From positions 1 through 44,364 of the forward strand of contig CAYLXO010000004.1 in assembly GCA_964387965.1 (NCBI GenBank): 44,364 nucleotides of DNA. Reading direction: 5' to 3'. Every line of letters begins with the position of its first letter. Positions within the stretch are counted from its first letter, which is position 1. Below, one piece after another: positions 1 through 44,364 of the stretch. The position numbers were made by a program, and so were the translations under genes. The notes under the pieces were generated by a model. The model was given only the letters and a program-made list of their open reading frames with translations, was not told where the DNA came from and made no database searches. The stretch is from an uncultured Candidatus Saccharibacteria bacterium (lineage in GTDB: Bacteria > Patescibacteriota > Minisyncoccia > Phycocordibacterales > UBA9973).

Positions 1-562
<562 letters not shown>

Positions 563-814
563 GAACTGTAAGAATCACAAACATCTGAAAAAATTTTGTT
601 GGAAAATTTTTTCAGAAAACATATACATGTTTTGACGTAAAAATTTTTGGACCGCTATCCAAATCTTTCATTGCGTAGAGATTTCTGTGGTGACAGAAAT
701 TTCTTCTCTACCAATCGTCGTTCATCTACCCACTGACGAAAAGACTAAAACTCTTTTACGTGAGTGATGAAAATTATGTTGTCAGTGATCAGTCGGACAG
801 GACTGTTCTCCAAT

Positions 815-837
815 AAAAAATCCGCCTATCGGGCGGA
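815..837 (-). terminator. Intrinsic terminator-like hairpin (TCCGCC-CGATA-GGCGGA) followed by T6 on the minus strand
   Basis: The plus strand reads aaaaaa tccgcc tatcg ggcgga. On the minus strand this is a GC hairpin followed by TTTTTT. It lies ~250 nt upstream of the 23S 5' end. Confidence 0.55.
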
Positions 838-907
838 CAGCAAAACGCGAACGTAATTGCTATCGCCTTAACTTGGATGTTTTACCTTGCTATTCATCAG
901 TACGGCC

Positions 908-936
908 ATCCTACACGAAGCCGATTAGAATGTCAA
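908..936 (-). promoter_or_regulatory. Sigma70-like promoter TTGACA-17 nt-TAGGAT
   Basis: The minus strand reads ggatTTGACAttctaatcggcttcgtgTAGGATggccgtac. The -35 is at 931-936 and the -10 at 908-913, with an exact 17-nt spacer. It points toward the 815-837 terminator and the 23S gene. Confidence 0.45.
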
Positions 937-1063
937 ATCCTTACCTACCCCTTCGGGGATAACGGGTGGATAACATATTTATGGGTAAAAATACCCCTAT
1001 TTTTGGAGTCGTTTTTGAGCATAAAAATACATGGGTATTTTGTGTAAGTATAGCTTTGCCTAG

Positions 1064-1092
1064 CAAAAATGGAGCGGACTTTCGTCCACTCC
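1064..1092 (-). terminator. Intrinsic terminator of the 1128-1817 membrane protein gene
   Basis: The minus strand reads GGAGTGGAC-gaaa-GTCCGCTCC (9 bp, one G-U) followed by ATTTTTG, 35 nt after the stop codon. Confidence 0.7.
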
Positions 1093-1127
1093 ATTTTCTA
1101 TAAACTACTTTGTCGAATCCCCAAAAC

Positions 1128-1817
1128 TTACATTGGCTTAACGTGTTCCTTGAGCTTCTCGATTGTGCGAGATGCTGCATCTTTACCACCAAGACCGAAT
1201 GCGAGTCCTCCTGCGAGTGCAAGCATTGCTACGAGTCCTGCAAACAATGTCTGCATGTATGGCTGTGCAATTCCAAGCTGATCAAGTGCAAAGATGAATC
1301 CGAAAATCCAAATTGCGTAGTGTGCCAAGCTTCCGAAGAAGTTTGCTGAACGAAGGCCTGCTGCCATTGCTGAAGCTGTAACAACCTTGCTAACGATGTC
1401 AGCAAGAACTGCTGCGATAACAAGAACAAGTGCTGCAATGATAACGTGTGGCAAGTAACCAAGAACATCCATGCGAAGGAATTCTGTTACTGCTGAGAGA
1501 TGCAAGATATCAAGTGATGCTACCAAGAATACGATGATGATGAACCACTTAACTACTGCTCCGATAAATCCTCCAACATTAAGTTTGAGGCCTGCCTTCT
1601 CCATAACACTTCCCACTCCTGCGCTTTCAAGAGCCTTGTCTACTTTGAGTGCTCCGATAACCTGTGCGACTGCCTTACCAATGATTGAACCTACTACCCA
1701 ACCAAGAATGAAAACGATAATTGCGAAAAGGAATCCAGGGACAAACTGTGCAAAGCTTACCCAGAGATTCTGGAGAGCCATAGTGAATGAATCTCCCCAT
1801 GTTGAAAATATATACAT
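1128..1817 (-). CDS. Multi-pass membrane protein of the conserved TM-helix-repeat type (mechanosensitive-channel-like)
   Basis: The ORF track gives 1128..1853, but its first codon is GTG. ATG candidates lie at 1817 (MYIFSTWG..) and 1781 (MALQNLW..). The protein has repeated hydrophobic helices, each followed by a GK/GG-rich loop (ILGWVVGSIIGKAVAQVIG.., FALDQLGIA.., GLGGKDAA). A terminator follows downstream. Confidence 0.7.
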   Translation of the reverse strand: MYIFSTWGDSFTMALQNLWVSFAQFVPGFLFAIIVFILGWVVGSIIGKAVAQVIGALKVDKALESAGVGSVMEKAGLKLNVGGFIGAVVKWFIIIVFLVASLDILHLSAVTEFLRMDVLGYLPHVIIAALVLVIAAVLADIVSKVVTASAMAAGLRSANFFGSLAHYAIWIFGFIFALDQLGIAQPYMQTLFAGLVAMLALAGGLAFGLGGKDAASRTIEKLKEHVKPM

Positions 1818-1978
1818 ATCTTTCTTTCTAAATGTCCTAATGGACGTTGGCACTTCTTCTAACCGGTGCCATTAACTACTAAATCAAGCAGAATAAGGAT
1901 TCGACCCTTTATTTATTGCTTATGTATTAATTATACCAAGTACACAGGGTTTGGCACGCCCAATGTGGATAAGTAAAC

Positions 1979-2006
1979 AGCCCTAAAAACTATTGTTTTT
2001 AGGGCT
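1979..2006. terminator. 12-bp perfect hairpin AGCCCTAAAAAC-tatt-GTTTTTAGGGCT; bidirectional terminator downstream of CDS 2030-2644
   Basis: The inverted repeat was read directly. A T-run (gttttt) follows on the plus strand and gtttactt on the minus strand. Confidence 0.55.
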
Positions 2007-2029
2007 GTTTTTGAACAGGAAACTATGTA

Positions 2030-2644
2030 TTATCGATTGAGCTGTGGTACTTGTTCGAGTAATCCGCCGAGGTGTACAACGCGAATATGTGGGAAATCTA
2101 TAACGTCGCGAATTAATTTATCGTACATGCTTGCACGATAAATAAATTCTGGAGTTTCGAACACAGCGTATGCGAGTTCTTTTCCAATCTCTGCTTCGAG
2201 CGATCGAATAATACGGTCGATAACTGTGCGCTTAAGATTATCTCCAACAACAAGCAAATCAAGTCGCGCGCTTGGATCACGTCTAAATACTCCTGAAAGC
2301 AATAGAAGCTTGATCTTCCCTGCTCGCTTGAAACGCTTAGAGAGTTCGTCTAAACCAATAAATTCTGTACCAAACAAAAGATTTTCAAGCGCATCTAAAT
2401 ATTCAAAATCATGATTGAGTGTCCACCCCTCAATTGTCTTTTTTCCATTTTTTGTTTTCTTCCGCTTAATAAAACCAGAGCGTGCAAGAAGTGCAATCTC
2501 TTTTCGTGTAGCACCCGCTGTACTACCTGTACGTGTTGCAATAATTGATGGCGCCATCACTGCTTCAGTATTAAGCAAAAACAAACGCATAATTTTTACA
2601 CGCACTGGCGAATGGAATAGTGTTCCTAGAGTATCGAATGACAT
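2030..2644 (-). CDS. Winged-helix (ArsR/MarR-like) N-terminal domain protein with a nucleotidyltransferase-like C-terminal half; conserved hypothetical regulator
   Basis: It is a 204-aa ORF with an ATG start. The N-terminus SPVRVKIMRLFLLN...TRKEIALLARSGFIKRK looks like a wHTH. The C-terminal block KLLLLSGVFRRDPSARLDLLVVGD resembles a minimal NTase strand-Asp motif. Confidence 0.6.
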   Translation of the reverse strand: MSFDTLGTLFHSPVRVKIMRLFLLNTEAVMAPSIIATRTGSTAGATRKEIALLARSGFIKRKKTKNGKKTIEGWTLNHDFEYLDALENLLFGTEFIGLDELSKRFKRAGKIKLLLLSGVFRRDPSARLDLLVVGDNLKRTVIDRIIRSLEAEIGKELAYAVFETPEFIYRASMYDKLIRDVIDFPHIRVVHLGGLLEQVPQLNR

Positions 2645-2652
2645 ACGAACAG

Positions 2653-2700
2653 TATACTCAACAAAAAACTCCCTGCAAGGGGAGTTTTTTGTTGAGTATA
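2653..2700. terminator. 21-bp perfect hairpin (TATACTCAACAAAAAACTCCC / GGGAGTTTTTTGTTGAGTATA); bidirectional intrinsic terminator ending the rplJL transcript
   Basis: The core is CTCCC-loop-GGGAG, flanked by an A-run and a T-run on both strands. It sits 8 nt upstream of the ATG of CDS 2030-2644. Confidence 0.7.
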
Positions 2701-2819
2701 TTTAGAAGTTACTTCAATGTAACCTTGTCAGGCGTTCTTTGTTCGCCGTCGCTCACAAAGCCGCACGACCCTGCCTCACTTCCACGCACTGCTGTGCCTG
2801 GCCTTCGGGCGTTCCGGCC

Positions 2820-2868
2820 CGAAAGTCACCTTAAATAATCGTAATTGATTATTTAAGTGTGACTTTCG
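2820..2868 (-). repeat. Long inverted repeat (about 21 bp with one bulge) that engulfs the rplL stop codon and last codons
   Basis: cgaaagtcac+cttaaataatc (2820-2840) pairs with gattatttaag+t+gtgactttcg (2847-2868). Its 5' arm overlaps an alternative GC hairpin at 2802-2825 (ccttcgggc-gttccg-gcccgaaag). Confidence 0.6.
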
Positions 2869-3217
2869 CACCAGCTTCTTCAAGAGATTTCTTGAGAGCT
2901 TCTGCTTCTGCTTTCTTCATACCTGTCTTAAGCATAGCTGGAGCACCATCAACGAGGTCCTTCGCTTCCTTAAGTCCGAGTCCAAGAGCTTCCTTAACAA
3001 CTTTCATAACTGGGATCTTTGCATCCCCTGCAGATGTGAGTTCAACATCGTACGCATCTTTTTCTTCTGCGCCACCTGCTGCTGCACCTGCTGCTGGAGC
3101 TGCTGCAACTGCTGCTGCAGACACTCCAAACTTTTCTTCAATAGATTTTACGAGTTCGTTGAGCTCAAGAACTGATGCTCCTTCGAGCTCTGTAAGAAAT
3201 GAATCAAATTTTGCCAT
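2849..3217 (-). CDS. rplL: 50S ribosomal protein L7/L12
   Basis: The 122-aa protein has an Ala-rich hinge ([16 protein letters not shown]) and the C-terminal [22 protein letters not shown]...[19 protein letters not shown]. Confidence 0.97.
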
Positions 3218-3255
3218 AATAATTTAAAAATAAAACTTGTAATTAAACGAACACA

Positions 3256-3741
3256 TTATGCTTTTTTTCCAGCAACCTGATTGACTGCAATAGCCAAACG
3301 CTGCATCGGAGACTTGAGCAAGAATGCAATCTGTGCGAGGAGAACTTCGCGAGATGGAATTGTTGCAAGAGATGTAATCTTTGCTGCATCTGCATATGAT
3401 CCCTCATATACTCCACCGACAATTTTTGGTGTCTGCTTTCCTTTCGCAAAAGTAAATACTTCGCGAGCTGGAGCAAGAACATCAGTAGAATATGCGATAG
3501 CTGTTTCTCCATCGAGTACTGGCATATCACCAGTAATTCCCTTTGCAGAAAGTACTCGTGCAAGAAGTGTCTTCTTTGCTACTTTGTATGATACTCCCTG
3601 TGTACGGAGACTCTTTCGGAGTGCATCTGCTTCTTTCACAGTAAGTCCTTTAAAGTTTACAAAGACGATAGAATTTGCATCTTTGAGTTCGCTTTCAAGA
3701 GAACTAACGATTTCTTTTTTCTTTGTTTTTGTTAATGCCAT
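3256..3741 (-). CDS. rplJ: 50S ribosomal protein L10
   Basis: The 161-aa ORF lies immediately upstream of rplL. It begins with the typical KKEIVSSLESELKDANSIVFVNFKGLTVKEADALRKSLR. Confidence 0.95.
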   Translation of the reverse strand: MALTKTKKKEIVSSLESELKDANSIVFVNFKGLTVKEADALRKSLRTQGVSYKVAKKTLLARVLSAKGITGDMPVLDGETAIAYSTDVLAPAREVFTFAKGKQTPKIVGGVYEGSYADAAKITSLATIPSREVLLAQIAFLLKSPMQRLAIAVNQVAGKKA

Positions 3742-3865
3742 GTGAATTTGTTTTTTCAGTTAAAAACACAAAAACGGCCTTCGTGCCGTCTTTCGTAGAA
3801 TCTCTGTAAAGAGAGTTCGACCTCGGCGAGACTTCTGGCTATTGCCTGCTCGCTTTCTACGGCAC
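3742..3865 (-). promoter_or_regulatory. Ribosomal protein L10 (rplJ) leader with a long-range stem and an overlapping terminator-like hairpin
   Basis: The minus-strand RNA is GUGCCGUAGAA...(GC-rich internal helices)...UUCUACGAAAGACGGCAC. The 3' arm can instead form ACGGC-acgaag-GCCGU followed by UUUUGUGUUUUU just before the ATG. Position and architecture match L10-leader autoregulatory elements. Confidence 0.6.
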
Positions 3866-3869
3866 ACTC

Positions 3870-3897
3870 ATACTACCAGTTTATGACCAAAAGTCAA
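3870..3897 (-). promoter_or_regulatory. Candidate promoter TTGACT-16 nt-TAGTAT for rplJL
   Basis: The minus strand reads TTGACTtttggtcataaactggTAGTATgagtGTGCC. The predicted start falls at the base of the leader stem. Confidence 0.45.
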
Positions 3898-3919
3898 CCG
3901 CAAGTTTTTACCTGCGGTT
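3889..3919 (-). terminator. Terminator after the small ORF 3923-4075
   Basis: The minus strand reads AACCGCAgg-taaaaa-cTTGCGGTT followed by gacTTTT, starting right after the TAA stop. Confidence 0.55.
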
Positions 3920-3922
3920 ACT

Positions 3923-4075
3923 TTAGTTTGGAACAGTGGTTGAAGCTGTCCCCTCTTTTGCATCCCCACTATCAGATGATTTTGAGTAATGATTGATTAT
4001 GAGAAGTCCAGCAACTCCAATGAGTGCCATCACCACAAGTCCAAGAAGCATCTTAAAAAAATGTTTTACGTACAT
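3923..4075 (-). CDS. Small (50 aa) single-TM membrane protein, hypothetical; not in the ORF track (below 60 aa)
   Basis: My translation is MYVKHFFKMLLGLVVMALIGVAGLLIINHYSKSSDSGDAKEGTASTTVPN. It is bracketed by its own TATAAT (4084-4089, 8 nt before the ATG, leaderless-type) and its own terminator. It does not resemble SecE. Confidence 0.4.
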   Translation of the reverse strand: MYVKHFFKMLLGLVVMALIGVAGLLIINHYSKSSDSGDAKEGTASTTVPN

Positions 4076-4103
4076 ACATAGTGATTATACATATCTGACA
4101 TAC

Positions 4104-4131
4104 AAAAAACCACCCAAATAGGTGGTTTTTT
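4104..4131. terminator. Bidirectional terminator AAAAAACCACC-caaata-GGTGGTTTTTT just after the stop of CDS 4133-4816
   Basis: This is an 11-bp inverted repeat with flanking A and T runs, read directly. Confidence 0.75.
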
Positions 4132-4132
4132 G

Positions 4133-4816
4133 TTACAGAGTAAGTCTCTTTATTTCTTGCTCGTATGATGATTTTGCTAGCGGGTTCACAGTAATCGCGA
4201 GATTCCAATACGTAAGCGCACCTTGTATATCTCCTGCTTCTTCAAGAAAGATCGCGTACGGTGTTATGAGCTCTACATTATTTTTTGTTGCCGTAAGTGC
4301 TTTTGCATACAAATCTGAAATTGTTTTTTTGTATTCTGCGTTTGATGGTTGTTTTCCTGTAAAATCATTGCGGGTCATCTGAATAAGATATCGCCATGTA
4401 ATATAATTTGACGGCTCAACAACTGTTGCCTTTTCTGCCTCATGATGCGCATTTTCTATTTCACCCAACTTCAGTAATACTTGTGAATACAAATCATGTA
4501 ATGTACCACTCTTTGGGTATGCGAGAAGTGCGCCTTCTGCCAACAATTTACTTTTTGAATAATCGCCAGCAGAAACTGACGCTGTCACAGCCTGTATCGC
4601 CTCGGCTACATTTTTGTACGATGCTGTTTGTGTGCTCGGAGTTTTTACTTTCTGGTCCTCAACTATTTTCTCTTCTGTTGTATTTTCTTTCTCCATAACA
4701 CCAACTTCCGAAACATCACGTGGTGCGTATGTTTTTGCAACAATAACTGCTCCTGCAATAAGCACTATAGCAATAATAATGATATAGATTGTTTTTTTAT
4801 TTTTCATAATGTCCAT
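4133..4816 (-). CDS. Membrane-anchored TPR-like repeat protein (hypothetical)
   Basis: The ORF track gives 4133..4849, but its first codon is TTG. A TATAAT at 4824-4829 makes the ATG at 4816 (MDIMKNKKTIYIIIIAIVLIAGAVIV..) or at 4807 the likely start. There is an N-terminal TM helix and then helical repeats (LLAEGALLAYPKSG..LYSQVLLKLGEIENA.., ..AIFLEEAGDIQGALTYWNLAITVNP). Confidence 0.65.
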   Translation of the reverse strand: MDIMKNKKTIYIIIIAIVLIAGAVIVAKTYAPRDVSEVGVMEKENTTEEKIVEDQKVKTPSTQTASYKNVAEAIQAVTASVSAGDYSKSKLLAEGALLAYPKSGTLHDLYSQVLLKLGEIENAHHEAEKATVVEPSNYITWRYLIQMTRNDFTGKQPSNAEYKKTISDLYAKALTATKNNVELITPYAIFLEEAGDIQGALTYWNLAITVNPLAKSSYEQEIKRLTL

Positions 4817-4842
4817 ACCGAGCATTATACTCACATTTTCCC

Positions 4843-4873
4843 AAAACAAAACACCCCCGATTTCTCGGGGGTG
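4843..4873 (-). terminator. Intrinsic terminator of the giant surface protein gene
   Basis: The minus strand reads CACCCCCGA-gaaa-TCGGGGGTG followed by TTTTGTTTT. Confidence 0.8.
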
Positions 4874-4921
4874 TTTTGCGCTGTCTGGTTTAATACAGAG
4901 CGTTAGATTAGTCGAAACTAA

Positions 4922-7900
4922 TTATTGCTTCTGTACTGATCCAAGAACTGGCTTGCCATCAACATAGAGTGATGAAATTGTGTCAGCTTGGTCACCGTTC
5001 TGAGTAGCATCGTATCCAAGGTTAGCCTCAGTTACTGAGAACTTAAGGTCACCAAGTGATGCAACTGACAATGAGTATGAATCACCCGCTGCTACGCTTC
5101 CAACTGTTGAAAGTGTAACTGTAAGGTAACGGTATGATCCACCATTGATTGTGATTGTTGAAGCAAGTGAACCAAAGGCGAATGTATCAGAGCCTGATGT
5201 TTCAAGTGTGTTTGCTGTGTAGTCGTTTGAGTTTTCACTTGAAGCATATACTCGATATCGTTCATCTGTACCTGTGTGGCTTCCAGTGTCAGTGAATGTA
5301 GCGTGTGTCAAAGTAATCTGTGCTGAACCATTGTTCATTACTTTGAAGCGTCCAAGTGTAGTTCCTGCTCCCATTGAAGTGAGGTTTGTAGAACCATTAG
5401 TTGGAGTTTCACCTGTTACTACAACTGAGAATGGATTGATGTTAAGGTGTGCGCCTGAGTTTCCAGCTGTTCCACTATCATAAGTAGGAGCTGTAGCTGT
5501 TGTAACACCCTTAGCAATCACGTCTGTTCCGTCGTTAGTAACTGACATGTAGAAGTCATTTCCAAGCTTAGCAACGTTCTCACCCTGAATGTCTGCCTTT
5601 ACGAACACAGTCACTGGAGTTCCAGGATTGATGCTCATAGGGAGGAAGTTATCAGCTGATGTCCATGTGTATGAACATACGTTTGAAGAACATGTTGAGA
5701 ACTGGCTCGCTGTAGCAAAAGCTGTAGTTGTGCTCAAGAGAGCTCCTGATCCAGTCTGTGCGTAAAGACGAATGTTCTTGATGTTGTTCTGAACGAGAGC
5801 AGTACCTGTAGCCTTAAGCTTGAAAGTAGTGATCTTCTGTCCTTCGTAGAGTGAGTTGAACTTAGCTGCGAGGTAGATACCATCAGTAGCATTGATTGAA
5901 ACAACTGCTGCAGTGTTTGGAGTAAATCCAGCACCAGAGAGTGTAGCAATGTTGAGGTTTCCACCTGTTGTAGCTGTCATTGTCTGACCTGTTCCAGATA
6001 CTGAAGCAGTAACTGTGTTACCAGTGTCCTTTCCAGAAGCTGTTGTGTTTCCAGATGCAATCTTGAATGTGTGTGAAGTACCAGTTGAAGCCAAGAGATC
6101 TCCGAAGAGGTGAATCTTAGTTGTAGCTGTCTTTGACACTACGATTGCATTTGTGAATGTGAACGCAACTGTGTTTGCGTTTGTTGATGTTGAAGATGTT
6201 GTTGTAAGAACATTTCCAGCATCATCCTTCATAACGAGGTTTGACAAACCTGAGTAGTCAGAACCTGATCCAAGAGTATCTGTAACTGTAACTGCTGTTA
6301 CGCGTACATCTTCTCCTGAACCTGTTGCGTTAAATTCGAAATCAGCAAGAGCAACACCGTTTGTTCCAGGAACGATTGAAGTTGCAACTGGAGTTGAAAG
6401 TGTTGTTGTTGTGAGAGTAGCAGCCTGTACAGCACGTGTAAATCCATCCTGAACAGCTACTGATGGGTCCATGATGTCGTTAGTCAAGAGACGCTTAACT
6501 GAAGTGATGTCGAAATCATTTACAAAGTATGCGTCTGAAGAGTTAGCTGAAGAGCTTACTGAAGCAACAACTTCAACAACAGAAGAAACTCCTGCCTTCA
6601 AAATTGGGTAGCTTGAGAGTGAGCGAGCTGAAGATGTACCGTTAACTGGGAAGTTTGTTGTGTTAGCTGCAGCGCTGAATACTGTTGCGCCATCAACCTT
6701 TACGTAAACTGTACCAGTCAAAGCGTGTGAGCCTGTATCCTGATCAAGACCAAATGAGAATCCACGGAGTTCCATGTCTTCACCAACTGGCTTAGCAGTG
6801 TACTTAGCAAGAACTACATCAGTAGCACCTGGAACAACTGAAGTTGAAGATGAATCTGTAGCGCGGCTGAATACCAAGCTTCCTGATCCAACTGTTACTT
6901 TGTTGTATACAGATGTTGTATCACCGATTGGGAATGATGTATCTGTTGATCCTGCTGTAGCAAGGATGCTTACATTTGTCATTGCTCCTACAACTGTAAG
7001 GTCGTAGTCGTTGTAAACAACAAACTGGATTGTGCGTGATGCACCAGCAACGAGCTTAGCGCGAACTGTGAAGTCCTTTGTCTGGCCCTTACCGATTGTG
7101 TATCCAGGGTTGATTGCAAATGTTACATACTGACCCATTGGCTGAGCAGTAGCAACAACTGTTCCTGTCTGATCTACGAGCTGAACATCAGCGTAGTCAG
7201 TTGGAGCTGCATTACCATTGTTGTAAAGCTTAACTCCTGTGAGCATAACTGCTTCGTTTGAAGTAGTTTCTGCAACACTGAACTTAGCAATTTCCTGCTG
7301 GCTTGTAGCATCAGCATTGAGAGTTACTCCAGAAGCATTAACTGGCTTTTCATCAAGAGTTACTGCTCCGAGCGATGAAGAAGATTCTACCCACATAGTG
7401 TTACCCATGAGTGGGAATGTTCCAGATACTGTTCCTGTTGAGAGCATGATATCTCCAGCTGCTGCAATCTTCATTCCGAAGCTTACACCTGCTGATGATG
7501 AGAGGTTAACCTTGATTGAAAGAGTAACCTTTGAGTTAGCTGGAACAGTGATTGGATCTGCTGAGAGTCCAAGAGTTGCCTGTCCATCTGCTCCAAGAGT
7601 AGTAACAACGTTACCATGGCGCATGCCATTTCCGTCTACTACTGATACTCCAGTAACGTATGTGTTTCCGAGGTTACCGTATTTTGTAACCTTAACAGAA
7701 GTAACGTTAACTGCAGCTGATGTGCCGTTAGCAACATCAAACTTAAGAACAGTGCTATTTGCGCTACCTGCTGTAAGAGTTACGCTTGCTGGGTTGTCTG
7801 TTGAGAGTCCAGCTGTAACTGCTCCAGTAGTAACTGTAGTACCACCAGTTGTTGTAGTTGTACCACCTGCGTTAAGAGCAGCACGTGTGAGAGCTCCAAC

Positions 7901-8158
7901 GAATCCTGTTGAAGGAAGTCCGTGTGAAGTCTGGTACGCCTTAACTGCTGCGAGAGTAAGTGGTCCGAAGTTTCCTACAGCTGGTGTAACTCCAAGAGCT
8001 TTCTGGAGTTCAGCAACATCTGCATTTCCCTTCATACCGTACTTCAAGTTTGTGTTGAATGTGTAAGCGCTAACTGAAACTGCTCCAATGAGCAAGCTAG
8101 CTGCTGCCACAAGTCCCAAACCTGCTTTCGCGATTTTTGATTTGAGTGCGTTAGTCAT
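4922..8158 (-). CDS. Giant (1078 aa) secreted or cell-surface protein: N-terminal signal/anchor, a peptidoglycan-binding (PG_binding_1-like) domain, then a long Thr/Ser/Gly/Val/Ala-rich beta-repeat region
   Basis: The N-terminus is KIAKAGLGLVAAASLLIGAVSVSA. The segment ADVAELQKALGVTPAVGNFGPLTLAAVKAYQTSHGLPSTGFVGALTRAAL matches the PG-binding helical repeat. The remainder is low-complexity and Ig-like/S-layer-like, with no Cys-rich or enzymatic motifs. Confidence 0.8.
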   Translation of the reverse strand: MTNALKSKIAKAGLGLVAAASLLIGAVSVSAYTFNTNLKYGMKGNADVAELQKALGVTPAVGNFGPLTLAAVKAYQTSHGLPSTGFVGALTRAALNAGGTTTTTGGTTVTTGAVTAGLSTDNPASVTLTAGSANSTVLKFDVANGTSAAVNVTSVKVTKYGNLGNTYVTGVSVVDGNGMRHGNVVTTLGADGQATLGLSADPITVPANSKVTLSIKVNLSSSAGVSFGMKIAAAGDIMLSTGTVSGTFPLMGNTMWVESSSSLGAVTLDEKPVNASGVTLNADATSQQEIAKFSVAETTSNEAVMLTGVKLYNNGNAAPTDYADVQLVDQTGTVVATAQPMGQYVTFAINPGYTIGKGQTKDFTVRAKLVAGASRTIQFVVYNDYDLTVVGAMTNVSILATAGSTDTSFPIGDTTSVYNKVTVGSGSLVFSRATDSSSTSVVPGATDVVLAKYTAKPVGEDMELRGFSFGLDQDTGSHALTGTVYVKVDGATVFSAAANTTNFPVNGTSSARSLSSYPILKAGVSSVVEVVASVSSSANSSDAYFVNDFDITSVKRLLTNDIMDPSVAVQDGFTRAVQAATLTTTTLSTPVATSIVPGTNGVALADFEFNATGSGEDVRVTAVTVTDTLGSGSDYSGLSNLVMKDDAGNVLTTTSSTSTNANTVAFTFTNAIVVSKTATTKIHLFGDLLASTGTSHTFKIASGNTTASGKDTGNTVTASVSGTGQTMTATTGGNLNIATLSGAGFTPNTAAVVSINATDGIYLAAKFNSLYEGQKITTFKLKATGTALVQNNIKNIRLYAQTGSGALLSTTTAFATASQFSTCSSNVCSYTWTSADNFLPMSINPGTPVTVFVKADIQGENVAKLGNDFYMSVTNDGTDVIAKGVTTATAPTYDSGTAGNSGAHLNINPFSVVVTGETPTNGSTNLTSMGAGTTLGRFKVMNNGSAQITLTHATFTDTGSHTGTDERYRVYASSENSNDYTANTLETSGSDTFAFGSLASTITINGGSYRYLTVTLSTVGSVAAGDSYSLSVASLGDLKFSVTEANLGYDATQNGDQADTISSLYVDGKPVLGSVQKQ

Positions 8159-8911
8159 AGAAAATTTTTTTTAATATTGTTTTGGGATTTCAACCAAAAC
8201 GGATGCACATAATAATTAACTCGACACTGATGTTAATTGCGTGCATCATTTATTTTTTTGCAAAACGATGTGTAAAACGTTTTGCTATCTTCCCTACATT
8301 TCTGTAGGTCTGATCATTGAACTATTTTGTTTTCGATTTTGATTTCTCAAAATCGAAAACTGTTCTGCCGTGTCGACATGGCATGTGACATATATATGTG
8401 TGATCAAGATGCTAGATGCAAAGTGATATCACAACAAATACTGTTACAAGAAGTGACGGACGGCGCTCGAAAACTTATTCTCAAAAATTTTTACATTATA
8501 TTAAATCGGATTAATGCCGAAAAAATAATCACATAAAAAATGTTGAGTACGCAAAAACATTTTCATATTTTTTGCGCTATGTAGTTTTCAATGACCAATC
8601 CGTCGCACATATCCAAAATGTATTACATTGTCGAGAGGCCTATCCTCCTCGTCAAAACAATTTGGACATGCACTTGATACGCAATCGCGCCACGCAATAA
8701 ATGCGCGGAGAAAACTGCGTACACGCACATTATATTCCCTCTACCCTATACGGGCAAAGTAATATAATGTGGATAACCACTATAGCCTAAAAGGGCTAAA
8801 AAATCAACCGCGAAGCTTATTTTATATATTTTGAGCTATGTAGATAACTAAGCTATTTCTATTGATTGAATAGTACCTCTCTGTGCCACATAAAGCTGAG
8901 GAATATTCATA

Positions 8912-9754
8912 TTAAAGGTATTCGATAGATTCAGTATAGGTACTCCAACGCTTCTCCCCCTGCTTCTTAAGTACACCTTCCTTAACTAACGACAAAAGTT
9001 CACGCTGTACAGTCTTTTCACCCACACCAGGAAGAGCAAGTAATACATCTTTAATAGTTGCTCTTCCTTTATTTCGGACAATAGAAAGGATGTCATCACG
9101 GCGCATGTTTTTTGCTAGCTGATCAGCGCGCTTGAATGTCCGATGACTCTGACTGTTAGAAACAGTTTCTCTATCAGACTTTGTATAAAGGACATTACTG
9201 AAACTCGATTGTCCTTTATCCAAAATGCTTTTCTTGTAAGGGTTTTCTAAAAGACTTACATTGTTAGTACCGACATCAAACATTTCACTTTTAAGGACAA
9301 CATTTCGATAGCCTGGATGAGTCACTGTGTGTGTGCGTGGTGCTCCATACAATACATCGATTTCGTTACGGACCTTTTCTATCTCTGAAGTGATAATGCG
9401 AGCATTCATTTCAGAAATAATTCCGATAGTTGATGCGAGTTTGATAAGGACCAAAATATGCTCAGCCCCAGCACGTAAATCTTCAATCACTGTATAGCTT
9501 GGCTCGGTTGAAGTGTGTCCTATTTTTCGTGTCCATTTTATGAGCTCCAAAGACAAGGACCGGAGCTCGTGTCTCATTGGTTCAGACTCAGAAACAAAGT
9601 CCGTTACCATATAAATTGCTGTAGATATCTTTTCAGACTTTTTAACTATTACGGACATCGAATTATGCTTATGATTAAAGCTTTTTGTGAGTTCTTCGAC
9701 ATGTTCCTGTCCGTGAGAATTTGTATTGGACTTATTGAAATTTGATGTTTCCAT
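8912..9754 (-). CDS. Hypothetical protein with a C-terminal winged-helix DNA-binding domain
   Basis: The 280-aa ORF has an ATG start. The C-terminus is RRDDILSIVRNKGRATIKDVLLALPGVGEKTVQRELLSLVKEGVLKKQGEKRWSTY (DeoR/wHTH-like). The N-terminal helical domain is unassigned. Confidence 0.6.
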   Translation of the reverse strand: METSNFNKSNTNSHGQEHVEELTKSFNHKHNSMSVIVKKSEKISTAIYMVTDFVSESEPMRHELRSLSLELIKWTRKIGHTSTEPSYTVIEDLRAGAEHILVLIKLASTIGIISEMNARIITSEIEKVRNEIDVLYGAPRTHTVTHPGYRNVVLKSEMFDVGTNNVSLLENPYKKSILDKGQSSFSNVLYTKSDRETVSNSQSHRTFKRADQLAKNMRRDDILSIVRNKGRATIKDVLLALPGVGEKTVQRELLSLVKEGVLKKQGEKRWSTYTESIEYL

Positions 9755-9807
9755 TAGAGTTTTTCTGACCTATTAATTTAATGTTTTTTTGTCCTATAAC
9801 CTGCAGG

Positions 9808-9835
9808 ATTATACGCTTCAATAGTCCTTTTGCAA
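9808..9835 (-). promoter_or_regulatory. Candidate promoter TTGCAA-16 nt-TATAAT for CDS 8912-9754
   Basis: The minus strand reads TTGCAAaaggactattgaagcgTATAATcctgc, ~50 nt upstream of the ATG. Confidence 0.45.
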
Positions 9836-9960
9836 GCCTATTCATGAAAGTCTCTGAATATGTTTTTTGACAAATGTTTTGTGTAATTCTTTGGCATTTC
9901 TTTCGCAACAAAATAGAACATCTTCCTCTTGATTTTTTACTTCAATTTTTCGTTAAAAAT

Positions 9961-12243
9961 ATGCCTGTGGATAAAGAAATATATGATAAAATATTCGCAG
10001 TTATGGCAAAAAAAATTGAGGAAGAAAAAGACGAAGATGAGGTTGAAGTGGAAGAAAAACCTGTGCGAAAATCTGGTACTCGAAAGAAGAAAGTTGAGCA
10101 AAAAGGGAGACTAAAAGAAGAGACGAAACATACCGTGATTGGTGTGATATTTTTTGCACTTTCACTATTTTTTATAATCGCAGGTGTTGGTTCTGGTGGC
10201 ATTGTTGGAGCATCAACAAAAAGTTTTCTTTCGTATGTACTCGGTATTGGATATATACTCGCGCCAATATTTTTTGCTGTTCTTGGAGTTACATTTATGC
10301 GTACTGGGAAGCCATCAGTTGCATATATGAAAATAGTTGGGACTGTTTTGTTTTTAGCGGGAGCGCTCGGACTTGTTGACATCGCAAGTGGCGATGCTCA
10401 TCGTGGAGGAGTCATCGGACAATTTTTTGGTTACATATTCATCGCACCATTCGCGACCGCAGGAGCGATTCTCTTTTTGGGAGCGTTTCTTGTTATCTCA
10501 ATTGTTATCTTATTTGACTCTCGCCCTACCCTTTCGATATTTAATGCGCTTATCGAACGTGCACGAACATGGTGGGAAGACCGCCAAGAACTTCGTCGTG
10601 CAAACAAAGAACTTGTAGTAAACGAACCCGAAGAAATCGAACCCGAAGAACGTGAAGAAGAGGATGAAGATGAGACAGAAGATATAGAAGAATATGTTGC
10701 AGAAGAAGTAGTAGAACCAAAATCAAAAAAACAGAAGCAGGTATTCAAGCGTCATTCATCATATGTTCCCCCACCACTTGATCTTCTTAAGTATGATAGT
10801 GGTAAGCCAAACGTTGGAGACGTAAAAGGTAATGCCAACATCATTAAACGTTCACTTTCAAACTTCGGTATTGAAGTTGAGATGGACGAGGTGACCATCG
10901 GACCTACTGTTACACGGTATGCGCTTAAGCCAGCAGAAGGGGTAAAGCTCTCACGTATTGTTGGTCTCCAAAACGACCTTTCTCTTGCCCTCGCTGCCCA
11001 CCCTATCCGTATTGAAGCTCCTATTCCTGGCAAATCACTTGTTGGAATTGAAATCCCAAACAAAGCAAAATCTATTGTCGGTCTTGCGACCCTTCTTTCG
11101 GACGATAAGTTTAGAGATGCGGAAAAACCACTCATGGTAGCACTCGGCCGTGGAATTAATGGGTCAGCTCAGTTTGGAAATATGGCAAAAATGCCACACG
11201 TCCTTGTCGCTGGAGCTACTGGTTCAGGTAAATCAGTAACGATTCACTCTATTGTGACTTCGCTCTTATATAAAAATGGCCCAGCCGACCTCCGCTTTAT
11301 CATGATTGATCCAAAGCGCGTTGAGCTTACACTTTATAACAAGATCCCTCACCTACTCACACCTGTCATCACTGACGCGAAAAAGGCAATTCTTGCACTT
11401 AAATGGGCTGCAAAAGAAATGGATCGCCGATATGACATCCTTGAAACAGAATCAGTGCGTGATATCGAAAGTTATCACAAAAATGTTCTTGCTAATATGG
11501 AAAAATCAAAAGAGGGTGACGAAAATGCTCCCGCTGCTGACCCAATGCCATATATTGTCATCATTATCGATGAATTGGCAGATATTATGCAGGCATACCC
11601 ACGCGAACTCGAATCGGCTATCGTTCGTCTTGCGCAGATGTCTCGTGCAGTTGGTATTCACCTCCTTCTTTCGACACAACGCCCTTCAGTAAACGTTATT
11701 ACTGGACTCATCAAAGCAAACGTACCAGCTCGTGTCGCCCTTCAGGTATCAAGCCAGATAGACTCTCGTACGATCTTGGATGCAGGAGGTGCAGAAAAAT
11801 TGCTTGGAGCTGGAGATATGCTCTACTCTGCAGGTGATATGCCTCAACCAGAACGTTTGCAAAGTGCCTTTATATCAGAAGCTGAGGTTAAATCTGTTGT
11901 TAAATGGATTATTACCCACAATGAAGAAGGTGGGGCTGACGAATTGGTGCTCACAGGCACAGTATCTGCTGACAAAAATATATTTGAAGCATCTCTTGAA
12001 GATGAAGACGGCGGAGATGAATTATACGAGGATGCTCGTATGACAGTCATCGAAGCTGGAAAAGCCTCTACCTCATTCCTTCAACGTAAACTCGGAGTAG
12101 GATATGCCCGTGCAGCTCGTCTTATCGACATGCTTGAAGAACGTGGCGTTATCGGCCCTGGCTCAGGAGCAAAACCTCGTGACGTGCTTGTTAAACCAGG
12201 TGATGGACTTATGGATGAACCAGTCACACCAAGCGGAGAATAA
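9961..12243 (+). CDS. ftsK: DNA translocase FtsK/SpoIIIE
   Basis: Motifs seen are Walker A VAGATGSGKSV, Walker B IVIIIDELADIM, a C-terminal gamma wHTH (STSFLQRKLGVGYARAARLIDMLEERGVIG), N-terminal TM helices and an acidic linker. The ORF track starts at 9874, but the first 29 aa look non-coding, so the ATG at 9961 (MPVDKEIY..) is preferred. Confidence 0.9.
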   Translation: MPVDKEIYDKIFAVMAKKIEEEKDEDEVEVEEKPVRKSGTRKKKVEQKGRLKEETKHTVIGVIFFALSLFFIIAGVGSGGIVGASTKSFLSYVLGIGYILAPIFFAVLGVTFMRTGKPSVAYMKIVGTVLFLAGALGLVDIASGDAHRGGVIGQFFGYIFIAPFATAGAILFLGAFLVISIVILFDSRPTLSIFNALIERARTWWEDRQELRRANKELVVNEPEEIEPEEREEEDEDETEDIEEYVAEEVVEPKSKKQKQVFKRHSSYVPPPLDLLKYDSGKPNVGDVKGNANIIKRSLSNFGIEVEMDEVTIGPTVTRYALKPAEGVKLSRIVGLQNDLSLALAAHPIRIEAPIPGKSLVGIEIPNKAKSIVGLATLLSDDKFRDAEKPLMVALGRGINGSAQFGNMAKMPHVLVAGATGSGKSVTIHSIVTSLLYKNGPADLRFIMIDPKRVELTLYNKIPHLLTPVITDAKKAILALKWAAKEMDRRYDILETESVRDIESYHKNVLANMEKSKEGDENAPAADPMPYIVIIIDELADIMQAYPRELESAIVRLAQMSRAVGIHLLLSTQRPSVNVITGLIKANVPARVALQVSSQIDSRTILDAGGAEKLLGAGDMLYSAGDMPQPERLQSAFISEAEVKSVVKWIITHNEEGGADELVLTGTVSADKNIFEASLEDEDGGDELYEDARMTVIEAGKASTSFLQRKLGVGYARAARLIDMLEERGVIGPGSGAKPRDVLVKPGDGLMDEPVTPSGE

Positions 12244-12248
12244 AAACT

Positions 12249-12704
12249 ATGACAAAAGGAATGACAGCAAAGAAAATGGTGCGGATTGTGGGAATTGTGA
12301 TGCTCTTTGTTGTCGTTGTTGGGTACGGGATATGGGGAGGAAAAGATCTACTCTTTGGAATACATTTTAAATCGCTCAATATCACAGATGGTATGCGCGC
12401 TGAAACGTCCCCTATTGAAATTATAGGTATCGCTCCTCGCGCAAAAAATATTACTATTGACGGTGGTCCGATATCAGTTGGAGAAGACGGAAGCTTCCAC
12501 GACACACGAGCACTGCTCCCTGGATACAATTCAATTACAATCTCAGCCTCTGACAAATTTGGTCAAACGATTACAAAAAATTTTCAAGTCTACTACCCTC
12601 CTCCGCCTGAAAAATCAACTCCCGCAATAATAGAGACAATTGAAGAAGAAAAGCCAACCACAGATCAACCCACACAAGAATCAGAAAAAATTATAAATAA
12701 TTAA
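12249..12704 (+). CDS. Membrane-anchored hypothetical protein (N-terminal TM, small beta domain, Pro/Glu/Thr-rich tail)
   Basis: The 151-aa ORF starts 6 nt after the ftsK stop. The TM helix is [20 protein letters not shown]. Confidence 0.6.
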
Positions 12705-12717
12705 TATACACGCATAT

Positions 12718-13773
12718 ATGGCACTCGCAAAAAAAGCAGCAAAGGAAAAGAAAGAATCAGGAATGGACATCCAAGACACTATTAAATCAATTCAGACAAA
12801 ATTCGGCGAAGGAGCCATCATGAAATTGGGCGATGCTCCTAAGGTAGACATAAACGTCATCCCTACAGGTTCACTCGGGCTTGATATGGCGCTTGGCGTT
12901 GGTGGTGTTCCTCGTGGACGTATCATCGAAATCTTTGGGCCAGAATCAAGCGGTAAAACAACACTCGCCCTTCATATTGTGGCTGAAGCACAAAGAAAGG
13001 GCGGTGTCTGTGCATATATCGATGCAGAACATGCGATGGATCCTGTGTATGCAAAGAATTTGGGAGTAAATACAAATGATCTCCTTATTTCTCAACCTGA
13101 CACAGGAGAACAAGGTCTTGAAATCTGTGAATCACTTGTCCGAAGTGGAAAAATTGATGTTGTTGTTGTCGACTCAGTCGCAGCACTTACTCCAAAAGAT
13201 GAAATTGAGGGAGATATGGGCCAGCAACACGTTGGAAAACAAGCGCGTCTTATGTCTCAAGCGCTCCGTAAGCTTACCGCTATTGTGGCAAAATCAAATA
13301 CGGTTGTTATTTTCATCAACCAAATCCGCATGCAAATCGGTGTCATGTTCGGTAACCCAGAAACAACTCCGGGTGGAAAGGCGCTTAAATTCTACACAAG
13401 CGTCCGTCTTGATATCCGCCGTATCGCTCAAATAAAAAAGGGTGACGAAGTTGTCGGAGGTCGCACACGAGTCAAAGTAGTAAAAAATAAAGTTGCAGCG
13501 CCATTCAAACAGACTGAATTCGATATTATTTATGGTGAAGGTATCTCGTATGAAGGAGAACTAATGGCACTCGGAGAAAAACTTGGCATAGTTTCAAAAT
13601 CTACAGGAGGATCGTACTCATACCTACCGAAAGAAAAAGAAGAACTCAAAATGGGACGAGGATATGATGCAACTCGTACGTTCTTGAAGGAAAACGGCAA
13701 AATTGCAAAAGAAATTGAAAAAAATATTCGTGCACGATTTTCTGAAATACAAGTACCGGGGGCAAGCGAATAA
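12718..13773 (+). CDS. recA: Recombinase RecA
   Basis: Seen are Walker [36 protein letters not shown], and [28 protein letters not shown]. Confidence 0.98.
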
Positions 13774-13791
13774 CTCTCCCCTACAAAAATT

Positions 13792-13819
13792 TCCCGCACG
13801 ATATGTGCGGGATTTTTTG
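13792..13819. terminator. Bidirectional terminator between convergent recA and CDS 13828-14268
   Basis: It reads CCCGCAC-gatat-GTGCGGG followed by ATTTTTTG. Confidence 0.8.
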
Positions 13820-13827
13820 TTTGAAAA

Positions 13828-14268
13828 TTAATTTTCGGATGGAAAACCATCTTTGTCAGAAGTTTCATCAATGATATCACTCGGGGATACAACAATATTG
13901 ATATTTACAGTTGAATTAGGGTTATGAAAAATATCATCGAACACTGACACATACTGATGTTTGAATTCATGCATATTTTTCATCTCAGAACCAAACGAGA
14001 CATCTGTTGGATCCTGCACTTCAAATGATACATAGAGCGGTCCGATTTTTTCATCAACCGGAGACGTAAATTTGTAGTAGAAGTGTCCATGAAATTCGAC
14101 TGTATGAACTAATACTGCCCGTCCATCAATAATAGCTTCTGTTTTAGGCTCCGTCGCTGTAGTAAATGGCCCTAAAAAGCCTTGTTCTTCATCAACATAC
14201 GAGACAAAATCTACGCTTGTTGGAAAGCACAGTGACTCATCGATTTGTTTACTCGTTAGAATATCCAT
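13828..14268 (-). CDS. Acidic hypothetical protein (146 aa), no recognisable motif
   Basis: The ORF has an ATG start, is bounded by a terminator, and has coding-like composition. Confidence 0.5.
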   Translation of the reverse strand: MDILTSKQIDESLCFPTSVDFVSYVDEEQGFLGPFTTATEPKTEAIIDGRAVLVHTVEFHGHFYYKFTSPVDEKIGPLYVSFEVQDPTDVSFGSEMKNMHEFKHQYVSVFDDIFHNPNSTVNINIVVSPSDIIDETSDKDGFPSEN

Positions 14269-14330
14269 ATATAAAGGGATTTAGGTTCTCTTTAATTTTG
14301 TTCTCCATTTGTGTTGCTGTCAATATATGC

Positions 14331-14359
14331 TTGAAAAAAGACCGTATTTCAGCTAGAAT
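14331..14359 (+). promoter_or_regulatory. Candidate promoter TTGAAA-17 nt-TAGAAT for efp
   Basis: It reads TTGAAAaaagaccgtatttcagcTAGAAT, ~44 nt upstream of the efp ATG. Confidence 0.5.
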
Positions 14360-14402
14360 CCTCATATCTTATAAATTACGAGCCTTTAGGGCTTTTTTGT
14401 TT

Positions 14403-14984
14403 ATGGCAAAACTTGAATACAACGAAATCCGCGTCGGTAAAATTATCATCCACAATGATGAGCCATGTGAAGTGCTCGACAATCACGTTGCCCGTACACA
14501 ACAGCGCAAACCACAGAATGCCGTAAAACTTCGATCACTTAAAAGTGGTCGAGCCTACAACGAAGTATTCCACGTGTCAGATTCTGCTGATGAAGCTGAA
14601 ATTGAGAAACGCGATGTGAAGTTTCTTTTTACAAACAAAGGTGAATTCTGGTTTGCTGATCCAAAAGATCCTTCAAACCGATTTAAGCTTGATGAAAAGC
14701 TTATTGGTGACAAAGTTAAGTTTTTGAAACCAAATGAAATTGTAAGTGCCCTCGTTTGGACAAATGACGATGAAGAAGAAGAGACTATCGGAGTAGCACT
14801 TCCAATCAAAGTCACATTTACTGTGAAGGAAGCTCCCCCATCTATTAAGGGAAACACAGCGAACGGTGGAGGAAAATTGATTGTTCTTGAAAATGGAACA
14901 AGTATCACAGCTCCTTTCTTCGTAGAAACTGGTGATAAAATTGTTGTTAATACTCAAACGGGTGAATACGTAGAACGGGCATAA
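14403..14984 (+). CDS. efp: Translation elongation factor P
   Basis: The protein reads MAKLEYNEIRVGKIIIHNDEPCEVLDNHV...AVKLRSLKSGR...GEFWFAD...KEAPPSIKGNTANGGGK...ETGDKIVVNTQTGEYVERA. The ORF track entry 14166..14984 is an upstream run-on without a stop. Confidence 0.9.
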   Translation: MAKLEYNEIRVGKIIIHNDEPCEVLDNHVARTQQRKPQNAVKLRSLKSGRAYNEVFHVSDSADEAEIEKRDVKFLFTNKGEFWFADPKDPSNRFKLDEKLIGDKVKFLKPNEIVSALVWTNDDEEEETIGVALPIKVTFTVKEAPPSIKGNTANGGGKLIVLENGTSITAPFFVETGDKIVVNTQTGEYVERA

Positions 14985-15000
14985 CATTTCAAAGCAAATC

Positions 15001-15026
15001 AAAAAACCGCCAACTGGCGGTTTTTT
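15001..15026. terminator. Bidirectional terminator AAAAAACCGCC-aact-GGCGGTTTTTT between convergent efp and rpsR
   Basis: It is a perfect 11-bp inverted repeat with A and T runs. Confidence 0.85.
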
Positions 15027-15039
15027 GATTAAGTCTGTA

Positions 15040-15240
15040 TTACTTAGCGATATAAGGGAGAAGTCCCATAAATCGTGCACGCTTGATAGCAAGAGCTACT
15101 TTGCGCTGATTCCCTGCAGTGAGGCCTGTACGGCGACGAGAGAGTATCTTTGCTGACGGACCAAGAAACTTTTTCAAAAGATCTGTGTCCTTGTAGTCAA
15201 CAAACTTTATGTTATTTGATGAGAAAAAATCTTGTTTCAT
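15040..15240 (-). CDS. rpsR: 30S ribosomal protein S18
   Basis: The 66-aa protein contains [13 protein letters not shown]...[32 protein letters not shown]. Confidence 0.95.
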
Positions 15241-15264
15241 ACAATTGATTTAAACGTTAGTAAT

Positions 15265-15720
15265 TTAGAATGGAATATCTTCGCTGGATATATCATCATC
15301 TGGATAATCGATAGTATCAACATCCTTTGCACCAGGAGCGTTTGATTGTGCATCGTCTGCTCCTTTGTATGAAGAACCTCCGCTAGAAGCTCCACCTTTT
15401 GGACCAAACTGTACACGATCTGCGACAATCTCTGTTCGGTAATTTTTCTTTCCGTCTGTTCCATCCCAGCTTCGTGTTTGAAGTCGTCCTTCAACCATAA
15501 GCATATTCCCTTTCTTGATGTACTGAGCAACAGTTTCTGCTTGTCTTCCAAAAACAACGACGTTATGAAAATCTGTCTGCTCTTTTTTTTGTCCTGACTG
15601 ATCTTTCCATACACGATTTGTTGCAATTGAAAGCGATGTAACTTTTGCACCTGATGGCAATGCCTTTATTTCAGGATCACGAGTGACATTACCGATGATT
15701 ATTGCTTTGTTGTAAAACAT
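15265..15720 (-). CDS. ssb: Single-stranded DNA-binding protein
   Basis: It has an OB-fold N-terminus (NKAIIIGNVTRDPE...FHNVVVFGRQAE), a Gly/Ser-rich linker and an acidic C-terminal tip DDDISSEDIPF. Confidence 0.95.
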   Translation of the reverse strand: MFYNKAIIIGNVTRDPEIKALPSGAKVTSLSIATNRVWKDQSGQKKEQTDFHNVVVFGRQAETVAQYIKKGNMLMVEGRLQTRSWDGTDGKKNYRTEIVADRVQFGPKGGASSGGSSYKGADDAQSNAPGAKDVDTIDYPDDDISSEDIPF

Positions 15721-15791
15721 ATTTTTGTTTTGCTAGCTTACATTGTCGACGTATGCACTAAATGTACACCCTATCGCACATTGCTTGCAAA

Positions 15792-16289
15792 CTACGCTGC
15801 TTCCTTGTCGCTTACAAGTGCATCAATTTCGCGATCAATTTCCTCTTTGCTCATTTCTGGAGCATTTGGATCTTTTTCTTTTGAAGCTACTCCCTTTCGG
15901 CGAACACTCATTGGGCGTTTTGCAGACATTGTATTTTCACGAACTGTCTTAACAACGAGAAAACGAACAACATCTCCACGCAAGCGAAGTTCAGCATCAA
16001 GAGCCTTGAGTGCATCTGCTGCAAGCTCGAACTTGATCCATGAGAAAAACGCTTCGTTGTATCGTTCGATTTTATTGTTAAATGGGCGCTCGATAGTGTA
16101 TGCAAGTGCCATGTGCTTTGGAAATTCTTCCGAAATAGCAACACCACCATGCTTTTGCACTACATCTTTAATCGCACCAAACGCTTCAGGAAGTTTTTCT
16201 TCTGTGATTTCTGGCACAAGAAGAAAGCCGAGTTCGTATACATTTCCCTCGCCTACTACTGAGTTCATATTTTCATCCATATGATACAT
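15792..16289 (-). CDS. rpsF: 30S ribosomal protein S6 with a Lys/Glu-rich C-terminal extension
   Basis: The protein contains YELGFLLVPEITEEKL...HGGVAISEEFPKHMALAYTI...VVRFLVVK. The gene order is rpsF-ssb-rpsR. Alternative ATGs at 16280 and 16268 are possible. Confidence 0.85.
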   Translation of the reverse strand: MYHMDENMNSVVGEGNVYELGFLLVPEITEEKLPEAFGAIKDVVQKHGGVAISEEFPKHMALAYTIERPFNNKIERYNEAFFSWIKFELAADALKALDAELRLRGDVVRFLVVKTVRENTMSAKRPMSVRRKGVASKEKDPNAPEMSKEEIDREIDALVSDKEAA

Positions 16290-16431
16290 GCGGTAAAACC
16301 GCTAAAATTCCTTTTAAAATAAAGCCAAAATGGCTTTTGTCTTGTTTCGGACCATGCGATACGGTTATCAGTACCATATCGAACAAGACGGGCATACATT
16401 ACCTCAAAAATGAGCTTTTAGCAAGGTCAAA

Positions 16432-17268
16432 TTAAAACCCAAACACTCGACGCGCGTTTTCTACAAGTTGCACACGAACATCTTCCTCAGGAAGGCCTTT
16501 TATGCGGGCGATGGCTTTTACTACTTCTCGCACATGGAGTGGTTCGTTACGTTTCCCACGATACGGCGTAGGTGTTATATACGGACAATCTGTTTCGGAC
16601 AAAATCATATCAAGCGGAATATTGCGTACTACTTCGTCATAGTCATGCGTAAACGTAAGGACCCCCGTAAATGAAAGTGTGAATCCAAGATCTAAAAAGA
16701 GTTGAGCCTCTTCCCAATTCCCTGCGAAAAAATGTATGTCTCCTTTTACTTTTGCATATTGCTTCAAAATTTCTGCCGCATCACGATATGCACTACGTCC
16801 AGACCCACTTCTGATATGACACATGAGCGGTTTGCCTACGGCATTTGCAACTTCAATATGTTTGATGAAAATCTCTCGTTGTAATTCTGCTGTCCCTTCA
16901 TCGAGTCTGTAATAATCGAGCCCGCACTCGCCAATCGCGCGTACTTTTGGATTGCGTGCAAGTTCTAAATAATAGTCAGTATCAAATTCTTCGCCACGTG
17001 ATGTAAATGCCTTCCCTTCTTCTCCAAGCTCTTGTGTGTCATGGTGAGATTTTGTTGTGTGAATCGGATGAAGTGCGATGGCTGCATACACACCATGTTC
17101 ATAGTTGTTTGCAAGATCTACTGCAAATTTTGATGTATCTTGTTGTGTCCCCACATTCATCATCCATACACCATCAGCATGAGCGCGTTCAATAACAGCA
17201 TCACGATCTTCTTCGTATGCTTTAAAATTTACATGTGCATGCACATCGATATATTGAGGATCGTTCAT
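16432..17268 (-). CDS. TatD-family metal-dependent hydrolase (DNase)
   Basis: IDVHAHVNF at the N-terminus, ECGLDYY, MCHIRSG, HFFAGN and SETDCPYITP give the TatD/YcfH His/Glu/Asp pattern. The position downstream of metG is the common one. Confidence 0.85.
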   Translation of the reverse strand: MNDPQYIDVHAHVNFKAYEEDRDAVIERAHADGVWMMNVGTQQDTSKFAVDLANNYEHGVYAAIALHPIHTTKSHHDTQELGEEGKAFTSRGEEFDTDYYLELARNPKVRAIGECGLDYYRLDEGTAELQREIFIKHIEVANAVGKPLMCHIRSGSGRSAYRDAAEILKQYAKVKGDIHFFAGNWEEAQLFLDLGFTLSFTGVLTFTHDYDEVVRNIPLDMILSETDCPYITPTPYRGKRNEPLHVREVVKAIARIKGLPEEDVRVQLVENARRVFGF

Positions 17269-17270
17269 AC

Positions 17271-18812
17271 TTATTTACGTGGGAAAAGTGGTGCAGACAA
17301 TTTTTGTACCGTAAAACTATCTGGGAATGGAGTCGTGTAATTTCCAAGATGAAGTTTCATTGCAAGTGACGTTGCTGGGAGAATTGGCTCAAGAAGATCT
17401 GCGACAGTCGCAAGTCCTGTAAGTACTTCGTAAATAATTGCTGAGGCTTTCGCTGGGTCAGTTTTTGCTACTTTATACGGCTCAAGACGTGAAATCATGC
17501 GATCAAGGAGACTTACAAGATTCCAAATTTGATCTGTTGCATGTCCAATTTCATATCGCTCAAATGCCTTTGTGTACGCATCAAGAACGGTGTCTTGTAT
17601 AAAAGAAGCAACTGTTATCCCCTCAATAACTTCTGTCATTCCAAATCCATGCACCTCTTGCGGTAACGCAATAGACTCGCCTTTTACAATTGTGGCCCCA
17701 AGATTTGTAGCCATCGTAAGTGTGCGTGAAAGCAGATTTCCAAGACCGTTTGCAAGATTTGCGTTGTATGTATCGCGAAAACGTTCCATTGTGAATGGAC
17801 TATCTTCAAAGCTTGAAATTTCTTTAATCATGAAAAGTCGCAGTGCGTCTGTCCCAAATTCATCAACGACAACCTTAGGGTCAACGACATTCCCAAGTGT
17901 TTTTGACATCTTTATTCCTCCCTCACCTGTCACAAATCCATTAATGATGATTTGATACGAATTTGGTACACGTGCTGCCATAAGCATTGCTTGCCACATT
18001 GCAGACTGAAAGCGGAGATTATCTTTACCGCAATACTGCGTTGGATTTCCTTGCACCCAATATTTTGAAAAATCACCTTCTTCCTTAGGCCAACCAAGTG
18101 TAGAAATGTAATTTGTAAGAGCATCAAACCAAACGTACATAACATGTGCCTCATCATTAGGCACAGGAATTCCCCATGGCATACGCTCTTTTAATCGTGA
18201 GATTGAAAAATCCTCAAGTCCTCGCGCTACGAAAGCCTTTATTTCATTAAAACGAAAATCAGGCACAACAAAATCTGGACGAGACTCATACAATGCGAGC
18301 AACTTTTCGGTAAATGCTGAATAGCGGAAAAAATAATTTTCTTCTTCGATAGTTTCAAGCGCGCGCCCTGGGTGAATGGAACACTCTCCGCCGACAAGTT
18401 CTGAATCAGTCTTCACTTCTTCACATCCGACACAGTACTTCGCTTGATAATTTTTCTTGTATATATATCCATTATCGTAACAACGCTTCCAAAATTCTTG
18501 CGCTGCAGTTTCATGATTTTTATCTGTGGTACGGATAAAATGAATATCTCTTGTAAGTCCAAAAATCTCAACTGATTTTTTAAAACTTTCAAAACTTTTG
18601 TCTACAAATTCTTGTGGAGTAAGTTTATTCTCCCCTGCTTTTTCATAAATCTTCATACCGTGCTCATCTGTCCCTGTATTAAAAAAGACGTCAAAGCCAT
18701 GAAGCTTCTTATAGCGTGCTATTACATCTGCGCGAACAAACTCGAGTGCATGGCCCAAGTGAAGATCGGCATTTACGTATGGGAGAGTCGTGGTCAGATA
18801 AAATGGTTTCAT
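17271..18812 (-). CDS. metG: Methionyl-tRNA synthetase
   Basis: The class I HIGH-type motif is PYVNADLHLGHAL, and KMSKS appears as IKMSKTLGNVV. The Cys-knuckle is CVGCEE...ECSIHPG. Confidence 0.95.
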   Translation of the reverse strand: MKPFYLTTTLPYVNADLHLGHALEFVRADVIARYKKLHGFDVFFNTGTDEHGMKIYEKAGENKLTPQEFVDKSFESFKKSVEIFGLTRDIHFIRTTDKNHETAAQEFWKRCYDNGYIYKKNYQAKYCVGCEEVKTDSELVGGECSIHPGRALETIEEENYFFRYSAFTEKLLALYESRPDFVVPDFRFNEIKAFVARGLEDFSISRLKERMPWGIPVPNDEAHVMYVWFDALTNYISTLGWPKEEGDFSKYWVQGNPTQYCGKDNLRFQSAMWQAMLMAARVPNSYQIIINGFVTGEGGIKMSKTLGNVVDPKVVVDEFGTDALRLFMIKEISSFEDSPFTMERFRDTYNANLANGLGNLLSRTLTMATNLGATIVKGESIALPQEVHGFGMTEVIEGITVASFIQDTVLDAYTKAFERYEIGHATDQIWNLVSLLDRMISRLEPYKVAKTDPAKASAIIYEVLTGLATVADLLEPILPATSLAMKLHLGNYTTPFPDSFTVQKLSAPLFPRK

Positions 18813-18821
18813 GTGTAGTAT

Positions 18822-19847
18822 TTAGACCCCGAGGCCCTTCTGTTTCTTTACGTCATCGAGAAATTCCATTAAACAAACGGCAAATGGTACTGAGAGCATA
18901 ACTCCCCAAAAACCTGCGACTTTCATACCAACAAGTACTGCCAAGATAACAACAAGCGGAGAAATTCCGACTACCTTTTTAACGATAAGTGGAGAAATGA
19001 GATTGATTTCAAACTGATGGATAATCAAATACAATCCTGCAACCTCAAGAGCTCCAGTGCTTCCATGACTCAAATAGCCAGAAGCAACAGCAGGAATGAT
19101 TGCGAGCATAATACCAAACGGGATAAGCTCCATTACTGCCACAAGCAGTGCCAAAAGAAGTGAATACTTAATATCAAAAATAAGCAATCCAAGGTACGAC
19201 AAAACTCCTACGAGCACGCCAAGCAACAACTGCCCTTGAAACCATAGGCCAATTTTTCGATCTGTCCTTCTCCAAAGATCAACTACATACTCTGCATGTT
19301 TAGCAGGCGTAACAATACGGATAAACGTATCAATACCTCCTTCATGAATTGATAGATAAAATGAGAGCACGATAAGCAAGACAAAGTTAAAGAGTCCTCC
19401 AAACAATGAAATTGCGGCCTGTACCGCCCCTGTTGATGCACTTGAAGTGAATGACTCTATATCTGTAAAAATGTTTGTGATATTTTCGCTTCCAGCTGGT
19501 AAGTGCAAAACAGAAGCAGACGCTGGAAGATACTTTTCAAGTACACTTGAAAGCTGAGCAAACTGTTCCAAAAAGATTGGCACAAACAAGTATCCGAGTA
19601 CAAAACATGACGCAAGCGCGAGAAAGTAAATAATCACCACTGACACAGAACGATTCATTCCTCTCTTGCGTAATCGTTTGACTCCTGATTCAACAAATGA
19701 AGCGATAACAATTGAGGTCAAAAAGACAAAAACAATATCACGCAAATAATACAGTGCCCAAGCAAGCACAACAATAAGCAGTGCGTAGACCATACTCCTG
19801 ACGCTTATGTTCATATTCATAATCCCTGTATTATCGTTTTTTTCCAT
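18822..19847 (-). CDS. AI-2E family transporter (PerM/UPF0118) membrane protein
   Basis: The 341-aa protein has ~8 TM helices and the typical ...RKIGLWFQGQLLLGVLVGVLSYLGL...ELIPFGI... pattern. Confidence 0.75.
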   Translation of the reverse strand: MEKNDNTGIMNMNISVRSMVYALLIVVLAWALYYLRDIVFVFLTSIVIASFVESGVKRLRKRGMNRSVSVVIIYFLALASCFVLGYLFVPIFLEQFAQLSSVLEKYLPASASVLHLPAGSENITNIFTDIESFTSSASTGAVQAAISLFGGLFNFVLLIVLSFYLSIHEGGIDTFIRIVTPAKHAEYVVDLWRRTDRKIGLWFQGQLLLGVLVGVLSYLGLLIFDIKYSLLLALLVAVMELIPFGIMLAIIPAVASGYLSHGSTGALEVAGLYLIIHQFEINLISPLIVKKVVGISPLVVILAVLVGMKVAGFWGVMLSVPFAVCLMEFLDDVKKQKGLGV

Positions 19848-19885
19848 AGAGCTATCATACCATTTCTGCCCTTATGGTTAAAGGA

Positions 19886-21154
19886 TTAAAAACGGAGAAT
19901 ATCCTTGAATTCAGACTCCTTTTCAAATGGGCCAATAAGCGCCAAATTAAGGTTTTTATCAGTAAATATGGTCTTTGCCATATCCTGAATTTGCTTGACT
20001 GTTACAGCGCGAATCTTGCTCTCAACTTCGGTAGTATTCTCAAGCTTTTTGCGCATAACTTCCTGTCCACCGAAAAAGTTGGCCCATGCATCACTAGATT
20101 CAAGCTCGAGTTTCATATTGCCCACGATATACTCTTTTGCCTTATTCAACTCTTCTTTACTTACAGGAACTTCGCGAATTTTTCGACATTCAGCAAGAAT
20201 TTCACTGATTACTTCGCCAGTTCGATCGTTTGATACACCGGCAGAAATTTGAAATACTCCATGATCAGTAAATGTATCCACGCCTGCACGTACATAATAT
20301 GCGACACCAAGTTCTTCACGGAGCTTGATGAACAATCGTGAGCTCATTCCCCCACCCAAAATTGTTGCGAGAACCGAAAGCACTGCATTACGTTTGTCGT
20401 ATGCATCGAATGCACGCACAGCAAGCACTAGGTGTGTCTGATCTGTTTTTTTAAATTGAATATGAACTTGTGGAGACTTTTGTGCATCATTTGTTTTCTT
20501 CTTGTCCTCTTTTTTTGTATTTTTGACGCCTCCAAAAATCTTTTCGATTTCTTTTTGTACTTCACCCTGTTTAATATTTCCCGAAACAATTACTGTAGTT
20601 GCTTTTGGGACATAGTGTGCCTTTTTGTACTGAACAAAGTCGGTACGTGTCATTGCACGCACATTCTCACGTGTACCTGCGATATTCCAGCCCGCTGGCT
20701 GGTCACCATACATAAGTCCCATCAACAAATCCTGCACATGTCGATGTGGCATATCTTCGTACATATTTATCTCCTCAACGATGACGCCTTTTTCTTTTTC
20801 CATTTCAGCCTCGGGAAATGTTGAGTTCAAATAAATATCCGAAACTACATCAAGAATTTTCTTAAAATGTTTTGCATCACTCTTTGCGTAATATCCGGTA
20901 TATTCTTGTCCGGTAAAAGCATTGTACTGGCTTCCCAACCCATCAAGCTCAGCTGAAATAGCATGGGCGCTTGGGCGCTTTATAGTGCCCTTAAAACACA
21001 TATGCTCAAGAAAGTGAGATATTCCATTCTTTGCTTTTGTTTCGTATTTTGAGCCTGTTTCTACAAGCACAAGAACAGTTACGGTCTGATTATCCTTCAT
21101 TGGCACGGTGATAAGTCGTAGGCCGTTTTTTAACTTTGTTTTTGTGTATTTCAT
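19886..21154 (-). CDS. M16-family zinc peptidase (insulinase/pitrilysin-like)
   Basis: It has the inverted zinc motif HFLEH in GISHFLEHMCFKGT, a downstream Glu (EEINMYED), and is 422 aa long. Confidence 0.85.
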   Translation of the reverse strand: MKYTKTKLKNGLRLITVPMKDNQTVTVLVLVETGSKYETKAKNGISHFLEHMCFKGTIKRPSAHAISAELDGLGSQYNAFTGQEYTGYYAKSDAKHFKKILDVVSDIYLNSTFPEAEMEKEKGVIVEEINMYEDMPHRHVQDLLMGLMYGDQPAGWNIAGTRENVRAMTRTDFVQYKKAHYVPKATTVIVSGNIKQGEVQKEIEKIFGGVKNTKKEDKKKTNDAQKSPQVHIQFKKTDQTHLVLAVRAFDAYDKRNAVLSVLATILGGGMSSRLFIKLREELGVAYYVRAGVDTFTDHGVFQISAGVSNDRTGEVISEILAECRKIREVPVSKEELNKAKEYIVGNMKLELESSDAWANFFGGQEVMRKKLENTTEVESKIRAVTVKQIQDMAKTIFTDKNLNLALIGPFEKESEFKDILRF

Positions 21155-22458
21155 TATGAGAGACGATTCTTAATGTATTGTGATAGTTCGCTAATCAAAA
21201 CGCGTTCCTGTGTTCCTGTATCACGATCTCGCACTGTTACTGTGTCCTTATGTTCTGGATGTTCAGCCCCTAGTGTATCGAAGTCGATTACGATGCACCA
21301 TGGAGTTCCGATTTCATCCTGTCTTCGGTATCGCTTTCCGATGTTGCCGTTATCATCAAACATGACGCGACCAAATTCGCTCTTAAGCATTCCGTAGACT
21401 TGTTCTGCTTTTTCTACAAGTTCGGGTTTGTTTTTTAGAAGTGGAGATACTGCACACACAACTGGTGCGATAGATGGCTTAAACTTAAGATACGCGCGTG
21501 CTTTATCCCCCTCTCCATCTTCTGCATAACTTGAGGCAAGAAGCGCGAGTACTGATCTATCAACACCAAATGATGGTTCAATAACATCTGGAATAATTTT
21601 TGACTTTGACTCTTCATCTTGATATTCGAGTCCATGATTTGTAAGGTCAAAATTTGTGCGATACGCAAGACCATATAATTCCTTGCGTCCAAAAGGAAAA
21701 TCAAATTCAAAATCGATGGTGCGTTTTGAATAGTGTGCAAGATCTTCAGGCGCAACTTCTAGTTCGTGCACGCGTGACATATCCATGCCTACTTCTTCCA
21801 TCCACTCAAGCATTTCATCTCTGAAATACTGGAAATATTTTTCCCAATCTTCGCGCTTCAAGAAATATTCAATTTCCATTTGCTCGAATTCACGAACTCG
21901 GAAAATAAAATCTCGTGGGGTGATTTCATTGCGAAATGCTTTTCCGATCTGACCAATTCCAAAAGGAAGTTTTGGGTGGAATGAATCAACAATGTTTTTG
22001 AAATTAACAAAAATTCCTTGTGCTGTTTCTGGGCGAAGATACACCGTAGAAGCACTGTCCTCAACTGCGCCTATTTTTGTCGCGAACATCATGTTGAATT
22101 GACGCGCAGGACCAGTTGGTGATCCACAATCATCACATACCCCCTTCTCTTTCAATGTGTCTTCACGAAAACGTCGTTTACATTTTGTACATTCAACGAG
22201 TGGATCAGAAAAACCTGCAACATGTCCTGATGCTTCCCATACTTTACTACTCATAAGAATAGCCGCATCAACTTCATACATATCACTTTTTGATGATATA
22301 AACTTTTTGCGCCAGCTTTCTTTTATGTTGTTTTTGAGTGCAACACCGAGTGGGCCATAGTCCCATGTACCTGCAAGACCACCATACACCTCAGACCCTT
22401 GGTATATAAAGCCACGGCGTTTTGCGAGCGATTCCAATTTTTCCATTAGATTATCCAT
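21154..22458 (-). CDS. glyQS: Glycyl-tRNA synthetase (class II, alpha2 type)
   Basis: The protein contains RRGFIYQGSEVYGGLAGTWDYGPLG, LRPETAQGIFVNF, FRNEITPR and EPSFGVDR. Its stop overlaps the M16 start by 1 nt. Confidence 0.93.
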   Translation of the reverse strand: MDNLMEKLESLAKRRGFIYQGSEVYGGLAGTWDYGPLGVALKNNIKESWRKKFISSKSDMYEVDAAILMSSKVWEASGHVAGFSDPLVECTKCKRRFREDTLKEKGVCDDCGSPTGPARQFNMMFATKIGAVEDSASTVYLRPETAQGIFVNFKNIVDSFHPKLPFGIGQIGKAFRNEITPRDFIFRVREFEQMEIEYFLKREDWEKYFQYFRDEMLEWMEEVGMDMSRVHELEVAPEDLAHYSKRTIDFEFDFPFGRKELYGLAYRTNFDLTNHGLEYQDEESKSKIIPDVIEPSFGVDRSVLALLASSYAEDGEGDKARAYLKFKPSIAPVVCAVSPLLKNKPELVEKAEQVYGMLKSEFGRVMFDDNGNIGKRYRRQDEIGTPWCIVIDFDTLGAEHPEHKDTVTVRDRDTGTQERVLISELSQYIKNRLS

Positions 22459-22481
22459 ATATCTAACCTATCAGGTAGGCA

Positions 22482-24428
22482 TTAGTTTGTCACTATTTGT
22501 CCCCCTTCTGGGAAGTCTCCGTCATTACTCAAAAGAGTTGATATTGCTCCACGACCGGTTGTAAGTTTTGCACCAGTAAATGTATCTGTTGCTGAGACCT
22601 TAGATTCAAGAAGAAGTTTTGGTGTACTGCCAACTTGTGATGTTGATGGTGTAAAGCGTACTTGGAATGAAACTGATTTTGAGTTACCCGAAAGACCAGC
22701 TCCTTGTGCGATTTGCCCTGCGCTCCATGTGACCATACGTGTCGTTGCATCATACTGTACGTTTTCGCTCGACGGAGAAATAGTTCCCACCCAGTCAACG
22801 TATGTTGGCAATGTTGAAGTCACAAGTGCTCCACTAAGCGGATTTGATGAATTTGTAAGTGACCATGTCACTGTATACGTCGTCGGCTCATTCGCCTTAG
22901 GCGGAATTGATCCTGTGTTTGTAAATGGTCCACTGTAATAGTATGCCTCTTGTGAAAATCCAAGATCAGAACTAATCACTGCAATCTTTTCTTCAAAATT
23001 TGAAATATCACTTACCAATCCGCCAGTCGATGCCTGCTTCCCTTTTATACTTACCGCAAATTTCACTGTCGGATTTGCGAGTACTTGTTGTCCAGCTTTC
23101 CAAAGTGCAGATGTGCGGAATGAAAAATCGAGTGACCCATTGTCTCCTGGTTCAATGTTTGCGAGTTCTGGCGCAGTTGTTTTATCCCACACAATAGTGC
23201 TTGTACCTGAATTGTAAAATCCTTTCTTTGTTACAAGCGTGCCTAGATCGATACCATTTCCTGAAAACGAAACAGAAATTTCTGCATTTGTGATACGAGT
23301 TGAAAGATTGTTTGCCCAATTTACGGATACAAGCACAGTTGAATCACTTGAAACTGGAACTGTATTTTCACTTGAGCCATTGATTTGTAAGTCTGCAGCA
23401 AGGAATGGTTTTACGAGCGACACTACTTGAAGAAGTGAATTATATGTAACTCCAATCTTCGTGCCATCTTGTGCACTTTTTGCACCAGCATATACATGGA
23501 ATCCGCGATCTTCCCCGTCTTGCCCGTATACCATACCGCTTACACTAATAGTCTTCTCATCCCCAGGATTTAAATCTCCGATATCCCAAATATTGTCGAA
23601 TGATGTTGGGCTTGGTATTGCGTTTGCAAATTTAAATCCATTTGGGTATTCAATACGAACGAGAACACCACTTGTTTTGTTTTTTGCGTTTGATTTTATC
23701 TTGGTTGTAAACGTGAGCATCTGATTTGGGCTCGTTGATTTTGGAGCATCCACGGTAAGTGCGAGTGGTGCAGAACTTATCGTAACTGGGAATGTTGTCT
23801 TTTTTACAAACACAGCATTGGAACCATGTATGCGGTATTGCAACGTAAAATCAACATTTTTTATGCTTCCTTCTGCCCCGTATAATGTGAGAAAAATATT
23901 TTTTGTAGATGTCTTACCTCCACCAATTGTTCCGAGTGAATTAAGCAACCGTACATGACTCGCTCCACTTCCTGCATCTCCCCCTTTGTCATATTCAACA
24001 AACAAATCCGCAAGCTCAAGAGGACTCGCATTTTTGTTTACAACTTCGACTTCATATGGGACCTCTTCCCCTCCTGCAGCAAATGAATTTCCAAGCACAT
24101 TAATTTCAATACTATTTGTCGAAACACTATTACCTCCGGTAAAGAACATAACAAGTGCAAAAAGTGCAGCAAGACCTGCAAAGCCAAGTGAATACATGAA
24201 AAACTTTTTAAAAATTGTTGGGTGTGAAGCGATTTTTGATACCTTGCTTTCTGGTTCTGTAATTTTCTCCCATTCCTGCTTTACTCGATAGAGCTTCGGG
24301 TGTAGCACGTCAAAACGCTTTATGTGACGGCTTGCCAAATCACGACGATACAAACGACCATCCATGTCGTTTAATCGATGTGGTTCATTTTTATGTGTAT
24401 CTTGTGGATCGATGGGTTTCTCCTCCAT
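22482..24428 (-). CDS. Large membrane-anchored hypothetical protein with a beta-rich extracytoplasmic region (648 aa)
   Basis: It has a cytoplasmic N-terminal tail, one TM helix (FFMYSLGFAGLAALFALVMFF), and then ~540 aa rich in Ser/Thr/Gly/Val/Asn with no enzymatic motif. Confidence 0.65.
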   Translation of the reverse strand: MEEKPIDPQDTHKNEPHRLNDMDGRLYRRDLASRHIKRFDVLHPKLYRVKQEWEKITEPESKVSKIASHPTIFKKFFMYSLGFAGLAALFALVMFFTGGNSVSTNSIEINVLGNSFAAGGEEVPYEVEVVNKNASPLELADLFVEYDKGGDAGSGASHVRLLNSLGTIGGGKTSTKNIFLTLYGAEGSIKNVDFTLQYRIHGSNAVFVKKTTFPVTISSAPLALTVDAPKSTSPNQMLTFTTKIKSNAKNKTSGVLVRIEYPNGFKFANAIPSPTSFDNIWDIGDLNPGDEKTISVSGMVYGQDGEDRGFHVYAGAKSAQDGTKIGVTYNSLLQVVSLVKPFLAADLQINGSSENTVPVSSDSTVLVSVNWANNLSTRITNAEISVSFSGNGIDLGTLVTKKGFYNSGTSTIVWDKTTAPELANIEPGDNGSLDFSFRTSALWKAGQQVLANPTVKFAVSIKGKQASTGGLVSDISNFEEKIAVISSDLGFSQEAYYYSGPFTNTGSIPPKANEPTTYTVTWSLTNSSNPLSGALVTSTLPTYVDWVGTISPSSENVQYDATTRMVTWSAGQIAQGAGLSGNSKSVSFQVRFTPSTSQVGSTPKLLLESKVSATDTFTGAKLTTGRGAISTLLSNDGDFPEGGQIVTN

Positions 24429-24443
24429 ATGAGAACTATTCTA

Positions 24444-25001
24444 TCACAAATGGGACTGTGATAAGGCTTGATTGATATCGCGTATCAACCGATGCTGTTC
24501 TTTGACATCAAGAAGTGTGTCGTCAGTAGTAAGCGTTTCGCGAGAGAGATACCCAAGTGCAATAAGAAGTCGGGCCACAGTAAGAAGTTCTATGCGCCTG
24601 TATTCTTCTTTTTCAGTATTTGGAAGTGAAAATAATTCAAAAAGTCTTGTAAGTGTTTTAAAGATTTCTTCGTTGGGTTCCTCTCCTGTCACGAGTCTTC
24701 GTACAAGTGAGAAAACTCGAGCAATTATTTTTTCTGATTCTATAGTACCGAGGACAAGTGTGAATGTTGAAATACTTGTCGCTGTTGTTACTCGCCACAC
24801 CTCTTTACCACGCACCAAATCGACATTCGCACGCGAAAAATCTGCAAGTGTAAAACGAAGCTTTGATGAAAGTTTACGAATGCCTTGGGCGTGCGCATAT
24901 ACAAGGCCAAGATCTCGTGTATACAAAATAAGAACCTTTGAGTCTTCCCCTTTTGGAATCGAACCTATGACAAATGCTTCGGTGTGATGAATGTGGTGCA
25001 T
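24444..25001 (-). CDS. recO: DNA repair protein RecO (short form, no zinc finger)
   Basis: The N-terminal OB pattern is TEAFVIGSIPKGEDSKVLILYTRDLGLVYAHAQGIRKLSSKLRFTLADFS..VDLVRGKEVWRVTTA, followed by a helical C-terminal domain. At 185 aa it is shorter than typical RecO. Confidence 0.6.
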   Translation of the reverse strand: MHHIHHTEAFVIGSIPKGEDSKVLILYTRDLGLVYAHAQGIRKLSSKLRFTLADFSRANVDLVRGKEVWRVTTATSISTFTLVLGTIESEKIIARVFSLVRRLVTGEEPNEEIFKTLTRLFELFSLPNTEKEEYRRIELLTVARLLIALGYLSRETLTTDDTLLDVKEQHRLIRDINQALSQSHL

Positions 25002-25004
25002 AGA

Positions 25005-25916
25005 TTAAGAAATTACAGATAACATCACAAAACCGACAACCATAAGTGCGACTGCGCCGAATTTTTGCACCAATATCTTTTTTGAAATAGCCTCTTTCCC
25101 GAGCTTAGGTGCAAACTTGGTCAACAATATGCCGACGATGATAATAAAGAAAGGTTGTAATCCATTAACAAATTGAATAATCGCAATCGGAAGAACAAGC
25201 GTTACTGATCCACTTATCATGCGGGCAACAATATTTGTTGTTTCAGCAAACATATTTACTCCAATAACTGGAAATCCGTGCTCCCGTATTGCTCCTAAAA
25301 ACGACACTCGGTACGTCTTTATAAGAGAAAACAGCAGAATACCTGCAACAGCCGCTCCAACTAAATCATAAAAAACGCTCGTCCAAAAATCCGTTGAAAT
25401 GGCAAATGCTTTAAACATCACAATATTGAGTGCGATCATACTTGCGCCAAGCAACATCAAGAAAAAAGTTTTTGAGCGAATACGCGACTTATGTGGGTCA
25501 AACGATAGGACAAGTGCTCCAAGAAAAATCATACTTCCGGCAAAAAGCTGAAGTCCCGAAAGTTTTTCGCCAAGGAACATGACAGAGAAAATATATGCAC
25601 ATGGAGTAATAAGCTGAAATAACGGTGCGACATTTGAAGCTTCGTCATTCTTCATCGCATACAAGTACGGAATATATGAAAAAACAAGCATCGTACCTGC
25701 AGCAATCATCGGAAATGAAACCGTACTTGCAATAGGAGTTACAAGTTGCAAAACGTACACAATACCACCAGTAACGATAGCAGCTATCCCCGTAAAAATT
25801 ACGAGGGACCCTGCGTCTCTCCCCTTCATATACTTATCTACCGCAAACTTATCAATGTGATTGATTGACGCCCAAAGTATAGGCGGAATCATTGCTACAA
25901 GAATTACAAGTGACAT
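25005..25916 (-). CDS. EamA/DMT-superfamily transporter
   Basis: The 303-aa protein has ~10 TM helices in two EamA-like halves. Confidence 0.75.
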   Translation of the reverse strand: MSLVILVAMIPPILWASINHIDKFAVDKYMKGRDAGSLVIFTGIAAIVTGGIVYVLQLVTPIASTVSFPMIAAGTMLVFSYIPYLYAMKNDEASNVAPLFQLITPCAYIFSVMFLGEKLSGLQLFAGSMIFLGALVLSFDPHKSRIRSKTFFLMLLGASMIALNIVMFKAFAISTDFWTSVFYDLVGAAVAGILLFSLIKTYRVSFLGAIREHGFPVIGVNMFAETTNIVARMISGSVTLVLPIAIIQFVNGLQPFFIIIVGILLTKFAPKLGKEAISKKILVQKFGAVALMVVGFVMLSVIS

Positions 25917-25919
25917 AGC

Positions 25920-26504
25920 TTAGTGTTTGAACATCTTTTTAATTTCTGCAAAAGCCTGTGGAAGTTCATACCAACCTGATGATCCGTTCAAATGTCCACC
26001 GTTTTTTATTGCATGTATAGGTGCATTCAACTCCCCACTTAATTCATACGCTTCACTCATTGATACAACTGCATCATTGTCTCCATGAATAATTACGAAA
26101 TTGGCGCATGAACTACGAATTTTTTTAAAATCAAAACCTCCCGTAAAAAAATTCTTAATAACGGAATATTCTTTTCCTTCTGGAGAATGCACAGGACCTG
26201 AAACTAAAACAGCTCCTAATATTTTCTTTCCTTTAGGAAGAGTCTCAAGATATCGCAATATTGCAGGAACCCCAAGAGAATGTCCAACAAGAACAGTCCC
26301 CATGTCCGGACTAGCTACTTCTTTTTGTATAACATGTACCCAATCTTTTTTCTTAGGCGTATCAGGGTTTGGCATTGCAAGTGATACGGCAAAAACATCA
26401 AGGTGCTTCCCAAGCTCACCCATGAGCCACGGACGCCACCCGCCGTTTGGCTTACCGCCGAAGCCATGAATAAGTATTACTTTTGGACTTGTTTTTTTAC
26501 TCAT
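25920..26504 (-). CDS. Alpha/beta serine hydrolase, YdeN/RBBP9-like
   Basis: It contains VILIHGFGGKP, the nucleophile elbow GHSLG, IIHGDNDAVV (Asp) and NGGHLN (His). It is 194 aa long. Confidence 0.75.
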   Translation of the reverse strand: MSKKTSPKVILIHGFGGKPNGGWRPWLMGELGKHLDVFAVSLAMPNPDTPKKKDWVHVIQKEVASPDMGTVLVGHSLGVPAILRYLETLPKGKKILGAVLVSGPVHSPEGKEYSVIKNFFTGGFDFKKIRSSCANFVIIHGDNDAVVSMSEAYELSGELNAPIHAIKNGGHLNGSSGWYELPQAFAEIKKMFKH

Positions 26505-27090
26505 CTGCTTTTAGTTCGTTGATACGAGACATAAGGTCAATATCCATACGAATAGCTCGTTCAGCAATCGCACGTGCTGTCTCCATGCTGATATTAAGTG
26601 CATCACGATCAAATACAATATCTGCTTCTCGTGTAGAAACTCCAGTATTGTTTCCGTTAAACATATCAAATTCCTTACACGCATTTTTTATAATTTCGAA
26701 AAAATCACGAGCCATATCAGAAACTGCCAGTAAGTTTATATGTGTCCCTTCCAAATCCTGCAGAAGTTGCTTCCGCTCTTCAGTCTCAAATCCTGACGGC
26801 TTTTTTATTTTTATTTCCCCCTCGAGAGTGTCGTCGGCAAGTTCGAGCATGTTTTGCAATCCAGCAAAACTCATCCCATCTGTCATGGCTGGAACTCCAA
26901 GTTCTAAAATGTATCCTTCAAATTCAGCAGAAAGATACTCCCCGCTTGTCTCAAGCGAAAGAGAGAGGTCACGTCTAAAACCTTTAAGCGCCCCGACAAG
27001 AAGCTCTGCGCCTCCTTGCACCTTTGCAAGTTCTATTTCTAGTATTTCCTTGCCTTCAGCAAGTCTATCTCGTACTTCGCCTTCTATCAT
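26497..27090 (-). CDS. Acidic hypothetical protein (197 aa)
   Basis: The ATG start overlaps the HAD stop by 4 nt, and its own stop overlaps the next start by 8 nt, so it is translationally coupled. No motif was recognised. Confidence 0.55.
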   Translation of the reverse strand: MIEGEVRDRLAEGKEILEIELAKVQGGAELLVGALKGFRRDLSLSLETSGEYLSAEFEGYILELGVPAMTDGMSFAGLQNMLELADDTLEGEIKIKKPSGFETEERKQLLQDLEGTHINLLAVSDMARDFFEIIKNACKEFDMFNGNNTGVSTREADIVFDRDALNISMETARAIAERAIRMDIDLMSRINELKADE

Positions 27091-27716
27091 GCACTCATTG
27101 TACCAAAGAATCGGTATATTTCCGCCTCAAGTTCGGGCACTGTATCAACAACAGCAAACGGTTCAGCTTTTTCAAACTCTTCGCGGGTGTGAAGCCCCCA
27201 GGTGACACCTATAGAACGCACGCCACACTCATTCCCTTCTCTCATGTCGCCAAGTGTATCGGTAATGAATATTGTTTCGCTTGGCTGTAAACCATATTGT
27301 GTAAGTAATTGATTTATTTTTATTGTTTTTCTTGCATGAGTATCACTGCCGAGGATTTCCTCAAATCTATCTCGAATATTTTCTTCTTCGAGAGATTCAA
27401 TAATATGTCGCGAATGAGATGATGAAACTATAGCGAGCCTAAAATCTTTAGACAGATCAAGCACAAGCTTTCGTATGACATCGTGAGTAGTGAGTTTTTT
27501 GAGACCATCTTTGTACAACTCTTCCCAATCGGTACGAAGGACATATCCATCGTGTGTAACTGCATGATGTAGTCCATCGTAAAAATTCCCAGACGACATC
27601 TTTTTTAGATACTCGTCAGATAAATGCGGATTTGTGCTTCGCATAATACCAAGAACTAAATCCGTAGTATTAACGAGCACTCCATCAAAATCAAAAATTA
27701 CGAGTTTTTTAAACAT
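27087..27716 (-). CDS. HAD-superfamily phosphatase (phosphoglycolate phosphatase/PGMB-like subfamily)
   Basis: Motif I is VIFDFDGVLVNT, motif II is AIVSSS, and motif IV is FITDTLGDM. Its start overlaps the ileS stop by 1 nt. Confidence 0.85.
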   Translation of the reverse strand: MFKKLVIFDFDGVLVNTTDLVLGIMRSTNPHLSDEYLKKMSSGNFYDGLHHAVTHDGYVLRTDWEELYKDGLKKLTTHDVIRKLVLDLSKDFRLAIVSSSHSRHIIESLEEENIRDRFEEILGSDTHARKTIKINQLLTQYGLQPSETIFITDTLGDMREGNECGVRSIGVTWGLHTREEFEKAEPFAVVDTVPELEAEIYRFFGTMSA

Positions 27717-30700
27717 TATTTTGTGATTACAATTGTATCACCCTTATACACAATCTCTTTTGCAAGTACCGTCTTTTTGAGGTCAGCTTCGTTATCTGCC
27801 ACCAATGCTTTTACACGTTCAGGGAGTGTAAGAGATATGACATCACTCGGAGTAAGATTTTCTTTCTTGCGTGTATCTTGAATTTCTCGCACAAGTTCGC
27901 GGTAATCCCCTTCTTTTTTAAGCTCAGGTGTGATTTCAGTAGCAAGCACAAAATCTGTACTGAGTGCCGTATCAGCAACAAGCTCTTTAATGTTTAATTC
28001 ATCTTTTATAATTTCAGTATACGCAAGACTTAAGTCGTACGCTTTCACTCGTAATTCTTTAAGTGGCTGTCGAACAGCAATGTTAGCTTTTTGTCGTGCT
28101 TGCAATCCAAGAGTGACAATCGTACGCGCAGTGCGAGTATTTTCCAATACAAGTGCGTTCACTTCTCCTGCCTCAGGCCAATTTGCAAGGTGTACACTCT
28201 CGCTGTCGTTTTCGTGGCGCAATTTTTGCCATATTTCTTCCGCGATAAATGGTGCAAACGGTGCGATGATAAGCGCGGTTGTTTTTAGTACAAAGTAGAG
28301 TGTACCTTTTGCTTCATTATCACCGTCTTTGATTCGGTCTCGTGATCTGCGTACGTACCATGTCGAAAGGTCATCAACAAAGAGATCAAATGGACGTGTC
28401 GCTTCTGTCATATCGTATGCATCCATTCCCTTTGTAACATCGCGGATAGTTTCGTATAAGCGCGCGATGATCCATTCATCGAGTACATTACCACTACGAA
28501 GTTCATATTTTGTAGTCTCTGCATCCATATCACGATACAACTCGTAAAACGCTGTAACGTTAGACAATCGTCCGACAATTTTCGAAGCGATTTCTGCAAC
28601 TGTGCGCTCAGAGAAATTTGCATCTTCTCCTTTCATGAGCGGACTTGCCATAAGATACAATCGGAGTGGATCAACGCCGTATTTATCAAAAAGAATCCAT
28701 GGATCTGGAAAATTATTTTTTGATTTCGACATTTTTTGTCCGTCTTCTGCAAGTAGTGTTCCTGTTGTCACCACATTTTTAAACGGCGCGCCTCCAAAGA
28801 GCACTGTTGATACAGCATGAGTATAGTAGAACCAGGTGCGAGTCTGAGCGATATATTCGGCGACAAAGCCAGCTGGGAAATTGTTGCACTGCCAGTCTTT
28901 ACCGTCACAAATCTCTCCCGGAGCATATGCAAATGGATAATGATCTTGCGCAAACGGCATCGAGCCTGATTCAAACCAGCAGTCAATAACCTCGGGAATA
29001 CGCTGGTATTCTTCACCTTGCTCATCTACGAGCACAATCTCATCAATGTACGGACGGTGTAGATCTATTTCATAGTGAGCATTATGTGGAAATGGGACAA
29101 ATGGAAGTGGGCGAATTTCTGCATTTACAAAGTCAGAGTATTCATCGTTAATTTCAGAAAGATTTTCATATCGCAATCCGTTTGTTACAAAGTTTACAGC
29201 GCGAGCCACACCCATATGTGCCACGATAAGCACTTTCTTCCCTAAGTATTTTGACTCGATATCAAATAAGAATTCTCCAACGCGTTTTACTAGTTGTGAA
29301 AAATTTTCTCCATCTTTAAATTCATGAAACGGATCTGTCGCATATTTCAAATCGTAGTAATGACGGAATTCATCTTTTGTAACTCCATCAAAGCTTGAAT
29401 CAATCTCCCATTCACGAATTCGATCATCGTAGACAACATTGTCTATTGGAAACCCGATTGTGTCACAAACTATTTGTGTTGTTTCTTTTACACGAAGTAT
29501 TGGCGATGCGATAACTACATCAACTTTTTCTGTAAAGCGCTGTGCACTTTCAAGCACTTGCGCTTTACCTTGTTCTGTAAGATGTGCACTATGATGCAAT
29601 TCCTGATTGTGCGTCGAGCCCAAATTATTTTCTGCTTGCCCGTGGCGCATAATAAAGTACGTATTGCCTGACTTTTTTGTCTTTGCTTTCAAATCTGCAA
29701 CCGATTGCACAAAAAGATACTTACCATTTTTTGATTTCCAAAACGGAAGTGGGCTTGCCCAATAACGATTGCGTGAAATATTCCAGTCAGGAGCATTCTC
29801 GACTGTGTGTTCGAATCTTCCTTCCTTAAGGTGCGCCGGAATCCAATTCATTGCCTGAGCTTTATCAAGCAATTCTTTTTTTACTTTTTGAATATTGATA
29901 AACCAACTTGGGAGCGCATAGTAAAAGAGTGGCGTCTCGCAACGATAACAGTGTGGGTATGAGTGAGTAATCTTTTCTTTTTTAAAGAGTGCTCCACTTG
30001 CCTGCAAGTACTTCAAGATTTCAATATCTGCCTTCATGTGGCCGTCTTTTTCAGTAGACTTTGGCTTGATAAGCATACCTGCAAAATCTGTAACCTCAGG
30101 TGCAAACTTTCCTTCTGGAGTGACGTGCACAATAAATGGGATATTTTCTTTTTGAGCAAGTACCGCGTCATCTTCACCGAACGCAGGTGCTTCATGAGCA
30201 ATACCAGTACCATCAGTAGTCGTCACAAAATCTCCATGAACAACTGTCCATGATTTTGGGTTTCTAAGCAACGCCTCCCCTTTTGTGTAGTACGGAAACG
30301 GAGGTGTATATTTTTTGCCAAGCAATTTTTCTCCTTTAAATTCTTCGACGATTTCGTACTGCTTGTCTTTAAAAACAGCTTCTGCTCTTTCTTTGGCTAC
30401 GACATAGAACTTGTCCTCGATTTTTGCTTTTACATATGTCGCCTCTTTATGAACAGCAAGTACAATATCCCCTGGAAGCGACCATGGGGTTGTCGTCCAC
30501 GCGATAAGAACAGTATTAGGATCTTCAACGAGTGGCATATTCACGTACACAGAAATATCCGAAATATCCTTGTACGAATTATCCATCGCGATTTCAGATT
30601 TTGCGATTGGTGTCTCACAACGAGGACAGTATGCAAGCACACGGACTCCTTCATACAAAAGCCCTTTGTCATTCATTTGGTTGAGAGCCCACCACACACT

Positions 30701-31162
30701 CTCGATAAATGTGTTGTCCATTGTTTTGTATGAGCCGTCAAAATCTACCCAGCGTCCGATACGTTCCACTGTCTTTTTCCAATCATGCACATATGTAAGC
30801 ACTTTACTTCGCGCATATTCGACAAACTTATCCACGCCAAGCGCTTCAATTTCGTTGTGACCAGAAACTTTCAAATCTTTTTCAACGATATTTTCAATCG
30901 GTAAGCCGTGACAATCCCACCCCCATCGTCGAGGAACGCTATATCCTTGCATCGTTTGGTAACGACCAATAACATCCTTTGCCGTTGAACCAAGAATGTG
31001 CCCGTAGTGTGGAAGCCCTGTTGCAAACGGTGGTCCATCATAAAAAACATAGTTCCCTTTTGGAGATTCTTTTCGAAGTGATTTATGGAACGTGTCATTT
31101 TCCTTCCAAAATTGGAGGATTTTCTCTTCTCGTTCTGCGTGTTGTGATTTTTTGTTTTCCAT
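27716..31162 (-). CDS. ileS: Isoleucyl-tRNA synthetase (eukaryote-like type 2) carrying an internal ~200-aa histidine-phosphatase-family insertion
   Basis: Seen are HIGH = PHYGHILG, the editing-domain block TTTPWSLPG, DWNISRNRYW, VIDCWFESGSMPF and KMSKSKNNF. The insertion spans residues ~499-698 and contains RHG (see findings). Confidence 0.93.
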   Translation of the reverse strand: MENKKSQHAEREEKILQFWKENDTFHKSLRKESPKGNYVFYDGPPFATGLPHYGHILGSTAKDVIGRYQTMQGYSVPRRWGWDCHGLPIENIVEKDLKVSGHNEIEALGVDKFVEYARSKVLTYVHDWKKTVERIGRWVDFDGSYKTMDNTFIESVWWALNQMNDKGLLYEGVRVLAYCPRCETPIAKSEIAMDNSYKDISDISVYVNMPLVEDPNTVLIAWTTTPWSLPGDIVLAVHKEATYVKAKIEDKFYVVAKERAEAVFKDKQYEIVEEFKGEKLLGKKYTPPFPYYTKGEALLRNPKSWTVVHGDFVTTTDGTGIAHEAPAFGEDDAVLAQKENIPFIVHVTPEGKFAPEVTDFAGMLIKPKSTEKDGHMKADIEILKYLQASGALFKKEKITHSYPHCYRCETPLFYYALPSWFINIQKVKKELLDKAQAMNWIPAHLKEGRFEHTVENAPDWNISRNRYWASPLPFWKSKNGKYLFVQSVADLKAKTKKSGNTYFIMRHGQAENNLGSTHNQELHHSAHLTEQGKAQVLESAQRFTEKVDVVIASPILRVKETTQIVCDTIGFPIDNVVYDDRIREWEIDSSFDGVTKDEFRHYYDLKYATDPFHEFKDGENFSQLVKRVGEFLFDIESKYLGKKVLIVAHMGVARAVNFVTNGLRYENLSEINDEYSDFVNAEIRPLPFVPFPHNAHYEIDLHRPYIDEIVLVDEQGEEYQRIPEVIDCWFESGSMPFAQDHYPFAYAPGEICDGKDWQCNNFPAGFVAEYIAQTRTWFYYTHAVSTVLFGGAPFKNVVTTGTLLAEDGQKMSKSKNNFPDPWILFDKYGVDPLRLYLMASPLMKGEDANFSERTVAEIASKIVGRLSNVTAFYELYRDMDAETTKYELRSGNVLDEWIIARLYETIRDVTKGMDAYDMTEATRPFDLFVDDLSTWYVRRSRDRIKDGDNEAKGTLYFVLKTTALIIAPFAPFIAEEIWQKLRHENDSESVHLANWPEAGEVNALVLENTRTARTIVTLGLQARQKANIAVRQPLKELRVKAYDLSLAYTEIIKDELNIKELVADTALSTDFVLATEITPELKKEGDYRELVREIQDTRKKENLTPSDVISLTLPERVKALVADNEADLKKTVLAKEIVYKGDTIVITK

Positions 31163-31166
31163 ACTG

Positions 31167-31427
31167 TTATGTAATAAATGCTGTTAGTACTGTGATAATT
31201 CCGAGGAGCACACCAGGGACATTTGCCCAAAATACAAACTTTTCCTTTTTCATATACCCATAGATAGACCAGATAATGCAGTTGAGTGTCGTGACGGCGG
31301 GCATAATATAAATATGGCTTTCTCCAGCAAGATTGTCTTTTGCTATTTCTATGAGTGACACAAACATTAGTATGGCAAGAGTTGCCCCAGCTGTGCCAAA
31401 CATATTTATAATTTTTTCTTTGGTCAT
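31167..31427 (-). CDS. SemiSWEET-like (MtN3/PQ-loop family) 3-TM membrane transporter, 86 aa
   Basis: The protein is MTKEKIINMFGTAGATLAILMFVSLIEIAKDNLAGESHIYIMPAVTTLNCIIWSIYGYMKKEKFVFWANVPGVLLGIITVLTAFIT. It has three helices, and the W..YG and AN spacing matches bacterial SemiSWEETs. The ORF track's TTG start at 31457 lies inside the T-box terminator and is rejected. The stop is 4 nt before the ileS ATG. Confidence 0.6.
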   Translation of the reverse strand: MTKEKIINMFGTAGATLAILMFVSLIEIAKDNLAGESHIYIMPAVTTLNCIIWSIYGYMKKEKFVFWANVPGVLLGIITVLTAFIT

Positions 31428-31433
31428 ATAAGT

Positions 31434-31480
31434 AAAAAACTCGTCCTTAAAAAACAATACAATTGTTTTTTAAGGACGAG
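31434..31480 (-). terminator. T-box expression-platform terminator
   Basis: It reads CUCGUCCUUAAAAAACAAU-ugu-AUUGUUUUUUAAGGACGAG followed by UUUUUU. The 5' arm shares CUCGUCCUU with the antiterminator. Confidence 0.9.
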
Positions 31481-31640
31481 TTTCCTCGTGGTACCACCTT
31501 AATTCCCCCTTTCGGGCTTCTTCTCTGCTGTAACGGGCTCTCCCGCTTGGGTCTACTTGCTCATGTATCAGATGAACGTTCTTCCAAGAGCTTATCTGCC
31601 TTCGGCAAACTTGAGGGTTGATATCCCCTAAAACTTGTAC
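31434..31640 (-). promoter_or_regulatory. T-box riboswitch leader (Ile specifier AUC candidate)
   Basis: The minus RNA contains the T-box sequence AAUUAAGGUGGUACCACGAGG. The canonical antiterminator is AAGG-[UGGUACC bulge, 31490-31496]-ACGAG-GAAA-CUCGU-CCUU. Also present are the F-box CCGUUA (31531-36), Stem III CCC-GAAA-GGG (31507-16), and a mutually exclusive 19-bp terminator. AUC-A lies in a hairpin loop at 31619-31622. Confidence 0.88.
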
Positions 31641-31683
31641 TCATACAGTAGCACAAGATACACACATTTCAAACAAACGCGTA

Positions 31684-33390
31684 TTACATCCTCTCTGGCA
31701 CATTAATACCAAGGAGGTAAAGTCCGTTCTCCATTGTTTTTCGAAATGCGCCTGTAAGTGCCACTTTGTATGGTGAAGAAGCGTCTTCAGGATTTACAAT
31801 CTGTTCTTGCCCGTAGAAAGAATTAAACGTTGAAGCAAGTTCGGTCATATACCCTGCAATATGATGTGGCTCTCGAAGTGAAAATGCTCGTTCTACAACT
31901 TCAGGGAAACGGTAAAGCATTTTTTCAAGATTGGTTGTACTCCAATTTTCTGGAATTGATGTGTTGCCTACGACTCCCTGTGCTTTTGCTTTTTCTAATA
32001 TTGAACCAGCACGCACGGTTGTGTACTGAAGATATGGCCCAGAGTCACCATCAAATGACACAGATTTTTCCTCGTCGTAAATAATATTACCGCCAAGAGC
32101 TTGTTTTAAAATTACGTACTTAATAGCAGAAACAGCTACCTGTTCAGCAAGTTTTTCTTTTTCTGAATTCTCGAATTCTCGGTCTTTAATTTTCTCAAAA
32201 ACAAGTTCTTTCGTGTCACTCAGAAGTGACTCACCTGTTATCACATTTCCTTTTCGAGAGCTCATTTTTCCATGAGCAAAACGCATCATCCCGTGTGTAA
32301 GATGCTTCATGCGACTTTCGTAGTCAGGATGCATGATTGAAAGCGCTTTTTGCACTACTTCCATATATGGACCCTGTTCGATTGCAGTAACAACAATAGA
32401 TAAATCGGGATTTACTTCAGTAAATTTTGTGACAGTAAGACCGATTTCTTTTGCTTCGTACGTTGGCAACCCTTGTTTTGTGATAAACACACGAGTGTGA
32501 AGTTTTGGATCATGCTCTTCAGCATGAAATACAATTGCTCCGTCTGACTCAGCAAATACTTTTCCTATATTCTCACGCACAATACCGGCACCAAGCGGTG
32601 CCATTGTGCTTTCAAAAAAGTAATTATTGAATTTTGTGCCGAGTGTTTTGTAGATTGTTTCAAAAGCTTGAAGAGTCACTTCTCTTCCCCAGTCATACAT
32701 TTCATTTATCGCTGAGTCGCTTTTTTCGTACACTTTTTTGTTTATTGCATCAATCTCGGCTTTTACATCTGCACTTTCTTCATACAAATTTGAAGCCTCG
32801 CTGTAACAAGCACCAATATATTCTGCCTGTTTTTCAACGGTGAGTGTAGTATCGCCCTTACCTTTTTTCATAAGCATCCATAGTGCCTTTGCAACATGAA
32901 GCCCTACATCTCCTTGATAGTTGGCACGGACTACGTTTGCACCAGAATATTCAAAAATACGAGCCGTTGATTCTCCAATAGCATTGGTCATTAGGTGCCC
33001 GATATGAAATGGCTTAAATGGATTTGGGTCGGTGTACTCAACCATTACCTTTTTCCCCGCTGATGCGCTGTTGCTTCCCCAGTTTTTAGTGTCTGCAATT
33101 TCTTTAAGTGACTGTGCAAAAAATTCTTTTGAAAGATGGAAGTTTATAAACCCAGGACCTGCAATTTCTATTTTTTCAATTTCTTTAATTTTATTTTCAG
33201 AAAGTTTTGTAACGATTTCTTCTGCTAGAGTGCGCGGATTTTTACCTAGTGCCTTTGCATGTGCCATAGCAACATTTGTCGAATAATCTCCGTGTGATAG
33301 ATCTGCTGGGTGCTCAAGCAAAACATTCGGAGCATCGACTCCGAGTTCTTTCAAAGCATTTTGTATTTGTATTTTTATTTGTTCCTGCAT
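31684..33390 (-). CDS. argS: Arginyl-tRNA synthetase
   Basis: It contains PNPFKPFHIGHL (HIGH), GKMSSRKGNVI, and a C-terminal DALR-type anticodon-binding domain ending in M. Confidence 0.95.
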   Translation of the reverse strand: MQEQIKIQIQNALKELGVDAPNVLLEHPADLSHGDYSTNVAMAHAKALGKNPRTLAEEIVTKLSENKIKEIEKIEIAGPGFINFHLSKEFFAQSLKEIADTKNWGSNSASAGKKVMVEYTDPNPFKPFHIGHLMTNAIGESTARIFEYSGANVVRANYQGDVGLHVAKALWMLMKKGKGDTTLTVEKQAEYIGACYSEASNLYEESADVKAEIDAINKKVYEKSDSAINEMYDWGREVTLQAFETIYKTLGTKFNNYFFESTMAPLGAGIVRENIGKVFAESDGAIVFHAEEHDPKLHTRVFITKQGLPTYEAKEIGLTVTKFTEVNPDLSIVVTAIEQGPYMEVVQKALSIMHPDYESRMKHLTHGMMRFAHGKMSSRKGNVITGESLLSDTKELVFEKIKDREFENSEKEKLAEQVAVSAIKYVILKQALGGNIIYDEEKSVSFDGDSGPYLQYTTVRAGSILEKAKAQGVVGNTSIPENWSTTNLEKMLYRFPEVVERAFSLREPHHIAGYMTELASTFNSFYGQEQIVNPEDASSPYKVALTGAFRKTMENGLYLLGINVPERM

Positions 33391-33411
33391 TTTATGACTT
33401 TAGACTTTAAA

Positions 33412-33834
33412 CTATTTCCTTCCAGTCGATCCGAAGCTTCCTTCGCCTCGTGCTGACTCACTTAGACTATCAGTTTCCACAAGATCTGCAATCTCTACAG
33501 GATAGATGACTATCTGCGCAATCTTGTCTCCTTCTTCTACGGTATACGGTTTGTCAGACAAATTTACGATATGTGTGTTGTACTCTCCGCGAAATCCAGC
33601 ATCAAATACACCACCCATGGTATGGAGTCCCGCATTTGAAGTACTTGATTTGTCTTTGATGATAGCCGCGTATCCAATAGGAAATTCCATTGCAAATCCA
33701 TGCATAAAACGATGATGCTCCCCTGGCATAATCGTCACCGTTTCCATTGAATACACATCCATCCCTACATCTCCTGGATGATGGTATTTGGGAAGCTTTG
33801 CCTCAGGTTTTAATTTTTTTACTTTAATTTGCAT
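33412..33834 (-). CDS. dut: dUTP pyrophosphatase (trimeric dUTPase)
   Basis: It contains GDVGMDVYS, GVFDAGFRGE, a KIAQIV strand, and C-terminal motif V RGEGSFGSTG. Confidence 0.9.
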   Translation of the reverse strand: MQIKVKKLKPEAKLPKYHHPGDVGMDVYSMETVTIMPGEHHRFMHGFAMEFPIGYAAIIKDKSSTSNAGLHTMGGVFDAGFRGEYNTHIVNLSDKPYTVEEGDKIAQIVIYPVEIADLVETDSLSESARGEGSFGSTGRK

Positions 33835-34327
33835 TATCGTTTCCTTTTATAAAATGATTGATAGTCAAAACAAAACTCGGTACAAACATACTAGGGTTTT
33901 CTTGAAAAAGTTTCAAGATTTCTTCTTTTGCAAACCAACGTATTTCATCTACTTCATCTTCTCTTCTTGTAAATGTATACTCGCTATTTATTTCCGAGCT
34001 ATACCACTGACAAAAATATTCATGACTGGTTGAGCGTCGCATTTTTTGATCCTCTTTCGGAATAAAATTTATAAGCCCAATTTCCTCTGCAGCTTCTTTT
34101 ATTATATTTGATTCATACGTCTCTCCCTCTTCTACCGTACCAGCAACTGCGGGGCCCCAAAGCCCTGGTTCTCTTTTTTTTACTTTCGCACGCTTTGCAA
34201 GTAAGACTTCCCCTTTTTCATTTGTCACCCACAAAGCAGACACTCGACAAATTTCGCCGTTTTTTCTTTCATCGATGTCTTTGTATTCGATGAGTTCATC
34301 TTGTTCGTCTACAATGGGGATTCTCAT
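33824..34327 (-). CDS. NUDIX hydrolase (IDI/YfcD-like subfamily, lacks the IDI catalytic Cys)
   Basis: The NUDIX box is GTVEEGETYESNIIKEAAEEIGL. It overlaps the dut start by 11 nt. Confidence 0.8.
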   Translation of the reverse strand: MRIPIVDEQDELIEYKDIDERKNGEICRVSALWVTNEKGEVLLAKRAKVKKREPGLWGPAVAGTVEEGETYESNIIKEAAEEIGLINFIPKEDQKMRRSTSHEYFCQWYSSEINSEYTFTRREDEVDEIRWFAKEEILKLFQENPSMFVPSFVLTINHFIKGNDNAN

Positions 34328-34335
34328 AATAAAAT

Positions 34336-34827
34336 TTAATTCAAAAAATGCTTTATCTCTTCATCAAACCTATGTACGAATTGGTCGATATCATTTAAAA
34401 TCAATTCTGGAAGTTCATTTTTTGAAACCCATTTAATTTCTGCGACTTCTTCCTTGTCGGGAATCAATTCGTAGTCGTTTGGAATAACAAGCTTGTAAAA
34501 TTGCCCCACACACTTGCCTTGAGCAAAATCTCGATTCATTTTTATAAGTGCCTCCGGCTTAAAACCCTTAATACCAAGCTCCTCTTCCATTTCTCTCACT
34601 ATTGCCTCGTCGTATGATTCTGGATGACTCACCGCGCCAGTAACAGCGTATGACCAAAGTCCTGGAAACGTTTTCTTTGTATGGGCACGCCTAACAAGCA
34701 ATACTTCACCTCTATCATTTTCAACCCAAAGCAAAACAATTCTACATCTGTCGTTTGAATTTACTTCGTGCCTTGGTTTTATACCAAGCACTTCATCATT
34801 CTCATCTACAAGATAGAGATGCTCCAT
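34336..34827 (-). CDS. NUDIX hydrolase, tandem paralog of the previous gene
   Basis: The NUDIX box is GAVSHPESYDEAIVREMEEELGI. The N-terminal pattern (VDENDEVLG...R..LLWV.N..GEVLL.RRA..K...PGLW) matches its neighbour. Confidence 0.8.
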   Translation of the reverse strand: MEHLYLVDENDEVLGIKPRHEVNSNDRCRIVLLWVENDRGEVLLVRRAHTKKTFPGLWSYAVTGAVSHPESYDEAIVREMEEELGIKGFKPEALIKMNRDFAQGKCVGQFYKLVIPNDYELIPDKEEVAEIKWVSKNELPELILNDIDQFVHRFDEEIKHFLN

Positions 34828-34830
34828 AGA

Positions 34831-35520
34831 TTACTTCAAAATCTTTTTGACATCAGCAAAAACTTTTTCGTGGATAACTTCGCGTGGTAGTATTCCGTCT
34901 TTACTTGCGCAATCTATTTTCTTCCATGCTTTTTCGCGCTTTGAAAGCCACAACGCACTCATTTCAGAATTTTTCAAAAAATTAAAATCGTTTTCATGTA
35001 CATCTTTCTTTTTTCCAAGATAGGCACGCGCGTGGTGCATATTTCGACTCTTGATGAGAGTCTTAATTATTGGAAGTGGAAGATATAGGTAGAAAACCAT
35101 ATCTGGTTTTGGAATCTTGAATACATCGTATTCCATCTTAGAAAGCCACTTCATAAATTCGGCACGCTTTTTTGAATCTTTTATTTTTCCGCCTTGGTGA
35201 ATCTGGTTTGCCGAAACATATCTATTGGCGAGCACAATGTGTCCTTCCTTTATCCATTTTTCAATCTTTGCCTTCGATTCAAACCTGTCAGCCGCATACA
35301 CAACTGATGCAATCTTTGGGTGAATATTTACCCAATTGTAATATTGTTCCGAAAGACAGTGTCCCAAAAACGCACCAAAAAAGTTCCCGTAATATTCAGG
35401 GAAATCTACCATCTTTACAGAATAGCCCTCTTTCTTTAATCGCTTAGCAAGAAGCTCGCTCTGAGTCGCCTTTCCTGAACCATCTGTGCCGTCTATTACT
35501 ATAAGTTTCCCCTTTGCCAT
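34831..35520 (-). CDS. tmk: Thymidylate (dTMP) kinase family protein
   Basis: The P-loop is LIVIDGTDGSGKATQ. Also seen are AADRFE and the DRY-like ANRYVSANQIHQG. It is 229 aa long. Confidence 0.75.
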   Translation of the reverse strand: MAKGKLIVIDGTDGSGKATQSELLAKRLKKEGYSVKMVDFPEYYGNFFGAFLGHCLSEQYYNWVNIHPKIASVVYAADRFESKAKIEKWIKEGHIVLANRYVSANQIHQGGKIKDSKKRAEFMKWLSKMEYDVFKIPKPDMVFYLYLPLPIIKTLIKSRNMHHARAYLGKKKDVHENDFNFLKNSEMSALWLSKREKAWKKIDCASKDGILPREVIHEKVFADVKKILK

Positions 35521-35552
35521 AGGGTTACTGTACCAAGAAAATTTGGGTATTA

Positions 35553-36140
35553 CTAATCTATCTCTTTCCAGCCTAGCTGTTTTAACAGAGACTTACAGAG
35601 CTCAACTGGCATTCCCATTAAAGTATCTGTTCCGCCTTTCAAACTTTTTACGGCAGGAGGAAACTCTGGATCCATATAAGTAAATCCACCTGCATACTGC
35701 CCGTATGTTCCTTTGGCGATATATCGCTCTATAAACGCGTCGTTAAACGGACCCATAACAAGCTCTCCAACATCAAGTCCTTCGCGTGTTTCTTTTGTTT
35801 CTATATTTGTAACAGTTATTGCTGTAGCAAAACCAAATGGAGTCTTCCCGTCATACGCTTTTAGAAACTTTCGTTCTTCGTCTGCAGAAAGTGGTTTTTC
35901 AAAGAGATCATCCCCTCGAAACAAAATTGTATCTGCTGTTATAAGAAAAGCGGGTTCGCTAATGCGAGCAAGGAGTGCATCACGTTTTGCATTGGCAAGA
36001 AGTTGAACAAGTTTCAAATGATCTTTTTCGCGAATCGCCTTCTCATCAACATCTGGCGTAATAACTGTACCGATTTTAATATCGGCCTGCTCGAGTAATA
36101 CTTTCCTTTTTGCAGATGCTGAACCTAATATGACTTTCAT
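35553..36140 (-). CDS. maf: Maf-family nucleoside triphosphate pyrophosphatase
   Basis: It begins MKVILGSASAKRKVLLEQA and contains ITADTILFRGDDLFEKP and AGGFTYMD. It is 195 aa long. Confidence 0.85.
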   Translation of the reverse strand: MKVILGSASAKRKVLLEQADIKIGTVITPDVDEKAIREKDHLKLVQLLANAKRDALLARISEPAFLITADTILFRGDDLFEKPLSADEERKFLKAYDGKTPFGFATAITVTNIETKETREGLDVGELVMGPFNDAFIERYIAKGTYGQYAGGFTYMDPEFPPAVKSLKGGTDTLMGMPVELCKSLLKQLGWKEID

Positions 36141-36142
36141 GT

Positions 36143-36766
36143 CTATATGATAACCTCTTTATCCTTACCTACAAACACACATTTTCCACTGTCGCAAAAT
36201 AGTGCTTGTCCATCTCTTAAAATCTTCACGGGATATTTCGAATGGTCAACTTTTTCTTTTATTTTTTCTCTCATTTCATCCGTATAATGAGCAAAAAACA
36301 TATACGGCACAAAATGCAGCCCGGCAAAATCTGTAAGCCCATAAGTCTCCTTATTTTTATCTTTCCAGAATGTAGTTTCAATATTTGCACCCATGATATA
36401 TGAACCTGCACTTGTTCCTACATACATTCCGCCTCTTTGAAAAAATTCATCTAAAAAAATTTTAAAATTTGATTTTCTAGCTTCTAAAAGCAAGTAACAC
36501 GTATCTCCGCCAACAACATGAATAACATTTTTGTCTTGAAAAAAACTCCTGAGTTCATCAATTGTTTTATCTTTAATATCAAATTCGTAGAAATCTATAC
36601 CGAGTTTTTTCATCTCGTTTTTATGATTTTCGATATACGATTTATTTTCGCGCAAATTACCTGCCGTCGTTACATATCCAAGCCTAATTTCTGAAAAAGG
36701 AATCCCTAGAAGCTTGTATCCTTCTTCATATAAAAACCCAGAATTTGACGCGAGGACTAGTTTCAT
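36143..36766 (-). CDS. Peptidase S51 family (dipeptidase E/cyanophycinase-like)
   Basis: It contains VVGGDTCYLL and the GTSAGS nucleophile motif, with a downstream His (FFAHY). Confidence 0.75.
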   Translation of the reverse strand: MKLVLASNSGFLYEEGYKLLGIPFSEIRLGYVTTAGNLRENKSYIENHKNEMKKLGIDFYEFDIKDKTIDELRSFFQDKNVIHVVGGDTCYLLLEARKSNFKIFLDEFFQRGGMYVGTSAGSYIMGANIETTFWKDKNKETYGLTDFAGLHFVPYMFFAHYTDEMREKIKEKVDHSKYPVKILRDGQALFCDSGKCVFVGKDKEVII

Positions 36767-37191
36767 TTTTGTTCACAGAATAATTTTAGCCCACTGTTTG
36801 GGTCAATCTTTTTTTCGAGTTTTTCTGGAAGCCAATCAATGACTGCTTCCCCTGTTGCAGATATTATGAGTTTATTTACATGTCCACCAAAAGTTTCGTG
36901 ATTGTCGTCTCCAAACACCCCATGCGCATGCACCCACGGCGCTCCGTTTATCCAAGCAACATTACCGGTGATTGTTATGACTTCAATATTTCGAGCTGAA
37001 TGTGTTTTTGAAGAATACTTTTGTGTATCGATATCATAGTAAGCAAGCTCAACATCTGTGCACCCACCAATCATAGAAAAATGGAAAGATTTCCCTGCTT
37101 TTTCGGCAAATTCTGTAAGTAATGAAATTGGCTCATCCCCTTTTTCAAATTGAAGGACAGTTTTTAAATTGTTTTCAAATGCGATTTTCAT
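36763..37191 (-). CDS. PPC/DUF296 domain protein
   Basis: It contains SMIGGCTDVELAYYD...ITGNVAW..G.PWVHAHGVFGD...FGGHV and is 142 aa long. There is a 4-nt overlap with the next gene. Confidence 0.7.
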   Translation of the reverse strand: MKIAFENNLKTVLQFEKGDEPISLLTEFAEKAGKSFHFSMIGGCTDVELAYYDIDTQKYSSKTHSARNIEVITITGNVAWINGAPWVHAHGVFGDDNHETFGGHVNKLIISATGEAVIDWLPEKLEKKIDPNSGLKLFCEQK

Positions 37192-37193
37192 AT

Positions 37194-37781
37194 TTAGTCT
37201 GGTCGGCCTATAGATTTCTCTATTGCTTCCATGTGAGCTGGATTATTTCTACGTAAATATTCTAGCACTTTTCCACGCACTCGTGCGCTAGTAAGTCCAG
37301 CTGTTTTCGCATATTCCAAAATATCCTTAATTGCAGGCTCAATTTCGTGTTCAGAATTTACCATTTTTTCAATCTCGCAAATATCATAGCCAAAATCCAT
37401 TCTATCTATGTCGATAGTAAAACCATTTTTCTTGTATTTCCTACGAGTTGTTTCAATTCGACAAAATTTCTCTATGCCAAGACCTTTAAGATTGTCTACG
37501 AGGCTTTTTGTGTTATCAAAACCAAGTTCGATGATTATCTCGCTTTCATTTTCTATCTCTCTATATTGATCTGCCATTCTATCTGGACCGATATTAAGTG
37601 GCATTTTCAATTCCCATCTATCCCCTCGCATGCGAAGCCAAGTATCTTTTGTGGTAAGTGACCAATTTGAATAATCGAAATACTCATCAACAAAAACTTT
37701 TTCGCCAACAAATTCTGCATCTTGAATAAGCAGTTTTTCTTGTTCGGGGGATATGAAAAATTTTTTCTCGACTTCGATCAT
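37194..37781 (-). CDS. CYTH-domain protein, thiamine-triphosphatase (ThTPase)-like
   Basis: It has the EXEXK motif IEVEKKF at the N-terminus, WLRMRGDRWELKMP, and IDIDRMDFGYDICEIE. The layout is colinear with my recollection of mammalian ThTPase. Confidence 0.75.
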   Translation of the reverse strand: MIEVEKKFFISPEQEKLLIQDAEFVGEKVFVDEYFDYSNWSLTTKDTWLRMRGDRWELKMPLNIGPDRMADQYREIENESEIIIELGFDNTKSLVDNLKGLGIEKFCRIETTRRKYKKNGFTIDIDRMDFGYDICEIEKMVNSEHEIEPAIKDILEYAKTAGLTSARVRGKVLEYLRRNNPAHMEAIEKSIGRPD

Positions 37782-37830
37782 GCAGATTTTATATTATCGT
37801 TTGGATAATTGAATGCAGTTCAAGGCGCAA

Positions 37831-37884
37831 ACTCAATTTTGTGACTAAAACGTATTAATAATACGTTGCAGGAACAAATTGAGT
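37831..37884 (-). terminator. Composite hairpin downstream of glyA (inner 9-bp palindrome AACGTATTA-T-TAATACGTT, outer ~11-bp arms)
   Basis: The inverted repeats were read directly. There is only a weak U-run (UUUUAG), so this may be a terminator or an intercistronic processing structure. Confidence 0.4.
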
Positions 37885-37907
37885 GAAGCAACAAAGAAAT
37901 GCGTCAA

Positions 37908-39161
37908 TTATACAAACGACTCAGGAATTGGGAACTGCATGGCAAGAGCCTTCACTTCCTCCTTTATCACTTTCTTTTTCCCTTCATCGTCTTTATTGCG
38001 AAGGGTTTCAATCAAAAGTTCTGCAACGCGTGCGCAATCTGCCTCTTTAAACCCACGAGTAGTGATTGCTGGTGTTCCAAGACGAATTCCGGATGGATCA
38101 AGTGGCTTGCGTGTATCCCCCGCGATTGAGTTCATGTTAAGAGTAATCCCCACTTCATCAAGTACAGTCTGCGCTTCTTTTCCAGTAACACCGATTGAGC
38201 CAAATACATCTGCAAGAATAAGATGGTTGTCTGTTCCCCCTCCAATCATGCGAATTTTTTCACGGTGGAATACTGCTTCCATTGCTTTTGCGTTTTTCAA
38301 AACTTGCTGTGCATATTCTTGATACGCTGGCGTAAGTGCTTCGCCGAATGCTACTGCCTTTGCCGCGATTGTGTGCATGTGTGGTCCACCTTGAATTCCT
38401 GGGAAAATTGATTTGTCGATTTTTTTTGCAATTTCTTCGTTCTCACGTGTAAGAATGATTCCTCCGCGTGGTCCGCGAAGTGTTTTGTGTGTTGTAGATG
38501 TGATGATATCGAATCCATCATCAAATGGGTTGCGAAGAGCTTTACCTGCAATGAGTCCTGCAATGTGCGCCATATCTGCCATAGTGATTGCACCGACTTC
38601 TTTTGCTACTTCAACAAACTTTTTGTAATCAAGTGTACGTGGGTATGCAGAAAATCCAGCAATGATTAGTTTTGGTTTGTGTTCAAGTGCCACCTGTCGA
38701 AGATGATCGTAATCAATCTCGCCAGTTTCTGGATCTTTCATTTTGTATGTAACAAATTTGTAGATCTTTGCTGGAAGTGTCATCGGGTGCCCGTGTGTAA
38801 GGTGTCCTCCATGAGAGAGGTCCATACCAAGTACAGTGTCCCCCGGTTCAAGTAGCGCTGCATATACTGCCAAGTTGGCTGGAGCACCTGAGTGAGGTTG
38901 AACGTTAGCAAATTTACAATTAAAAAGTTTACAAATGCGTTCAATTGCAAGCCGCTCTACTACATCTGTGTATTCTTGTCCGCCATAGTAGCGACGACCA
39001 GGATATCCTTCTGAATATTTATTTGTAAGAATTGAACCGTTTGCAAGAAGCACGTTCTTTGATACGTAGTTCTCACTCGGTATGAGCTCAAGTCCTTCTG
39101 CTTGTCTTTTAGCTTCGCCCGCAATTGCATCAAACACTTCCGTTTCCTTATATGAGCTCAT
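37908..39161 (-). CDS. glyA: Serine hydroxymethyltransferase
   Basis: It contains LIPSENYVS, GYPGRRYYGG and the PLP-lysine block TSTTHKTLRGPRGG. Confidence 0.97.
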   Translation of the reverse strand: MSSYKETEVFDAIAGEAKRQAEGLELIPSENYVSKNVLLANGSILTNKYSEGYPGRRYYGGQEYTDVVERLAIERICKLFNCKFANVQPHSGAPANLAVYAALLEPGDTVLGMDLSHGGHLTHGHPMTLPAKIYKFVTYKMKDPETGEIDYDHLRQVALEHKPKLIIAGFSAYPRTLDYKKFVEVAKEVGAITMADMAHIAGLIAGKALRNPFDDGFDIITSTTHKTLRGPRGGIILTRENEEIAKKIDKSIFPGIQGGPHMHTIAAKAVAFGEALTPAYQEYAQQVLKNAKAMEAVFHREKIRMIGGGTDNHLILADVFGSIGVTGKEAQTVLDEVGITLNMNSIAGDTRKPLDPSGIRLGTPAITTRGFKEADCARVAELLIETLRNKDDEGKKKVIKEEVKALAMQFPIPESFV

Positions 39162-39215
39162 GTATATATAGATTAAACACTAATATGCGAATTCTATCAT
39201 GAAAATTGTAATTAG

Positions 39216-39247
39216 AAAAAAATACAGGGCAACGTGATGTTACCCTG
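39216..39247 (-). terminator. Intrinsic terminator/attenuator 55 nt upstream of the glyA ATG
   Basis: The minus strand reads CAGGGUAAC-auca-CGUUGCCCUG (one mismatch) followed by UAUUUUUUU. Confidence 0.6.
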
Positions 39248-39433
39248 CATAAATATATAGAAACAATATGAAATTTAATTTGTGATTAGGTTGCCTTTAC
39301 ATGACTCCCTACAAAAAAATGGCCTATGGTACCGCACTTATTCTCAATATTATAGAGAATATACGGACTTTTTAAGCAACATTTTGACTTGGTTTAAGTC
39401 TGCTCCTAAAATCAATATTTGTCAAGAGGCAAC

Positions 39434-39472
39434 CTAAAAGGTATTCTACGTGCTACATAGAATACCTTTTAG
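39434..39472 (-). terminator. 15-bp perfect hairpin 11 nt after the helicase stop (no U-run)
   Basis: It reads CTAAAAGGTATTCTA-cgtgctaca-TAGAATACCTTTTAG. Confidence 0.45.
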
Positions 39473-39483
39473 AGAGTTCGCTG

Positions 39484-40989
39484 TTACCCTGGTATGAATG
39501 TCAGAGCCGTACCCTTCTTGTCGGCTCGGCCTGTTCGTCCGATTCGGTGCACATATGTTTCGTAGTCGTTTGGAATATCGTAGTTGATAACGTGTGTTAC
39601 ATTCGGGATATCAAGTCCGCGAGCTGCAACATCAGTTGCAATCAAAATAGTGATTTTATTTTCCTTAAACGCTGCGAGCGTGCGAACACGTTCTCGATTG
39701 TGTTTGTCGCCGTGAATACCAGCTACTTTAAACCCACGATCTTTCAATTCTTTTTCAAGAGTATCTACACTGCGTTTTGTTTCGCGGAAAATAAGTACCT
39801 TGTCTGAACCGTCTTTGATAAGAATATCGTGAAGAAGTTCGAGCTTGTCTGCCGGTCGTGCACGCACAACATCCTGATCAATATTTTTACTTGTCTCCCC
39901 TTTCACAACAGAAACAAAGAGAGGGTCTTTCAAATATTTGTCAGTGAGTTTGCGAATATCTGGTGAAAGAGTCGCAGAGAAAAAGAGTGTCTGTCTATCA
40001 GCACGACATTTATTCAATATAAATTCCATATCATCACGGAATCCCATATCAAGCATGCGGTCTGCTTCATCGAGCACTACTGTACCGTAATCAGAAAGGT
40101 CGAGTGCTTTTTGTTTTATAAGATCTACAACTCGTCCTGGCGTACCAATGACAAAATTGATTCCACGGCGAATTTCACGAATCTGTTTGAAAATTGGCAT
40201 TCCTCCTACTGTAAGAACTGAAAAGAGTGACATCATTTGTGAAAGCGCGCGGAATTCAACATCGATTTGCTGTGCAAGCTCACGTGTCGGTGCAAGTATG
40301 AGAACTTTCTGTTTTTTATCCTGCGCTACGCGATTGATAAGTGGCAAAATAAATGCACCTGTTTTTCCTGTACCTGTGTTTGCAAGTCCAAAGAAATCTT
40401 TCCCCGCTATTATGTGCTCAATTGACTGATCCTGAATTGGAGTTGGGTTTATAAATCCTTTTTTTGCAATATTACGCTTCAAAGAATCGAGAAATGGAAA
40501 GTCTGAAAATGTGTGTACTGGTACATATGGTTTTTCTTCAACTTGTACTGCCTTTTTTACAAACTTTGAGTAGTCAACGGCTGTGCCACCATAACGACCA
40601 CGCTTGTTGAAATTTCGTCCTGGCGCACGATTGCGCTCAAAACTCTTTGAACGACGACCTCCACCGCCACCCTTAAACCCGCCTCGTGTTGATGATTCAA
40701 AACGAGTCGAGGCGTGCCCACCGCGTCCGCCACCAAATGAAGGACGGTCAGAATGACCTCCTTTGTATGAACTACGTGAAGCGCCTTCGCCACTGTTGTG
40801 TCCACGAGATGAATCACCACTTGGGCGTGGTGCTGGACCTGTGTATCGAAAACCACCCCCAGAACGTGTTACTGGAGAAGACTTACCATTAAATTTTCGC
40901 CCGCTTCCACCTCCGTGGCTTCGAGCAAATTTACCACCTGATTGTGGTCGTGCAGAATTGCCTTTATGCATATAACTATTGTTTGTCAT
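39484..40989 (-). CDS. DEAD-box ATP-dependent RNA helicase with an N-terminal Arg/Gly/Ser-rich disordered region
   Basis: Seen are the Q-motif region FINPTPIQ, motif I ANTGTGKT, DEAD (VLDEADRML), SAT, and HRIGRTGRA. The ORF track start at 41007 is TTG. The ATG at 40989 is preceded by AAGG and is preferred. Confidence 0.9.
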   Translation of the reverse strand: MTNNSYMHKGNSARPQSGGKFARSHGGGSGRKFNGKSSPVTRSGGGFRYTGPAPRPSGDSSRGHNSGEGASRSSYKGGHSDRPSFGGGRGGHASTRFESSTRGGFKGGGGGRRSKSFERNRAPGRNFNKRGRYGGTAVDYSKFVKKAVQVEEKPYVPVHTFSDFPFLDSLKRNIAKKGFINPTPIQDQSIEHIIAGKDFFGLANTGTGKTGAFILPLINRVAQDKKQKVLILAPTRELAQQIDVEFRALSQMMSLFSVLTVGGMPIFKQIREIRRGINFVIGTPGRVVDLIKQKALDLSDYGTVVLDEADRMLDMGFRDDMEFILNKCRADRQTLFFSATLSPDIRKLTDKYLKDPLFVSVVKGETSKNIDQDVVRARPADKLELLHDILIKDGSDKVLIFRETKRSVDTLEKELKDRGFKVAGIHGDKHNRERVRTLAAFKENKITILIATDVAARGLDIPNVTHVINYDIPNDYETYVHRIGRTGRADKKGTALTFIPG

Positions 40990-41149
40990 GGACCTTAGCT
41001 CTGACAAACAATGCTAAATTCCATAATCGGCATTCTCTTAATTAAAAATGAGGCCGATCGCCTCTAGTGAGAATACTAAGGAAAGAATAACACTATTATC
41101 AAAAAATGTCAATAAGTGCAGACTTCTACAACTTCTGTATACTAAAAAT

Positions 41150-42091
41150 ATGAAATCTCGCCACGTAGACGAACAATATTTAGACCTCCTCCAAAAACTC
41201 CTCGATGAAGGAAACGAAAAAACCGACCGTACAGGTACGGGTACAAAATCATTTCTTGGCTACCAGATGCGCTTCAATCTCGAAGACGGCTTCCCTCTTC
41301 TCACGACTAAGAAAGTCCCTATCAAAGCTATCATTCACGAACTCCTTTGGTTTATGCGTGGAGATACAAATTTAAAATATCTCGCCGACAACAACGTGCA
41401 TATTTGGGATGAGTGGCCTTACAAGGCATATCTAAAGAAAAATAATTTACCTATCCCAGAAATAAATGGAGAGGAATGGAAAACTGGAATGGCAGAATTT
41501 GTTGAGAAAATAAAATCTGACGAAACGTTTGCAAAAGAAAACGGAAATCTCGGTCCCATCTATGGATACCAGTGGCGAAGTTGGCCAACGCCAAATGGCG
41601 GGCACATCGACCAGCTCGCACAAGTAATTGAGACTATCAAAAAAAATCCTGATGATAGACGCATGATTGTTTCTGCATGGAACGTTGGTCAAATCGAGGA
41701 AATGAAAATTGCTGGCCTTCCACCATGCCATTGTTTTTTCCAATTCTATGTAGCAGATGGCAAACTTTCTTGTCAGCTCTATCAGCGTAGTTGCGACACA
41801 TTCCTTGGTGTTCCCTTCAACATTGCGTCATACTCAATTTTTACAATGATCATGGCGCAAATTTGCGGACTAAAACCAGGAGAATTTGTCTGGACTGGTG
41901 GTGATGTACATTTGTACAAAAATCATATCGAACAAGCAAAGCTTCAACTCACTCGCCGTTCTGATATTCGCCCACTTCCAAAAATGAAAATCAACCCAGC
42001 AAAAAACAAAATCGAGGATTTTACAATTGAAGATTTTGAACTTGTAGATTACAACCCTCATGAAGCTATTAAAGCTCCTATAGCGGTCTAA
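41150..42091 (+). CDS. thyA: Thymidylate synthase (ThyA, long form with the small-domain insertion)
   Basis: It contains DRTGTGT, IHELLWF, the catalytic Cys in [28 protein letters not shown], and C-terminal KAPIAV. The ORF track start at 41048 is an upstream run-on. The ATG at 41150 follows TATACT by 6 nt. Confidence 0.95.
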
Positions 42092-42095
42092 AAAT

Positions 42096-42521
42096 ATGAA
42101 AGCAGGTGCAGACTACATAGGAATAGGTGCTGGAGCTCTCATCTTTAATGATGAAGGCAAGATACTTCTTATGAAGCGCGGCGCTAGCGCAAAAAATGAA
42201 ATCGGCCACTGGACTATTCCAGGAGGTTCTATCGAATTCGGTGAGACAATGAAAGATGCAGTCATACGCGAGGCGCGTGAAGAAATCGGATGCGAAATAG
42301 AAATTGATGGTCAGCTTCCTGCCATCGACCACATACTCCCAAGTGAAAACCAACACTGGGTAACAACCATTTTTACCTGCCGTATAAAAAGTGGAACACC
42401 AAAAATTCTTGAAACAGAAAAATGCGAGGAGATGAACTGGTTCTCTCTTGATAATCTCCCATCCCCTCTTTCTGCTTCTATCAAAGATACAGTAGAAAAT
42501 TTTTATACTATAGCTGGCTAA
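42096..42521 (+). CDS. NUDIX hydrolase (MutT-like), 141 aa
   Basis: It has a perfect NUDIX box GSIEFGETMKDAVIREAREEIGC. It starts 4 nt after the thyA stop. Confidence 0.85.
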   Translation: MKAGADYIGIGAGALIFNDEGKILLMKRGASAKNEIGHWTIPGGSIEFGETMKDAVIREAREEIGCEIEIDGQLPAIDHILPSENQHWVTTIFTCRIKSGTPKILETEKCEEMNWFSLDNLPSPLSASIKDTVENFYTIAG

Positions 42522-42526
42522 CAATC

Positions 42527-44248
42527 ATGGAAACCCACAACTGCCAAAACTGTAAATCTGATTTTGTCATCGACGAAGATGATCTTTTGTTCTACCAAAA
42601 AATGCAGGTACCGAAGCCGACCTTTTGTCCGTTTTGTAGACACATTAGACGCTCGGCACTTATTAGCGAAAGTGCTCTATATAAAGGTACGTGCGCAAGG
42701 TGCAAAAAGTCTCTTATAACAATGCATCATCAAGATGATGGATATACAATCTACTGTCCTAAATGTAAACACGGAGAAAATTGGGATGGCCGTGAATATG
42801 GAAGAGATTATGATTTTTCGAAAAACTTTTTCGAACAATTTTTCAAAATGTTTAAAGAAACTCCTGTTATATCAATGGAACAGACGGAAACAAACGGTGA
42901 GGGTTGTGAGTACTCAAACTATATTTCTGGAAGTAAAAATTCGTATTTGTCATACGGAATACATGGATCAGAAAATATTTTTTATTCAAAATATGTATTT
43001 CGGGGCACAAAAAACTGTGTGGATTGTCTTTTAATAAAGAAAAATGATCGTTGCTACGAAAATGTCAGATCGTATGCGAATTATGATTGTAAATTTCTGC
43101 TCGAAAGTCACGAGTGTGTTTCGTCTGCATTTCTTTATGATTGCATAAACTGCGCGAACTGCTTTATGTCTAGCAACTTGCGGAACAAAAGCTATGTTTT
43201 TCGTAACAAGCAACTTACAAAGGAAGAATACACAAAAGAATTGGCCTCTCTTAATTTAAACACGTACCATGAACAAACTACAGCCAAGAAAGAATTCTCT
43301 AATTTGATGCTCAGCTCTATACATAAATATGCGGACATAAAAAACTCCTCCGGATGTACCGGCGATTTTATCCGCCACTCAAATAATTGTATAAAGTGTT
43401 TCGGTGTTCTTGATTCAGAAAATTTGAGAAACTCCTACATTATTCTAAATACTGCATCAGAAAATTCGCACGACATTATGTTTACCGGACAGGTTTCAGA
43501 TTGTTACGAAGTTGTTTATGGAGGAAAAGCCATGACAAATATAAAATTTACAAAAAGTTGTGGTGGTGGAAGTCAGAATTTGGAATATTCGGCAAACTGT
43601 AGAAACTGTAAAGATTGTTTTGGATGTTTTGGCCTTATGAGAAATCAATACTGTATCTTAAACAAACAGTACACAAAAGAAGAATACGATGAACTCGTTC
43701 CTAAAATAAAAAAACATATGGACGAAATGCCTTATGTAGATAAACTCGGGAGAATCTACAAATATGGAGAATACTTCCCTACCGAACTATCACCATTTGC
43801 ATATAACGAAACATTGGCTTTTGAAGAAGCTCCTCTTACAAAAGAAAAAGCGCTTGCAGAAGGTTACAGATGGAGAGATATGGATGCAAAGTCATATCCT
43901 GCAACAATATTGAGTAAAGATCTTCCTGACTCAATCGTAGATGTACAGGATTCTATATTAAACGAAGTAATAGCATGCCCAAACAATGGAGACCCCAAGA
44001 CTCGTTGTACTTCTGCGTTTAAAATAATCCCAGATGAATTAGCATTCTATAGACTCATGAAATTACCCATACCACGCTACTGTCCAAACTGTAGATACTA
44101 TGACCGGCTAAAGTGGAAGAATCCATTTAAGTTCTGGCATAGGAAGTGTATGAACCAAAATTGCTCTAACGAATTCGAAACAAGCTACGCACCTGAGCGA
44201 CCTGAGATTGTATTTTGTGAGAGTTGCTATCAGAAGGAAGTCCTGTAG
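42527..44248 (+). CDS. Cys-rich protein (573 aa; 35 Cys by my count): zinc-ribbon modules at both ends flanking CxxC-containing internal repeats; function unknown
   Basis: The N-terminus is CQNC..FVIDEDDLLFYQKMQVPKPTFCPFCRHIRR followed by CARC..CPKC. The C-terminus is FKIIPDELAFYRLMKLPIPRYCPNCRYYDRL..CMNQNC..FCESC. Internal units include NCVDC, CINCANCF, NCIKCFG and NCRNCKDCFGCFG, each followed by ..LRN..Y....NKQ(Y/L)TKEEY. Confidence 0.75.
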   Translation: METHNCQNCKSDFVIDEDDLLFYQKMQVPKPTFCPFCRHIRRSALISESALYKGTCARCKKSLITMHHQDDGYTIYCPKCKHGENWDGREYGRDYDFSKNFFEQFFKMFKETPVISMEQTETNGEGCEYSNYISGSKNSYLSYGIHGSENIFYSKYVFRGTKNCVDCLLIKKNDRCYENVRSYANYDCKFLLESHECVSSAFLYDCINCANCFMSSNLRNKSYVFRNKQLTKEEYTKELASLNLNTYHEQTTAKKEFSNLMLSSIHKYADIKNSSGCTGDFIRHSNNCIKCFGVLDSENLRNSYIILNTASENSHDIMFTGQVSDCYEVVYGGKAMTNIKFTKSCGGGSQNLEYSANCRNCKDCFGCFGLMRNQYCILNKQYTKEEYDELVPKIKKHMDEMPYVDKLGRIYKYGEYFPTELSPFAYNETLAFEEAPLTKEKALAEGYRWRDMDAKSYPATILSKDLPDSIVDVQDSILNEVIACPNNGDPKTRCTSAFKIIPDELAFYRLMKLPIPRYCPNCRYYDRLKWKNPFKFWHRKCMNQNCSNEFETSYAPERPEIVFCESCYQKEVL

Positions 44249-44257
44249 ACTTTAGGT

Positions 44258-44364
44258 ATGGAAACTCGAAATTGCCAAAACTGTAAAAGTGACTTCGTTA
44301 TCGACCAAGACGATTTTGGTTTTTATGCAAAGATGAAAGTGCCTCTACCTACGTTTTGTCCAGA
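44258..44364 (+). CDS. Start of a second, paralogous Cys-rich protein (truncated by the window end)
   Basis: My translation is METRNCQNCKSDFVIDQDDFGFYAKMKVPLPTFCP. It is identical to the N-terminus of the preceding protein at 28 of 35 residues. Confidence 0.7.
   Translation, partial: METRNCQNCKSDFVIDQDDFGFYAKMKVPLPTFCP

Follow-up and report, generated by a model that had tools for sequence, protein, structure and literature searches.

Few enzymes are as conserved or as well studied as the aminoacyl-tRNA synthetases; bacterial ones rarely carry extra domains, and those they have usually take part in tRNA binding or editing. The stretch of DNA analysed here (44,364 nucleotides, hereafter the window) carries an ileS gene whose product, an isoleucyl-tRNA synthetase (IleRS), seems to enclose a domain of quite another kind, a histidine phosphatase. 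What is this domain, is it a genuine part of the synthetase, where did it come from, and what could it do there?

The host enzyme

The gene and the parts of its product that belong to the synthetase are as follows.

27716-31162, minus strand: ileS, type-2 isoleucyl-tRNA synthetase with nested phosphatase (1148 aa, single uninterrupted ORF)
29717-31162, minus strand: N-terminal half (aa 1-482), with the first Rossmann half, the CP1/editing domain and WNISRNRYW (profile matches, alignments)
30998-31009, minus strand: HIGH signature, HYGH (aa 52-55; translation; H52, Y53, G54 and H55 invariant in 119 homologues)
28721-28735, minus strand: KMSKS loop (aa 810-814; translation, homologue alignment)
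28058-28480, minus strand: anticodon-binding domain (aa 895-1035), then the type-2 C-terminal DUF5915 region (Pfam)

The earlier note took the protein on either side of the insert for a normal type-2 IleRS, and this is borne out. Indeed, the ORF scores 836 bits against the ileS profile TIGR00392 (cut-off 621.4), and the Pfam match to tRNA-synt_1 is split into aa 14-500 (profile positions 1-272 of 414) and a second piece with the remainder; Anticodon_1 and DUF5915 are matched as well. The editing motifs of the N-terminal half, WTTTPW and GTGIAHEAP..GEDD, are retained, T223-W227, H323 and D332 being invariant in the homologue alignment; in the KMSKS loop, K810 and S812-K815 do not vary across 119 homologues, and the conservation of M811 is 90% or more. 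HYGH is the canonical form of its motif and not the [A/G]xHH variant, the mupirocin hyper-resistance version (IleRS paper). The best PDB and Foldseek matches of the product are the IleRS2 of Priestia megaterium (8C8U/8C8V; for 8C8U, E 4e-209 by sequence and 1e-74 by Foldseek), and HIGH, KMSKS, CP1, anticodon domain and DUF5915 are shared with this enzyme, with T. thermophilus 1ILE and with yeast 8WND. No second ileS occurs in the 44-kb window. On this sequence evidence, the ORF encodes an intact type-2 IleRS, with HIGH, KMSKS and editing motifs conserved, and belongs to a Paceibacteria-like CPR bacterium.

Identity of the nested domain

The product departs from 8C8U by about 198 extra residues (aa ~499/501-692), located between the equivalents of 464 and 477, and by the loss of the cysteines of a small knuckle described below. 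The domain and its predicted catalytic residues are the following.

29087-29662, minus strand: branch-1 histidine phosphatase domain (aa 501-692; PF00300, AF2 model, Foldseek)
29642-29647, minus strand: R506-H507 of the RHG motif, H507 being the predicted phospho-accepting nucleophile (alignment, codon check)
29492-29494, minus strand: R557, second phosphate-binding Arg, in the SPxxRxxxT motif (alignment, codon check)
29411-29413, minus strand: E584, predicted general acid (aligned to the Glu of 'RIIE' in PspA 4IJ5)
29216-29218, minus strand: H649, distal catalytic His (alignment, codon check)

These residues had been read as a branch-1 histidine phosphatase with its four signature blocks intact, and this reading stands. 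His_Phos_1 (PF00300) matches aa 503-668 (profile positions 2-166 of 194) with an E-value of 8.6e-25 and 88 bits, for a gathering score of 21.7; the want of a significant match, named beforehand as a ground for abandoning the claim, is therefore not what was found. R506-H507-G508, R557, E584 and H649 align with the catalytic residues of the solved phosphatases 4IJ5 and 9MMH, and 1EBB/1H2E are matched likewise in the structure-sequence comparison. The span first given, 29069-29668, does equal aa 499-698, but the folded domain is confined to aa 501-692 (29087-29662). As had also been anticipated, the insert is predicted to fold as an autonomous PGAM-like domain: the AF2 model of the insert alone has a pLDDT of 92 and a pTM of 0.90, and Foldseek relates it to 4IJ5/4IJ6, 4PZ9, 9MMH and 1H2E at TM 0.65-0.75 and probability 1.00. 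The PF00300 score, the RHG/R/E/H set and the PGAM-like alpha/beta fold place the insert in the branch-1 superfamily.

The phosphoglycerate-mutase label of the earlier note holds for the superfamily fold but not for the closer affinity, which is with the phosphatases PspA, GpgP, PhoE and CobC. A phosphoglycerate mutase identity was dropped in favour of the phosphatase subgroup, since the insert stays below the cut-offs of the NCBIfam mutase models, TIGR01258 and NF038349 among them (59 bits vs 225 for dPGM_arch, 22 vs 81.7 for pgm_1), and most mutase structures fit worse. In the Foldseek comparison, the best phosphatase fits (4IJ5/4IJ6, 4PZ9/4QIH, 6S2Q, 1H2E) have an rmsd of 3.0-3.8 Å vs 6-8.8 Å for most mutases, although a few mutases reach 4.3-5 Å and some phosphatase entries are as bad as 6.9-8 Å, so that the two ranges overlap. 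The insert also falls short of the cut-offs of the named equivalogs CobC (TIGR03162, 64 vs 162.9), PspA (NF045917, 48 vs 350) and SixA (TIGR00249, 33 vs 74.5). By profile and model, it is assigned to the phosphatase-type subgroup (PspA/GpgP/PhoE/CobC-like) and not to the mutase subgroup.

An intein was considered and rejected: there is no Hint domain and no intein Pfam match, and the phosphatase fold accounts for the whole insert; in the translation, H693-N694 is followed by Ala and not by Cys, Ser or Thr. PADLOC matched no anti-phage defence family in the insert or the three downstream genes. Taken with the state of the host, a folded and active phosphatase is very probably nested here in a functional IleRS.

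Insertion at the tip of a peripheral knuckle

Two short segments flank the phosphatase domain.

29663-29716, minus strand: knuckle N-arm and linker (aa 483-500, LFVQSVADLKAKTKKSGN; alignments, translation)
28985-29086, minus strand: knuckle C-arm (aa 693-726, HNAHYEIDLHRPYIDEIVLVDEQGEEYQRIPEVI; alignments)

The claim of an in-frame insert of about 200 aa was confirmed by the single ORF and by the WxISRxR-to-DxWFxSG spacing, which is 267 aa vs 69 aa in two insert-less relatives and 70-76 aa in the other compared IleRS without anything at site A (one of the three internal sites discussed below). In the alignment with 8C8U, residues 482 and 693 pair with 464 and 477, and an IleRS from which aa 504-685 are removed becomes collinear with 1ILE, 6LDK and 8C8U. 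The idea that the phosphatase is embedded in the Rossmann fold needs correcting: it lies outside the Rossmann beta-sheet itself, the alignments placing it where a small knuckle at the periphery, flanked by WNISRNRYW and DCWFESG, has its tip. This knuckle binds zinc in other IleRS, 1ILE, 8C8U and the IleRS of loci L085/L088 having CxxC...CxC or CxxC...CxxC at these positions, and its cysteines are absent from the window IleRS, where WKSKNGK and LVDEQGE replace the four zinc ligands in the C-arm. Ahead of the phosphatase domain, the Lys-rich stretch K492-N500 is 94-100% conserved in the homologue alignment.

Distribution, conservation and authenticity

The insert had been taken for a singular oddity of this genome, which it is not. 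With 237 tblastn-positive stretches, phosphatase-bearing IleRS extend over at least 80 species of GTDB, and PF00133 and PF00300 occur together in all of the 120 closest database homologues; the frame is uninterrupted over at least 1140 aa in 65 of 80 independent GTDB loci. Judged from these comparisons, the phosphatase-bearing IleRS is the standard architecture of a large Paceibacteria/'Nomurabacteria' group. The earlier note had counted against its own claim an insert that proved both widespread and already annotated in characterised IleRS; widespread it is, but the part about characterised IleRS does not apply. Both Pfam domains are already tagged in databases, where a JGI record even bears the name 'isoleucyl-tRNA synthetase/phosphohistidine phosphatase SixA/...'. 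A literature search found no paper describing a histidine phosphatase nested in IleRS, in agreement with the first impression that the architecture was not a described one.

Across 119 homologues of 60-83% identity, R506, H507, S553, R557, E584 and H649 are invariant, and G508, N513, L528, T529 and T561 are 91-99% conserved. The mean top-residue frequency is nevertheless only 0.50 in the insert vs 0.63-0.86 elsewhere in the protein. Compared with the 83%-identical homologue, the insert has a pN of 0.119 and a pS of 0.75, values similar to those of the remainder of the protein; pN/pS is given instead of dN/dS because dS is saturated even against this nearest homologue. The insert is thus under purifying selection, every catalytic residue being kept. 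That these residues do not vary in what is otherwise the least conserved part of the protein speaks for retained catalysis. This pattern bears on the reading of the insert as a non-catalytic pseudo-enzyme, structural or tRNA-binding, that took the place of the lost zinc knuckle. The disappearance of the zinc-ligand cysteines where the insert is present and the conserved Lys-rich linker (K492-K497) before the domain would suit such a role, but invariance of the catalytic residues, also seen in every extra copy at every site, in a domain otherwise so variable makes it highly improbable.

That the insert is an intein, or that its presence is due to a chimeric assembly or a frameshift, is virtually out of the question. 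Some short 'split' IleRS ORFs in databases are the sole element in favour; against them stand the one-frame architecture in 65/80 loci and 120/120 top homologues, by which misassembly and frameshift were ruled out, and the lack of a sharp GC break at the boundaries (0.36-0.40 in the insert vs about 0.42-0.45 in the flanks). The split ORFs were themselves traced. A natural split of IleRS at the insertion site (short ORFs P0019 and P0050) was rejected: one contig is a long-read assembly full of frameshifts, and on the other a truncated ileS is preceded by a stretch devoid of gene calls, in which tblastn finds the N-terminal part of IleRS and ~86 aa from the start of the insert. A spirochaete origin was also discarded, P0018 (labelled Rectinemataceae) being a C-terminal IleRS fragment on a 1.4-kb contig whose label is most likely a binning error. 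Likewise, the 'free-standing' match P0217 clusters at 90% identity with the IleRS fragment P0346, which indicates that some short matches are IleRS fragments.

Genomic context and origin of the insert

Three neighbouring genes are relevant here.

27087-27716, minus strand: HAD-family phosphatase gene (209 aa; ORF call, Pfam)
25920-26504, minus strand: Ser_hydrolase (PF06821) gene, two genes downstream of ileS (Pfam)
31684-33390, minus strand: argS (568 aa), the upstream member of a conserved argS-(phosphatase)-ileS cluster (locus comparison)

The TAA stop of ileS gives its last A to the ATG of the HAD gene (1-nt overlap). The description of the operon as phosphatase-rich is right in that a HAD gene lies directly downstream, but this gene adjoins ileS in only about 15/81 related loci and was discarded as a universal partner. 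Among the same 81 loci, argS is a neighbour in 52 and Ser_hydrolase in 28. By Pfam, the genes around the window ileS comprise two NUDIX, Tmk (thymidylate kinase), Maf, CYTH, HAD and Ser_hydrolase.

The seven nearest free-standing homologues (31-35% identity) were examined. An insert-less ileS adjoins the phosphatase gene in six of them, and argS lies upstream on the same strand in 6/7 (immediately in four, 294 nt off in one and two genes off in another); in the seventh case, the contig ends straight after the phosphatase gene. The free-standing phosphatase gene lies only 1-18 nt before ileS at three loci, and 119 nt before it at another. We infer from these sequences that the insert was captured from a free-standing phosphatase gene, which sits between argS and ileS in insert-less relatives.

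Other nested modules and known counterparts

Roughly 200 IleRS proteins in which all three motifs could be located were compared. In lineages labelled Gracilibacteria/Peregrinibacteria, His_Phos_1 lies at three internal sites, A, A2 and B, all flanking the KMSKS loop; a simple N-terminal His_Phos_1 fusion occurs in none of the roughly 200 proteins. There are up to three or four copies per IleRS, and the catalytic residues are intact in all the extra copies examined. His_Phos_1 is accompanied in these lineages by nested GNAT, HAD, Ser-hydrolase, P-loop kinase and DUF559 modules. HAD_2 is nested in the IleRS P0407, and the Ser_hydrolase family of the window gene in P0397; AAA_33/Zeta_toxin-like kinases are nested together with His_Phos_1 in P0408, P0423 and P0429; the kinase modules co-nested in other IleRS are AAA_33/AAA_18. 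An HD domain suspected as a same-site co-insert (P0121, L016) was set aside, that of P0121 being C-terminal (aa 1130-1211).

The insert shares its fold, RHG/R/E/H set and motifs with PspA (4IJ5), GpgP (Rv2419c, 4PZ9), PhoE/YhfR (1H2E/1EBB), the riboflavin-pathway HFP (9MMH) and CobC (6NRU/6E4B). However, its identity to the phosphatase-type structures is only 17-24%, and it is nested whereas those enzymes are free-standing. In the bifunctional RNase H / acid phosphatase family NF005567 (M. tuberculosis Rv2228c type), which ranks second among the NCBIfam matches of the insert (63 bits, below the cut-off of 326), a CobC-like phosphatase is also joined to a nucleic-acid enzyme, but as an end-to-end fusion with a different partner. 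The family NF040702 ('ileS_w_GNAT') likewise has a second enzymatic domain within the IleRS polypeptide, and GNAT and His_Phos_1 co-occur in many Gracilibacteria/Peregrinibacteria-labelled IleRS, but the window protein has no GNAT Pfam match and scores 318.8 bits for a cut-off of 1999; the literature search found no functional study of this family. A 2026 survey of about 96,000 IleRS sequences gave no text match for 'phosphatase' or 'Patescibacteria'. Synthetases are known as favoured hosts for insertions (paper), and the CP1 editing domain and the leucine-specific domain of LeuRS are also inserted into loops of the Rossmann-fold catalytic domain. Unlike these modules, which serve aminoacylation or editing, the window insert is a generic phosphoryl-transfer enzyme without known link to the synthetase reaction.

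Possible functions

If the domain works by the established mechanism of its family, H507 would attack a phosphomonoester to give a phospho-histidine intermediate, the phosphoryl group being held by R506, R557 and H649, and E584 would protonate the leaving group. The best explanation overall, with a probability of about 0.5, is a captured, nested small-molecule phosphatase in a normally working IleRS. The module would be an autonomous phosphomonoesterase, probably acting on a nucleotide or metabolite, and would share a house-cleaning/salvage context with the flanking NUDIX, Maf, Tmk, CYTH and HAD genes. Its tie to IleRS would be one of location and stoichiometry: the synthetase would aminoacylate normally, and the phosphatase would take no part in the aminoacylation chemistry. 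The small-molecule, non-aminoacylation part of this explanation is weakly held, at slightly under even odds. The neighbours (Ser_hydrolase included) speak for it, as do the GNAT, HAD, Ser_hydrolase and AAA_33/AAA_18 kinase modules co-nested elsewhere. However, the three internal sites flank KMSKS and an N-terminal fusion is never seen despite an adjacent upstream gene, which speaks for a need to be close to the synthetic site or to the tRNA; a mere hitch-hiker would have no such need, and up to three or four intact copies are not obviously explained by a single metabolic role. The two partners occur side by side as separate genes, joined at any of three insertion sites, and with the phosphatase in several copies; such recurrence points to selection keeping the two activities together, and the link between IleRS and phosphatase is somewhat more probably functional than accidental. 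Action on IleRS itself or on tRNA is possible.

Among such actions, the domain might be a cis-acting protein phosphatase that frees IleRS of an inhibitory phosphate, for instance on the KMSKS serine. Histidine phosphatases include the protein phosphatases PGAM5, Sts-1 and SixA, all three insertion sites flank the KMSKS loop, and Zeta_toxin-like kinases are co-nested in some IleRS. Furthermore, two class I synthetases are inactivated in this way, HipA phosphorylating S239 of KLSKR in GltX and HipT S197 of KMSKS in TrpS (PMC6581861). The result would be a self-repairing or self-regulating synthetase, in which a nested P-loop kinase could complete a built-in phospho-switch. This is nonetheless fairly unlikely: there is no evidence for IleRS phosphorylation in any organism, neither a kinase module nor a HipA-like gene is seen in the window, and AAA_33/AAA_18 proteins are usually small-molecule or polynucleotide kinases. 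Moreover, the free-standing form is co-oriented with argS more consistently than with ileS, and a single copy would suffice where up to four are present. Alternatively, the phosphatase could strip a 3'-phosphate or another terminal phosphate from damaged IleRS-bound tRNA-Ile, permitting repair and charging, with the help of nested kinase or HAD modules in some lineages, as in polynucleotide kinase-phosphatase. T4 Pnkp couples such a kinase with a HAD phosphatase, and some IleRS contain both a P-loop kinase (AAA_33) and a phosphatase (His_Phos_1 or HAD); the window HAD gene is translationally coupled to ileS, and from general class I architecture the insertion sites would lie in the catalytic/stem-contact region facing the acceptor arm. 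But we know of no branch-1 histidine phosphatase acting on RNA ends, no RNA ligase is seen in the window, and there is no reason for such a function to be needed by IleRS alone, so end healing is unlikely.

A ligand of the synthetic site could also be the substrate, either pyrophosphate or a nucleotide product hydrolysed to drive activation, or a phosphorylated IleRS inhibitor, the synthetase being then an 'armoured' target. Ap4A, adenylates and inhibitors had been suggested as possible substrates in the earlier note. The insertion sites flank the KMSKS loop, which holds the pyrophosphate moiety in class I enzymes; natural inhibitors often target IleRS, and the co-nested GNAT, hydrolase and kinase modules look like antibiotic-modifying enzymes. 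However, none of the IleRS inhibitors known to us is a phosphomonoester, nor are Ap4A and adenylates; PPi, Ap4A and adenylates are anhydrides or diesters, atypical substrates for this subgroup, and dephosphorylating AMP would be wasteful for a nucleotide scavenger. Although type-2 IleRS is the mupirocin-resistant form (IleRS paper), such a role is very unlikely. A broader view, doubtful but less so, is that the IleRS of Patescibacteria is a platform on which phosphoryl- and acyl-transfer modules are placed around the KMSKS/acceptor-arm face to act on the synthetase or on bound tRNA or adenylate. The modules would be the histidine phosphatase in the window and, elsewhere, extra phosphatase copies, P-loop kinases, GNAT, HAD and Ser-hydrolase. 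If true, this would mean a self-repairing or self-regulating synthetase and translational control of an undescribed kind, for example the reversal of toxin-type KMSKS phosphorylation or the healing or blocking of the tRNA-Ile end.

Significance

A generic phosphatase whose catalytic residues are intact thus sits within the catalytic domain of an essential synthetase across a large uncultivated radiation. Should its target be IleRS, tRNA-Ile or a ligand of the synthetic site, translation in organisms with minimal genomes would prove to be controlled or repaired at a new level. A piggy-backed metabolic enzyme would instead offer a clear natural case in which permissive loops close to an active site have repeatedly accepted a domain. 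Protein engineering could profit from such a case, and so could the annotation of CPR metabolism, as a phosphatase hidden in ileS would escape gene-level pathway reconstruction.

The host synthetase and its nested phosphatase domain

The ileS gene of the window is a single uninterrupted ORF encoding a type-2 isoleucyl-tRNA synthetase (IleRS) of 1148 aa. NCBIfam assigns the protein to ileS (TIGR00392, 836 bits versus a cut-off of 621), and Pfam recognizes tRNA-synt_1 in two pieces (aa 14-500, which match positions 1-272 of the 414 in the profile, and a second piece for the rest) as well as Anticodon_1 and DUF5915. When 119 full-length homologues (60-83% identity) are aligned, they share without exception HYGH (aa 52-55), K810 and S812-K815 in and directly after KMSKS (aa 810-814), the editing-site motifs WTTTPW and GTGIAH, and D332; conservation of M811 is at least 90%. 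The AlphaFold2 model of the full-length protein (mean pLDDT 83.5, pTM 0.72) finds IleRS2 structures as its best Foldseek matches (E ~1e-74). Nothing in the sequence or the model suggests that the host is anything but a working IleRS.

Between the two tRNA-synt_1 pieces lies a His_Phos_1 domain (PF00300, aa 503-668, E 8.6e-25, 88 bits versus a gathering score of 21.7), which confirms the histidine phosphatase that an earlier note had read within this ORF. That note placed it at 29069-29668 (aa 499-698); the domain is indeed there, but its folded part is narrower (aa 501-692).

ileS and catalytic positions of the insert (codons of the catalytic residues confirmed by translation)
27716-31162, minus strand: ileS, type-2 IleRS, 1148 aa
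29087-29662, minus strand: folded phosphatase domain, aa 501-692
29642-29647, minus strand: R506-H507
29492-29494, minus strand: R557
29411-29413, minus strand: E584
29216-29218, minus strand: H649

The four catalytic blocks are intact, as had been claimed: by sequence alignment, R506/H507, R557, E584 and H649 fall on the catalytic residues of the phosphatase structures 4IJ5 and 9MMH, and 1EBB/1H2E are also matched. The autonomous PGAM-like fold for which the earlier note wished the insert to be tested was likewise recovered, since the insert modelled alone from an alignment of 80 homologues reaches a pLDDT of 92 and a pTM of 0.90. The top structural matches of this model are of the phosphatase type, namely PspA (4IJ5/4IJ6), GpgP (4PZ9), 'mycobacterial hydrolase 1' (6S2Q), PhoE (1H2E) and the riboflavin-pathway HFP (9MMH), with Foldseek TM scores of 0.65-0.75 and rmsd values mostly of 3.0-3.8 Å (4.3 Å for 9MMH). 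Most phosphoglycerate mutases superpose at 6-8.8 Å and a few at 4.3-5 Å; some phosphatase entries are found at 6.9-8 Å. None of the NCBIfam equivalog cut-offs for CobC, PspA, SixA and dPGM is reached. The insert is thus a branch-1 histidine phosphatase outside every named subfamily and, from its sequence and predicted fold, a real and probably active phosphatase.

Insertion at a zinc knuckle that has lost its cysteines

The insert had been thought to be embedded in the Rossmann fold, a location that alignment does not support. Residues 482 and 693 of the window protein align to residues 464 and 477 of Priestia megaterium IleRS2 (8C8U), the best solved relative, so that about 210 residues replace 12. 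After removal of aa 504-685, the protein is collinear with the IleRS structures 1ILE, 6LDK and 8C8U from WNISRNRYW to past DCWFESG. Furthermore, the spacing from WxISRxR to DxWFxSG is 267 residues in the window protein versus 69 in insert-less patescibacterial IleRS (L085, L088). These alignments and spacings, read on the general class I architecture on which all spatial statements about the insert sites rest, assign the insert to the tip of a small knuckle that lies peripherally, between the two motif blocks and outside the beta-sheet of the Rossmann fold.

Arms of the knuckle, with zinc-knuckle cysteines replaced
29663-29740, minus strand: aa 475-500
28985-29086, minus strand: aa 693-726

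In 1ILE and 8C8U, the same stretch is a zinc knuckle (CxxC...CxC or CxxC...CxxC). The window protein carries WKSKNGK and LVDEQGE at these positions, all four cysteines being replaced, and the cysteine ligands are therefore gone; the insert-less IleRS of L085 and L088 keep them. Among these IleRS, where the domain has been gained the metal site has been lost. A paper on yeast IleRS includes CP2 and CP3 in its connective peptides but does not delimit them; we infer that the knuckle carrying the insert is CP3.

Distribution of the architecture

A scan of GTDB (one genome per species) with the insert plus its flank revealed 237 stretches encoding a relative. The insert is covered in each of the best 80 of these (43-58% identity); in 65 the frame runs without interruption for 1140 aa or more, and most of the others end at contig edges. 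PF00133 and PF00300 occur together in all of the 120 best protein-database matches (58-83% identity), whose database names do not go beyond 'class I tRNA ligase family protein' or 'isoleucyl-tRNA synthetase'. This recurrence rejects an artefact, including the misassembly or frameshift that the earlier note wished to see excluded, and equally a one-off. The GC content is 0.36-0.40 in the insert versus about 0.42-0.45 on either side, and the boundaries show no sharp step. The short IleRS ORFs that look 'split' on long contigs were dismissed as artefacts: one lies on a frameshift-ridden long-read contig, and in the other case no gene is called in a stretch preceding a truncated ileS.

The best 80 stretches are labelled, in the depositors' own terms, Nomurabacteria, Paceibacterota, Paceibacteria, Minisyncoccia or Parcubacteria, and many third-party assemblies Saccharibacteria. 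The insert-bearing ileS found in MAGs labelled Nomurabacteria or Paceibacterota also occurs in third-party MAGs deposited under the title 'uncultured Candidatus Saccharibacteria bacterium' (L002, L007, L009 and many further TPA_asm loci), and the labels of these MAGs may be unreliable.

Multiple sites, multiple copies and other nested modules

A profile-free search with the insert alone against 1.84 billion representative proteins returned 3963 matches at E <= 1e-3, most of the top ones lying inside proteins of some 1150 aa, at roughly positions 480-720. Several IleRS, including P0201, P0235, P0241, P0247, P0348 and P0351, contain two, three or four His_Phos_1 domains, and the catalytic R, H, R, E and H are retained in every complete copy examined. 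The cluster of P0201, which has two copies, is present on six contigs, the largest of 1.06 Mb. On the P0201 contig (L082), the two-phosphatase IleRS lies among purA, DAHP synthase, SufBD and a large SLH-domain protein, a gene content richer than that of typical minimal CPR genomes.

Three sites are used: A, from WxISRxR to DxWFxSG, which is that of the window (134 proteins); A2, between DxWFxSG and KMSKS; and B, after KMSKS and before the anticodon-binding domain (B only in 42 proteins). These counts cover proteins found with two queries and are no unbiased census. The combinations A+B, A2+B, A+A2 and A+A2+B also exist, P0348 and P0351 having one copy at each site, and no N-terminal His_Phos_1-IleRS fusion was found among the IleRS mapped by the three motifs. 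In a rough neighbour-joining tree, with long branches and without support values, the copies group by site and not by protein, which suggests, as far as such a tree is indicative, old and separate events.

With P0201 as the query, IleRS of 1200-1860 aa were retrieved; those that have a name are labelled Gracilibacteria, Peregrinibacteria and Peribacteria. Almost all of these IleRS contain His_Phos_1. It is joined there by GNAT, HAD, Ser_hydrolase, AAA_33/AAA_18/Zeta_toxin-like kinases, DUF559 (Vsr-like nuclease fold) or a Y1 transposase-like domain. According to Pfam coordinates these modules are internal, with IleRS segments on both sides, which rules out read-through fusion. Ten IleRS of 1.4-1.9 kaa (P0347, P0358, P0397, P0399, P0401, P0407, P0408, P0415, P0423 and P0429) carry such modules, usually in addition to His_Phos_1; the few named ones among these and related matches carry the label Gracilibacteria or Peregrinibacteria. 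In lineages bearing these two labels, IleRS appears to act as a hot-spot for insertions. At the C-terminus of another insert-bearing IleRS (P0121), an HD phosphohydrolase domain (aa 1130-1211) is a candidate fusion, and the frame of L016 is of similar length (1339 aa).

Nested domains are already known in class I synthetases (the CP1 editing domain and the leucine-specific domain), and NCBI curates a model, NF040702 ('ileS_w_GNAT'), to which the GNAT-bearing IleRS correspond and which describes a second domain in IleRS. No description of a histidine phosphatase in IleRS was found in the literature searched, and a 2026 survey of about 96,000 IleRS domain architectures gave no text match for 'phosphatase' or 'Patescibacteria'. 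The novelty claimed by the earlier note therefore holds for the description, though not for the rarity, of the architecture: it is visible in database domain tags yet, as far as found, undescribed and uncharacterised.

Gene neighbourhood

Among the free-standing homologues nearest to the insert, seven (187-204 aa, 31-35% identity; L085, L087-L092) were examined. In six, the gene adjoins an insert-less ileS, four times upstream on the same strand (spacers of 1-18 nt in three cases and 119 nt in one) and twice convergently; the seventh contig stops directly after the phosphatase gene. An argS gene precedes the phosphatase gene on the same strand in six of the seven, at no more than 133 nt in four, at 294 nt in one and at a distance of two genes in one; argS is also upstream of ileS in the window and in 52 of 81 related loci.

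argS-phosphatase-ileS clusters
L085, 4303-9367
L088, 2246-8488
also on L087, L089, L090, L091 and L092

Judging from this gene order, the phosphatase of a conserved argS-phosphatase-ileS cluster is, in the lineage of the window, inside ileS and not beside it; the module would originate from the neighbouring phosphatase gene.

Other genes around ileS in the window
25920-26504: Ser_hydrolase (PF06821) gene, two genes downstream of the HAD gene
26497-27090: 197-aa ORF between the HAD and Ser_hydrolase genes
27087-27716: HAD phosphatase gene, overlapping the ileS stop by 1 nt (TAATG)
31167-31457: MtN3/SWEET-like half-transporter gene (96 aa), between argS and ileS
33824-37781: nucleotide house-cleaning/salvage run upstream of argS, with two NUDIX, thymidylate kinase (Tmk), Maf, Peptidase_S51 and CYTH

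HAD and Ser_hydrolase, separate genes here, are nested in the IleRS of P0407 and P0397, respectively. The 197-aa ORF has no Pfam or PADLOC match; it and the MtN3/SWEET-like gene each have a homologue in only 4 of 81 related loci. The order of the house-cleaning genes is largely common to L081, the locus of the closest homologue, which differs by a PCC-domain gene instead of Peptidase_S51 and by an extra dUTPase.

Selection and possible function

Among the 119 homologues, the insert is the most variable region (mean top-residue frequency 0.50 versus 0.63-0.86 elsewhere). R506, H507, G532, S553, R557, E584 and H649 are nevertheless invariant within it, and G508, N513, L528, T529 and T561 are 91-99% conserved. 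Compared with L081 (83% identity), the non-synonymous divergence of the insert is 0.119 and its synonymous sites are saturated (0.75), both values being comparable to those of the remaining gene. This pattern supports retained catalysis rather than a decaying passenger, and a non-catalytic role for the insert is very improbable. By the established mechanism of the family, H507 would form a phospho-histidine intermediate, with R506, R557 and H649 binding the phosphoryl group and E584 acting as general acid. Directly N-terminal to the domain, the Lys-rich linker KAKTKKSGN (aa 492-500, 29663-29689) is 94-100% conserved in the same homologues, better than most of the insert, and could be a hinge or an RNA or phosphate contact.

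What the phosphatase acts on is a matter of two families of readings. A role depending on proximity to the synthetase, whether by dephosphorylating the KMSKS serine, healing tRNA ends or acting on a ligand of the synthetic site, is conceivable, these options taken together being a serious though doubtful candidate. The three internal sites all flank the KMSKS loop, no simple N-terminal fusion is seen even though the spacers between the separate genes are short, and there are multiple copies, putatively active from their intact residues; these observations argue for such a role and against an autonomous small-molecule enzyme. Dephosphorylation of the KMSKS serine would also have an analogy in HipA and HipT, which phosphorylate that serine in GltX and TrpS (PMC6581861). 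Conversely, the subgroup of the insert consists mostly of small-molecule phosphatases, the neighbours are house-cleaning or salvage genes (two NUDIX, Tmk, Maf, CYTH, HAD), and the modules co-nested in other IleRS are small-molecule enzymes too. On these grounds, we tentatively prefer, with a probability of roughly 45%, to see the insert as a small-molecule phosphatase that works autonomously while remaining co-localised with IleRS.

Follow-up and report, generated by a model that had tools for sequence, protein, structure and literature searches.

Why does a gene of the SemiSWEET family stand between an isoleucine-type T-box leader and ileS, the gene for isoleucyl-tRNA synthetase (IleRS), and might its product let isoleucine into the cell? 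The question arises in the window, by which we mean the whole analysed stretch of 44,364 nucleotides from an uncultured Candidatus Saccharibacteria bacterium, whose genome (G000) comprises 0.70 Mb and is 92% complete. Ultra-small CPR bacteria cannot make amino acids, and T-box regulons consist of genes for aminoacyl-tRNA synthetases, biosynthesis and cognate transporters. A carrier wired to an isoleucine-starvation sensor would be a specific hypothesis on both the substrate of a SemiSWEET and amino acid uptake in CPR bacteria. PMC5972207 states that no physiological role has been established for prokaryotic SemiSWEETs; of eight that were assayed, just one moved sucrose. Our literature search revealed no paper that links a SemiSWEET to a T-box, a riboswitch or Patescibacteria, and a search on T-boxes together with CPR found nothing.

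The operon and its T-box leader

The argS stop codon (31686..31684, minus strand) is followed by a 256-nt spacer that reaches up to the 86-aa open reading frame (Table 1). This frame had been described as the first cistron after the terminator, closely spaced on both sides, and all coordinates and spacings proved right: read from the sequence, its ATG (31427) lies 6 nt (ACUUAU) past the U6 run, and its stop codon is followed by CAGT (4 nt) and then by the ileS ATG at 31162. The start at 31427 is favoured over an internal ATG at 31403 because residues 1-8 are conserved among the orthologues, with K3 invariant. The 6-nt gap between terminator and ATG leaves no room for a promoter, and a promoter scan of the minus strand from the terminator to ileS found no consensus promoter. 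The gap between the SemiSWEET gene and ileS measures 2-9 nt in all loci, with no obvious Shine-Dalgarno sequence, and this spacing suggests that the two genes may be translationally coupled.

Table 1. Positions of the leader elements and of the two genes that follow them in the window
Feature	Position	Strand	Details
Promoter-like site	31672..31645	-	TTGAAA (31672..31667), 16-nt spacer, TGc-TACTGT extended -10 (31650..31645)
Ultrashort Stem I hairpin	31628..31614	-	GGGG-AUAUCAA-CCCU; specifier AUC at 31622..31620, then A
T-box core	31605..31469	-	Rfam RF00230, 39.6 bits, E 3e-7, permissive search
F-box	31536..31531	-	CCGUUA; inside T-box core
Antiterminator	31500..31472	-	AAGG[UGGUACC]ACGAG-GAAA-CUCGUCCUU; fold -7.4 kcal/mol
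Intrinsic terminator	31482..31434	-	21-bp stem 31482..31438, then U6 31439..31434
SemiSWEET-family gene	31427..31167	-	86 aa, three transmembrane helices; TAA stop at 31169..31167
ileS	31162..27716	-	Second cistron; 1148-aa IleRS with inserted His_Phos_1 domain (ORF list, Pfam of orthologues)

At the Rfam gathering threshold (93 bits) no T-box was reported in the window; the sub-threshold score of the permissive search is explained by the missing long Stem I, for which 91 model positions are deleted. Sixteen related loci have homologous leaders, with Rfam scores of 26-54 bits. Reading the specifier loops directly in the leader sequences, we found AUC followed by a purine in the hairpin loop of the window, 15 related leaders, locus L018 and five further loci (22 in total), and across those leaders the Stem I hairpin has 4-7 bp and its stem covaries. 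The AUC specifier is kept in every one of the 13 SemiSWEET-bearing leaders as well as in related ileS leaders without the SemiSWEET gene. Moreover, the genome's tRNA-Ile(GAU) (contig C5) has discriminator A73, and its A73-CCA end complements the UGGU bulge, which together with the specifier bears out the Ile specificity that the earlier note had assigned to the leader. The genome contains a second T-box, before aspS on contig C21, with specifier GAC and UGGC as expected for tRNA-Asp; its presence suggests that the T-box system is in use in this genome.

The terminator folds at -26.7 kcal/mol (z = -10.7; none of 200 shuffles as stable), in agreement with a terminator scan. Because part of its stem, on the 5' side, is shared with the 3' half of the antiterminator, the two folds are mutually exclusive. 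Upstream, the promoter-like site was not reported by a strict consensus promoter scan; a TGnTAnnnT element followed by 'ACAAGCG' also precedes the leaders of related loci, and it is this conserved sequence that points to a putative promoter at 31672..31645 and to a probable transcript start near A31638 ('ACAAG'). From these sequence features we conclude that the window has a true Ile T-box leader with an ultrashort Stem I, predicted to act via transcription termination. It is very probably an attenuator that gates the mRNA of both the SemiSWEET gene and ileS.

The contrary view, on which the leader has no T-box function or leaves the SemiSWEET gene uncontrolled, the Rfam match being a relic and the hairpin an argS terminator, could draw on the low Rfam score relative to the cut-off and on the position of the hairpin 200 nt past the argS stop, from where it could end the argS transcript. 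We consider it highly improbable: more than 20 leaders share, with covariation, a specifier loop, an F-box, a UGGU-bearing T-box sequence and the two exclusive folds, both specifier and discriminator fit the genome's own tRNA-Ile, and the leader stays with ileS while the content between argS and the leader varies (Maf, small ORFs or opposite-strand genes).

Ultrashort Stem I elements are also known from actinobacterial ileS T-boxes (for example in Mycobacterium and Nocardia). The window leader has in common with these the AUC in the terminal loop of a short Stem I, the Stem II/F-box region, the UGGU bulge and the ileS target. However, the actinobacterial leaders sequester the ribosome-binding site and so act on translation, whereas the window leader has a 21-bp terminator with U6 and would act on transcription; it also has a transporter-family gene inserted before ileS.

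Family, fold and pocket of the 86-aa protein

Pfam assigned residues 9-81 of the 86-aa protein to MtN3_slv (PF03083) with a score of 33.2 bits (E = 5.3e-8; cut-off 23.7), and a precomputed table gives PF03083 in all 13 orthologues. Besides this family, Pfam at E <= 10 gave just weak Phage_holin_Dp1 and Rhomboid matches, and PF04193 (PQ-loop) had no match even at this level. The AF2 model obtained from 13 orthologues (pLDDT 87) has helices at residues 3-33, 41-59 and 63-82, and in a Foldseek search against the PDB its 17 best matches were all SemiSWEET or SWEET chains (4QNC, 4X5M, 4X5N, 4QND, 4RNG, 5UHS, 5CTG/H), with TM scores of 0.56-0.69 for the 16 well-superposed chains. The closest sequence matches in the PDB were plant sugar SWEETs. 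The SemiSWEET-type identity first proposed from the translation alone is therefore upheld by both profile and fold.

What sets the protein apart is the hinge. The signature Pro-Gln motif of TM1 is absent, as the earlier note had observed, yet the substitution it named, Ser-Leu (S24-L25), did not hold up, since the equivalent positions are Glu27-Ile28. We place PQ opposite E27-I28 because a profile of the orthologues aligns without a gap from TM1 to TM2 with the nearest PQ-bearing relatives (hhalign probability 99.7%, E = 8e-27), whose pattern reads '...MYVSYIPQI..NLAG..G..IQP...INC..W..Y...AN.PG...'. An HMMER alignment to plant SWEET13, in which a 3-residue gap shifts the PQ register, was set aside as less reliable. 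Glu at the Pro position is invariant in the wider Glu-type subfamily; across the broader clade this position varies (P, A, D, Q or E), and the rest of the pattern is kept. All 23 sequences that we aligned have Trp53 (TM2) and Asn69 (TM3), 16 residues apart, and in AtSWEET13 (5XPD) these two correspond to a conserved Trp in TM6 and a conserved Asn in TM7; other invariant residues are N49, M21 and those of the N32/G35 loop. Judged from these alignments, the SWEET pocket is kept and the hinge proline is swapped for a carboxylate. Its profile match, fold and pocket place the protein in the SemiSWEET/MtN3 family, and we class it as a variant subfamily because the signature PQ motif is missing.

The solved SemiSWEETs (Leptospira biflexa 4QNC, E. 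coli 4X5M/4X5N, Vibrio 4QND and Thermodesulfovibrio 4RNG) and BjSemiSWEET1 are likewise three-helix MtN3_slv proteins of about 85 aa, and the window protein resembles known SemiSWEETs in its pocket residues, a TM2 Trp and a TM3 Asn, and in the N..G motif of the TM1-TM2 loop. It differs from the solved proteins in having Glu-Ile/Val for Pro-Gln and shares only 17-21% sequence identity with them. The gene differs from those of known SemiSWEETs in position too, lying behind a T-box and before an aminoacyl-tRNA synthetase gene. Published SemiSWEET gene contexts have carbohydrate, nucleotide and inositol neighbours (PMC5972207).

The altered motif raises the possibility that the product is not a carrier at all, and serves instead as a small membrane protein that, for example, tethers ileS mRNA at the membrane by being inserted co-translationally or sets ileS translation via termination-reinitiation. 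The Glu at the hinge proline, the 2-9 nt gap without an obvious Shine-Dalgarno sequence in all loci and the lack of any match to the NCBIfam SemiSWEET models at E <= 0.01 would agree with such a role. Against it, the invariant residues sit at carrier-specific positions (W53, N69, N49, M21 and the N32/G35 loop), and the variation at the Pro position in the wider clade implies that Pro is not essential there. Identity among the 13 orthologues is 61-81%, 32 residues are invariant, and dN/dS is 0.06-0.21 where dS is not saturated, which indicates strong purifying selection; this identity and a dN/dS of about 0.1 go far above the needs of a coupling ORF. A non-carrier role is thus improbable, and we continue with the protein as a putative carrier.

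Conservation and distribution of the arrangement

A large protein collection held 14 proteins at 61-100% identity. We pooled the contigs of those proteins with the matches of a genome-collection scan and counted duplicates once (L006 = L035, L008 = L039 = L009, L013 = L014), which left 15 distinct orthologue loci. The order T-box, SemiSWEET, ileS seen in the window recurs among these relatives, being present in 13 of the 15 (the window, L006, L008, L010, L011, L012, L013, L015, L034, L036, L037, L038 and L040) with 2-9 nt between the two genes, so the earlier reading withstood this check as well as the one on family membership. It persists down to about 43% IleRS N-terminal identity, and across the deep split the SemiSWEET proteins are 62-69% identical compared with 43-48% for the IleRS N-terminus. 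On the 3' side of ileS the genes vary and are unrelated (cyclase, metallo-beta-lactamase-fold, PNPOx, RecO or HAD genes). The dut-argS-ileS neighbourhood is syntenic across these loci, and the conserved adjacency may stem from low rearrangement, not from selection. Two orthologues stand elsewhere. In L016 the gene stands between ileS-HAD-HD-Ser_hydrolase-PaaX and recO, preceded by a terminator and by a TGTGATAAAAT promoter of its own; the L043 gene has no T-box, and an unrelated 210-aa ORF ends 80 nt upstream.

Among 60 sampled relatives only two matched the 86-aa query, G008 with an orthologue and G017 with a distant PQ-type homologue (30% identical). Four congeners with 81-87% identity over the N-terminal 300 aa of IleRS (G001, G011, G002 and G003) lack the gene, as judged from draft genomes that are 82-100% complete. 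Of these congeners, G001, G011 and G002 have the same T-box 10-80 nt before ileS and no SemiSWEET trace, and in G003 a contig end cuts the leader about 70 nt before ileS; of the relatives that retain T-box-ileS, most lack the SemiSWEET gene. In a tree of the first 460 IleRS residues, which gives no frequencies because its SemiSWEET-positive rows were found via a gene search, each of the two deep clades has the loci with a SemiSWEET gene at its base, as a paraphyletic set, and the loci without one fall into a few derived groups; no fewer than four changes are needed. This topology fits an old arrangement that would have been followed by repeated clean losses.

We also compared loci outside the orthologue group. 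More distant Glu-type homologues (40-47% identity) have neither ileS nor a T-box nearby; they occur in DPANN archaea, a Hyphomonadaceae bin (alphaproteobacterium) and other CPR contigs, next to unrelated UMP-kinase-like, MFS, GNAT/NUDIX, GlyRS and exosome genes. MtN3_slv genes were present in 66 of 401 sampled Patescibacteria genomes, and the 30 best of these loci showed no T-box or other riboswitch within 1.5 kb. Because both sets are without a T-box, the T-box link is specific to the orthologue group. A metagenome scan with alignment A1 gave eight short contigs, none with ileS or a T-box.

Three further associations were considered and dropped. Adjacency to other aminoacyl-tRNA synthetase genes (GlyRS in L047, PheRS-alpha near L042 and L049) could well be due to chance in genomes this small. 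The IleRS insert (His_Phos) is not tied to the SemiSWEET gene, being present also in the SemiSWEET-negative G001 and G011, and neither is a branched-chain aminotransferase-like gene (G000, contig C28), which occurs in two of 61 genomes and is absent from the SemiSWEET-positive G008.

These distributions bear on a reading in which the gene is an operon passenger, encoding a working SemiSWEET for a sugar or another non-Ile metabolite, with T-box control that is incidental or tolerated in a closely packed compact genome. We regard this as quite possible, about as likely as the isoleucine reading. It is favoured by the accessory nature of the gene (one orthologue and one distant homologue among 60 relatives) and its clean loss from T-box-ileS leaders, by the orthologues of L016 and L043, which do without a T-box, by the heterogeneous downstream operon partners, and by the 30 other Patescibacteria loci and the distant Glu-type loci without a riboswitch. 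What speaks against it is that the site exactly between terminator and ileS is kept across deep divergence although both flanks change, and that no locus read has carbohydrate gene neighbours. Further evidence on both sides comes from the pocket and from the metabolic genes, treated below alongside the isoleucine reading.

A possible isoleucine facilitator

In the mechanism that we propose, the anticodon of uncharged tRNA-Ile(GAU) would pair with AUC in the ultrashort Stem I loop, and its free A73-CCA end would pair with UGGU in the antiterminator bulge. Binding of the tRNA would block the 21-bp terminator, and RNA polymerase would read into the SemiSWEET gene and ileS. The SemiSWEET protein, presumably a homodimer acting as a facilitator, may then provide for the facilitated diffusion of isoleucine, or of a branched-chain compound close to it, into the cell, a step that is the most conjectural of the series as far as the substrate is concerned. 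A uniporter cannot concentrate its substrate; the co-expressed IleRS would consume isoleucine and so pull the flux inward. Taken as a whole, T-box gating together with an isoleucine facilitator trapped by IleRS, the proposal is possible and we hold it tentatively.

The role of the SemiSWEET in uptake of isoleucine or branched-chain compounds, suggested by its place in the operon, is likewise a tentative assignment. Across 16 genomes of the genus there is no BrnQ, APC or LivHM-type permease, and G000 also lacks a BPD_transp_1 permease. Searches of G000 (92% complete) gave neither a ROK kinase nor a glucokinase nor PGI, so that an imported hexose would have no obvious fate there, which counts against a sugar-carrying passenger; the genome does have one PfkB-family sugar/nucleoside kinase, a point in favour of the passenger, and enolase. 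The invariant Glu in place of the PQ proline sets the subfamily apart from the studied sugar SemiSWEETs and may be a hint as to substrate. A Pro-to-Ala change strongly lowers sugar transport by EcSemiSWEET (PMC5972207), and loss of the PQ proline accordingly disfavours a sugar passenger. On the other hand, the retained Trp/Asn pocket and the plant sugar SWEETs as best PDB sequence matches favour it.

Several observations weaken the case for isoleucine. The gene appears accessory, although congeners without a SemiSWEET should need isoleucine equally; the orthologues of L016 and L043 lie outside predicted T-box control; the sugar-pocket residues Trp53/Asn69 are retained in the aligned sequences; and the more distant Glu-type homologues stand in contexts that have nothing to do with isoleucine or a T-box. 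Operon membership is, moreover, a weak functional signal here because the genes after ileS are unrelated and variable. The most specific form of the claim, that the Glu-type SemiSWEET is an isoleucine/branched-chain facilitator driven by IleRS and would be the first amino-acid-carrying SemiSWEET, is rather doubtful.

If the isoleucine reading is true, a prokaryotic SemiSWEET would for the first time have a demonstrated physiological role, and a CPR lineage without any recognised amino acid permease would have its first known entry route for amino acids. Its confirmation would extend the substrate range of the SWEET fold to amino acids and add to T-box regulons a design of import and trapping by the synthetase; its refutation would serve as a warning that operon membership in compacted genomes poorly predicts function.

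Parallels to parts of the isoleucine proposal exist in other systems. In Firmicutes, brnQ/braB/bcaP-type permease genes lie behind Ile/Leu/Val T-boxes, and the window resembles them in having a membrane carrier gene under a predicted T-box with an intrinsic terminator and a cognate uncharged tRNA. The Firmicutes carriers, however, are 12-TM LIVCS/APC proteins with a T-box of their own, whereas the window carrier is predicted to have three helices and shares the ileS T-box. Eukaryotic PQ-loop carriers (cystinosin, PQLC2/LAAT-1 and yeast Ypq1-3) belong to the same Pfam clan, MtN3-like, as the window protein. They differ in being 7-TM carriers of cystine or cationic amino acids, whereas the window protein has the SWEET-type Trp/Asn and lacks a PF04193 match. 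That amino acids can be transported by this fold is clear from these PQ-loop carriers (PMC5972207).

An analogy for trapping may be found in another family of small carriers, where the pairing of facilitator and consuming enzyme is familiar. Pnu facilitators are paired with trapping kinases, as in PnuC-NadR and in PnuT-thiamine pyrophosphokinase behind TPP riboswitches, and the PnuC fold is SWEET-like. As in the arrangement proposed for SemiSWEET and IleRS, a small facilitator of the SWEET/PnuC structural superfamily stands directly behind a metabolite-sensing RNA together with a consuming enzyme. With 7-8 TM, the Pnu proteins are members of another family and rely on a kinase for trapping, whereas in the window an aminoacyl-tRNA synthetase would be the trap.

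SemiSWEET-family genes at other loci

At one orthologue locus (L016), the SemiSWEET gene has been displaced to the distal end of the ileS operon: an intrinsic terminator lies upstream of it, as does an extended -10 promoter (TGTGATAAAAT), and recO comes next; this locus is a natural example of a SemiSWEET gene working without T-box control. We also found a homologue (47% identity) of the Glu-type subfamily, which carries Glu at the Pro position of the PQ motif, directly 3' of a glycyl-tRNA synthetase gene (L047). A search for a T-box on this short metagenome contig detected none, and the adjacency is possibly due to chance.

The genome of the window encodes a second, very divergent protein of the SemiSWEET Pfam family MtN3_slv, whose gene adjoins atpD/atpC and whose weak homologues occur only in the same-genus relatives G001 and G011. 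The PQ motif is missing from this protein, and so, apparently, is the Trp/Asn pocket pair (Trp53 and Asn69 in the window SemiSWEET), the corresponding regions reading FFYG... and IPEGIG.

Features at the loci compared
Feature	Location	Strand	Remark
Relocated SemiSWEET orthologue	L016:3534-3900		
Glycyl-tRNA synthetase gene and Glu-type SemiSWEET homologue	L047:821-2560		short metagenome contig
Divergent MtN3_slv gene, 97 aa	G000 (window genome) contig C5:17065-17355 = L004:1486-1779	-	31.2 bits
Divergent class-II branched-chain aminotransferase-like protein, 335 aa	G000 contig C28:2906-3910 = L051:304-1311	-	
His_Phos_1 (phosphoglycerate-mutase-like phosphatase) domain inserted in IleRS	window 27716-31162, insert ~29069-29668	-	
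Conserved extended -10 element TGnTAnnnT	window 31645-31672	-	equivalent positions in L008, L011, L020, L025, L029
Sub-threshold T-box	G000 contig C21:5689-5870 = L002:1501-1682	+	32.1 bits
aspS, downstream of this T-box	L002:1742-3130		

Aminotransferase-like gene and IleRS insert

The aminotransferase-like protein retains the PLP-lysine context AKAAGNY and scored 198 bits against NCBIfam PRK13357, below the cut-off of 307. Among 61 related genomes, its gene was present in two and was not found in the SemiSWEET-positive G008; mis-binning is possible because its contig is only 7.8 kb. The IleRS insert shows no association with the SemiSWEET gene, since SemiSWEET-negative G001 and G011 share it.

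Putative leader promoter and a second T-box

In the window and the five other loci, the leader start 'ACAAGCG' lies ~7 nt downstream of the -10 element, a position which suggests that the T-box transcript would start immediately 5' of Stem I. The aspS leader contains UGGC within its T-box sequence and a GAC (Asp) specifier in a short hairpin (CCG-CUGACAA-CGG), and this T-box apparently belongs to the ultrashort-Stem-I, terminator type, as does the ileS element.

Follow-up and report, generated by a model that had tools for sequence, protein, structure and literature searches.

The window analysed here is the whole stretch of 44,364 nt, which belongs to a genome of about 0.70 Mb (34 contigs, 92% complete). 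On its minus strand, dut and argS precede a gene for a SemiSWEET protein, which is followed by ileS and, downstream of ileS on the same strand, by a HAD hydrolase gene. The 256-nt spacer from argS to the SemiSWEET gene houses a complete T-box leader, delimited to 31637-31434 of the minus strand by reading of the sequence and by covariance models; the genes and the elements of the leader are collected in Table 1. All the elements listed in a preliminary description of this DNA are present on the minus strand and had been placed within one base. Two details of that description are to be amended: the small hairpin exists but had been given one base short, as 31615-31629, its true span being 31629-31614, and the terminator does compete with the antiterminator and does end in U6 but comprises 20-22 bp, not 19 bp. 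The antiterminator consists of the helices AAGG/CCUU and ACGAG/CUCGU, and its 3' half is reused by the terminator (overlap 31483-31472); the two structures are mutually exclusive. The IleRS encoded behind the leader has a histidine-phosphatase (His_Phos_1) domain inserted in its catalytic core (residues 503-668, 29069-29668 on the minus strand).

Table 1. Genes and leader elements of the dut-ileS region of the window. R1 and R2 are the lineage covariance models described in the text.
Feature	Position	Strand	Basis or remark
dut	33834-33412	-	gene order upstream of argS
argS	33390-31684	-	stop TAA at 31686-31684
Candidate -35 hexamer, TTGAAA	31667-31672	-	putative, read from the sequence; 16 nt from the -10 box
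Candidate extended -10 box, TGcTACTGT	31645-31653	-	putative; spacing shared with relatives
Stem I basal helix, 5' strand AAGU	31633-31636	-	R2 alignment; pairs with AGCU at 31592-31589
Specifier hairpin, AGGG-GAUAUCAA-CCCU	31614-31629	-	R2 alignment; compensatory changes in relatives
Specifier AUC; conserved purine A	31622-31620; 31619	-	R2 aligns AUC with the AUC of the model
P1b, extra hairpin GUUUGCC-GAA-GGCAGAU	31594-31610	-	minimum-free-energy fold; modelled in R2
Stem I basal helix, 3' strand AGCU	31589-31592	-	R2 alignment
Stem II	31546-31588	-	RF00230 and R1 alignments; lower helix CUUGG/CCAAG
Stem II S-turn, GAA and AGUA	31581-31579; 31557-31554	-	RF00230 and R1 alignments
Stem II upper helix GUUCAU/AUGAGC; apical loop CUGAUAC	loop 31571-31565	-	RF00230 and R1 alignments
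Stem IIA, CGGG-AGAG-CCCG	31531-31545	-	RF00230 and R1 alignments
F-box, CCCGUUA	31537-31531	-	within the Stem IIA region; RF00230 and R1
Stem III, CCC-GAAA-GGG	31507-31516	-	purine runs on either side; sequence and RF00230
T-box sequence and antiterminator, AAGG[UGGUACC]ACGAG-GAAA-CUCGU-CCUU	31472-31500	-	RF00230 and R1
Antiterminator bulge, UGGUACC	31496-31490	-	UGGU at 31496-31493
Intrinsic terminator, 20-22 bp	31434-31483	-	hairpin 31483-31437, then U6 31439-31434
SemiSWEET gene	31167-31427	-	86 aa, Pfam MtN3_slv; first gene behind the leader; ATG 6 nt past the U-run
ileS	27716-31162	-	1148 aa; start 4 nt past the SemiSWEET stop; His_Phos_1 insertion

Covariance models and spread of the element

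Searched at the curated Rfam thresholds, the window yields 23S rRNA only and no T-box. At relaxed thresholds the T-box model RF00230, whose use the preliminary description had proposed, matches the core of the leader at 31605-31469 with 39.6 bits and E 3.4e-7 (800-nt search), a score that misses the gathering cut-off of 93 bits. The alignment to the model is good over Stem II (S-turn GAA/AGUA), over Stem IIA and its F-box, and over Stem III and the T-box sequence, but model positions 11-101, which make up Stem I, are deleted. Our lineage model of the whole leader, R1, built from 24 relatives with the window excluded, scores 87.6 bits (E 5e-21) in its sole match in the 44 kb and likewise skips Stem I. 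The earlier claim of a T-box is borne out by these two matches, the first of which is below cut-off. Both models skip Stem I because the hairpin P1b is inserted there and the GA motifs of a kink-turn (K-turn) are missing as well; the placement of Stem I therefore rests on sequence homology and on a further model, R2, which describes a three-way-junction Stem I and was built from 12 relatives, again without the window. R2 finds one match in the 44-kb window (31637-31579, 32.6 bits, E 1.7e-6), in which AUC coincides with the AUC of the model, P1b with its P1b, and AAGU/AGCU with its basal helix. Judged from its sequence, the leader is a genuine Ile T-box that combines an ultrashort Stem I with an intrinsic terminator.

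The element is widespread among relatives of the organism. RF00230 gives one to three sub-cut-off matches in each of 79 of the 101 genomes of its family, mostly about 110-180 nt long, and the cut-off is reached in none of the 101, the best score being 75.2 bits; the 30 best RF00230 loci of the family all lie upstream of ileS. The element is also present at 49 of 80 further ileS loci from named genomes. Across the phylum, T-boxes were found in 55 of 151 sampled genomes, and five of the 151 have canonical long T-boxes above the Rfam cut-off, which coexist with short ones. T-boxes had been called poorly documented in this lineage. Our search found no relevant paper on a T-box in Patescibacteria, the candidate phyla radiation (CPR) or Saccharibacteria, although Sherwood 2015 may mention a few terminator-linked short forms; the elements themselves are common there. 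For the comparisons below we pooled 80 distinct ileS leaders from relatives (Ca. Nomurabacteria / Paceibacteria / Parcubacteria, that is, metagenome-assembled genomes of Patescibacteria/CPR).

The window's own genome (G000) has a second T-box, on contig C21 at 5689-5870 (locus L002, 1501-1682), in front of an aspS gene that encodes a bacterial-type enzyme of 462 aa without the usual insertion domain. Stem I of this leader reads CCUGUGAUCCG-CUGACAA-CGGGGAGG with the codon GAC, its bulge is UGGC, and Stem II and Stem IIA/B seem to be absent.

Competing helices ahead of the SemiSWEET gene

The terminator hairpin of the window folds with -27.6 kcal/mol (z = -9.4; 0/200 shuffles fold as well), whereas the antiterminator folded alone is weak, at about -6 to -7 kcal/mol; with a terminator so much stronger than its competitor, a default-off arrangement is expected. 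The same platform recurs in 79 of the 80 related ileS leaders: the terminator hairpins, with medians of 19 bp and -25 kcal/mol, lead directly into a stretch with five or more U in 8 nt, and the 5' strand of the terminator is the 3' strand of the antiterminator, again in 79/80; the one exceptional leader has the same hairpin with a gap of 3 nt before its U-run. On sequence evidence only, the proposal that the expression platform is a terminator is supported both by these relatives and by the fold in the window, and transcription attenuation is the best-supported mechanism for the leader.

The same hairpin might act mainly, or additionally, on translation: after read-through it would re-form 9 nt upstream of the SemiSWEET AUG and block ribosome loading, in the manner of the sequestrator of actinobacterial ileS T-boxes. 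The AUG lies just 6 nt past the U-run, the start codons of relatives likewise follow the hairpin at about 10-25 nt, and AAGGA occurs in the hairpin's 3' strand; moreover, T-boxes with an ultrashort Stem I and a specifier in its apical loop are the translational ones of the literature (PMC7583486). However, the start codon is outside the hairpin, a pure sequestrator would need no U-run directly after it as is found in 79/80 leaders, and the AAGGA is dictated by complementarity to the conserved GUCCUU and is 16 nt away from the AUG. Within 20 nt of the start no Shine-Dalgarno motif is recognisable for most genes of the window (ileS, argS, the HAD hydrolase gene and neighbours); none precedes the SemiSWEET or the ileS start, and an exact search of the assembly did not find the anti-Shine-Dalgarno sequence of 16S rRNA. 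Since the genes of the window mostly lack such a motif, Shine-Dalgarno sequestration of the actinobacterial type is unlikely, and we regard translational control in any form as improbable.

Stem I, the specifier and the tRNA contacts

The consensus Stem I of the relatives, AAGC-NNU-GA-NGRGG-[NN AUC A]-CCYCN-GA-GCU, consists of a K-turn, a helix of 4-5 bp and a hexaloop that ends in AUC and a purine. Its pairing is supported by covariation: in a 24-sequence alignment from which the window was excluded, compensatory changes occur in 4/4 pairs of the specifier helix and in 5/5 pairs of lower Stem II, 96% of the cells are paired, and the observed score is reached by 0/500 shuffles and lies far above slid controls. 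A second alignment, fitted to a model and comprising 49 leaders, agrees with this. The pairs of the basal helix AAGC/GCUU of the relatives covary too, and this helix is homologous to AAGU/AGCU of the window. For the Stem IIB pseudoknot, inspection by eye revealed no convincing covariation. Seven of the 80 related leaders have an additional distal helix in the Stem I loop, on the 5' side of AUC.

Most relatives keep the K-turn (AAGC-NNU-GA...GA-GCU). Stem I of the window spans 31636-31589, reads AAGU-UUUA...CAAG and has P1b in place of the GA motif; P1b has a competitor in an alternative extended hairpin of 12 bp (31637-31606), which contains one mismatch and two G-U pairs. The loss of the GA motif might have impaired this Stem I. 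Taken further, the leader could be a decaying or constitutive relic, in which loss of the K-turn together with P1b has disabled tRNA decoding and left the terminator as a fixed attenuator; the window does lack the UGA...GA motif that most relatives keep, and R1 cannot align its Stem I. Against such decay, the departures are shared by other leaders. A hairpin at the P1b site is present in about 15 of the 80 relatives, in several genera (among them loci L025, L049, L050, L101, L113, L114, L118, L119, L133, L136, L138, L139, L146 and L147), and the K-turn-less form AAGU-xAUUA recurs in L138 and L147. L063 also is without the GA motif (GUUA-GCGG...CCGC-AAGC), and the loop AUAUCAA is identical in the window, in L063 and in L092, the closest relative by IleRS identity (88%). 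Some P1b-bearing relatives have replaced the K-turn by a regular helix (UGAAGGGG/CCCCUUCG), and because these UUCG variants manage with a regular helix, the K-turn appears to be dispensable in the lineage. The AUC-A loop, the S-turn, the F-box, UGGU and the antiterminator are all intact in the window. Finally, ileS is an essential gene, and placed behind a terminator of -27.6 kcal/mol it needs a mechanism of read-through. We therefore consider a relic very unlikely.

The specifier proposed in the preliminary description, AUC followed by A in the loop of the small hairpin, agrees with the R2 alignment and with the relatives: in 80/80 distinct ileS leaders the Stem I loop ends, on its 3' side, with AUC plus A or G (77 detected by script, three by eye). 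The tRNA contacts agree as well. The tRNA-Ile(GAU) of the window's genome, encoded on contig C5 at 9575-9647, has the discriminator A73, and UGGU is complementary to its 3' end, as had been claimed. In the aspS leaders of the same genome and of the family the loop reads CU-GAC-A and the bulge UGGC, the latter pairing with tRNA-Asp(GUC) of the window's genome and its discriminator G73. That both tRNA contacts change with the synthetase that is regulated speaks for the loop triplet as the specifier, and this is the strongest comparative argument that we have. In other parts of the phylum, leaders of this design have GUC upstream of valS-like genes, and either AAC or GAC upstream of AspRS-like genes.

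Several further observations concern these tRNAs and loops. A tRNA-Ile gene with the anticodon UAU is located on contig C27 at 1180-1254, besides that of tRNA-Ile(GAU). Two loci from other Patescibacteria, L057 and L068, have AAC (Asn), not GAC, in the specifier loop before their AspRS-like genes, and these T-boxes may sense tRNA-Asn on behalf of a non-discriminating AspRS. No tRNA-Asn is among the 34 tRNAs detected in the window's 92%-complete assembly. The apical loop of Stem II, CUGAUAC (region 31559-31577), matches the anticodon loop CUGAUAA of tRNA-Ile(GAU) in six of seven bases and is complementary to the specifier loop (UGAUA/UAUCA). Among the 80 leaders such complementarity is confined to one small clade (G000, G086, G062) and L012, and as this is not beyond chance, we rejected a kissing of the two loops.

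The leader begins close to argS: 61 nt were counted from the argS stop to the specifier, in line with the approximately 60 nt first estimated. A hexamer TAnnnT precedes the first Stem I pair by 5-11 nt in 75 of the 80 relatives, most often by 9 nt (38/80), the distance also found in the window, and TTGCAA occupies the -35 position in relatives. The generic promoter scan did not call a promoter for the leader. Transcription most likely starts at about 31638, 1-3 nt before Stem I and about 46 nt past the argS stop, judging from these conserved spacings. With the candidate -10 box, conserved in most relatives, only 8-9 nt before Stem I, the transcript would start too late to include a long Stem I, and neither covariance model found one with an AG bay and distal loop; the original statement that a canonical Stem I has no room here is upheld. 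That the specifier lies elsewhere, or that a long Stem I reaches into argS, is hardly credible: several Ile codons do occupy single-stranded positions and both RF00230 and R1 leave Stem I unassigned, but only the apical-loop AUC recurs in all 80 leaders, with GAC in its place in aspS leaders, the structure-aware R2 puts the specifier at 31622-31620, exactly where it was first proposed, and the conserved -10 box would remove the RNA that a long Stem I needs. Two other candidate codons were rejected individually, namely AUA-A in GAUAAG beside P1b (31595-31592), which is unconserved and reads CAAGCU or CAGGCU in relatives, and AUC/AUA in or beside the apical loop of Stem II (31573-31565), as the apices of Stem II vary in relatives.

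Proposed mechanism and relation to known T-boxes

We propose that an operon of the SemiSWEET gene and ileS is controlled by an Ile T-box through transcription attenuation, a reading in which we have high confidence; a tRNA-dependent attenuator function of the leader is very likely. The transcript would start at a promoter fitted tightly into the short stretch that separates the argS stop from Stem I. A basal helix of 3-4 bp would carry the 4-bp hairpin that exposes AUC and A in its apical loop, where AUC would pair with the GAU anticodon of tRNA-Ile. The S-turn of Stem II, together with Stem IIA/B, may then dock on the codon-anticodon helix, as they do in the solved actinobacterial ileS T-boxes; without a distal platform for the tRNA elbow, binding would have to be reinforced by Stem II and Stem IIA/B. 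If the bound tRNA-Ile is uncharged, its 3' ACCA would pair with UGGU and steady the weak antiterminator, allowing read-through by RNA polymerase. With charged tRNA, or with none, the 20-22 bp terminator with its U6 would form and transcription would stop at about 31434-31440. The Stem IIA/F-box pattern was unmatched in 45 of the 80 related ileS leaders, and as more than half of the relatives thus appear to be without Stem IIA/B, the actinobacterial docking model may not transfer fully. Stem III, too, is absent from several related leaders (for example in the set L024, L026, L043 and L092, in which parts are missing).

The first gene under the Ile T-box is the SemiSWEET gene, not ileS, and the tightly packed genes behind ileS are probably controlled by the leader as well. 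A SemiSWEET gene occurs in only three of the 101 family genomes (G000, G031 and G025; the loci of the two relatives are L023 and L170), and in all three it is directly behind the terminator of an Ile T-box and before ileS. The IleRS proteins of the other two genomes are 67% and 41% identical to that of the window. This recurrent place behind an Ile T-box despite divergent IleRS points to an isoleucine-linked role of the SemiSWEET protein.

The closest known systems are the ultrashort ileS T-boxes of Actinobacteria such as Mycobacterium and Nocardia (Sherwood, Grundy & Henkin 2015; structures 6UFG and 6UFM; as cited in PMC7583486), which we compare with our leader by description and not by sequence. 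Both have a very short Stem I whose apical loop exposes AUC and a purine, both are without an AG bay/distal-loop platform, and both possess an S-turn in Stem II, a Stem IIA and F-box, and a UGGU bulge for the uncharged 3' end; in both cases ileS is the regulated gene. Unlike them, the leader of the window has a terminator with U6 instead of a Shine-Dalgarno sequestrator, a Parcubacteria/CPR host and a three-way-junction Stem I with an extra hairpin, and in its lineage the design also serves Asp, Val and Asn codons and is in many relatives devoid of Stem IIA/B. The leader also resembles the class I transcriptional T-boxes (RF00230; Bacillus tyrS and ileS): its antiterminator and terminator exclude each other, it contains the T-box sequence AAGGUGGUACC, an F-box and a Stem III set between purines, its Stem II has an S-turn, a purine follows the specifier, and the proposed attenuation acts on an aminoacyl-tRNA synthetase gene. 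In contrast to that class, its Stem I has about 30-55 nt rather than about 90 nt, the specifier is in the apical loop rather than in an internal loop, and both the elbow-binding double T-loop platform and the K-turn are lacking. The glyQS T-box resembles it in being naturally reduced and still terminator-based, but reduced in the reverse manner: in glyQS it is Stem II and Stem IIA/B that are missing, while the long Stem I and its elbow platform are retained.

According to the literature, a transcriptional T-box generally cannot do without a long Stem I and its elbow-binding double T-loop motif, whereas T-boxes with an intermediate or ultrashort Stem I are translational, mostly from actinobacterial ileS, and depend on Stem II as essential for tRNA binding (PMC7583486). 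The rule given in reviews is that a long Stem I binds tRNA fast enough to beat RNA polymerase, and that an ultrashort one is tolerated only under translational control, where time is not limiting (PMC7583486; PMC7778990). In the transcriptional T-boxes that have been studied, function suffers significantly from mutations that disable the elbow platform (PMC7583486), which is a point against fast co-transcriptional capture of tRNA by the leader of the window. If leaders of this kind work in the way that their sequences imply, the case made for a long Stem I on kinetic grounds needs to be revised; alternatively, slow-growing bacteria with small genomes may solve the timing otherwise, for example by polymerase pausing or by a larger share of Stem II in binding.

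A lineage-wide class of short-Stem-I T-boxes with terminators is apparently new to the searchable literature. We would tentatively go further, giving it a little less than an even chance, and see in these leaders a phylum-wide class of Patescibacteria that terminates transcription, reads the tRNA through an apical-loop codon and Stem II, and covers at least Ile, Asp, Val and Asn codons. Were this true, a tRNA-elbow platform would be no requirement for co-transcriptional tRNA sensing, and the SemiSWEET protein would be a candidate isoleucine-related transporter. For genome annotation, the scores mean that an Rfam-based pipeline misses nearly all such elements (0/101 family genomes at the cut-off). 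Few regulatory systems are recognisable in the CPR; T-box control is among them and can be used there for assigning functions to genes, as in the case of SemiSWEET.

Follow-up and report, generated by a model that had tools for sequence, protein, structure and literature searches.

The last genes of the window, which is the whole stretch of 44,364 nucleotides analysed here, raise the question of what two adjacent cysteine-rich proteins encoded directly behind thyA-NUDIX are, and which cellular partner they could serve. The sequence-only reading had described them as tandem paralogues, the second of which leaves the window. The genes concerned are the following:

41048..42091, + strand: thyA (PF00303, 5e-120), 4-nt gap to the NUDIX gene
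42096..42521, + strand: NUDIX hydrolase gene (PF00293, 6e-22), 5-nt gap to CRPa
42527..44248, + strand: CRPa, an ORF for a Cys-rich protein of 573 aa with 35 Cys, predicted to be cytoplasmic
44258..44364, + strand: 5' end of CRPb (first 35 codons), the remainder lying on contig C8

The tandem arrangement was confirmed. Indeed, CRPa has exactly 35 Cys, CRPb starts (44258) 9 nt past its stop codon, and 28 of the 35 N-terminal residues are identical between the two proteins. The final 55 nt of the window's contig (C4) are the initial 55 nt of contig C8, which is the sole such link for that end of C4, and the ORF joined across this 55-nt assembly overlap encodes an uninterrupted CRPb of 573 aa with 35 Cys. 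The downstream copy is therefore not a pseudogene fragment. The larger array that had been suspected was not found, the tandem consisting of two intact genes; the genome (700 kb) carries six copies in all (approximately 1.5% of its length), the other four being dispersed. CRPa and CRPb share 43% amino acid identity overall, with a third-codon-position identity of 26-57% and synonymous sites close to saturation, and are thus old duplicates. A recent duplication or a gene conversion of the 5' ends was rejected on the same overall identity and on a third-position identity of only 49% in the first 35 codons.

On contig C8, CRPb is followed by folA, then by a MazG-like gene and a dCMP deaminase gene, so that the pair lies inside a thyA-NUDIX-CRPa-CRPb-folA cluster; the seemingly missing DHFR gene simply sits on the next contig. 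The surroundings form a dTTP-metabolism island (dut, tmk, glyA, thyA, folA and the dCMP deaminase gene), and thyA is probably in the same operon as the genes downstream of it. Terminator and promoter scans from thyA to folA gave counts no higher than in shuffled sequence, hence the operon structure is deduced from gene spacing. The position behind thyA-NUDIX, pointed out from the sequence, holds true (gaps of 4 and 5 nt), but no significance of it was supported: among 80 related loci, thyA was found in one, folA in none and the dCMP deaminase gene in none, and a functional link to thymidylate synthesis was consequently rejected as a conserved context.

The protein itself is organised, from N- to C-terminus, as a zf_Tbcl finger, a CxxC-x17-CxxC finger, two Cys-laddered solenoid halves, an alpha/beta domain and both finger types again. 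The prediction from sequence gave neither a signal peptide nor a TM segment for CRPa. Its features are:

42533..42655, + strand: N-terminal zf_Tbcl-type treble-clef finger (C6,C9...C34,C37; F-x-I...FY...VP-x-P-x2-CPxCR), four Cys 99% conserved
42692..42766, + strand: second finger, zf_Tbcl_2/TIGR04272 type, CxxC-x17-CxxC (C56,C59,C77,C80), spacing read from the sequence
42902..43192, + strand: solenoid half 1, Cys all in one three-residue phase, 12-residue coils (period 3/12 autocorrelation)
43178..43231, + strand: end motif of half 1, LRNKSYVFRNKQLTKEEY, with the conserved C197, C206, C209 and C212 just before
43220..43315, + strand: helical hairpin separating the solenoid halves, where the family varies most
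43319..43657, + strand: solenoid half 2, duplicate of half 1 (BLASTP, model), ending in C358-x2-C-x2-C-x2-C367...C376
43676..43966, + strand: helix and alpha/beta domain (YGEFFP-x-E-x-SPF-x-YNET...GY-x-W), highly conserved, acidic
43976..44107, + strand: C-terminal zf_Tbcl-like finger (C484,C494...C519,C522), duplicate of the N-terminal one, Cys 92-99% conserved
44147..44227, + strand: C-terminal Cx4C-x17-CxxC finger, zf_Tbcl_2 type (C541,C546,C564,C567), Cys 98-100% conserved

Four treble-clef-type fingers, one zf_Tbcl and CxxC-x17-CxxC pair per end, are predicted in each protein. The matching end modules already noticed in the sequence were recovered by BLASTP (16/34 identical between the N- and C-terminal modules, E 2e-10). 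The PF13451 (zf_Tbcl) score of CRPa, in which the motif and the four Cys are present, is 16.4 bits by hmmscan and 21.8 bits in a genome scan, for a gathering cut-off of 24 bits that is exceeded by the paralogues C12 (25.6 bits) and C2 (25.1 bits). The Cys of the second finger are 67-87% conserved across the family and absent in the paralogues C1 and C2. With an E-value limit of 0.1, PF23477 (zf_Tbcl_2, cut-off 27 bits) matched 14 of 50 family members, no match being reported for CRPa at E up to 1; the C12 counterpart of the C-terminal Cx4C-x17-CxxC finger reaches 30.2 bits. The PF13451, PF23477 and TIGR04272 'probable treble clef' families include stand-alone two-finger proteins of approximately 100 aa, and residues 1-85 of CRPa share this layout with such mini-proteins of other Patescibacteria, with paralogues exceeding the PF13451 and the PF23477 cut-offs; here, however, there are two such pairs, one on either side of about 400 residues (solenoid halves and alpha/beta domain). 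Neither PF13451 nor PF23477 has itself an assigned function. A CxxC-x17-CxxC domain binds Zn in vitro in small proteins of M. mazei, according to ICP-MS (PMC12704099). Of the multi-zinc or Fe-S scaffold proposed from the sequence, the multi-zinc architecture is supported, whereas Fe-S gained no positive evidence; the end modules are of treble-clef zinc-finger types, one of which binds Zn in another organism.

Between the fingers, a narrow beta-solenoid in two duplicated halves is predicted with confidence; a conserved Cys cluster closes each half, so that each protein has about six 4-Cys sites in total. The internal duplication was verified by BLASTP (35/123 identical between the halves, E 6e-8), and the repeated central motif, N-C-x2-C...L-R/M-N...NKQ(L/Y)TKEEY, closes both halves (residues 206-235 and 358-387). 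The repeat units had been put at 20-25 aa; the core period is instead 3 and 12 residues. The count of 35 Cys was right, but placing nearly all of them in CxxC pairs was somewhat overstated (23/35 lie within at least one CxxC). The AlphaFold model of CRPa, computed from a 141-sequence alignment, has a pLDDT of 92.7, a pTM of 0.92 and a strand periodicity of 6/12 residues, with half 1 strands at residues 180-183, 189-192, 201-204 and 213-216; it replaced an earlier model from a 50-sequence alignment in which the core pLDDT was 60-72. Foldseek gave no significant PDB match (best E 1.8e-3, TM 0.08-0.2, rmsd 12-22 A), a sequence-profile search for solved structures found nothing, and homology to a solved structure was accordingly rejected. 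The weak Foldseek matches are exclusively beta-solenoid (LbH) proteins, which together with the model supports the beta-helix-like core suggested earlier, and BFVD gave local matches to zinc-ribbon domains (probability 0.97-1.0). The predicted architecture thus combines high model confidence with no solved counterpart. It resembles LbH acyltransferases (LpxD, GlmU, gamma-carbonic anhydrase) in being predicted to form a coiled beta structure whose coils are short and regular, but lacks a Hexapep match (Pfam, E up to 1) and catalytic residues, with TM at most 0.2. The Tenebrio antifreeze protein is a 12-residue Cys-lined beta-helix, similar in its coil length and inward cysteines, but missing among the structural matches of the CRPa model; disulfide ladders are unlikely in CRPa because the protein is cytoplasmic.

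Conservation is maximal in the fingers and in the alpha/beta domain, the latter with 39/108 columns at least 80% conserved, a pLDDT of 95-99 and a net charge of -3 to -8, and minimal on the solenoids, where most core Cys are conserved at only 30-60% and are often Ser, Asn or Asp in CRPa. Only about 24 Cys are conserved, forming six 4-Cys groups. The solenoid halves are near neutral, and a DNA mimic was rejected on this ground; the overall pI is 5.4-7.6.

Profile searches place CRPa in no well-characterised family, and Pfam/NCBIfam leave about 400 central residues uncovered. With CRPb intact and the protein outside any such family, neither of the outcomes named in advance as undoing the sequence-only reading was encountered. 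At 50% identity the family comprises approximately 5,660 clusters, none of which is named in databases, and it includes more than 7,900 homologues, every one annotated 'hypothetical'; no description of a Cys-rich solenoid family was found in the literature. Among 401 sampled genomes of the ultra-small Patescibacteria, 27 hold it, and it is maintained under purifying selection. Each of the six paralogues groups in a separate clade that spans many genomes, hence the paralogues are ancient. A relative in a distant genome has 237 aa, a single half and no fingers, and its gene runs across the stop codon of a T4CP-like gene. A phage or mobile origin was rejected, since 2.9 million viral contigs contained a single fragment, at a contig end, and PADLOC was negative. 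Concerning anti-phage defence, none of the PADLOC-DB families matches CRPa, and the ATPases flanking paralogue C1 gave only remote mad8 and HerA matches there.

A partner is suggested by these same ATPases. Indeed, paralogue C1 sits between two T4CP-like ATPases, a 'type A' one at C1:23349-24839 and a 'type B' one at C1:26659-28965, both of which match TraD, TrwB and CedD models and neither of which has a membrane segment. Furthermore, in this genome PF23477 and PF13451 are confined to the six paralogues and a 768-aa T4CP-like ATPase. T4CP-like genes occur in 16 of the 80 related loci, with 12 family genes within 500 bp of one and sharing its strand in the gene maps. Among 21 holder genomes from the sample of 401, at least 12 have their best P0122-like ATPase at most 8 kb from a family gene, and in the ATPase tree 17/17 'type A' rows come from family-holding genomes or one sister genome, these co-occurrences being raw counts in which related genomes are each counted. 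The branch that splits 'type A' from 50 other ATPase rows has an SH-aLRT of 100. On the other hand, 140 of 191 full-length family copies have no ATPase gene within 10 kb, neither CRPa nor CRPb adjoins one, and the sister genome G284 keeps both ATPases while the family gene is absent, so that the ATPases can evidently do without it. Orphan VirD4-type T4CP homologues are found in 398 of the 401 sampled genomes.

From gene order and co-occurrence, CRPa and CRPb are tentatively proposed, as the reading that we favour, to be cytoplasmic, non-enzymatic, zinc-stabilised scaffolds and adaptors (possibly dedicated substrates) of a soluble T4CP-like ATPase. Docking on the soluble hexameric T4CP-like (VirD4/TraD-like) ATPase, one paralogue of which bears the same CxxC-x17-CxxC finger, would involve the alpha/beta domain and both conserved ends of the protein, while the solenoid surfaces, which vary from paralogue to paralogue, could serve to choose or retain cargo or partners that vary as well. 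The six paralogues would then be interchangeable adaptor or client-recognition subunits of the motor, or possibly its dedicated substrates; CRPa and CRPb would be two distal members serving the ATPases encoded on contig C1, and their placement within the thyA...folA cluster would be incidental.

Comparable partnerships exist elsewhere. In the F-plasmid, the coupling protein TraD works with the accessory TraM, and the Legionella coupling protein DotL has as partners DotM, the zinc-binding DotN, IcmS/W and LvgA. As in those systems, a VirD4/TraD-like ATPase is encoded here beside small or mid-sized, putatively non-enzymatic partners, a Cys-rich class that would bind zinc is among them, and multiple adaptors would broaden the cargo range. 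However, the ATPases are soluble here and not near virB4, and the family shows no sequence or fold similarity to the TraM or Dot adaptors, its partnership being read from gene order and co-occurrence. In Patescibacteria, 5,713 orphan VirD4-type T4CP genes have been reported, of which only 148 lie close to virB4; according to the same study, exaptation cannot be ruled out (PMC12102498). Both C1-flanking ATPases belong to that set; subtypes or partners were not described there, whereas 'type A' is restricted here to family-holding genomes and one sister genome.

Other roles have to be weighed against the adaptor reading. The family could handle nucleic acids, its four fingers binding DNA or RNA and presenting or processing it for the ATPases much as a relaxosome accessory or a DNA-uptake factor does, or it could act in deoxynucleotide or DNA metabolism. 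T4CPs are members of the FtsK/HerA DNA-pump superfamily, and the matches of both ATPases to TraD, TrwB and CedD are in line with this role, as are the C-terminal finger pair, basic in 5/6 paralogues (+2 to +5), the location of CRPa and CRPb in the dTTP-metabolism island and the ribonucleotide reductase gene directly downstream of family genes in about 10 of 80 loci. Nevertheless, the thyA/folA context is unconserved, and the loci linked to ribonucleotide reductase share a long syntenic block and so probably count as a single lineage; moreover, the near-neutral to acidic proteins have no DNA-mimic or strongly basic surface, and no known DNA-binding domain was detected in profile searches. This role is judged unlikely.

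A role in proteostasis is somewhat less likely still. The proteins would form with the soluble ATPases a protein-remodelling module alongside Hsp70, as a client-holding scaffold like the DnaJ zinc-finger domain. Such a module is hinted at by the order dnaK-ATPase-[family gene]-ATPase-dnaJ, found in three loci (L012, L022, L082) and, minus the family gene, in two sister genomes of this organism. In a 50-genome sample of the phylum, however, dnaK is mostly distant from the ATPase genes, and it lies 40 kb off in this genome, so the layout is clade-specific and a general dnaK linkage was rejected; in addition, the DnaJ CXXCXGXG domain (PF00684) is unmatched in CRPa and 50 relatives.

The 32-35 Cys per chain could also hold Zn, Fe or clusters inside the solenoid, as in a metal store or buffer or an Fe-S/redox protein. 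The strict three-residue Cys phase would suit an inward-facing ladder, both halves are closed by CxxCxxCxxC runs, and the fingerless relative L099 has clean 12-residue CxxC repeats. But the weak conservation of the ladder Cys noted above argues against it, bulk storage poorly explains six ancient diverged paralogues, and for Fe-S no Fer4 or radical-SAM match (Pfam) was obtained, the ferredoxin spacing CxxCxxCxxxCP is missing and the motifs present are CxxCxxC(xxC), with a middle Cys just 39% conserved; this explanation is improbable. Finally, it is highly improbable that the paralogues are effectors that the coupling-protein-like ATPases recruit for export into a host cell via a type IV secretion system, since, although this diversified multi-copy family stands beside T4CP homologues and Patescibacteria are often epibionts carrying T4SS genes (PMC12102498), both ATPases lack a membrane segment, VirB4 of the CagE/TrbE/VirB type (PF03135) was not found in the 92%-complete genome (AAA_10 matches being sub-threshold only), tightly zinc-folded proteins are poor translocation substrates, and the paralogues are ancient and slowly evolving, unlike typical effectors.

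If the adaptor reading is extended, the Cys-rich solenoid proteins could possibly constitute, together with the 'type A' ATPase confined to certain genomes and the soluble 'type B' ATPase that carries a finger, a cytoplasmic machine not yet described in Parcubacteria-type bacteria. It would be a ring motor whose zinc-finger/solenoid adaptors are interchangeable and which remodels or transports cargo, either protein or nucleic acid; this broader proposal is more doubtful than the adaptor role itself. If true, some of the thousands of orphan coupling-protein genes in Patescibacteria would receive their first function, and the Cys-rich solenoid family would add a new protein fold. The link between the family and 'type A' offers a testable handle on why nearly all Patescibacteria keep coupling-protein genes outside secretion systems.

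The first Cys-rich gene of the window reads as follows.

42527-44248, + strand: ORF encoding a 573-aa protein with 35 Cys

This length and cysteine count, read earlier from the sequence alone, were borne out, but 23 of the 35 Cys, rather than nearly all of them, lie in CxxC pairs. The matching end modules were recovered (residues 9-42 versus 494-527, 16/34 identities, E 2e-10), as was the repeated central motif: at the end of either half a run of Cys precedes L-R/M-N...NKQ(L/Y)TKEEY, within a central internal duplication (residues ~127-244 versus ~275-393, E 6e-8). A second ORF does begin at 44258, its N-terminus being identical to the first copy at 28 of 35 residues, and the possibility that it is a fragment did not hold. 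Contig C4, which carries the window, ends in 55 nt (44310-44364) that are identical to the initial 55 nt of contig C8, the sole link of this kind for that contig end, and the joined C4-C8 ORF is complete, encoding 573 aa with 35 Cys and all family motifs. The two proteins share 43% identity. At third codon positions, the blocks of 35 codons range from 26 to 57% identity (49% in the conserved first 35 codons). The pair is thus an old duplication kept by purifying selection; these low values, the first 35 codons included, rule out recent copying or gene conversion.

Six full-length paralogues (564-592 aa, 32-35 Cys) are encoded in the 700-kb, 92%-complete genome, of which they represent ~1.5%; identity to the window protein is 39-43%. 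A word-index search returned at least 7,982 significant homologues, all those listed being named 'hypothetical' and none having a Pfam domain, and a profile run against 1.84 billion representatives clustered at 50% identity returned 5,664 clusters at E up to 1e-3, of which 2,413 reached 1e-30 or better. The named source records are Nomurabacteria, Paceibacterota, Minisyncoccia and Jorgensen-, Brenner-, Lipton- and Giovannonibacteria. Of 401 evenly sampled Patescibacteria genomes, 27 had a match (~20 full-length) in at least 12 GTDB families, and the family is absent from most genomes of the source organism's own order and class; essentially none was found in the viral contigs searched. In a 197-copy tree, the six paralogues occupy six separate clades, each shared with many other genomes (that of the first gene: 68 sequences, 60 loci, support 99), so the paralogy is ancient. 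Split (finger and solenoid ORFs) or stop-interrupted family genes, which may be decaying, lie beside type IV coupling protein-like (T4CP-like) genes in L100 (G142 C61) and at G395 C54:14867-16254.

Pfam and NCBIfam recognised only the fingers of the family proteins. The zf_Tbcl match (PF13451, residues 3-43) is sub-threshold in the window copy and over the cut-off in paralogues C12 and C2. For zf_Tbcl_2/TIGR04272 (CxxC-x17-CxxC), the part of paralogues that matches is the second module at the N-terminus or the last one at the C-terminus; the C-terminal module of C12 scores 30.2 bits, over the cut-off. The following parts were delineated.

Part 1: zf_Tbcl (C6, C9, C34, C37)
Part 2: CxxC-x17-CxxC finger (C56, C59, C77, C80)
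Part 3: helix
Part 4: solenoid half 1, closing cysteines C197, C206, C209, C212
Part 5: helical hairpin
Part 6: solenoid half 2, closing cysteines C358, C367, C376
Part 7: acidic, highly conserved alpha/beta domain (YGEFFP..SPF.YNET)
Part 8: zf_Tbcl-like finger (C484, C494, C519, C522)
Part 9: Cx4C-x17-CxxC finger (C541, C546, C564, C567)

Core cysteine columns show a strict period of 3 and 12 by autocorrelation. A first AlphaFold model (50 sequences) had a weak core; a second, built from 141 diverse sequences, has a pLDDT of 92.7 and a pTM of 0.92, and its short strands are spaced 6 or 12 residues apart. Foldseek found nothing significant in the PDB, the 50 weak matches listed, with E 1.8e-3 at best and TM <= 0.2, being nearly all left-handed beta-helix proteins; BFVD gave generic solenoids and local 'zinc-ribbon domain' matches, and a PDB sequence search gave no match. 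Neither a signal peptide nor a membrane segment was found in this protein, and its solenoids are near neutral in charge. Reduced relatives include a 237-aa single-half solenoid without fingers (L098, G218 C1:791955-792668), its start overlapping the stop codon of a T4CP-like gene (713 aa), a fingerless two-half core of 320 aa with near-perfect 12-residue CxxC repeats (L099, G353 C48), and stand-alone two-finger proteins of ~100 aa; they agree with the T4CP-like link.

Downstream of the second gene, contig C8 (C8:1-2331, L009) encodes folA (DHFR_1, 2.7e-55; start 140 nt past the gene), a MazG-like protein and a dCMP deaminase. The DHFR seemingly absent after thyA is thus present, shifted by the two inserted Cys-rich genes. 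The pair has thyA and NUDIX on one side and folA on the other (thyA-NUDIX-[X]-[X]-folA), and the whole belongs to a larger island of dTTP metabolism that also includes dut, two NUDIX genes, tmk, maf and glyA. The stretch 33412-42521 is a dense thymidylate and nucleotide-hygiene island; Pfam was checked there for thyA and the last NUDIX only, and the names below are by sequence reading.

33412-33834: dUTPase-like gene
33824-34827: two NUDIX genes
34831-35520: thymidylate kinase-like gene
35553-36140: Maf-like gene
37908-39161: glyA-like gene

The thyA ORF as listed has ~41 residues ahead of the Pfam domain (41048-41170), and an internal Met would more likely be the start codon. A DEAD-box helicase (39484-41007, - strand) has an Arg/Gly/Ser-rich (RGG-like), low-complexity N-terminal extension of ~150 aa; such a tail is uncommon on a bacterial helicase. 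With only 4, 5 and 9 nt between them, thyA, NUDIX and the pair probably form a single operon; promoter and terminator scans between thyA and folA gave no more hits than shuffled sequence. The position behind thyA-NUDIX, pointed out in the sequence-only reading, has no evident meaning, this context not being conserved (thyA in 1/80 related loci, folA in 0/80). In ~10 loci (L023, L025, L034, L046, L057, L062, L066, L070, L086), family genes lie directly 5' of a ribonucleotide reductase (RNR) gene, in a conserved block that runs from ABC-F through one or more family genes to RNR, followed by small membrane proteins, a thioredoxin-like protein and further family genes; the RNR of the window's genome (C7:32945-35218) is 250 nt from a contig end.

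The recurrent specific neighbour of the family is a T4CP-like (VirD4/TraD/TrwB-like, HerA-related) ATPase, present in 16/80 loci, with 12 family genes <=500 bp from its gene and sharing its strand in gene maps. Paralogue C1 is flanked by two such soluble ATPases.

G000 C1:23349-30449 (L008): 496-aa ATPase, Cys-rich paralogue, 768-aa ATPase, secreted lamin-tail-domain protein

The 768-aa ATPase has a strong zf_Tbcl_2 finger (57-62 bits), kept in long ATPases of other lineages; either finger type occurs in this genome only in the six paralogues and this ATPase. It also has a disordered Lys/Glu/Pro-rich tail of ~290 aa. A membrane-anchored 'type C' T4CP-like gene was not found in the window's genome (E up to 1e-40). 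T4CP-like genes occur in 398/401 Patescibacteria genomes sampled, consistent with a published count of 5,713 such genes, 148 of them near virB4, in which exaptation was left open (PMC12102498). Beyond its own family, the 496-aa ATPase finds its top matches (E 1e-142 to 1e-165), all but one, in genomes holding the Cys-rich family, and the match lies <=8 kb from a family gene in at least 12/21 holder genomes, a count uncorrected for phylogeny. In a tree of 68 ATPase cores, 17 'type A' rows (the 496-aa kind) split from 50 other rows (SH-aLRT 100), and all 17, again uncorrected for phylogeny, are from holder genomes or the sister genome G284. The latter encodes both ATPases and no Cys-rich family gene anywhere, and is therefore a natural case of the ATPases without the family.

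Both genes are intact and belong, as ancient paralogues, to a huge family that has no name; their products are predicted with confidence to be cytoplasmic, multi-zinc-finger, double-solenoid proteins without a recognisable catalytic domain. A functional partnership with the soluble T4CP-like ATPases, in an adaptor or scaffold role, is proposed tentatively. Nucleic-acid handling is an unlikely role. A proteostasis role linked to Hsp70 is somewhat more doubtful: sisters G284 (L090, C1:54000-70000) and G256 (L091, C6:9000-25000) carry the long and then the short ATPase gene directly between dnaK and dnaJ, free of any family gene, and L012, L022 and L082 have this order with a family gene inserted, but dnaK is usually far from the ATPases in a 50-genome sample, so the layout is clade-specific. 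Metal storage or an Fe-S role is improbable; small Methanosarcina mazei CxxC-x17-CxxC proteins bind zinc by ICP-MS (PMC12704099), and across 197 sequences the ~24 finger and half-closing cysteines are 67-100% conserved and the remaining core cysteines 30-60%. That these proteins are secreted effectors is the least probable reading, as PF03135-type VirB4 was not found in the window's genome.

Under the proposed partnership with the ATPases, a constant docking part would be formed by the fingers and the alpha/beta domain, both conserved, and a specificity part by the variable solenoids; column conservation, 0.64-0.73 in the former versus 0.38-0.49 in the latter, supports this division. In summary, the Cys-rich gene pair is a real feature, absent as a described entity from the literature and domain databases; it is an ordinary member of a family in which known element types, treble-clef fingers and a beta-solenoid, are combined in a new architecture.
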